Shown one piece after another: positions 1 to 32,000 of a stretch of 32,000 nucleotides of DNA; the first letter of the stretch is position 1, and each line of letters begins with the position of its first letter. This DNA comes from Candidatus Scalindua sp. (lineage in GTDB: Bacteria; Planctomycetota; Brocadiia; Brocadiales; Scalinduaceae): contig JALDRA010000001.1 in NCBI GenBank assembly GCA_031316235.1, positions 2,730,001 through 2,762,000 on the forward strand, in the 5' to 3' direction. The notes below the pieces were generated by a model. That model was not told the DNA's origin. It saw nothing but the letters and a program-made list of their open reading frames with translations, and made no database searches. The position numbers were made by a program, and so were the translations under genes.

Positions 1-90
1 CTCACCAGTCTTGCAATGCTGATTGCACTTATAACAGCACTGACACTTCTTCCGCGACTGATAATCTTGCTGAAACCGTTCGGGAAATAA
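1..90 (+). CDS. 3' end of a membrane-protein CDS entering from upstream of the window (possibly an RND/MMPL-type transporter C-terminus)
   Basis: Frame 1 is open from base 1 to TAA at 88-90. It translates to LTSLAMLIALITALTLLPRLIILLKPFGK, a hydrophobic terminal helix like those ending RND/MMPL exporters. The fragment is too short for a firm family call. Confidence 0.3.
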   Translation, partial: LTSLAMLIALITALTLLPRLIILLKPFGK

Positions 91-199
91 AAATAGCTCT
101 CCTTGAAACCTCAGACAGCCCTTGGCAGTTTCATATCGAATAAACTGATCCACTGCTGGTTCATCATGAAGGGAGTTTGTGTCGGTCTTTAACGGATGC

Positions 200-1261
200 T
201 CACCCTCCTTGTCCTGTTATTCGGTGTTTTGATTCTGCGGTAGTATTATTTTTTTCTCTTTTAAATATTATATACAGATATAAGGTAGTTACGGCAAAGA
301 TTACGAGTGTGAAAATTATGAGTCTTCTTTCAATAGTGTTGATGGAGCGTAAAGCCTCCTTTTCATCAATCTCAGCCAGAAGTACCCAATTTACAAACTT
401 CAGATTAAGCGGTGTGTAGGCGCTGAGTACCACTACTCCGCGATAGTCCGCAGTAATCATTGTACCCGTATTTCCTTCAAATGCATCCTGTGCAGCTTCT
501 GTATCTACCTCTTGTTGCAGGATTGTCGGTTCTTCAGAAAACCGTGAATTTGATCTCATAAACTCGTCTTCACCTACTAAATACATTTCTCCAGTCTCTC
601 CCAAACCCGCCCTGTGGGTTAACATGGCATCAAGATGAGAGAAAGGTATTTCTATTACCAAGACACCTGATAACGACTGGCTGTCATAGACGGGTGCGGA
701 AAAATAGGAGCGAAATTCTCCCCTTGTGTTGTTCCAGGTGTAATCCTCAAAGGCTGCCTCCTCAAGACCGTTTCTGAATACCTGAGCAAAACTAAAGTCC
801 TGGTATTTTCCTGTAAGCACATTAGTCCCGGTAAAATTTTCTCTCGTTACTGAAAATATTACGTCTCCATCTCTATTTACCAGAAAAATGTTTATATATC
901 CATGACTCTTGACGTAATGCTCCATTAACGATTGGTATCTGTTTAGGGTTTTATTATACTGGGAACTGTTGATGCCGAAGGTGTAGAAGCTCTCAGATAG
1001 TTGAACAAGGGCTTGTTTTATTATTGGGTTTTTTGCAAGGATATCAACATCACCAAATCTTTCACGGAAATAACCTATAATCTGATGCTTTAAGAGTTCT
1101 CTTGCTGTAATGAGATGGTTAAAAGCTTCATCTTTTATTGCAGACTTGAAGGCTTTGTAACTGAAAAGGGGGAAAAACAGCAAAAAAACAAAAAAAGCTA
1201 CAGCGTATGAGAGAGATATTTTTTTTATTGGCTTCATTATAATTTTTTTAATTAAGCTCAA
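200..1261 (-). CDS. Membrane-anchored Cache-like extracytoplasmic sensor domain protein with no recognisable output domain
   Basis: 353-aa ORF with an N-terminal TM helix (ISLSYAVAFFVFLLFFPLF). The periplasmic region carries the Cache-type signature GETGEMYLVGEDEFMRSNSRF. A second TM helix (LIIFTLVIFAVTTLYLYIIF) is followed by only about 20 residues before the stop. Confidence 0.55.
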   Translation of the reverse strand: MSLIKKIIMKPIKKISLSYAVAFFVFLLFFPLFSYKAFKSAIKDEAFNHLITARELLKHQIIGYFRERFGDVDILAKNPIIKQALVQLSESFYTFGINSSQYNKTLNRYQSLMEHYVKSHGYINIFLVNRDGDVIFSVTRENFTGTNVLTGKYQDFSFAQVFRNGLEEAAFEDYTWNNTRGEFRSYFSAPVYDSQSLSGVLVIEIPFSHLDAMLTHRAGLGETGEMYLVGEDEFMRSNSRFSEEPTILQQEVDTEAAQDAFEGNTGTMITADYRGVVVLSAYTPLNLKFVNWVLLAEIDEKEALRSINTIERRLIIFTLVIFAVTTLYLYIIFKREKNNTTAESKHRITGQGG

Positions 1262-1330
1262 CTACTGATTAAATAGTATGTTACGAAGCAGAACCAACAC
1301 ACATTGGCGATCTGAGGGAATGAGTTTGTA

Positions 1331-3070
1331 TTACATCTTCTCAGCTGCTTTGAGGCCAAGTATAGAGAGTCCATTTTTTATGACTACTCTTGCTGCTTCC
1401 AGTAAAAGTATCCTGGCCTTTCTTAATTCGTTGTCGTCTGTGAGAATCCTGTGATGTTGATAATATCGGTTAAATGTGCTGCAAAGATCGAGGAGATGGT
1501 TACTGAGGAGGGAAGGTTCATAATTTTCTGCTGCCCGTAAAAGTACAAGAGGGAAGTCTGCAAGTAGTTTGATTAATACGAGCTCATCGTCTTCTTTGAG
1601 CAGATCGTAGTGCACGCTGGTAGTGATGTTTTCCCCGTACTTCCTTAATATACTGCACATGCGTGCATGGGTGTATTGAACATACGGACCTGTTTCTCCA
1701 TCAAAATTAAGAATTACGTCCCAGTCAAATAAAACGTCTTTAACCCTTTTTGTACATAGTTCAGAAAATAGTATGGCCCCAATACCAACGCTTTCCGCTA
1801 CTTCCTCTCTATTTTCCAGGCCAGGATTTTTTTCTTCTATTATCTCGTCTGCAATTTTACAGGATTCTTCGAGTAAATCTTCCAGGAGAATGACCTTGCC
1901 TTCTCTCGTAGACATTTTGCCTTGTTTGAACTTAATCAGTCCGAAATCGACGTGTGCACAGTTATGAACCCACTCGTATCCCATATCTTCTAAGACCTTG
2001 AAAAACTGTTTGAAATGTAACCTCTGTTCCGAACCGACAACGTAGGCCATTTTATCAAAATTATACTTCCGTTTTCTATATTCGGCGGCACAGATATCCC
2101 TGGTGGCATACAGGCTTGCTTCATCCTTCTTTCTCAAGATACAGGGGGGCATATTATATTTTTCAAGATTTACGATCAAGGCATCCTCACTGATTTCCGT
2201 TAATCCTGAATCCTTGATTCTCTGAACGGTATCATCAAGCATTTCATTATAAAAACTTTCTCCCGCGTAGGAATCGAAGCTGATACCCAGCCTTTTGTAT
2301 ACACGCTCAAATTCCATCAAGCTTATCTCTTTAAAATGATGCCAGGCCTCTTTTGCCTCTTTATCCCCATCCTCCAGTTTTTTGAACCAATCCCTGGCTT
2401 CTTCCTCCAGATTTTTGTTAATTTTTGCCTCTTTATGAAACTTAACATACAACTCATTAAGTTTGCTTACGGTAAGTTTCTTTTTTGTTGCCGAATTCTG
2501 TTCATGAGAATTCCCAGCTGATGAAACTGCGAAGTCTAAACCCCATTTTTTCAAGGCAACAATAAGCTGTCCAAATTGTGTTCCCCAATCTCCCAGGTGA
2601 TTGATACCGATGCATTTGTATCCCAGTACGTTGTAAAGGTTGTAGATTGCGTTTCCAATGACAGCTGATCGTAGATGATGAACTGCCAGGTGTTTTGCAA
2701 TGTTTGGGGAAGAATAATCAATTATAATGGTCTTACCCTTGCCAACGGCATGGTTTCCGTAAGATGCTCCTTTGTCAGAAATTTCCTCTAAAACAGTCTT
2801 GAACAGTAATGGTTTCGATACATGGAAATTGAGATACGGGCCGTTGGCCGTTATCTCGACTATGATATCATCGGGAACAAGTTTTTGTGATAATTCTGCC
2901 GCAATCTTTTTAGGATCTTTTCTTAATTGTTGTGCTAGGGAGAAACATGGGAGCGCATAATCACCCATCTTATTGTCTGGCGGCTGTTCCAGCAGCTCTT
3001 TTATTTTATCCGGGGGGAGAGATATCTCATCCCCCAGTAAGCCGATGATAGTATTGATGAAAAGATCCAT
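1331..3070 (-). CDS. argS: Arginine--tRNA ligase
   Basis: Class I synthetase motifs are present: SSPNIAKHLAVHHLRS (HIGH-type) and GKMSTREG (KMSKS-type), plus HLGDWGTQFG. The listed ORF runs to 3184, but the ATG at 3070 (MDLFINTIIG...) gives 579 aa, the usual ArgRS length. The start is ambiguous between 3070 and 3184. Confidence 0.9.
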   Translation of the reverse strand: MDLFINTIIGLLGDEISLPPDKIKELLEQPPDNKMGDYALPCFSLAQQLRKDPKKIAAELSQKLVPDDIIVEITANGPYLNFHVSKPLLFKTVLEEISDKGASYGNHAVGKGKTIIIDYSSPNIAKHLAVHHLRSAVIGNAIYNLYNVLGYKCIGINHLGDWGTQFGQLIVALKKWGLDFAVSSAGNSHEQNSATKKKLTVSKLNELYVKFHKEAKINKNLEEEARDWFKKLEDGDKEAKEAWHHFKEISLMEFERVYKRLGISFDSYAGESFYNEMLDDTVQRIKDSGLTEISEDALIVNLEKYNMPPCILRKKDEASLYATRDICAAEYRKRKYNFDKMAYVVGSEQRLHFKQFFKVLEDMGYEWVHNCAHVDFGLIKFKQGKMSTREGKVILLEDLLEESCKIADEIIEEKNPGLENREEVAESVGIGAILFSELCTKRVKDVLFDWDVILNFDGETGPYVQYTHARMCSILRKYGENITTSVHYDLLKEDDELVLIKLLADFPLVLLRAAENYEPSLLSNHLLDLCSTFNRYYQHHRILTDDNELRKARILLLEAARVVIKNGLSILGLKAAEKM

Positions 3071-3341
3071 GGTATACAGAAATTGATAAAGAGTATTGGC
3101 AATCCACAACCTTCCAGTATAAGGATTTTTACTTTTATAGAAAGATAGAAATTCTTCGCACTGATACGGTGAGATGTTTCTCAATCATCTTATTGTACAA
3201 AAGAGTAGATTCACCCTGTTTCCTCATTAATATTTTTTGTCCTCTATTATAAAAAACCTGTACGTTACTTCTACAAAAATAATTTTTATTTTCCGGAGTG
3301 AAGTAGTGCCCTGTTTCCTGTTGTTTCAATGGTGAGAACGG

Positions 3342-3456
3342 ATATACTAAAACTGATCTGGTTTTCGGTTTTACCGGAAACCAGATCTTGGTGAAGGTAT
3401 ACTCGCTCAATTTTATCTCGGATTTCATCCGAAAACCATTATGAGATGAGTATATC
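3342..3456 (+). repeat. Copy A (full length) of a dispersed modular hairpin repeat; strand is only a reference orientation
   Basis: Perfect 8-bp inverted termini GATATACT (3341-3348) and AGTATATC (3449-3456). Module 1 (3342-3400) matches 29996-30054 with 4 mismatches in 59 nt. Module 2 (3401-3455) matches 26401-26455 with 4 mismatches in 55 nt. Inner stem TCGGAT/ATCCGA lies at 3418-3432. Confidence 0.85.
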
Positions 3457-3637
3457 AATGAGATCTCTCCTGTCTCGATCATTTTGAGCACTCGATTCCC
3501 TCTCCTTTTTTCCTTTTGTTGATGTCCGGCAGCACAAAGACAATTATTCCTGAGTTACGATAATTTTTACACTGCCGTTGTTGAAAACTTTTGTCTTTTC
3601 TGCACTATTTTCAGAATCATTTTACCCGTTTGATAAC

Positions 3638-4192
3638 TTATGCAGGTTTTGTAGATTTTTCAACGTAAGCGGCAAGGATTCCTGCAAGCAGACCGGAAAG
3701 ATGCCCTTCCCAGGAAATACGTGAAAGTGTGGGCAATACTCCCCAGATGATTCCTCCGAATAGAGAAACGGTAAAAAATGCAGTGAGAAAGGATTTCAGG
3801 CTGCGATCATACCATGCCCGAATGACCAGATATCCGAAGTAGCCAAAGATAAGGCCGCTTGCGCCAACATGGCAGGATGAACGTCCAAAGAGCCAGAGAA
3901 TTGAGCCGCTTACAATGATAATGATAGTGGTTATCTCAAAGAACAGCCGCTTTCCATGGAGCATAACAAAGCCTCCGAGTACCGCTAAGGGTATGGTGTT
4001 TACCATAGTATGGTTTAAACTTGAGTGCAAAAAAGGACTTAAGGGTATTCCGATAAGCCCTTTTACCGTTCGAGGTACTATTCCCCAGCTGCTGAGGATG
4101 TGTCCTGTGGACAAATTTATGAATTCGATTATCCATAGTGCTGCCACAAACCCGAAAATCCAATAAATACTCTTTTTTGTTTCTTGTTTCAT
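3638..4192 (-). CDS. Rhomboid family intramembrane serine protease
   Basis: 184-aa polytopic membrane ORF with the catalytic GxSG motif (HVGASGLIFGYFG) and a downstream His-containing helix (GHLSGLLAGILAA). Confidence 0.85.
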   Translation of the reverse strand: MKQETKKSIYWIFGFVAALWIIEFINLSTGHILSSWGIVPRTVKGLIGIPLSPFLHSSLNHTMVNTIPLAVLGGFVMLHGKRLFFEITTIIIIVSGSILWLFGRSSCHVGASGLIFGYFGYLVIRAWYDRSLKSFLTAFFTVSLFGGIIWGVLPTLSRISWEGHLSGLLAGILAAYVEKSTKPA

Positions 4193-4230
4193 CTGAGAAG
4201 GGTTGTACTGGTTAGTTTACAAACTACAAC

Positions 4231-4258
4231 TTGACACAGATACCATATTGTTTAGTAT
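4231..4258 (+). promoter_or_regulatory. Candidate sigma70-type promoter for the small ORF at 4330
   Basis: TTGACA (4231-4236), a 16-nt spacer, then TAGTAT (4253-4258), about 70 nt upstream of the ATG at 4330. Sequence pattern only. Confidence 0.3.
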
Positions 4259-4329
4259 ATGTCTATCAGAAAGCAGTAAAATATTTTTTTACTTCATTAC
4301 TTTTGTTAGTGAGAAAGGAGACGATAATA

Positions 4330-4491
4330 ATGTATGAGTTTAGAATTGTCATAAGAATGGAAAGGGGAGAAGAACAGGTATTCATTGTCAATACAGACGC
4401 GGAGAATGAGGCTACAGCTGAAGACCAGATAAAATATCTGGTAAATAACAGTCTGGAAATATTAACTATTGAACGAATTAAGATGGGATAA
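4330..4491 (+). CDS. Small hypothetical protein (53 aa)
   Basis: The internal ATG of the listed 86-aa ORF is preceded by AAGGAG (4315-4320) at 9-nt spacing. Product is MYEFRIVIRMERGEEQVFIVNTDAENEATAEDQIKYLVNNSLEILTIERIKMG. No family recognised. Confidence 0.45.
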   Translation: MYEFRIVIRMERGEEQVFIVNTDAENEATAEDQIKYLVNNSLEILTIERIKMG

Positions 4492-4615
4492 AAAACCTTG
4501 AACTATTTGATTTTTCAATTTTCACTTGAAAAGATCCCGTACCTTTCCGCTCTTTGTGCCGGAAATGTAACAATAGAGGGAAGTTAGCAGGACAATTCAA
4601 CGGGGAACACTACAT

Positions 4616-5905
4616 ATGGATCAACCAGAGAAAATGATTATTTATAATCTATTTCCGTTGCTTGCAGGCAGGTTTTCTGAGTGGGAAAGTCATCTGAGGA
4701 GGGCAGCAGAGATGGGGTTCAACTGGGTATTTGTCAACCCTGTTCATCTCACAGGTTCTTCAGGCAGCCTCTACTCAGTAAAGGATTATTTTCGTATCAA
4801 TCCGATACTGGTTGATTCCGATAATGCAAATTCACCGGAAGACCAGGCAAAGGAAGCGAACGAGACTGCAGAAAAACTGGGGTTACGGATGATGGTGGAC
4901 CTGGTGGTTAACCACTGTGCAGCGGACTCGGGGCTTATACGTGAGCATCCTGAGTGGTTCAAGTGGGAGCACGAGGGGCACGTTGAAAAAGCTTTCTGTT
5001 ATGAAAACGGCAATAAGGTTGTATGGGGTGATCTTGCAAGATTTGATTATTGGCATTCCAGGGACCAGGAGGGGCTTTTCCTGTTTTTCCTCAAGGTTGT
5101 GAAATTTCTCATCAATCTCGGTTTTAAGGGCTTTCGATGTGATGCGGCCTATCAGGTTCCCGATAGTTTTTGGGAAAGACTCATTCGGGAGACACGATCT
5201 CTCTTTCCAGAAGTACTCTTTTTTGCTGAAACCCTTGGTTGTACAACTGCTCAGACAAAAAATACTGCAGGCGCCGGTTTTAATTACATATTCAACAGTT
5301 CAAAATGGTGGGATTTTCACAGTCCGTGGTTGATGGAACAGTATAATCTTACACGGGAGATTGTTCCTTCGGTCAGTTTTCCCGAGAGCCATGATACGCG
5401 CAGGCTGGGAGAAGAATTTCACGGCAATACAAACGGGCTTAAGCAGCGATATCTGTTTTCGGCTCTCTTTTCCGCTGGAGTATTAGTACCGATAGGTTTC
5501 GAATATGGTTTTCGTAAGAGGTTTCATGTCGTAAAGACAAGGACTGCGGATTGGGAAGAAACAGATATTGATTTGACTTCATTTATTACAAAGGTAAACA
5601 GAATTAAGGAAAGCTGTGAAATTTTTCAGATAGAAGCACCTACTGAGCTCATAGACTGCCATAATCATAATATCCTGCTCATGTGGAAAGGGTCTGAAGA
5701 TGGACATGGGGAATCTCTGATCATTCTCAATAAAGACATCTGTAACAAGCAACATTTTTTTACGGATAGTTTGCGGAAGTTTGTCCGGCAAGAGGGGGTA
5801 TTAAGAGATGTTTCTCCAGAATACCCTCTTGAGTATCTACCCGAACCGTTTTCTTATGACCTGCGTCCTGGACAGGGGATTGTGCTGGTAACTGCGGATT
5901 TATGA
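4616..5905 (+). CDS. GH13 (alpha-amylase family) glucan-active enzyme
   Basis: GH13 conserved regions are present: VDLVVNHC (region I), GFRCDAAYQVP (II, nucleophile Asp), FFAETLG (III, acid/base Glu) and FPESHDT (IV). It sits beside glgA/B/C. Exact activity cannot be told from sequence. Confidence 0.85.
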   Translation: MDQPEKMIIYNLFPLLAGRFSEWESHLRRAAEMGFNWVFVNPVHLTGSSGSLYSVKDYFRINPILVDSDNANSPEDQAKEANETAEKLGLRMMVDLVVNHCAADSGLIREHPEWFKWEHEGHVEKAFCYENGNKVVWGDLARFDYWHSRDQEGLFLFFLKVVKFLINLGFKGFRCDAAYQVPDSFWERLIRETRSLFPEVLFFAETLGCTTAQTKNTAGAGFNYIFNSSKWWDFHSPWLMEQYNLTREIVPSVSFPESHDTRRLGEEFHGNTNGLKQRYLFSALFSAGVLVPIGFEYGFRKRFHVVKTRTADWEETDIDLTSFITKVNRIKESCEIFQIEAPTELIDCHNHNILLMWKGSEDGHGESLIILNKDICNKQHFFTDSLRKFVRQEGVLRDVSPEYPLEYLPEPFSYDLRPGQGIVLVTADL

Positions 5906-6069
5906 ACGATAGTGTCTGAACGGAAACCCTGTCTTTGAATGAAAACTTCCCAGGAAACAAGGCAGTCTGATTCCGTAACCTGAGCGAAATAGTGTACTTG
6001 AGGATTAAGGAGTCTTTACAGCTATGCAGGAGGGGGTGTGACTTTCTTTCTGCGGCACAGTACGAATAC

Positions 6070-7539
6070 TTACTCCCTGATATAGTTGTAAATATTCAGA
6101 TAATGAATGCCTGGTGAGTTCCAGGAGTAGTCATATTTCATACCATTCATCATTAATTCCCTGAAGTACTGTGGATGTGAATTCCACATGCCGATTGCAC
6201 GACGCATGGCTGATTCCAGCCCCTCTTCATTGAAATGATGAAATACATATCCATTTCTTTCATGGAAAGGTTTGTCTGAGTTATCAGCATCAAAAACGGT
6301 ATCTCCTAATCCTCCCGTATCCCTCACAACCGGTATTGTTCCATACTTCATGGCTATTAACTGTGTTAACCCGCACGGCTCAAACAGGCTGGGCAGGATC
6401 ATCATGTCAGCACCCGCATAAATCAAGTGGGCCAGTTCCTCGTTATAGCCAATTTCAAGATGGCAATCAGGATTATCGTTTAGCTGGTGTTTCAGTTGCC
6501 AAAAATAGTTATTCAGGTCATGATCAGTGCTGGAACCAAGAAGTACAAACTGGCAACCATTTCCCAATGCGTAAAAGATTGCGTGTCTGATAAGATGAAC
6601 CCCCTTTTGGTGATCAAGTCTTCCAACGTAAGCGAAAAGAGGCTTAAAATCCAGTCTAAGCATTAACCTCTGGCGGAGCACTTCCTTATTTCCGAATTTG
6701 TGATCAAGTCTGTCGATTCCATAATTGTACGGTATGTTTCTATCAATCTCGGGGTTCCAAAAATCGTAATCTATACCGTTTAAGACTCCGCCAAATTTAT
6801 TCCGATGTTCGTAAAGGGTGTGGCCGAGACCAAAACCCTGATCTGTGGTCATTATTTCGTTTGCATACCTGGGAGATACTGTTGTGACAAAATTTGAATA
6901 GACAATTCCTCCTTTCATCAAATTTATGGCGGAGGAATTGAAATTGTCCTTCAGGCGGTCCTGGTTACAATAATGACCAGTATTGTTCAAGCCGACTTCT
7001 CTGAGTATAAATTCCCCGGTTACACCTTGATGTTTCAGGTTGTGGAGTGTGTAACATACACGAGGGTGTGTCATACCTTGATTCTTGTAAAGGTCAAATA
7101 AAAGTACCGGGACGAGGCCTGTTTGCCAGTCATGGCAGTGAATAATCTCGGGATGTTTTTCGGTTCTTATCATAAATTCCAGAGAGGCCCTGCAGAAAAA
7201 AGCAAACCTTTCCGGGTCATCATGATGACCATAATAGAGGCCACGGTTAAAAAGATTCCTTTCAGAATGAGGTTCTATGAAGAAGCACTTTCGACTGTGA
7301 ACGAAACCAAAAAAGACAGAGCAATGAACCTGCTGGTCGTAAAAAGGAACCCAGAGATCGTGTAACACTTTCTGGAGCCCATAAATGTGCTCATAACGCA
7401 TACAGTCGTATTTGGGAAGTATAATTTCAACATCGTTTCCCCTGATTTCAAGTTCGCGGCTGAGCCCATATATTACATCGGCAAGACCACCTACTTTTGC
7501 CACAGGGGCACACTCAGTTGCAATCATGATAATATACAT
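6070..7539 (-). CDS. glgA: Glycogen synthase (ADP-glucose type)
   Basis: The N-terminus MYIIMIATECAPVAKVGGLADV carries the KVGGL signature, followed by a GT5/GT1-type C-terminal half. The listed ORF starts at a TTG at 7554. The ATG at 7539 is preceded by GGGAGG (7547-7552) and is preferred. Confidence 0.92.
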   Translation of the reverse strand: MYIIMIATECAPVAKVGGLADVIYGLSRELEIRGNDVEIILPKYDCMRYEHIYGLQKVLHDLWVPFYDQQVHCSVFFGFVHSRKCFFIEPHSERNLFNRGLYYGHHDDPERFAFFCRASLEFMIRTEKHPEIIHCHDWQTGLVPVLLFDLYKNQGMTHPRVCYTLHNLKHQGVTGEFILREVGLNNTGHYCNQDRLKDNFNSSAINLMKGGIVYSNFVTTVSPRYANEIMTTDQGFGLGHTLYEHRNKFGGVLNGIDYDFWNPEIDRNIPYNYGIDRLDHKFGNKEVLRQRLMLRLDFKPLFAYVGRLDHQKGVHLIRHAIFYALGNGCQFVLLGSSTDHDLNNYFWQLKHQLNDNPDCHLEIGYNEELAHLIYAGADMMILPSLFEPCGLTQLIAMKYGTIPVVRDTGGLGDTVFDADNSDKPFHERNGYVFHHFNEEGLESAMRRAIGMWNSHPQYFRELMMNGMKYDYSWNSPGIHYLNIYNYIRE

Positions 7540-7629
7540 TCTTCCGCCTCCCAACCCGCCAGAGCCACAACCAGAAAGAGATAAATTCCTTGTGTGCTCC
7601 GGCTCTGCCGGGTTGTTAAATGAAAACCG

Positions 7630-7669
7630 CCTGTCTGCCGTCTGCCTGTGCGTGTTGCATGCAGACAGG
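7630..7669 (-). terminator. Candidate intrinsic terminator downstream of glgB
   Basis: 9-bp GC-rich inverted repeat CCTGTCTGC (7630-7638) / GCAGACAGG (7661-7669). On the minus strand it is followed by cggTTTTcaTTT. The loop is long (22 nt), and an alternative stem exists (CCTGTGC 7645-7651 / GCACAGG 7676-7682). Confidence 0.35.
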
Positions 7670-7787
7670 TTTCCGGCACAGGTAGATAGATTTTTTAACT
7701 TTCCCTAAAAAAATACTAATATCAGTACAGTCGCACTACTCAGAACTCCAACCGTATCAGTCTTCAGGTTTATATCGAGAGAATTGA

Positions 7788-9740
7788 TCATATATTTTTT
7801 TCGTTCATTGGTTTTAATATTAAAACACCAAGAGGCGGCAGGTTTAACTTGAGAGAGCAGGGTCTTTCTCGAAAGGATACTGCTTCTGAATACACACCAC
7901 CACTGTTGCCAACATTACTGCCCCAGTATTCAGTGGCATCACTGTTAAGGATTTCCCTGTAAAATCCTCCTTTCGATATTCCAACCCTGTAATCATACCT
8001 TGGAACGGATGTGAAATTTAATACGAAGATTAAGAAATCATTGGAATTTTTTGCCTTCCGCATAAAGGCAATGATGCTTTGTTCATAATCGCTAAAGTCA
8101 AGCCACTCAAAACCATCATTTGAAAAATCAAGCTCATGCAATGCAGATTCTGTTCTGTATAAATGGTTTAAGTCTTTGACCCACCTTTGTAAACCTTGAT
8201 GTGAGGGATATTGAAGAACAAACCATTCTAAACTCTCATCGTGGTTCCACTCTTTGTATTGGCCGAATTCACCACCCATAAAGAGGATTTTCTTTCCGGG
8301 ATGACCATACATGAATCCAAATAAAAGTCTGAGATTTGCAAAACGCTGCCACTCATCTCCCGGCATCTTGCCAATGAGTGAACCCTTACCATGGACAACC
8401 TCGTCATGTGAGAGCGGAAGGGCAAAATTCTCAGAAAAGGCATACCAGATACTGAAGGTAAGCTCATTGTGATGATATTTTCTGAAGACAGGGTCTTTTG
8501 AGATGTATTCTAAGGTATCGTGCATCCAGCCCATATTCCATTTCATACCAAAACCCAGCCCCCCGATATGTGTTGGTCTTGAAACCATAGGCCATGATGT
8601 AGACTCTTCAGCTATCACTTGAACATCATGATGTGTGGTGTATATGCTTTCGTTCAGTTTTTTTATTAATTCTATGGCATCAAGATCCTCTTTGCCGCCA
8701 TATTTGTTGGGTATCCACTCCCCTTCTTTTCTTGCGTAATCAAGATAGAGCATGGACGCAACAGCGTCAACCCTGATGCCGTCAATGTGATATTTATCAA
8801 GCCAGAAGAGGGCACTGCTGATGAGAAATGCTCGTACCTCGTTTCTGCTGAAGTTAAAAATCGAGCTCTTCCATTCCGGATGAAACCCTTTCTTGGGATC
8901 AGCATGCTCGTAAAGATGAGTACCGTCAAAATAGGAAAGTCCATATTCATCAGAGGGGAAATGGGAAGGGACCCAGTCAAGGATTACACCGATACTGTTT
9001 CGATGGAGGTAATCCAGCAGGTACATGAAGTCCTGGGGGGTGCCGTATCTCCTTGTCGGAGCAAAGTAGCCTGTAGTTTGATACCCCCAGGAGCCATAAA
9101 ACGGATGCTCCATAATCGGGAGAAATTCAACGTGGGTAAATTCCATCTCCTTGACATAGTCTGTAAGTAAATGTGCCATCTCCCTGTAGTTAAGAAACAG
9201 ATTCCCTTCGTCATCCTTCCTCTTCCATGAGCCGAGATGAACTTCATAGATAGAAAAAGGTGCCTGTAATGCGTTGTATTTGCTTCGGCTACGCATCCAC
9301 TCATCATCATTCCATTGATAGTCGAGATCCCAAACAATGGACGCAGTTTTGGAAGGTAATTCCCATGAGAAGGCGAATGGGTCTCCTTTATCGACACGAT
9401 AGTTATGATATTTTGAGACTATGTGATATTTATAGATAGTGCCTTTCTTTAAACCGGGAATAAAATTTTCCCATATGCCAGATCTGTCTCTTCTCATATT
9501 GAGAGGGTGAGACTTTCTATTCCATCCATTAAAATCCCCGATAACAGAGACTTTTTCTGCATTTGGTGCCCACACAGAAAAGTAGACTCCTTCCTCTCCA
9601 TTCATAGACACAAGGTGAGAACCAAATTTATCATAGAGTTTGAAATGATTTCCCTCCTTGAAAAGATAGATATCGTGGTCGGTGAATAAACTCAAGTTGT
9701 CCGGAACTCTCTCAATGTTGTCATTCTGTTCTCTTACCAT
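7788..9740 (-). CDS. glgB: 1,4-alpha-glucan branching enzyme
   Basis: 650 aa with an N-terminal CBM48-like region ([22 protein letters not shown]). GH13 catalytic regions are [31 protein letters not shown] and [12 protein letters not shown]. Confidence 0.95.
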
Positions 9741-9829
9741 TATTCAAGCCTTCAATTATTACTATGAATGAAATGTGAGGAATAAAAACTGAAAAATATA
9801 TTTATCGTATCAACAGGTGGTAATAATAT

Positions 9830-9860
9830 CCATTGCTTTTTTGATGAAAAGAAGCAATGG
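9830..9860 (-). terminator. Hairpin downstream of glgC (possible terminator)
   Basis: Inverted repeat CCATTGCTT (9830-9838) / AAGCAATGG (9852-9860) in the 208-nt gap between the glgC stop and the glgB start. The trailing T-tract is weak on either strand. Confidence 0.25.
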
Positions 9861-9948
9861 GCTGGTTTTCATCCCAATAGTTGTGGAGTGTTCGAGGTAT
9901 TTTCATGGTAAAAAATACAGCTCGTAAACAAAAAGCAGTGTGATCTGT

Positions 9949-11190
9949 CTATAGCAAGGGCATCTCTTTGCGAACGACGACAATACCGTTGTCTGTTACA
10001 GTTAAATTTTTTGAGTCTTTTTCAAGATCGAAGCCTATGCTCATATTATCAGGAATATGAACTGATTTGTCTATTATGGCTCTTCGTATCTTCACGTTTT
10101 TACCTATCCTGACACTTTCCATGATAATGGAATCAGAAATTTCTGAATACGAGTCAACTCTGACGTCGGGAGATAAAACGCTCCTTTCCACCTTTGCACC
10201 ACTGATGATACAGCCTCCAGAAACGATGGAGTCAAGGATAGTGCCCGTTCGTCCGCCTTCAAATTTCTCATGAAAAACGGTTTTTGCAGGTGGATATTGT
10301 TCGAGATAGGTACGTATCGGCCATTTTTTATCATAGAGATTGAATACAGGTGATACCTGTACAAGGTCCATATTGGACTCCCAATATGCATCCAGGGTAC
10401 CAATATCCCGCCAGTATTCAACATTCTGTGTGTTTTTATCTACAAAAGGATAGGCATATACTCTTTTTGTCCGAATCATATCGGGTATTATGTTCTTGCC
10501 AAAATCGTGAGCCGTTCTCTGTTTAGCATCATTAATTATAGCTTTTACTAATGTGGTTGTATTAAACAGGTATATGCCCATTGAGATGAGTGCGGATTTG
10601 AGATTTGAAGGCATCGGTTTCGGGCTTACAGGTTTTTCCTGAAATCCGATGATCCTGTTATCGTTATCTATCTCGACAACTCCGAATCTGCTTCCATCTT
10701 CCAGGGGAATTTTGACACAAGGTATTGTTATGTCTGCTTCGTTCTGAAGATGCGAATGAACCATGTTCTGGTAATCCATTTTGTAAACATGGTCTCCTCC
10801 AAGGATCAAAACCATTTCCGGTTGCTCTTTCTCAAGGGTGTAGATGTTCTGATATACAGCGTCAGCGGTTCCCAGATACCATTGATCGCTTATCCTTTGC
10901 TGAGGCGGCACCCGCTCAATATACTCTCCCAATTCATCATTGAAAATACTCCACCCGAGCCTCAAGTGCCTGTCGAGGGAAAATGATTTGTATTGTGTCA
11001 AGACAACTATCTTTCGTAATCCTGAGTTCAAGCAATTACTGAGCGCAAAATCTATTATTCTGTAGATACCACCGAATGGTACGGCTGGCTTTGCTCTATT
11101 CATTGTCAGAGGATAAAGTCTTTCTCCTTGTCCGCCAGCCAGGATCATGGTAAGAATTCGCTTTTCTGCTCTTCTGTTTTCTAGTGTCAT
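9949..11190 (-). CDS. glgC: Glucose-1-phosphate adenylyltransferase
   Basis: The N-terminus ILAGGQGERLYPLTMNRAKPAVPFGGIYRIIDFALSNCLNSG is the canonical ADP-glucose pyrophosphorylase signature. The C-terminal half is left-handed beta-helix type. Confidence 0.95.
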   Translation of the reverse strand: MTLENRRAEKRILTMILAGGQGERLYPLTMNRAKPAVPFGGIYRIIDFALSNCLNSGLRKIVVLTQYKSFSLDRHLRLGWSIFNDELGEYIERVPPQQRISDQWYLGTADAVYQNIYTLEKEQPEMVLILGGDHVYKMDYQNMVHSHLQNEADITIPCVKIPLEDGSRFGVVEIDNDNRIIGFQEKPVSPKPMPSNLKSALISMGIYLFNTTTLVKAIINDAKQRTAHDFGKNIIPDMIRTKRVYAYPFVDKNTQNVEYWRDIGTLDAYWESNMDLVQVSPVFNLYDKKWPIRTYLEQYPPAKTVFHEKFEGGRTGTILDSIVSGGCIISGAKVERSVLSPDVRVDSYSEISDSIIMESVRIGKNVKIRRAIIDKSVHIPDNMSIGFDLEKDSKNLTVTDNGIVVVRKEMPLL

Positions 11191-11318
11191 TCTCTCAAAT
11201 CCAATCGTTTTTTGTTATAAGTAAGGGGAGATAGAAATTTCTGTTTTGTATTAATGCAGGGGATATAAAAATATCTGCATATCCTTATTAATTATCTTAC
11301 ATGATGTTCGGTAATATC

Positions 11319-11687
11319 TTAGAAATCTTTGGGTCTGTTTGTTAATAATTCCTTGATTTTATCTTTCAATTCCGACAGATCTGAGGACTTGACAATATAG
11401 GCATCAGCTGCCCATGTCATAAAACTGCTTTTGTAACTCCCATAAGCGGTATTTATTATAATGGGGATCTGTTTGTGTTGGCTCAGTATCTTCCCTATCG
11501 TTTCAATACCATCCATCCGAGGCATGTTAATGTCCAGGATAATCAGATCCGGAGGTTTTTCCTTAACTTTCTCTATGGCGTCTTTCCCATCAAAGGCCGT
11601 TACAATCGTATAGCCTTCACGCTGCAGCTCTTCTTCATAGAGTAGTTGCTGGTTTTTATTATCTTCTACGACAAGAATAGTAGGCAT
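11319..11687 (-). CDS. Stand-alone CheY-like response regulator (receiver domain only)
   Basis: MPTILVVEDNKNQ..., with DLIILDINMPRMDG (phospho-acceptor Asp), NTAYG and VKSSD motifs. The listed ORF start at 11780 would overlap the kinase stop. The ATG at 11687 follows an AAGGAT-like RBS and is preferred. Confidence 0.85.
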   Translation of the reverse strand: MPTILVVEDNKNQQLLYEEELQREGYTIVTAFDGKDAIEKVKEKPPDLIILDINMPRMDGIETIGKILSQHKQIPIIINTAYGSYKSSFMTWAADAYIVKSSDLSELKDKIKELLTNRPKDF

Positions 11688-11734
11688 ACTGATGTATCCT
11701 TTTTTTATAATCGAAAACGGGTGTACAGAAAAAG

Positions 11735-13660
11735 TTAATGTATCGGCAGGAATAACGATATAGTTGTCCCTCTGCCACATTTGCTGTTGACACAGACCTT
11801 ACCACCGTGTTCCTCAATAATCTTGCGGCAGATTGCCAGGCCCACGCCACTACCTTCTGATTTCGTTGTATAAAAGGGGTCAAAAATATTCTGTAATTCT
11901 TCCTCTGACATTCCAGTGCCGGTATCTACAACATCTATCTTTATTGAATCTTCAATCAACGTAATCCTGATTGTGAGATCTCCACCGTCGGGCATCGACT
12001 CAACCGCGTTCATGAGTGTATTAAAAAGCACTTGCGTAATTTGTGATGAGATGGCCAATACGGGTGGGATATCGGGAGCAAATTCCTTGGAGAAGTGTAT
12101 CTTCCTCTCTTTAAAATAGTTCTCCATGAGAGAACAGGTGTTTTCTGCGATGTCACAAATTTGGCTGGCGGCTTTTTTCGGGATTGAGGGTTTACTAAAA
12201 TTGCTAATATTTTTCAGTATATTTTCCAGTCGTATCACTTCGTCCAGGATAATGTTCAGATTCGTTTTAATTTTTGCATCTTCAAAATGAAAACGGGTAA
12301 GAGATCGGGTAAATCCCCCGATTGTTACCAGTGGGTTTCTGATTTCATGGGCAATATATGATGCCATTGAACCTATGGCAGCAAATTTTTCTGCTCGAAT
12401 GAGCCGTTGTTGGGTTGTTGTGAGTTGGGTCACTTTATCTTCCAGTCTTTTACAGGTTTCTGCATTTTCAATAGCTAATGCCGCCTGGGTGGCAAACATT
12501 GTCAGGACATTTACGAGATCGGGAGTAATCGGGACCCGCGTGTAGATATTATCTGCAACAATAACACCTATTGACTCATTTCTTACTATCAGGGGTACAC
12601 AGACAAATTCGTTTACTCCTAATGTGCTTCTGAATTCTTCCGTTATGTGTGGATCATCCGCTGCATTAACAACGAGTATGGGTTTATTTTCTCTCGCGCA
12701 AGTAACAATAACCTCGTTTGTATCCGAAAGCATGTACTCCATCTGCCGTGTCATGTGAGTAAAGGTCTCATCAAAATCGTTGTCATATTCCAGGGAGTCA
12801 AGAATTTCTTCGAGCGAACTATATTTCTTTGATATTTCTCCCCATATACGGATTGCCTCTTCCATGCTTGATGGTCCTACAGCCAATTTCCCTCGAATAA
12901 CCTTCTCTTCTTTATTCACGAGAAAAAGCATTGCCCGGTTAAATCCAAAGGCATGGCCAGTGGTTACACAGGTTAATACGAGACGCAGTAATCTGTCAAG
13001 ATGGAGCGTTCCCTGCATTTTTTCCCCAAGTTTTTGTAATAAGAAGAGCCAGTGTAAAGACTTGTCGCTTTCTGTTACATCCTCCAGATGGACCAGCACA
13101 TTTTCAATAATACCTTTTCTGTTGGTGACAGGAATGGCGATGCGTTGCACGCATAATCGTTTTTTTGCTTTTGTGGTTATCCATGTTTCAAGTACCCGGC
13201 CTTCCTCCCCCCTGAATACCTTAAGCGCCTGGCAGCTATCTATTCCGGTTTCATCACAATGGAAAATATCTTTGCAGCTGCGGCCCAGCGGGGACTCTTT
13301 GAGAGCAAGCCAGTCACCGAGTGTTTTATTGGCCCACACAATTTGCAAATCCTTATCAAGCAGACACAGGCCAGCCTCAATGACGTCCATTATGTCATCA
13401 TTCTTTCGCCTCTCCCTGCCCTTGTGTTTCTGGAGGTTTCTCAGATTCCAGCCTGTTTCGGTGTCTTGAGAAAATCCCCCTTCTGCGGAGTCGCTCTTTT
13501 TTATGCTGCTCTTTAATGATTGACATAGACTGTCCAGTTTTTCTGTTAAGTCTTCATCAAGGACCATTCCCTGAGACCGGCTCAGGATATTTCTCAGGGT
13601 ATCAATCATTTTGAATTGATCGTGTTCCATACATTTATCAGTCACGGTTTCTTCAGTCAT
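11735..13660 (-). CDS. Cytoplasmic PAS-GAF sensor histidine kinase
   Basis: PAS-like segment (DVIEAGLCLLDKDLQIVWANKTLGDWL) and a GAF-like middle region. The H-box is ASYIAHEIRNPL. HATPase N, G1 and G2 boxes are NTLMNAVESMPDGG, DTGTGM and GSGVGLAICRKIIEEHGG. No TM helices seen. Confidence 0.9.
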   Translation of the reverse strand: MTEETVTDKCMEHDQFKMIDTLRNILSRSQGMVLDEDLTEKLDSLCQSLKSSIKKSDSAEGGFSQDTETGWNLRNLQKHKGRERRKNDDIMDVIEAGLCLLDKDLQIVWANKTLGDWLALKESPLGRSCKDIFHCDETGIDSCQALKVFRGEEGRVLETWITTKAKKRLCVQRIAIPVTNRKGIIENVLVHLEDVTESDKSLHWLFLLQKLGEKMQGTLHLDRLLRLVLTCVTTGHAFGFNRAMLFLVNKEEKVIRGKLAVGPSSMEEAIRIWGEISKKYSSLEEILDSLEYDNDFDETFTHMTRQMEYMLSDTNEVIVTCARENKPILVVNAADDPHITEEFRSTLGVNEFVCVPLIVRNESIGVIVADNIYTRVPITPDLVNVLTMFATQAALAIENAETCKRLEDKVTQLTTTQQRLIRAEKFAAIGSMASYIAHEIRNPLVTIGGFTRSLTRFHFEDAKIKTNLNIILDEVIRLENILKNISNFSKPSIPKKAASQICDIAENTCSLMENYFKERKIHFSKEFAPDIPPVLAISSQITQVLFNTLMNAVESMPDGGDLTIRITLIEDSIKIDVVDTGTGMSEEELQNIFDPFYTTKSEGSGVGLAICRKIIEEHGGKVCVNSKCGRGTTISLFLPIH

Positions 13661-13890
13661 TTTGTTTTATTCCGTTATGACGTGGGATCAATCAGTTAAG
13701 AGTCAGGGGAAAAAAGGCCTGGTGTATTTTCCCGAACCCCGAGGGTGTGCCCCTATCTGATTATACCTCTGATCATAACATTTGCAAGCTATTCATACCT
13801 TTCCAAACGGTACCTTTATCGAAATGATACAATGCTGCACACCTTGAGTAAAAAGCAAGTCACTCGTATAAATATTTTTCTGAGCAAGGA

Positions 13891-15438
13891 TTACTGTTGA
13901 GTCTCTTTGGAGGGGTGTGCTATCTTTTGCCAGTAATCATCAAATTTGAAATTTGGACTGTGCTCATTCTCATGGCAGATCGTGCAGCTTTCAGCAGCAA
14001 CGGTTCCATACTCCTTCTCTTGTGACTCTTTGTGGTCGCTTCCTGGTCCATGACAACTTTCACATCCGACATCTTTCATCCTGGGTGTTGATTCTATAGT
14101 TCTGAATCCCGACAGGTAATGCATACCTATTGTGTGACAGAATAAACATTCAGGGTCATCTTGATGGCCTGACTGCAATAAGGTTTCATACGCATGTGCG
14201 TGCTCTGTTTCCTGCCAGTGTGTATAGATTTTATTATGACAGAGGGAGCATACCTCATTTCCCGTAAATGTACGGCCCGAAGGATGAGGTTCTCTATACA
14301 TATTTTTTACGAGCTCCTCATCCTTGAGTCTTTGTTGATAAATCTTTAGTAAACTTTCTATTTCCAATGCATTCTCGTATTTTTCATCCAACGGTATTAT
14401 CTCAGCAGTATTGTCTCTCTGCCTGGTTTCCTCAGGATAGTATTGAGACAAACCGTAATAGTCTTCTTTACCAAGGGATATCTCATAGAGTCTATCTCTC
14501 CCCGCACCTCTCTGGTTCATCCGTAGGCCTGCGACACCCAGATACTTCCCCTTCTCTCCTACCGGTATTACGTAAGTATCGTTCACTTTTTTCATGGTAT
14601 CGATCGGATTATCAATGGAATGCCCTGAAATCACGAGATCAAGTTCCGGAAAGATTTCTGCAAATTCAATAGATTCCTCAACGTCTGCATGAGATAGCAG
14701 GATGAATGCATCTGCCTCATTGCGTAACGCTGCCAGTAAAGGTTTGAGCGACTCAACTGGATCAAGAACCTCAATATCAACAGAGTCGTTATCAACAAGA
14801 TTTGGTGACAAAATACCCAAAATACAAATTGTAAAGACGTTCTTTTCTCCCTTAATTGCCTTAATAATATAGGGTACGATATTTAAATCTTGTTCATTTT
14901 TACTGGTCACGTTGCTGGACAATAGAGCTATATTGTGTATCTGGGAGAGATAGCTGAGTAACTCTAAGCCCATATGAATATCCTTTTCTCCAATATTGTG
15001 GGCAACATAACCCATCTGCCCTAATGCCTTCATGGTTGTCTCCATCTTGATCTCGTTTTGTCGTCCAGCACCACTTGAAAGGTCTCCCAAGCTCAAGGCA
15101 ACAAGATTTTCTCTGGTTTTCCTTAATGCAGAAATCAGCGTATATCGTCTTGGCAGACCTCCGAGTTGCTGCTCTGAGCACCCGCAGGGTTCGAGATACC
15201 CGTTTTCTTCCCCTGAAAATGCTATGTAAAGATGAAGGTGGGAGAGTTCACTCTGTTCATCCTGTTCCCCACTAATGACGTTATGGATTGTATGGGGAAG
15301 TATCAAGGACACAAGAAGGGCCATCGGAATAATACGAAAAAGGAGAGGATACCCTTTAGGGTGAGAAAGGGTATCCTCGCAGCTGGAGGGATTAGTGGAG
15401 AAGGAAATCAGGTTTTTAAAAATAGCCATGCAGTTCAT
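13891..15438 (-). CDS. Fusion protein: degenerate 5'-nucleotidase/metallophosphoesterase-like domain plus C-terminal c554-type tetrahaem cytochrome c
   Basis: Four CXXCH motifs occur in the last ~125 aa (CSLCH, CLFCH, CESCH, CTICH), with c554-family spacing (CLFCHTIG ... GCESCHGPGSDH). The N-terminal ~380 aa resemble the UshA/SoxB-type fold but carry GYLEPCGC, SLGDL and NIGEKD instead of the canonical metal ligands. A hydrophobic N-terminal segment is present. Start codon is uncertain. Confidence 0.75.
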   Translation of the reverse strand: MNCMAIFKNLISFSTNPSSCEDTLSHPKGYPLLFRIIPMALLVSLILPHTIHNVISGEQDEQSELSHLHLYIAFSGEENGYLEPCGCSEQQLGGLPRRYTLISALRKTRENLVALSLGDLSSGAGRQNEIKMETTMKALGQMGYVAHNIGEKDIHMGLELLSYLSQIHNIALLSSNVTSKNEQDLNIVPYIIKAIKGEKNVFTICILGILSPNLVDNDSVDIEVLDPVESLKPLLAALRNEADAFILLSHADVEESIEFAEIFPELDLVISGHSIDNPIDTMKKVNDTYVIPVGEKGKYLGVAGLRMNQRGAGRDRLYEISLGKEDYYGLSQYYPEETRQRDNTAEIIPLDEKYENALEIESLLKIYQQRLKDEELVKNMYREPHPSGRTFTGNEVCSLCHNKIYTHWQETEHAHAYETLLQSGHQDDPECLFCHTIGMHYLSGFRTIESTPRMKDVGCESCHGPGSDHKESQEKEYGTVAAESCTICHENEHSPNFKFDDYWQKIAHPSKETQQ

Positions 15439-15515
15439 TTTTCTGAATGGAGACTTATCTCAATCTTACCAGCGCGCCGCTTGATTCAGAAATGACCAGA
15501 TCAAGGATAATGAGA

Positions 15516-16574
15516 TCAGCTTTCTTTTATTTCGCCGAGTATTGGTATCTGGACTAAGGGCTGTCTTTCGCTATTGGTAGTAAGTTCCAGCATACCGTTT
15601 AATGTGCCAACAGCAGCATTTTTATGGAGTTTTATTTCAATTAAACAGTGTGGATTTTTCTGTTCGTATCTTTCTTTAATTTTTGTGCTGAGAAAATCCG
15701 GAGTGATTTTTGCTCCCAGGATCTTTATATTTTCTTTGTTGATCTTGACAAAGAGTTTCTGGTCCACCTCTCTGCCTTCAACGACATTTCCGTAGTAAAT
15801 TTTTTTCGGGTAGGTGGTAATGTCTCCAACAACTTCACCAAAAAAAGGTACCGTGACCTTCGGCTGCTTTTGACTATTTGTTTCTAAATAGACCCCGCCA
15901 TTAAATCTTCCGATTTTAAAGTTATCTTTTATCGTAACCTGTACTAAAAATCCTTCTTCGTTCTGCTCTTGTATTTTAGCTTTTACAAAAGGTTGAGAGG
16001 TCGTAATCTTTTCTATTGTGAGGTCTAATTCCGTTAACGATGTTACCATAAAAGTTTTGGATAGTTCTTCACCAACATATATGGAGGCGAAGTTGATATT
16101 TTTTGGATTAACAGTGACTTCTTCAATAATTTCTCCTGAGAGGGTTAATTTAAATTGAGGGGTATTTGCATCATTACTGAAAACGGTCAGATCCTTTCTT
16201 ATCCTGCCTCCATATGAACCGGAATTGAAGACAGCTTTAATCTCTCCCTTTTGGCCTGGTTGGATGGTTTTGTCTGAAAGCACGGCAGCGGTACATCCGC
16301 ATGATGTCTTTACTTTGCTGATTTCAAGTACACCATTTCCAAGATTTTCGAACGTATAGATGTGTTCAACATTCTCTCCTTTGAAGATCTTGCCAAAATC
16401 AAAATCTGGATTTTCAAAGGAGATTTGTGGTTGTTTTTCCGGTACCTGAGGCGGAGGGGCTGAATCATGCGAACTGCCGGGCGAAGTCTCAGCTGCAATT
16501 AACTGCTGGTGAAAAAAGAGCTGACCGAAAATAATCAAAAAGGAAAGAAAGATCGGGAACCGGAACTTTTCCAT
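15516..16574 (-). CDS. Secreted DUF1573 domain-containing protein (multi Ig-like domains)
   Basis: Signal peptide MEKFRFPIFLSFLIIFGQLFF. Hallmark DUF1573 motif FENLGNGVLEISKVKTSCGCTAAV. RBS GGTGGAG lies upstream of the ATG at 16574. Probably co-transcribed with the cytochrome fusion 78 nt downstream. Confidence 0.8.
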   Translation of the reverse strand: MEKFRFPIFLSFLIIFGQLFFHQQLIAAETSPGSSHDSAPPPQVPEKQPQISFENPDFDFGKIFKGENVEHIYTFENLGNGVLEISKVKTSCGCTAAVLSDKTIQPGQKGEIKAVFNSGSYGGRIRKDLTVFSNDANTPQFKLTLSGEIIEEVTVNPKNINFASIYVGEELSKTFMVTSLTELDLTIEKITTSQPFVKAKIQEQNEEGFLVQVTIKDNFKIGRFNGGVYLETNSQKQPKVTVPFFGEVVGDITTYPKKIYYGNVVEGREVDQKLFVKINKENIKILGAKITPDFLSTKIKERYEQKNPHCLIEIKLHKNAAVGTLNGMLELTTNSERQPLVQIPILGEIKES

Positions 16575-16950
16575 TTATAATACTCCACCAAGATTAGAAA
16601 GTAGTATAAAAAACGGATAATACCAAGAAACACAAGAAAAAACAACATTATTTACCCTTATGAGTCAAGGCAAAATAGAGTTTTCAGACAGCGGTTAGTA
16701 GAGATTCGTCTCCTGCATCAGACAAAGAGGGCTCGATAATTACTCCTTGCATGCAAAAAGATCTTACGGTAAAATTTCATCTGCCATCTTTACACGATGA
16801 AGACGATAAAGGGCAATACGGTTGAACAGTAAGCAGTTGATTTTCAATTTCATAGTAATCATAAGTTTATGAAAGGGGTTATTTCTTGACGTGGTGAAAA
16901 AATGAGCAAAGACATTTTTCTTGCTATTCCGATACGGGAGGATTACTTAT

Positions 16951-18099
16951 ATGATGGTATACAACGTAATAGTAAAAAAACCTTTATTATTGGTAATTGC
17001 TTTATTACTTGTTGGATGTAATAACTTCAGAATTTCATTTGCCGAATCAGACATTCCGCCGTGGCAGATGTTTCGGCATGATTTCAGACATACTGGACTC
17101 AGTCCTTACAAAGGAGCTCAAGGAGACAATCTGAAATGGTCTTTCAAAACAGATGAAAGAATTACGTCATCAGCGGCAATTGGTCTGGACGGAACGATCT
17201 ATTTCGGTTCTGTAGATGGGAGATTATATGCAGTAACTCCCGGGGGTAAACTCAGATGGAGTTTCAAGACAGGAGATGAGGTTACTTCTTCTCCTGCCAT
17301 AGGAGATGATGGGACGGTTTATTTCGGATCAAGGGATAACAAGTTATATGCTGTAACCCCGGATGGAACTCTCAAGTGGTCATATGAGACAGGTGGTGCA
17401 ATCTTCTCTTCACCTACCATTGGCAGGAACGATATGATTTTCTTTGGATCAGGAGATGGCATCATGTATGCGGTTGATCTCTCAGGCAAGCTGAAATGGA
17501 TCTACAAAAACAGGCTTTACAGCCCGATAAGTTCTTCGCCATCAATAGGCCCGGATGGATCGATTTGTTTCATGGCCAACAAAGGAGTTATTTATGCGTT
17601 GCATCCAGATGGTTCCGAAAAATGGAAACTCAGAATAGGCAGCAATGCATACAGCTCTTTCTCTTCACCGTCAGTAGGTGAAGACGGTACTGTTTATGTT
17701 GGCTCTGAAAATGGGAGAGCGTATGCTATCACTCCACATGGAAAGATCAAGTGGATTGTTAATACAGGAAAGAGTGTCCAATCTTCTCCTGCAATAGGAA
17801 GTGATGGAACTGTATACTTCGGTTCGTACGATAAAAAGGTGTACGCGATAAATGCTGACTGTACGCTTAAGTGGAGCTTTGAAACAAATGGTTGGATAGA
17901 ATCCTCACCAGCGGTGGATCAATCCGGAACCGTCTATATCGGTTCAAGCGATGGAAGTCTCTACGCAATAGATTCCGGTGGAAAACTCAAATGGAGTTAT
18001 CAAACCGATGGTTGGATAGAATCGTCACCCCTGATAGGTGCGGATGGAACCGTCTATTTCGGTTCGAACGATACCCACCTTTATGCAATCGGCAACTGA
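16951..18099 (+). CDS. PQQ-like (BamB-type) beta-propeller repeat lipoprotein
   Basis: About eight ~40-aa blades of the type DGTVYFGSxDxKLYAxxxxGxLKWSxxT. The ATG at 16951 follows GGGAGG (16936-16941). The N-terminus MMVYNVIVKKPLLLVIALLLVGC ends in a lipobox. The listed TTG at 16921 is rejected. Confidence 0.85.
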   Translation: MMVYNVIVKKPLLLVIALLLVGCNNFRISFAESDIPPWQMFRHDFRHTGLSPYKGAQGDNLKWSFKTDERITSSAAIGLDGTIYFGSVDGRLYAVTPGGKLRWSFKTGDEVTSSPAIGDDGTVYFGSRDNKLYAVTPDGTLKWSYETGGAIFSSPTIGRNDMIFFGSGDGIMYAVDLSGKLKWIYKNRLYSPISSSPSIGPDGSICFMANKGVIYALHPDGSEKWKLRIGSNAYSSFSSPSVGEDGTVYVGSENGRAYAITPHGKIKWIVNTGKSVQSSPAIGSDGTVYFGSYDKKVYAINADCTLKWSFETNGWIESSPAVDQSGTVYIGSSDGSLYAIDSGGKLKWSYQTDGWIESSPLIGADGTVYFGSNDTHLYAIGN

Positions 18100-18365
18100 A
18101 TGTTTCTGTAACGCTATTCTATAATAGTATCCGGCAGCAGCACTGAGTAAATTTTCGATTTTATACGAGGAGAAAACCCCTGCCCTCTCAAACGGTAATT
18201 TCTTGTTTTTTTGACTGGGAATTGTATCACTTCGAAGAACGCTCTACCATGATCTTCGGTGAGGTAAGAAAAATGCCCGGGGTCAGTTAATAATTGCGTG
18301 AGAGATCTTCCAGCCAATGAATAGGGTCTTTATACAAAGCGGCAACCTGGGCGACCCGGAGGGAC

Positions 18366-18422
18366 ACATAAAAATTCACCTCTTTTTGGTTACCGCTCTC
18401 CCAGGTTGTGATAAAATTGAGC
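18366..18422 (-). repeat. Copy E: diverged, inverted partial copy of repeat module 2
   Basis: GATAAAATTGAGC (18410-18422) is an exact 13-mer match to the reverse complement of copies A and B. Upstream, CTCTTTTTGGTTACCG matches CTCATAATGGTTTTCG at 11 of 16 positions, and ATTCACCTC matches ACTCATCTC at 7 of 9. Confidence 0.35.
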
Positions 18423-18449
18423 TTGACAATTGGAAGCTGTTACTATAAA
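18423..18449 (+). promoter_or_regulatory. Candidate promoter upstream of the DAHP synthase gene
   Basis: TTGACA (18423-18428) and TATAAA (18444-18449) with a short 15-nt spacer, about 205 nt upstream of the ATG at 18655. Pattern only. Confidence 0.3.
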
Positions 18450-18582
18450 CTCTGACAATTTAAGGGTTTACTTGTAAAGTGAGTCACTCTGTACGAGGAT
18501 ATCAATGTAACTGTTTTGAATTCAGATTAAGAATGGAGGCCCATAGGGACTTTTAGCTTTTACATTGAACTGTTTTGTTGCG

Positions 18583-18613
18583 GCCTTAAGACATCAGGTT
18601 TTAGGGCTTTTTT
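18583..18613 (+). terminator. Terminator-like hairpin with a T-tract inside the aroF leader (possible attenuator or sRNA 3' end)
   Basis: GCCTTAA (18583-18589) pairs with TTAGGGC (18601-18607): 7 bp including one G-U, with an 11-nt loop. It is followed directly by TTTTTT (18608-18613), 42 nt before the ATG. Confidence 0.35.
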
Positions 18614-18654
18614 CATTTCAATGAGGGAAGGAAAAAGTTCCGGGAGATACTAGT

Positions 18655-19668
18655 ATGATCATTGTAATGAAACCAAATGCCAGTCAGGAAGAGGTAAACC
18701 ATGTTATCGAAAAGGTCAAAGAGGTTGGCTGCAAGGAGATACTCTTAGAAGGTACCAACAGAAAAGTTATTGCCGTAATAGGGGACAAACGTGATATTCC
18801 CCCAGAGTTTTGGGATGCAATTCCCGGGGTGGAAAAGGCAGTTCCCATCTTGACGCCTTATAAGATAGCGAGCCGTGAAGTAAAAAAAACAGACACCGAG
18901 ATCAAAATAAATGATCAAATTCTCGGTGGTAAGAAGATAGGTGTTATTGCTGGTCCGTGCGCTGTTGAAAATCAGGACCAGATTCTGTTTATTGCCGAAG
19001 GTGTCAAGAAAGCCGGAGCTATCGCCTTGAGGGGAGGTGCATTTAAACCGAGAAGTAGTCCCTATTCTTTCCAGGGTCTAGGAGAGGAAGGGCTGGAATA
19101 TCTGGCCAAGGCACGAGAATTGACCGGGTTGGCAATAGTCACGGAAATATTGAGCCCGGATCATATCGAACTGGTAAGCAGTTATGCTGATGTCCTTCAG
19201 ATAGGGACACGAAACATGGCAAATTTTCTGCTGCTGCAAGCGGTTGGTGAGACTAAAAAGCCTGTAATTTTAAAACGCGGAATGGCTGCAACATTGGATG
19301 AGTTTTTGCTTGCGGGTGAATACATACTTTCGCATGGCAATCCAAACGTAATCTTATGTGAAAGGGGGATTCGGACATTTGAGACCCACACGAGATTTAC
19401 GTTGTCTTTAAGCATTGTTCCGGAGTTAAAACGTTTAACACACCTCCCCGTTATTGTTGACCCAAGCCATGGTACCGGTGTTCGGGAGCTGGTAAGGCCC
19501 ATGTCGAAAGGAGCAGTTGCAGTTGGGGCGGATGGATTGATATTAGAGGTACATCCTGATCCTGAGAAGTCCTATGTCGATGGTCCCCAGACGATAACGA
19601 TAGAAGAATTTGAAAAGCTCATGGAAGAAACGAAGGCGATTGCGAACGCCATGGGGAGAGACATTTAA
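18655..19668 (+). CDS. aroF: 3-deoxy-7-phosphoheptulonate (DAHP) synthase, type I-beta, with an N-terminal ferredoxin-like regulatory domain
   Basis: 337 aa. The N-terminal ~65 aa (MIIVMKPNASQEEVNHVIEKVKEVGC...) resemble the regulatory domain of Thermotoga-type enzymes. The catalytic barrel carries GPCAVEN, LRGGAFKPRSSPYSFQG, KRG and VDPSHG motifs. Confidence 0.9.
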   Translation: MIIVMKPNASQEEVNHVIEKVKEVGCKEILLEGTNRKVIAVIGDKRDIPPEFWDAIPGVEKAVPILTPYKIASREVKKTDTEIKINDQILGGKKIGVIAGPCAVENQDQILFIAEGVKKAGAIALRGGAFKPRSSPYSFQGLGEEGLEYLAKARELTGLAIVTEILSPDHIELVSSYADVLQIGTRNMANFLLLQAVGETKKPVILKRGMAATLDEFLLAGEYILSHGNPNVILCERGIRTFETHTRFTLSLSIVPELKRLTHLPVIVDPSHGTGVRELVRPMSKGAVAVGADGLILEVHPDPEKSYVDGPQTITIEEFEKLMEETKAIANAMGRDI

Positions 19669-19790
19669 TGAGTTACTATACACTCTTTTGCTAACCGGAT
19701 AGAAACCAAGAGGGACACGAGCAGATTGGTGGTGAAAGTCAGGGGTGGAGAGGGAGAGTCTGGAAGTGCTCCTGTTGTCGGAAGAATAGA

Positions 19791-20255
19791 TTGAGGAGAA
19801 AAGATAAGGAGATTGGAGACCACTTAGAGGTGGAGGAGTTACTAACAAATGCTTTAGTAGGAAGGCTGGGTACCTGTTCAGATAATATTCCGTATATAAC
19901 ACCGGTTAACTTTGTATACGATCAGAATAAAATATATTTTCATAGCGCTTTAGAAGGCCGAAAAATTGTGAATATAAAGTCCAACTCAAATATATGCTTC
20001 GAAATTGATCAGCTCATATCAATCATTCCCGGGACTGATCGCCCATGTGCTTCCACTACGGAATACAAAAGTATCATAATATTCGGGAAAATAAAGATTG
20101 TAACTGATATTGAGGAAAAGACCTTTGCTTTAAACAAGCTTATAGAGAAGTATGCTCCCCAGTCACAAAGGCTTTCTCAGTCGTCTGGTGCCATAATAGG
20201 CAGAACAGGTGTTCTCGCAATCGAGGTTAAAGAGATTGCCGCAAAACAAAGCTGA
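19791..20255 (+). CDS. Pyridoxamine 5'-phosphate oxidase family (FMN-binding split-barrel) protein
   Basis: The family-typical N-terminus (M)RRKDKEI...VGRLGT...PYITPVNFVYDQNKIYFHSALEGRK is present. The ORF begins at a TTG and has no in-frame ATG upstream, so a TTG start is inferred. Confidence 0.75.
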   Translation: MRRKDKEIGDHLEVEELLTNALVGRLGTCSDNIPYITPVNFVYDQNKIYFHSALEGRKIVNIKSNSNICFEIDQLISIIPGTDRPCASTTEYKSIIIFGKIKIVTDIEEKTFALNKLIEKYAPQSQRLSQSSGAIIGRTGVLAIEVKEIAAKQS

Positions 20256-20402
20256 TTCCAGATTAAATGCTGCAATTCCACTATAATAGAAAACCATTAT
20301 TCTCTGAAATTTTATGTAGAGAAGATGGAACTGAAAGTGAAAATAAGAAGAGCGGATGAGATAGATGATTATTTTGCAACGCTAGATTTTAATGATTTAA
20401 AT

Positions 20403-20420
20403 AACCTGCATATGCAGGTT
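20403..20420. promoter_or_regulatory. Perfect 18-bp palindrome (operator-like site or terminator stem) upstream of dapL
   Basis: AACCTGCATATGCAGGTT is a perfect palindrome followed by TAATAATTTT. It lies 30 nt upstream of the dapL ATG and 148 nt downstream of the PNPOx-family stop. Confidence 0.3.
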
Positions 20421-20450
20421 TAATAATTTTAACGCATAGGTGGAAATATA

Positions 20451-21683
20451 ATGGTAAAAAGAAATGTAAATATTGCAAAATTACAGGCAGGATATTTATT
20501 TCCTGAAATTGGAAGACGCAAAAAAGCACTTTTAGAAAAAGAGCCGGATGCTAAATTAATAAGTCTTGGAATTGGAAACACTACTGAACCGCTCAGTAAA
20601 CATATTGTTGAAGGACTTCAAAAAGAAGTAACTAAACTTGGCACACCTGAAGGATACACTGGATATGATGATGATCCCCAAGCTCAGGAGTTTTTAGCCA
20701 AATTAAAGAGCGAGATTTCAAAGAATTGGTATAACGATATTGTAAGCCCTGATGAAATAATTGTTTCAGACGGATCAAAACCTGATTGTGGAAGATTATT
20801 TTTTTTATTTGGCAGTGATGTATCGGTTGCTGTTCAAGATCCTGCGTATCCGGTATACGTAGACGGATCAGTAATGATTGGAGCAACGGGTGGATTTAAT
20901 TCTGACACTGAAGAATTTGATGGTATAGAATATATGAGGTGTACCTCTGAGAATGGTTTTTTTCCTGATTTATCAAAAGTAAAGAAAACAGATTTAATTT
21001 ATTTCTGCTCACCTAACAATCCTACAGGTGCAGTTGCAACAAGAGAGCAACTTAAAGAGCTGGTTGATTTTGCAAAAAAGAATAATTCAATAATTATTTT
21101 TGATGCCGCATATTCTGAATTTATTAAAGAAAAAAGCCTGCCAAGATCAATTTTTGAAATTGAAGGTGCCAGGGAGTGTGCTATTGAGGTCAGTTCCCTG
21201 TCAAAGCCTGCTGGATTTACCGGTGTTAGGCTGGGTTGGACAATTGTTCCAAAAGAACTGAAATTTGATGATGGAGAAAGCGTAGGTAAAGACTGGCAAA
21301 GAGTAATGGGCACAATATTTAATGGTTCATCAAATATTGCTCAGCATGGAGCGATTGCAGCTCTGTCAGACATTGGGCTAAGTGAAGTAAAAGAAAAAGT
21401 GAATTATTATATGGAGAACGCTAAAATAATCAAAGATGGGTTAGAGACGTTGAATATCAAAACTTTCGGAGGAATTAACTCTCCTTACATCTGGGCAGCA
21501 TTTCCTGGTAAAAAGTCATGGGATGTGTTTGAAGACATCTTAACTAAAGCACATGTTGTCACAACACCTGGAGCAGGATTTGGTAAGGCTGGCGAAGGAT
21601 TTGTTAGATTTTCAGCATTTGGAAAAACCAGTGAAATCAAAGAAGCGGTTAAAAGATTACAAGAAAAATTCAAGACATTTTAG
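20451..21683 (+). CDS. dapL: LL-diaminopimelate aminotransferase
   Basis: The N-terminus NVNIAKLQAGYLFPEIGRRKKALLEKEPDAKLISLGIGNTTEPL is characteristic of DapL. The PLP-lysine region is SLSKPAGFTGVRLGW. RBS AGGTGGA lies upstream. Confidence 0.9.
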   Translation: MVKRNVNIAKLQAGYLFPEIGRRKKALLEKEPDAKLISLGIGNTTEPLSKHIVEGLQKEVTKLGTPEGYTGYDDDPQAQEFLAKLKSEISKNWYNDIVSPDEIIVSDGSKPDCGRLFFLFGSDVSVAVQDPAYPVYVDGSVMIGATGGFNSDTEEFDGIEYMRCTSENGFFPDLSKVKKTDLIYFCSPNNPTGAVATREQLKELVDFAKKNNSIIIFDAAYSEFIKEKSLPRSIFEIEGARECAIEVSSLSKPAGFTGVRLGWTIVPKELKFDDGESVGKDWQRVMGTIFNGSSNIAQHGAIAALSDIGLSEVKEKVNYYMENAKIIKDGLETLNIKTFGGINSPYIWAAFPGKKSWDVFEDILTKAHVVTTPGAGFGKAGEGFVRFSAFGKTSEIKEAVKRLQEKFKTF

Positions 21684-21754
21684 TGCCTGGATCTCATTCA
21701 TCAGCCAACGCACTTTCTTCCTGAAGGGATTGCTAAAATCTGCAGATTATAACG

Positions 21755-22732
21755 ATGAAAAAACGACTGTTCAGTGGAATCCAGCCTAGTGGTGATGTGC
21801 ACATCGGTAATTATCTCGGTGCAATCAGGAATTGGATAAATCTTATAGATGACTATGATTGTATCTTTTCAATCGTAGATTACCACGCAATAACGATTGA
21901 ATATGATCCCCGCCAGATGCAAAAGAGAATCGTAAATGCAGCAGCCGTAAATATTGCAGCTGGTTTGGATCCCGACCGTTGCATCCTGTTTGTGCAATCT
22001 CGAGTTCCAGAACATGCAGAATTGACGTGGATTCTTAATACACTTACGCCAATGGGACTCCTTGAGAGAATGACTCAGTACAAAGATAAGGCAAAACAGA
22101 ATGAAAAAAATGTGAATGTTGGTCTCTTTGATTACCCCGTACTCCAGACGGCGGATATCCTTCTTTATAAAGGCTGTATTGTACCGATAGGTGAAGACCA
22201 GCTTCAGCATATTGAACTTTCTCGAGAGATAGCCAGGAAATTTAATATGAGATACGGAGAGTTGTTTCCCGAACCGCAGCATCTCCTTTCCGATGCACCC
22301 AGAATCATGGGACTTGATGGTAAATCTAAGATGAGCAAGAGCATGGACAATTACATCTCCCTCATCGAAGAACCGGATACAATCTGGAAAAAACTCTCCA
22401 GGGCTACGACTGATGAAAACAGAAAAAGAAGAAATGATCCCGGCAATCCGGACATTTGCAATCTCTATACCTTGCATAAATACTTTTCCCGCGAACCGGA
22501 AATTACTAAAGTCAATAAGGAATGCAGAAGCGCAGAAATTGGGTGTATTGATTGTAAAAAGATTCTCTCTGACAATATGGTTGAAACGCTTACCCCGATA
22601 AGGGAAAAAAGTCTTGCCTTGATAGATAAACCTGATGATGTATTGGACGTATTGAATGCAGGTGCAAAGAAGTGCAAAAGGATAGCGGAGGAGACAATGG
22701 AAAAGGTACGATCTTTGATGGGTTTGCGGTAA
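21755..22732 (+). CDS. trpS: Tryptophan--tRNA ligase
   Basis: GIQPSGDVHIGNYLGAI (HIGH) and GKSKMSKSMDN (KMSKS) motifs are present. At 325 aa it is typical bacterial TrpRS length. Confidence 0.95.
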   Translation: MKKRLFSGIQPSGDVHIGNYLGAIRNWINLIDDYDCIFSIVDYHAITIEYDPRQMQKRIVNAAAVNIAAGLDPDRCILFVQSRVPEHAELTWILNTLTPMGLLERMTQYKDKAKQNEKNVNVGLFDYPVLQTADILLYKGCIVPIGEDQLQHIELSREIARKFNMRYGELFPEPQHLLSDAPRIMGLDGKSKMSKSMDNYISLIEEPDTIWKKLSRATTDENRKRRNDPGNPDICNLYTLHKYFSREPEITKVNKECRSAEIGCIDCKKILSDNMVETLTPIREKSLALIDKPDDVLDVLNAGAKKCKRIAEETMEKVRSLMGLR

Positions 22733-22887
22733 GCAAAGGTGAAGTATAACTGCAGAAGATAATTCGGATGGTTGGAGCCATCATGCGACTCTCCCCCATC
22801 TCTATTCTCCTGCACAAACCTCCGTACGCAGATGCTCCCGGTTACGTGTTCCCGGCTCCGGCAGGAGAGTGTGGTGTGCCTTGTCAA

Positions 22888-22911
22888 CAAAAAAACGGAT
22901 TTCAGAAATCC
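22888..22911 (-). terminator. Candidate intrinsic terminator after the TPR gene
   Basis: On the minus strand, GGATTTctgAAATCC (22897-22911) is followed by GTTTTTTTG (A-run 22889-22895 on plus), 36 nt downstream of the stop at 22947. The stem is short and AT-rich. Confidence 0.35.
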
Positions 22912-22946
22912 TCACCGGCTATCTCTGAGGCCTATGGTTTCTTATA

Positions 22947-23846
22947 TTATTTTTCAGCAAGCTCTTCTAAAAGTCTTTGAGCGTGCAGGTTTTTCGGATA
23001 GAGAGACATGATAAAGTGAAGCTTCCGAATAATATCCTCTTTTTCTGAGATATCGGGATTTGACTTGTACCGAATATGCTGTATCTGGACAAGGTTTACG
23101 TGGGCTTCCTCCTGGAATGGATTGAGTGAAAGCGAGTGCTGAAAAGCTTCTTCAGCCTTTTCATAGTTTTTTCCATTTTGATACACAAAACCTAAGTTGT
23201 TCCATGCATCCGCGTTATCTTTATCTAATTTCAGCACCCTTTCAAGATAATCAATGGCCTTGTCCTGATTACCAAAGTGGACATGAAGATTTCCTAAATT
23301 AAAGAGGGATTTTACATTATCTGGATCTCTTTTTAAAACTCCTTCATACTCCACTACAGCTTCATCAAACATGTCATGTTGGTCATAAAGCACAGCGAGG
23401 CAGAAACGGGGGGAAACAGCATTTGGATTTTGTTCAATGGCTCGTTTGTACTGTCCAATTGCCTCGTGATAGTTGCCTTCCAGCGCCAGTACTTGAGCGA
23501 TATTCAGTACTGCTTCTTCGTCCCCGGGATTTATTTTCAGAGCCCGTTCGTACATTTGCCTTGCACTCCCCAGCCGTTTTATTTTTTCATACGCATAGCC
23601 AAGATTATTGAGTACTTCAGAATTATTTGGTTCTAACTCAACAACCTTCTGTAAATATTTCAGGGCATTGTTGTAATCTTCTCTTGCAAGATAAATAAAT
23701 CCTAGATTCACATACGCGTCAGTGAAGGATGCATCATGCTTGATACTTTTTTTGTAAGCCTCTATAGCCTGATCAGAATCAGGAGCAAGATTATCGTATT
23801 TACACCCTTGCATAAACCATTTTTCAGCCAAGTGTTTTTTTTCCAT
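22947..23846 (-). CDS. Tetratricopeptide (TPR) repeat protein
   Basis: 299 aa made almost entirely of about seven 34-aa TPR units (e.g. AYVNLGFIYLAREDYNNALKYLQKVVELEPNN, AWNNLGFVYQNGKNYEKAEEAFQHSLSLNP). Confidence 0.85.
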   Translation of the reverse strand: MEKKHLAEKWFMQGCKYDNLAPDSDQAIEAYKKSIKHDASFTDAYVNLGFIYLAREDYNNALKYLQKVVELEPNNSEVLNNLGYAYEKIKRLGSARQMYERALKINPGDEEAVLNIAQVLALEGNYHEAIGQYKRAIEQNPNAVSPRFCLAVLYDQHDMFDEAVVEYEGVLKRDPDNVKSLFNLGNLHVHFGNQDKAIDYLERVLKLDKDNADAWNNLGFVYQNGKNYEKAEEAFQHSLSLNPFQEEAHVNLVQIQHIRYKSNPDISEKEDIIRKLHFIMSLYPKNLHAQRLLEELAEK

Positions 23847-23896
23847 ACAAGTTAATTAGATAAGGTTCTTTGACAATCCTGGGCACCGGTTGATTT

Positions 23897-25276
23897 TTAA
23901 ACTGTACTCGTTTTTTTTGATACGATTTTGCGCAGTATGAATTCTTTTATCTGGTCCCATATGTATACCGGGTCGGAAGCGGGCGATTCAGCTAATTGTG
24001 GATTTTCCTTGAGAGTTTGTGCCGCCATTACTCCAGCCAGTTTTATGCAATCATCCGGGTCAGATGATTGTACCTGTTTCATAAATTCAGAAGAAAAATT
24101 TACTACTACTTTGTATTCTCCAATTTTCAATTCTTCTGAACATGCATTCATAATCACACTGTCTTTTCCAAAAGCTATCGACAAATCTTTTGTCTCAAAA
24201 GTATTCACAGTTTGTCCTGTTTTTTCTTCCATGACAGTGTTTAAACGTTCTTCCCCTGAATAGTTCCCGGCTTTACATAGAGATGTGGCTTTTAACAGAT
24301 TCTCTCTCTGGAAAGCTGGTACAACTTCACTCTCTTCGTGACCAGCACGAGTTTGTCCCGGTAAATGCTCGAATTTTTTACCTTGTACCGGTACCGTTCG
24401 TTCCATTGTTTCTATAGATCTTTTTCTGGGTCTTCTCTTTTGAGTGGAAGGACCTGTCATTTTCTGGAAACGTTCTCCTACCTGATCAATTATTTCCCTA
24501 TTGATTTCTTTAAGCTGATTAGTTTCACCGGCTTTTAAAGATAATTTGCAGACCTTATTGATAAGGCGTGGAATCCCGTGTTCAGAATGTTTCCAAAGTG
24601 ATGGGAAAGCATCTTCTGTAAAAATTGTTCTCGTTCCTCCTGCAAGTTCTAAACGGGTCTCAACGTAGGTCTTTACGAGATCTTCAGATTGAATCTTATC
24701 GATCCTGCAATAAGTTCCTATTCGTTGAAACAGGTTGGCACGCTTCGGGTGTTCTAACCTCTGGGCCAATTCCATCTGTCCGGTAAGAACCATGGTAAAA
24801 AGATTTCTCTGGTCTTCCTGCATATTAGTTAATAGTCTCAGGTTTTCAAGATTTGCGGGTGAGATGGCATTTGCCTCATCAATGAATATAAGGATTTTTT
24901 TCCCTTCATCGAATGTCGTAAACAAGAGTTTATTAAAGGTTTCCAGTAAATCTATTTTTTTCTTTTCTTCACACTGTTTACCTGTCAATTGCCCGATTAT
25001 TTCTCTTAAAATCTGAACAAATGTAGTGCTGGGGTTGGTAATAAGAGCAATCTTATATTTTTCCTGAATCAGAGAATCAATGATGAGTCGAATAGAAGTG
25101 GTCTTACCCAAACCGACATCTCCTACTATTACTGCGATGCATTCTTTCCCCTCTTCTATGGCAAAGAGAGTTTCAGCTATGGTATTTTCCATCGATGAGT
25201 GACATTCTGCATACATGCTTGGATCTGGAACATTATCAAAAGGTGCTTTTGTAAGCCCCCAATACTCATAATACAT
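23897..25276 (-). CDS. ExeA/MshM-like AAA ATPase (AAA_22 type) with a ~190-aa unassigned C-terminal extension
   Basis: The family-typical N-terminus YYEYWGLTKAPFDNVPDPSMY is present. Walker A is GDVGLGKTT and Walker B is ILIFIDEAN. RBS GGAGG lies 9 nt upstream of the ATG. Residues from ~270 onward match nothing I recognise. Confidence 0.8.
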   Translation of the reverse strand: MYYEYWGLTKAPFDNVPDPSMYAECHSSMENTIAETLFAIEEGKECIAVIVGDVGLGKTTSIRLIIDSLIQEKYKIALITNPSTTFVQILREIIGQLTGKQCEEKKKIDLLETFNKLLFTTFDEGKKILIFIDEANAISPANLENLRLLTNMQEDQRNLFTMVLTGQMELAQRLEHPKRANLFQRIGTYCRIDKIQSEDLVKTYVETRLELAGGTRTIFTEDAFPSLWKHSEHGIPRLINKVCKLSLKAGETNQLKEINREIIDQVGERFQKMTGPSTQKRRPRKRSIETMERTVPVQGKKFEHLPGQTRAGHEESEVVPAFQRENLLKATSLCKAGNYSGEERLNTVMEEKTGQTVNTFETKDLSIAFGKDSVIMNACSEELKIGEYKVVVNFSSEFMKQVQSSDPDDCIKLAGVMAAQTLKENPQLAESPASDPVYIWDQIKEFILRKIVSKKTSTV

Positions 25277-25331
25277 GATACTTTTCCTCCATATGAAATA
25301 AAGGCTGATTATTTGAGAAGGTAAAGATACT

Positions 25332-25802
25332 TCAGTTACTGGTCAGGTATTCGATCACTTCATCCAGTGAAAAACGCCTAAGCCTGCCCAGTTTATGGCT
25401 TTTAATCTTTTCTTCCTTTACAAGTTTGCTGAGAAAACTGGTGCTGATTTGTAACATCTGGCAAACATGCTTCGGCTTCAGTAATTTTAATGACTTTTCT
25501 TTCTTTTCATTAAAATGGAATTTAAAAATAATCTGTCCATCGCTTTTGCGTTCCGTATCTAAAGAAAGAACATTTGGAGATCCTTCCATTAAAGAGTGAA
25601 TATGGCCGATAGGCCGCAAATATTCACACTGCTCAGGAGTTAAACGAAAGGAAACAGCATTATCTTTATCTCCTTTTACTTCTTCAAATGCGGGACTTCT
25701 GTTTTCATCCGTATCAAAAATTTCCGAAAAGGTCCGGGGCGCTTCTCCTCCTGTTTCATGAATACCCTTACTTCTTCTCTTTACTATGCATATCTTTTCC
25801 AT
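25332..25802 (-). CDS. Excisionase/MerR-type helix-turn-helix DNA-binding protein with an unassigned N-terminal region
   Basis: The C-terminal LKPKHVCQMLQISTSFLSKLVKEEKIKSHKLGRLRRFSLDEVIEYL fits the HTH_17 (excisionase family) pattern. RBS AGGAGA lies upstream. This is the first gene of the apparent three-gene operon. Confidence 0.6.
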   Translation of the reverse strand: MEKICIVKRRSKGIHETGGEAPRTFSEIFDTDENRSPAFEEVKGDKDNAVSFRLTPEQCEYLRPIGHIHSLMEGSPNVLSLDTERKSDGQIIFKFHFNEKKEKSLKLLKPKHVCQMLQISTSFLSKLVKEEKIKSHKLGRLRRFSLDEVIEYLTSN

Positions 25803-25834
25803 GGTTCTCCTAATGTATAAAAATAATTAATTGA

Positions 25835-26285
25835 TTAATGATAAATGCTATAGATCCGATCTGTCAGGGGTATTCCCTGAACGATATTAAGTGCATTTAA
25901 AGTAGAGATAAAGTGTCCATGTACACAAAACCAGATAATTCTGTCATTCATTTGTCGGCGGCGGTTTATTTTAATTTGCTGAACTTGAGTCAATCGGCAC
26001 TTAGCACAAATGAAGTGCCAGAAAGAAGAAGAAAAAGTGAAATTTTGTAAGTGCCGGTCTGCAGGATAACTACGATCATGATGATTTATCAGCAACAGAT
26101 CAATGCAAGAATTGTGAGAGGTCTTTTTGTAATAAAATGAAATGTTCAATTCTCAGAATATGACAGTGATAGTGTTCTCCGTTGAAAAGCGCTGCTCTTC
26201 TTGGATATAGAGTCAAGTATTGTGTATGAGAAATAATGAGCGGGACCGTGACGGAGTAAATGGGTAACAGTATTTTGTTTTGCAA
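25835..26285 (-). pseudogene. Possible decayed IS200-like / REP-associated tyrosine transposase (RAYT-type) gene, frameshifted
   Basis: Two ORFs (26100..26285 and 25835..26149) overlap in different frames. YPRRAALFNGEHYHCHILRIEHFILLQKDLSQFL resembles the N-terminal PRR...G..YH...R......F...D...FL pattern of COG1943-type proteins. LLLINHHD sits where the HUH motif belongs. NALNIVQGIPLTDRIYS resembles the C-terminal NPV.AGLV..P..Y.WSS. Recalled from memory, not searched. Confidence 0.25.
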
Positions 26286-26340
26286 TTATACTGTAATCGT
26301 GTAAAATACCGTGCAGTTTTTATGACTCTTATGGAATTTC

Positions 26341-26455
26341 ATGATGAGTATACCAAATCCCGGTTAATGGTATTCCCGGACAAAAAACGCCGAGGACTTT
26401 ACTCGCTCAATTTTATCTCGGATTTTATCCGAAATCCAGTATGAGATGAGTATAA
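26341..26455 (+). repeat. Copy B of the dispersed repeat (composite: end fragment, truncated module 1, 27-nt linker, module 2)
   Basis: 26401-26455 matches 3401-3455 with 4 mismatches in 55 nt. ACCAAATCCCGGTTAATGGTAT (26352-26373) aligns with the 3' end of module 1. The linker begins TCCCGGACAAA, the same junction seen after module 1 in copy D. The leading ATGATGAGTAT resembles the element's right end. Confidence 0.8.
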
Positions 26456-26562
26456 AATGGTTACGTGACAGTAACATGAGTCAGAGTAAAGGCTTTTTTA
26501 AACGTCTCAGTATTGAGGCCTTCTATAATTTCAAATTCTTTAAATAATTGTGGGATAGTAAA

Positions 26563-27165
26563 ATGCGACAAAATAAGATAAACATACTTGTTATTGATGA
26601 TGAAAAAGATGTGTGTGAAACGTTAAAAAAACCTCTTACAGATAGCGGTTATAATGTTAATATCGTAACAAAACCTAAAAGAACACTGCAGGAGCTGAAG
26701 AAGAGACCATACCACCTCATTATCCTCAACTTCAAGATGCTGGAAATGAAAGGTGAGGACCTGTTAAGTGAAATGAGAAAAATTAATTCTGATATAGTGA
26801 TCATTATCTTAACAGCTGATCCGTCTTTACATTCTGCAGTGAAAACGTTAAAGGATAATACCTTTGATTACATCAAGAAACCATTTAAGATTGCTGAACT
26901 TAAAGAGATAGTAAGAAAAGCTTTGAGATCAAAGATGGTACTGCGGAAACCAGAGGAAGAATTGAATTTGAAAATAGGATCAAAGTTAAGAGGGTTAAGA
27001 AAAGAACGGAGGCTTACTTTGAAGCAACTTGCAGAAAGAGCAGGGATATCTGTGAGTCTCATTTCACAGATAGAACGTGCAGAAAGCGCTGCCTCTATTT
27101 CAACTTTAAATAAGATTGTGAATATTCTGAATATCAGACTGAGGGATATTTTCAAGGAGATTTAG
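26563..27165 (+). CDS. Atypical response regulator: receiver domain (Asn at the phospho-acceptor position) fused to an XRE/Cro-C1-type HTH
   Basis: Receiver motifs ILVIDDE, LTAD and KKPF are present, but HLIILNFKMLEMKG has Asn (codon AAC, 26728-26730) where Asp is expected. The C-terminal IGSKLRGLRKERRLTLKQLAERAGISVSLISQIERAES is a classic HTH_XRE. The ATG at 26563 is preferred over the listed TTG at 26548. Confidence 0.8.
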   Translation: MRQNKINILVIDDEKDVCETLKKPLTDSGYNVNIVTKPKRTLQELKKRPYHLIILNFKMLEMKGEDLLSEMRKINSDIVIIILTADPSLHSAVKTLKDNTFDYIKKPFKIAELKEIVRKALRSKMVLRKPEEELNLKIGSKLRGLRKERRLTLKQLAERAGISVSLISQIERAESAASISTLNKIVNILNIRLRDIFKEI

Positions 27166-27239
27166 GCAAGGTATACCAGTCGAGAATTAACAATAGAGAA
27201 TTCTCGATACACACAAATATGATATGTCATAATACTTTT

Positions 27240-27362
27240 ATGACAGAGTTTACCCTGTCACAAGCAGAATTATCTAAGCTGAAAGCGGCACACAGAGCAG
27301 CTAAGAAAAAGCGAGAAGCAGACCACATAAAAACGATTATCTTTCTGGGTACCGAATGGACA
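27240..27362 (+). pseudogene. Probable N-terminal fragment of an IS630-family transposase (relic)
   Basis: MTEFTLSQAELSKLKAAHRAAKKKREADHIKTIIFLGTEWT resembles the N-terminal HTH region of IS630-type transposases (LS..E...L......K..READRI..ILL...GW). The frame then diverges and stops at 27431. No DDE domain follows. Confidence 0.35.
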
Positions 27363-27498
27363 TTCCGTGAGCATGTAAATCTTTTTTCAGGCAGAGTAAA
27401 AAATATAAGGAAGATATTTCCTCTTTCTTAGAAGTAGAGTAGGTCTTTCTATTTTATCATTATTGCTTATCCCTTTCATTACCCTTTGAGTCACACCA

Positions 27499-28002
27499 TC
27501 ATTGCGGGTTCTCTTTTTTTGTGGCAGCGCAATTTTCCTTTCTTGGAGTTAAACCTCTGAACATTTTCGCCAGTATGCCATCAATTGAAAATTTACCTCC
27601 ACCTCTGACAATAAGCGCTACTGCGAGTGCAATAGCAAGTAAGTGGTACTCATATCCCTCGCCCTTCTGCTTGCCGAACCAGTTCATAAAAAACCCGTGT
27701 GGAAGATGAACCATGAATATTGCAACAATCATGTTCGTTGCAATGCCTAAAGCCGCTATTCTTGTAAAAAATCCTGTGATAAGGGCAACCGCTCCGATTG
27801 ATTCGGCCATGATTGCGAGGAATGCCAAAAGAACAGGAATCCCCATTTTTTCAGTAAAGAAACCCATTGTCTCGCTAAAACCGCTGCCTTCAAACCATCC
27901 CAGTAATTTCTGGGCACCGTGAGGGAAAAAAACTATTCCCAATGAAACTCTCATAATAAGGCTCGATATATCATCATCTGTTTTCAGTAATTTATTGAAC
28001 AC
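27499..28002 (-). CDS. DoxX family membrane protein
   Basis: 167 aa with four TM helices. DoxX-type motifs are GIVFFPHGAQKLLGWF and VHLPHGFF ... GYEYHLLAIALAVALIVRGGGKFSID. A GTG start at 28002 follows AAGGAG (28009-28014) at 6-nt spacing. Confidence 0.85.
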   Translation of the reverse strand: MFNKLLKTDDDISSLIMRVSLGIVFFPHGAQKLLGWFEGSGFSETMGFFTEKMGIPVLLAFLAIMAESIGAVALITGFFTRIAALGIATNMIVAIFMVHLPHGFFMNWFGKQKGEGYEYHLLAIALAVALIVRGGGKFSIDGILAKMFRGLTPRKENCAATKKENPQ

Positions 28003-28099
28003 TTTTGACTCCTTTCATATGTGGTATGATGCTTTTTACACAATGAATAGCGGCACGTACCATAAACGGTATTTTATGAAGTAAATTATTTCATTACTT

Positions 28100-28146
28100 C
28101 CTCTTGTCTCGAATTTTATCAGAAAACCATTATAAGATGAGTATAA
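28100..28146 (+). repeat. Copy C of the dispersed repeat (module 2 only, inner hairpin deleted)
   Basis: CTCGAATTTTATCAGAAAACCATTATAAGATGAGTATA aligns with module 2 of copies A and B but lacks the TCGGAT/ATCCGA inner stem. It ends in the shared GAGTATA terminus (28139-28145). Confidence 0.65.
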
Positions 28147-28182
28147 ATCAAAAATAGACGGTCTGGATCTCTCAAAAACCGG

Positions 28183-28749
28183 TTAAATATCCTTTCCTAT
28201 TGAGAATGCCTTACCGAGATTTTTTCCAACACCGTAGTAGCTTCTTGTCCCGGGGGAATAGAAGACAGGTTTTATCTTTTCAATGTCGGGGTCATCACCA
28301 TTCTCAAGTACAGATTCTTCGGCCTTCACATCCACAATTTCACCTATAAACTGGGTGTGTAATCCTATTTCAATAGTGTGGAGAAGTTTGCATTCAATGA
28401 TAAAGGGGAATTCTGAAATATAGGGAGCATCGACCTTGTCGCTTTTGGTCGGGGTGAGTCCCGTCCTGGAAAATTTATCTTCGTCTGTTCCGGAGACTAT
28501 TCCAAAATAATCTGCTTCCTTACTGTAGGTTTCTGATGGGATGTTTATGGTAAATGACTTCCGTTCAACAATATTCTTGTAGGATTGTCTACTCTTTCTA
28601 AGCGAAATACATACACAGGGCGGCTTTGAACAACAAATTCCTCCCCACGCGACATTCATCGCGTTCGCCTTGCCGGATGTGTCATATGTGCCTACAATAA
28701 AAGTCGGTGTCGGAAAGGCTATGGTTTTCGGACCTAAAGATTTTTTCAT
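28183..28749 (-). CDS. Flavin reductase-like (FMN-binding split-barrel) family protein
   Basis: 188 aa. The N-terminus [65 protein letters not shown] fits the flavin reductase-like domain pattern. Confidence 0.75.
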
Positions 28750-28791
28750 AATTGAGCTCCTTGGAATAGATAAATGAATAAGAAAACTGGA

Positions 28792-29850
28792 TTATTTAAT
28801 GAGAATCTTCTCGTTGTACTTTCTCCATACGTCCTGCAACAGGTCATGGTTCTGTTGAATGATGATTAACCAAGAGTTCATCCTTTCTGCATTGGACCTG
28901 TCTTCCCAGTGAAGAAAGAGATCCGAAGCGTTGCCAAGCGGAATTCTTTTGTCTTCAGGATGGATCTCAAAGGTAAATGAAACGAGTTCCGTGCTGAGTG
29001 CTTTTACTGTTTCCCCTACTATTTCTGTGAGGCCGAATGAACCAAACATTGGATCCAGTGTTTTTCTCCCCCGGTATTCAAAGGGGATTGGTATCTCGCT
29101 CAGGAAACTGATATGATCTGAAACTCCATACTCGCTGACTGTAGAAAGCGGGTGCCCGTCGTGTAGATGGAAATGAAGAGGTTTTTCAAGCTTACCTAAT
29201 GTCTGGATTAACTTCAACACAGCAGGTAGTGCGGTATGGACCGAACTTTCAACGTCTGTGATGACTTCCTTAAGAAATGCATCACTGGGTGAAAGGGTGC
29301 ATACGTCCGTTCCAGGATGGTTGAGGAAAAAGTCCTCTCTTGCCTGCTGTATACCAACATGGCCTATGTCAATACAGGCACTCACCTGTTTAAGATGATG
29401 GATACGGGTAAATAGATCAATAAAGAGCTTCGGTTCTAACCCTACAGCATATTCTATAAAGAGATATGGACTCTCATGAAGCGCCGATAATTGATATTGA
29501 ATTGTTTGCAGTGTTTCGACATAATCACTAAAACAATCAGATATTTCATCCTGGTCGTGGATGACCAGACCGTAAATCTTTCCTGAATATGCTGAAGCAA
29601 AATCCAGGATCAGTCTTCGGCTATCTTCCTCCAGGATATTGATGTTGCGGTGAAGGTGTACGACAACGGGACTTTCTGGAGACGGTATAAAACCAAACAG
29701 CCAGCCAAGTTCATCGAGTGTTTCGGCATAAAACTCGGCTCCTAGTCCTGATTCTTGAAAACGAAGGCTTGCGAGCTGTAAGAGAGCGTCATCTCCTTCA
29801 AACATTTTTTTAAAGAGTGCCATGAGACGCGGATAATCACGGTTATGCAT
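28792..29850 (-). CDS. Hypothetical protein, probably a xylose isomerase-like TIM-barrel (sugar phosphate isomerase/epimerase superfamily)
   Basis: 352 aa. The spaced motifs VVVHLH, LFIEYAVG, CIDIGHVG, LHFHLHDGH and FTFEIH resemble the His/Asp/Glu metal-ligand strands of AP-endonuclease-2/xylose-isomerase-like barrels. Family call is tentative. Confidence 0.45.
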   Translation of the reverse strand: MHNRDYPRLMALFKKMFEGDDALLQLASLRFQESGLGAEFYAETLDELGWLFGFIPSPESPVVVHLHRNINILEEDSRRLILDFASAYSGKIYGLVIHDQDEISDCFSDYVETLQTIQYQLSALHESPYLFIEYAVGLEPKLFIDLFTRIHHLKQVSACIDIGHVGIQQAREDFFLNHPGTDVCTLSPSDAFLKEVITDVESSVHTALPAVLKLIQTLGKLEKPLHFHLHDGHPLSTVSEYGVSDHISFLSEIPIPFEYRGRKTLDPMFGSFGLTEIVGETVKALSTELVSFTFEIHPEDKRIPLGNASDLFLHWEDRSNAERMNSWLIIIQQNHDLLQDVWRKYNEKILIK

Positions 29851-29995
29851 GGATAATTAAGAGTATCAGTAGAGAAGAATGATGTAAATTACGAAACATT
29901 AAAAAGCGCTGTAAAACTCACAAAATCACCGATTGTTGTTAGGGTAATTCTTAAAGGGATATATTATAACAGATAAAATGGTTTTTTTAACGTAA

Positions 29996-30078
29996 ATATA
30001 CTAAAACCGATTTTGTTTTCGGTTTTACCGGAAACCAAATCTTGGTGAAGGTATCTCCGGACAAACCAGGTGCCGGGG
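29996..30078 (+). repeat. Copy D of the dispersed repeat (module 1 plus linker start, no module 2)
   Basis: 29996-30054 matches 3342-3400 with 4 mismatches in 59 nt and no indels. It continues CTCCGGACAAACC, as the linker in copy B does. It contains the 8-bp stem TCGGTTTT/AAAACCGA (30004-30011 / 30020-30027 region). Confidence 0.85.
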
Positions 30079-30096
30079 ACGGGTGAGAACGGCAAG

Positions 30097-32000
30097 TTAT
30101 TTTTTGCTGGGCCGAAGGGTCATGATGCCCTGCTGCATACGGGTTTGGACGAGGTATACATCATCTCCAACAATAGCTCCCTCAATGTCCTGGGGCTTCC
30201 CAAAGGACTCCTCTACGAGTTGTCCTATAGCGGTCAAACGATTTCCAAGCAGACGATGGATATCGGTATTTGTGGAGAGTGGAACCATCGAATAGTCAGT
30301 TCTTTTACGACATACGCCATCTGTGTGATCAGGTACGATAGCAAAACTGAAATTGGCAAACGCAAGCATCTGAACAGTAAGCGTTTTTTTATTGCAGATC
30401 ATTCTGTAGGGTGTACCCTTTATTACACCGGAAGCCAGTGACTCTCCCAGACCCACCGCAAGTTCAATGTAGACTTCATCCCGGTTTTGCGTTATAGGGT
30501 TTACTGTATGCATAATGAACGAAAAATCCGGGGTGAGCATCTGCTGGATGATCAGTGCCATATGCACCTTGTCATGGGGTATGCGGTAGGACTTCAAGCT
30601 TGATACTGCACGCTTTGACCAGAGAGATGCCCAGACATGACGAATGGAGATAGCGATTTTCGTGAGCGGGACATTAGCAATGGAGTCAAAGAGTCCGGCA
30701 CCAGACATCTCCACTGTATCTTCGCAGTTTGAGCTGGAACGGACGATAACTCTTCCATGCTCTGGGAACCTGTTCTTAATGCCATCGATAATCTTATTAT
30801 GGACAGTGATCTGGCTGAGTATTTTCCGGAGCCGCGCCGATAGAGTGATGATGTCGGATGACAGCCTGCTTACTGTATCTAATAAACTCTGGTACTCATG
30901 TCCAAGTATTGGAGAGATGCGGAGTGACTCCTCCATAACACCAAAGGGGATTACAAGACTGGATGGTGTCTTAAACGCTGATCTGTGGCGAGATGACAGC
31001 TCTTCAAGAAGTTTTGCCCCGTTTGCCTTTGCTCCGCCATTTGCGCTGTTTACCTGATCCATCGAGAGGCATCGTTGTTCGAGTATTACGTGAGTCTCAG
31101 GGAGAGAGAATTGCCCGGAGTCCGTACACTCGATTTGGTCTGTTTTGACACTCTTACCGGCTTCACAGTGTACGTCTTCAGCGGTTATTGTACAGTTGAT
31201 CTGCTGTCGAGTTAAAGGGTCAAGCGCTCTAAAAGTTCCTTCATCTTCACAGGTAGCGAATATTACCCCGTCCTGTCGCGCCCTGACTCCGAGATGTGAG
31301 AGATGTGGAAGTTGGTGACCGAGAAGGATCCCGGAGACATTCTCGGGAATGATCTCATCTCCCTCAGCCCTTTTGGCTAGGAGTATAACACCTTCCTGTT
31401 TCTCGATTATTACATCATCCAGAGAGTCAACTGGAATAAGAAGTCCTGCTGCATTACCCGTAACAATAGCGTCCCAGGAAGAGAGGCCTGCAGATTTCCT
31501 GATCTGTTTCAGGAGGAAAGAGACAAGTTTTGAAAACTGAAAAAAGGTATTTCCCCGGATATCTCCCTCACAAAAAAACTGTATAGCCTGCTCCCTTACA
31601 CCGAGTAGTCTACCCAATGTTTCGACTCGTGTATGGTAGTGGTTTAATACCCGGTCAGTATAATCTTCACAGAGGCGTCTGCACCTCTCAAGGGTGGCCC
31701 TTAAGCGAAGCATCTGTATTTGAGTAGGCATGAAAGAGTCTTTCCAGGCGGCTAATTCTGATTGGATGATCTCGCACTCTTCAGTTTCGCTGGTGGTCAT
31801 GGTGAGGTTGATTACCGTCAATAAGAGTGTTTCCAGGATCGGCGTCCAGTCAATATCTTTCTCCCCTCTGTTTTCTAGTATATTCAGGAATTCGCTTAAG
31901 AGGAGAAAAAGGAAATCTTCAAGTCTTATGTCTGCCAGCCTGAATTGTTGTGCCTCGGCACCGGGTGCATCATTTGCTTTTCTCAGTAAAATGTTTCTTA
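30097..32000 (-). CDS. Alpha-glucan water dikinase (GWD)-like protein, partial (N-terminus lies beyond the window)
   Basis: I checked the frame codon by codon, and it stays open from the listed TTG at 31821 to base 32000. The phosphohistidine motif LPHLSHLGVRARQDGVIFATCED (His codon 31294-31296) matches the plant GWD LSHVSVRARN type. The C-terminal PPDK_N-like ATP-grasp domain contains GGAKANGAKLLE, and the protein ends YLVQTRMQ (plant GWD ends VVQTRPQM). Confidence 0.75.
   Translation of the reverse strand, partial: RNILLRKANDAPGAEAQQFRLADIRLEDFLFLLLSEFLNILENRGEKDIDWTPILETLLLTVINLTMTTSETEECEIIQSELAAWKDSFMPTQIQMLRLRATLERCRRLCEDYTDRVLNHYHTRVETLGRLLGVREQAIQFFCEGDIRGNTFFQFSKLVSFLLKQIRKSAGLSSWDAIVTGNAAGLLIPVDSLDDVIIEKQEGVILLAKRAEGDEIIPENVSGILLGHQLPHLSHLGVRARQDGVIFATCEDEGTFRALDPLTRQQINCTITAEDVHCEAGKSVKTDQIECTDSGQFSLPETHVILEQRCLSMDQVNSANGGAKANGAKLLEELSSRHRSAFKTPSSLVIPFGVMEESLRISPILGHEYQSLLDTVSRLSSDIITLSARLRKILSQITVHNKIIDGIKNRFPEHGRVIVRSSSNCEDTVEMSGAGLFDSIANVPLTKIAISIRHVWASLWSKRAVSSLKSYRIPHDKVHMALIIQQMLTPDFSFIMHTVNPITQNRDEVYIELAVGLGESLASGVIKGTPYRMICNKKTLTVQMLAFANFSFAIVPDHTDGVCRKRTDYSMVPLSTNTDIHRLLGNRLTAIGQLVEESFGKPQDIEGAIVGDDVYLVQTRMQQGIMTLRPSKK

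Follow-up and report, generated by a model that had tools for sequence, protein, structure and literature searches.

The segment at positions 3342–3456 of the window (the whole 32,000-nt stretch of Candidatus Scalindua DNA that was analysed) is very probably a copy of an IS630-type MITE family of Candidatus Scalindua. A sequence-only reading of the same DNA had listed a TA-flanked MITE of the IS630/mariner type among several possibilities, and it is this possibility that is borne out by a genome-wide family of copies, by duplication of a TA target, and by ends resembling those of IS630 elements. The element is a MITE in that it is small and non-coding, has terminal inverted repeats, duplicates TA, and occurs as many dispersed copies. 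No MITE from Scalindua, from anammox bacteria or from Planctomycetes was found described in the literature searched, which did not extend to subscription journals or ISfinder, and the element is apparently an undescribed, new family of a well-known kind.

The inverted termini of the focal segment, GATATACT at 3341–3348 and AGTATATC at 3449–3456, are both present at the positions first assigned to them, where they were taken to form a perfect 8-bp inverted repeat. The two arms exist; however, only TATACT and AGTATA within them are common to the whole family. The outer TA of TATACT/AGTATA is the duplicated target and lies outside the element proper, the seventh base pair of the repeat is a matter of target preference (A at −1, T at +1), and the eighth is due to chance. 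The left and right copies of the TA target occupy 3343–3344 and 3453–3454, as judged from the family-wide TATACT start and AGTATA end and from the empty and filled family-B sites described below. Between them, the element proper (TACT...AGTA, 108 nt, 3345–3452, + strand) consists of a complete module 1 and module 2 (full-model HMM hit, E = 4e-34), and it is 94–96% identical to 112-nt copies of another Scalindua genome. Its left terminal inverted repeat (TACTAAAACTGATCTGGTTTTCGG, 3345–3368, + strand) has the TACT tip and TGGTTTTCGG (positions 15–24) in common with the right one (CCGAAAACCATTATGAGATGAGTA, 3429–3452, + strand), and the latter matches the right end of a Scalindua-lineage IS630 at 15/20 positions beyond TATACT. 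The module 1 hairpin (3355–3387, + strand) folds as a 14-bp stem, 3355–3368 with 3374–3387, around the loop TTTTA, and 94.5% of cells are paired in 26 copies. Module 2 (3400–3452, + strand), which is a degenerate inverted right terminal repeat followed by the right terminal repeat, contains the inner hairpin TCGGAT-TTC-ATCCGA at 3418–3432, a 6-bp stem already picked out from the letters and seen again in the fold. On the + strand, the predicted fold of 3335–3462 comprises two hairpins, with an energy of −47.2 kcal/mol (z = −6.6); the − strand reaches −38.9 kcal/mol.

Other copies lie within the same window. Core motifs of the element, allowing up to three mismatches, occurred 3 and 2 times, against 0.07 and 0.00 expected from dinucleotide shuffles. 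The recurrence of module 1 (3342–3400) at 29996–30054 was reproduced at 93% identity, and those of module 2 at 95% (3400–3454 against 26400–26454) and 76% (against 28091–28145). Profile HMMs made from 33 related copies and run over the window found exactly four copies, all on the + strand. The sole complete one is the focal copy at 3343–3454 (E = 4e-34), in keeping with its initial description as full-length. A 5′-truncated copy at 26350–26454 (+ strand; HMM positions 36–139, E = 3e-28) lacks the first ~35 model positions and is made up of a remnant of the right arm of module 1, an optional hairpin termed M3 (26371–26399) and module 2, ending in a right TA at 26453–26454. A diverged copy at 28097–28145 (+ strand) has module 2 only; the module 2 HMM places it at 28097–28146 with E = 4e-13, the tally of four HMM copies gives it as 28101–28145, and its 76% identity extends over 28091–28145. 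The fourth, a 3′-truncated copy at 29997–30080 (+ strand; HMM positions 1–82, E = 3e-22), has module 1 and an M3-like hairpin without module 2. The initial count of four clear copies plus one diverged copy thus stands at four by HMM, and the fragment at 26341–26352 taken alone does not rise above chance.

The complete copy is placed between two − strand genes, 273 nt upstream of argS (1331–3070) and 184 nt downstream of a rhomboid gene (3638–4192). The open reading frame crossing it, 3135–3491 on the − strand, is spurious, as had been supposed; the annotated ArgRS has 579 amino acids and starts at 3070, and one frame of the element consensus merely happens to be open. A coding test of the consensus gave stops in 5/6 frames, and the sixth frame runs to only 36 codons. 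Elsewhere the window has the content of an ordinary chromosome, with genes for glycogen metabolism, two-component systems, argS and a multihaem cytochrome, and it also encodes a class I tRNA synthetase of the Trp/Tyr type (PF00579). The ArgRS of the window shows 100% identity to that of a Candidatus Scalindua MAG. In Scalindua sp. AMX11 and in a Scalinduaceae MAG, an MFS transporter gene stands between argS and the rhomboid gene; in the window this gene is absent and 273 nt that include the element take its place. The copy that AMX11 has, a composite of module 1 and module 2, flanks argS on the opposite side. The exchange of MFS gene for element indicates that the element marks a rearranged junction and that its presence at the locus differs between species. 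No clean empty site was found at the focal locus among the relatives examined.

The extent of the family was assessed with exact matches to a 22-nt core of module 1 in one genome per species, covering 185,579 species and 596 Gb. All 38 exact matches fell in three Scalindua/Scalinduaceae MAGs (20 in SCAELEC01, 12 in RBC_AMX3 and 6 in a long-read Scalinduaceae assembly), and none in the other genomes scanned. Within the 8-kb neighbourhoods of these matches were 23 more copies of at least 50 nt without the exact core, so the copies are clustered, which would fit local hopping. A scan of viral contigs and plasmids found no copy of the element. The flanking DNA is unrelated from copy to copy, except for a few locus pairs with common flanks (L011/L023, L014/L017 and L009/L019). 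The family is dispersed and intergenic, with copies in either orientation, and the only overlaps are with short, doubtful ORFs. These observations agree with the sequence-only reading, which had supposed a genome-wide family with all copies between genes: further copies exist in related Scalindua genomes, they are not pieces of larger segmental duplications, and neither the databases nor the literature searched yielded an earlier description of the element. Short-read contigs of the focal locus (SRR28338161/2) terminate inside module 1 and module 2, as a multi-copy repeat disrupts assembly at these points.

Every complete copy spans TATACT to AGTATA and measures 112–227 nt. The simplest arrangement, module 1 followed by module 2, takes 112–113 nt; with M3 between the two modules the length is about 139 nt, and with M4 and M3 in that order it is 166 nt. 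M3 has the form CCCCGGAC..CCGAGGAC around a loop whose length varies, and M4 the form CTGCCCG..CGGGCAG. Lengths up to 227 nt are reached where extra GC-rich hairpins occupy the module 1 loop or the inner loop of module 2. The optional modules, all GC-rich hairpins, differ from one another and use four distinct positions. No TA duplication was seen at the junctions of the optional hairpins, and the shorter architectures may have arisen by deletion of hairpins from longer ones. The linker that follows module 1 comes in two forms, TGAAGGTAT and TTGCAGTTAT, of which the latter resembles a collapsed M4.

The left end of the family reads TACTAAAACCGATTTGGTTTTCGG and the right end, reverse-complemented, TACTCATCTCATAATGGTTTTCGG, with TACT and TGGTTTTCGG common to both and in register. 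The terminal inverted repeats are thus imperfect, of about 24 nt, with a TACT tip, a variable stretch and then TGGTTTTCGG. Each module is a hairpin built on one of the ends: module 1 pairs the left end with a decayed, inverted version that follows it, and module 2 pairs the right end with a decayed, inverted version that precedes it. Perfect palindromes in which one end occurs twice are rare, and two were found, one of the left end (L012, 6275–6331) and one of the right end (L021, 5038–5094). They amount to scarcely more than two ends and look like minimal elements. The common composite could then have formed by head-to-tail fusion of two such minimal palindromic elements.

Direct views of insertion were supplied not by the focal copy but by a second dispersed repeat, family B, in related genomes. 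Seven empty copies of family B read ...CGCGCCTTG-TA-CCTGGGCA..., i.e., CCTTG-TA-CCTGG with a single TA. In the filled copy at L004 the sequence is ...CCTTG-TA(TACTAAAACC...GAGATGAGTG)TA-CCTGGG..., i.e., CCTTG-TA(TACT...AGTG)TA-CCTGG. At L037 the element occupies the same family-B TA in the opposite orientation, and the family-B copies of L006 and L039 are likewise filled at that position. TA was read on both sides in L004, L037 and L039, and at the left junction only in L006. The comparison of empty with filled sites shows that insertion duplicates TA and sets the limits of the element proper at TACT...AGTA. In a set of 33 distinct complete copies, A stands at −1 in 24/33 and T at +1 in 15/33; the preferred target is A-TA-T, and this preference is why the inverted repeat of the focal copy runs past six bases.

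A connection to IS630 was found in the long-read Scalinduaceae MAG, in which a 1119-bp IS (L043, 124–1242) interrupts a rhomboid gene and has TA on both flanks; uninterrupted rhomboid genes have one TA near this insertion point. Its 343-aa product scores 210 bits with the NCBIfam model transpos_IS630 (cut-off 100) and matches the Pfam families DDE_3, HTH_33 and HTH_29. Eight more IS copies of the same clade (L044–L051) are flanked by TA at every end present, the right end of L047 being degenerate and the flank of L049 amounting to ~5 bases on the left and 1 base on the right. The left end of the clade reads TA|TAC(T/C)(A/G)GTCACGAAA... and the right end ...ACCTAAAACCATTTCGTAATGAGTA|TA. When the element ends were compared with the IS right end over the 20 positions beyond TATACT, the element right end agreed at 15/20 (binomial P about 1e-5) and the left end of the family consensus at 13/20 (binomial P about 4e-4). 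The left end of the IS itself agrees with its right end at 11/20, and 251 control TATACT sites from the same DNA gave a mean of 5.6 and a maximum of 12 of 20. The element left end compares poorly with the IS left end (8/20).

A transposase of this kind is also at hand in the host. The protein P0155, annotated as an “IS630 family transposase”, belongs to this clade (81% identity) and scores 197 bits with transpos_IS630 (cut-off 100), and it is almost certainly encoded on the contig of the window's ArgRS, i.e., in the window's own genome. IS630-family elements have been reported in other anammox genomes as well (PMC7814187). A scan of the proteins of the window itself found no transposase, and across about 300 kb of loci the copies of the element have no multi-copy or transposase-like ORF beside them. 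The search for an autonomous partner also took in partial left ends in L018 and L031, which proved to belong to decayed copies or loop variants. When metagenomes were scanned with a pattern conserved inside the IS, a single additional IS of the clade came up, and no IS whose ends were closer to those of the element; six further protein-based look-ups for a partner IS returned the same clade only. The exact IS partner of the element is a putative one, proposed from sequence likeness. In the mechanism that these data suggest, an IS630/Tc1-mariner-type DDE transposase acting in trans would bind both ends of the element, cut it out and paste it into a TA. Effects on neighbouring genes, whether as promoter, terminator or RNA hairpin, would be a by-product and not the element's reason for being.

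It is unlikely, although conceivable, that the MITE is moved by a TA-duplicating transposase outside the IS630 clade found here, from another IS630 subfamily or DDE family, with the likeness to the IS ends reflecting distant kinship only. The agreement of 15/20 and 13/20 is incomplete, and no IS with ends identical to those of the element occurs among the nine IS copies read, the nearest reaching 65–75% over 20 bases. TA duplication combined with a TACT tip and a subterminal TGGTTTT in common is specific, however; both element ends are nearer to the IS right end than is the IS's own left end, and a transposase of the clade is encoded in the window's genome. Transposition by a tyrosine (Y1/RAYT) transposase acting on single-stranded DNA, which would make the segment a REP/BIME-type repeat or an IS200/IS605-derived palindrome, has very little credibility. 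A REP-like hairpin had been among the initial alternatives, and the family is indeed a hairpin-rich, modular mosaic found only between genes. Yet its target is duplicated over 2 bp and its termini are inverted repeats, neither of which is expected for a Y1 enzyme; its hairpin units measure 55–60 nt rather than 20–40 nt, its consensus and ends have no GTAG or CGTC tag, and the ends resemble those of a DDE-type IS. The REP-like alternative falls on these points, and an IS200/IS605-derived palindromic element is rejected on account of the inverted termini and TA duplication. Among the proteins scanned, no Y1 transposase was seen. The notion that segmental duplication or assembly produced the copies as a side effect can be given next to no weight: it could draw on the common flanks of L011/L023, L014/L017 and L009/L019, but flanks are mostly unrelated, the copies come from four independent assemblies including long-read contigs of 2–4 Mb, and their boundaries are sharp at TA.

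A different proposal, which appears very improbable, is that the segment is a structured element selected by the host and acting in RNA or DNA, as an mRNA stabiliser, terminator, processing site, small RNA or protein-binding DNA site, with mobility having only seeded the copies. The strong + strand fold (z = −6.6) and G-U pairs that favour this strand speak for it, as does a sigma-70-like match in which the right-end TATACT serves as a −10 box with an upstream TG, directed towards argS, although this is a match to the consensus pattern only. It is also favoured by the conservation of the element. Copies are 95–100% identical within and between four species in which syntenic coding DNA is 81–84% identical (about 82%), a figure to be read with the choice of copies by the exact 22-nt core, which favours young ones, and the near-identity covers the whole 112-nt sequence rather than the ends alone. 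At the orthologous site L006/L025 the element is the same except for a linker variant, and beyond about 30–60 nt the diverged flanks do not align. On the other side, truncated copies persist, and diverged copies lose base pairs without compensation. Pairing is retained in 88% of cells for 29 module 2 sequences and 93% for 26 module 1 sequences, and most departures are broken pairs; compensatory cells numbered 2 and 3, counts matched or exceeded in 6 and 21 of 500 shuffles, in a set of near-identical copies with low power. Copies are found whether the neighbouring genes converge, diverge or run in tandem. When the count was limited to elements that span 50 nt or more and have two callable neighbours, 13 were sense and 10 antisense between tandem genes, while 11 more stood between divergent genes and 8 between convergent ones; orientation with respect to genes shows no bias, which argues against a strand-specific RNA function. 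Rfam 15 had no match at the gathering score anywhere in the window, and at E ≤ 1 it returned only two chance-level eukaryotic families, at 17–18 bits against cut-offs of 36–55, in agreement with the initial impression that this is no known RNA family. The absence of strand bias, the unconvincing covariation and the lack of an Rfam match together speak against the structured cis-RNA that the sequence-only reading had offered as another alternative. An archaeal C/D-box-like reading of an ATGATGA motif was dropped once the host had been identified as Scalindua.

The near-identity of copies across species is nonetheless greater than would be expected for a purely neutral selfish element. Possible causes include constraint on a master copy, gene conversion, repeated insertion at hot spots, recent horizontal spread and selection at the level of the host. 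It is unlikely, though worth bearing in mind, that the element is more than a selfish MITE, either with hairpins that the host has adopted or with a recent horizontal spread of the element and its IS630 partner. Host adoption, if true, could mean that the hairpins act in RNA on the ends or the stability of transcripts, for example, or that they form a DNA structure that binds protein; horizontal spread, if true, would have taken place between marine anammox species, together with the IS630 partner.

As an IS630-type MITE, the Scalindua element can be compared with several known bacterial repeats. The nearest in kind and in type of evidence is RUP of Streptococcus pneumoniae, although the phylum differs and no relationship in sequence is expected. 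RUP is described as a 107-bp MITE with a TA target and IS630-Spn1 as its proposed mover (PMC2229807, PMC3049150). Like RUP, the Scalindua element is about 110 nt long, non-coding, AT-rich, intergenic and hairpin-forming, and inserts at TA; in both cases the link to IS630 comes from end similarity together with the TA target, and as RUP tends to land in other repeats, so does the Scalindua element in family B. RUP is a simple element, however (PMC3049150), while the Scalindua element has two hairpin modules plus optional hairpins and only moderate similarity to its IS ends.

The Correia or NEMIS element of Neisseria resembles the Scalindua element in its TA termini, target duplication, inverted repeats of about 24 bp, and short and long forms (PMC2229807). 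According to that source, the short and long forms differ by an internal block, the transcripts fold into long hairpins, and the ends contain functional motifs such as an IHF site; the text consulted names no cognate transposase for Correia, whereas for the Scalindua element there is an IS630 clade with related ends. The pneumococcal BOX element, boxA-boxB(n)-boxC, has an internal module that folds alone and so is dispensable (PMC3049150). Like the Scalindua element, it is a modular composite with a variable number of internal modules, but those of BOX are tandem copies of one unit and not different GC-rich hairpins, its similarity to IS ends is weaker, and it lacks TA-duplication evidence of the Scalindua kind. 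The REP and BIME repeats of proteobacteria are, like the Scalindua element, intergenic mosaics of palindromic units. REPs move by means of RAYT tyrosine transposases and are not known to duplicate their target; the Scalindua element differs from them in its TA duplication and DDE-type ends. REPs are defined as palindromes of 20–40 bp tagged with GTAG or CGTC (PMC3733652, abstract).

The identification of this family leaves the understanding of transposition unchanged. The repeat accounts for the breaks of short-read Scalindua assemblies at these points. In annotation, the element can be masked and ORFs such as 3135–3491 discarded, and in marine anammox bacteria, of which there is no pure culture, it offers a marker for strain typing and for tracking genome rearrangements. 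Three findings coincide, namely duplication of the target, similarity of the ends and a transposase encoded by the same genome, and they place this among the better-supported ties between a bacterial MITE and an IS family. The build, fused palindromes plus optional hairpins, suggests a way in which composite MITEs could lengthen and shorten.

Family B, a second dispersed repeat of about 150 nt with inverted ends GTGTTTGAACGAAAAC / GTTTTCGTTCAGACAC, gave at least 27 matches across approximately 300 kb of Scalindua loci. Copies were found in L016 (1230-1385), one of the loci fetched from related genomes, and likewise in L019, L018, L015, L032, L033, and others, while the window holds one degenerate copy on the minus strand (5910-6006). 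Most aligned copies have a 6-bp direct repeat with the pattern TAnnTA on either side (exact in 8 of 12), and family B is therefore probably another MITE. Its centre, CCTTG-TA-CCTGG, is a recurrent insertion site for the MITE with TATACT...AGTATA ends (hereafter the element).

Within the window, three partial copies of the element lie inside 3.7 kb (26350-30080), all on the plus strand, with the right end intact in the first copy and the left end intact in the last. This cluster encloses four genes, encoding a response regulator, DoxX, a flavin reductase, and an unknown protein of 352 aa. L005, L020, and L024 have similar three-copy clusters. The 11-mer GGTGAGAACGG adjoins the complete element copy on its 5′ side (3331-3341) and the truncated copy at the end of this cluster on its 3′ side (30082-30092). 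It was absent as a family component in element copies elsewhere, and its presence beside these two copies may be due to chance. The 120-nt-period repeats at 17191-18089 are of an ordinary kind, being the blades of a PQQ/beta-propeller protein encoded by the ORF at 16921-18099.

The element itself varies among related loci. Two sites in one MAG (L009 3494-3659 and L019 761-872) have in common a left flank of about 70 nt and a right flank of 35 nt, and the element at these sites is 166 nt long, with the optional GC-rich hairpins M4 and M3, in the former versus 112 nt in the latter. Either the modules were lost in place, or the common flanks are part of a third family of repeats into which the element has inserted. 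In a few copies (L005 5707-5878, L035 6448-6585, and L012 6275-6331), the core of the central hairpin of module 1 is inverted, with GGTTTCCGGTAAAACCGAAAACC in place of GGTTTTCGGTTTTACCGGAAACC, as if it had been flipped between the inverted repeats on its sides.

In the related locus L031 (~6990-7950), two small overlapping ORFs, read as a putative vapBC-like toxin-antitoxin pair, lie between two direct, decayed module 1-type copies (7082-7104 and 7923-7945) that have the same unusual loop sequence. L012, which also contains a minimal palindromic element, has a reverse-transcriptase ORF (RVT_1) on the minus strand (32-922) that may represent a group II intron or retron.

The region from argS to the rhomboid protease gene, within which the complete copy lies, also differs among genomes. 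In a long-read Scalinduaceae MAG (L043), the rhomboid gene is split by a TA-flanked IS630-family insertion sequence of 1119 bp (124-1242); its orthologue in the window (3638-4192) is uninterrupted. In relatives, the rhomboid gene and argS are separated by an MFS_1 transporter gene (L041 1610-2914). At the corresponding place in the window (3185-3637) this gene is missing, and 273 nt, the element included, are found instead. The difference amounts to loss or replacement of the MFS_1 gene at the junction that bears the element.
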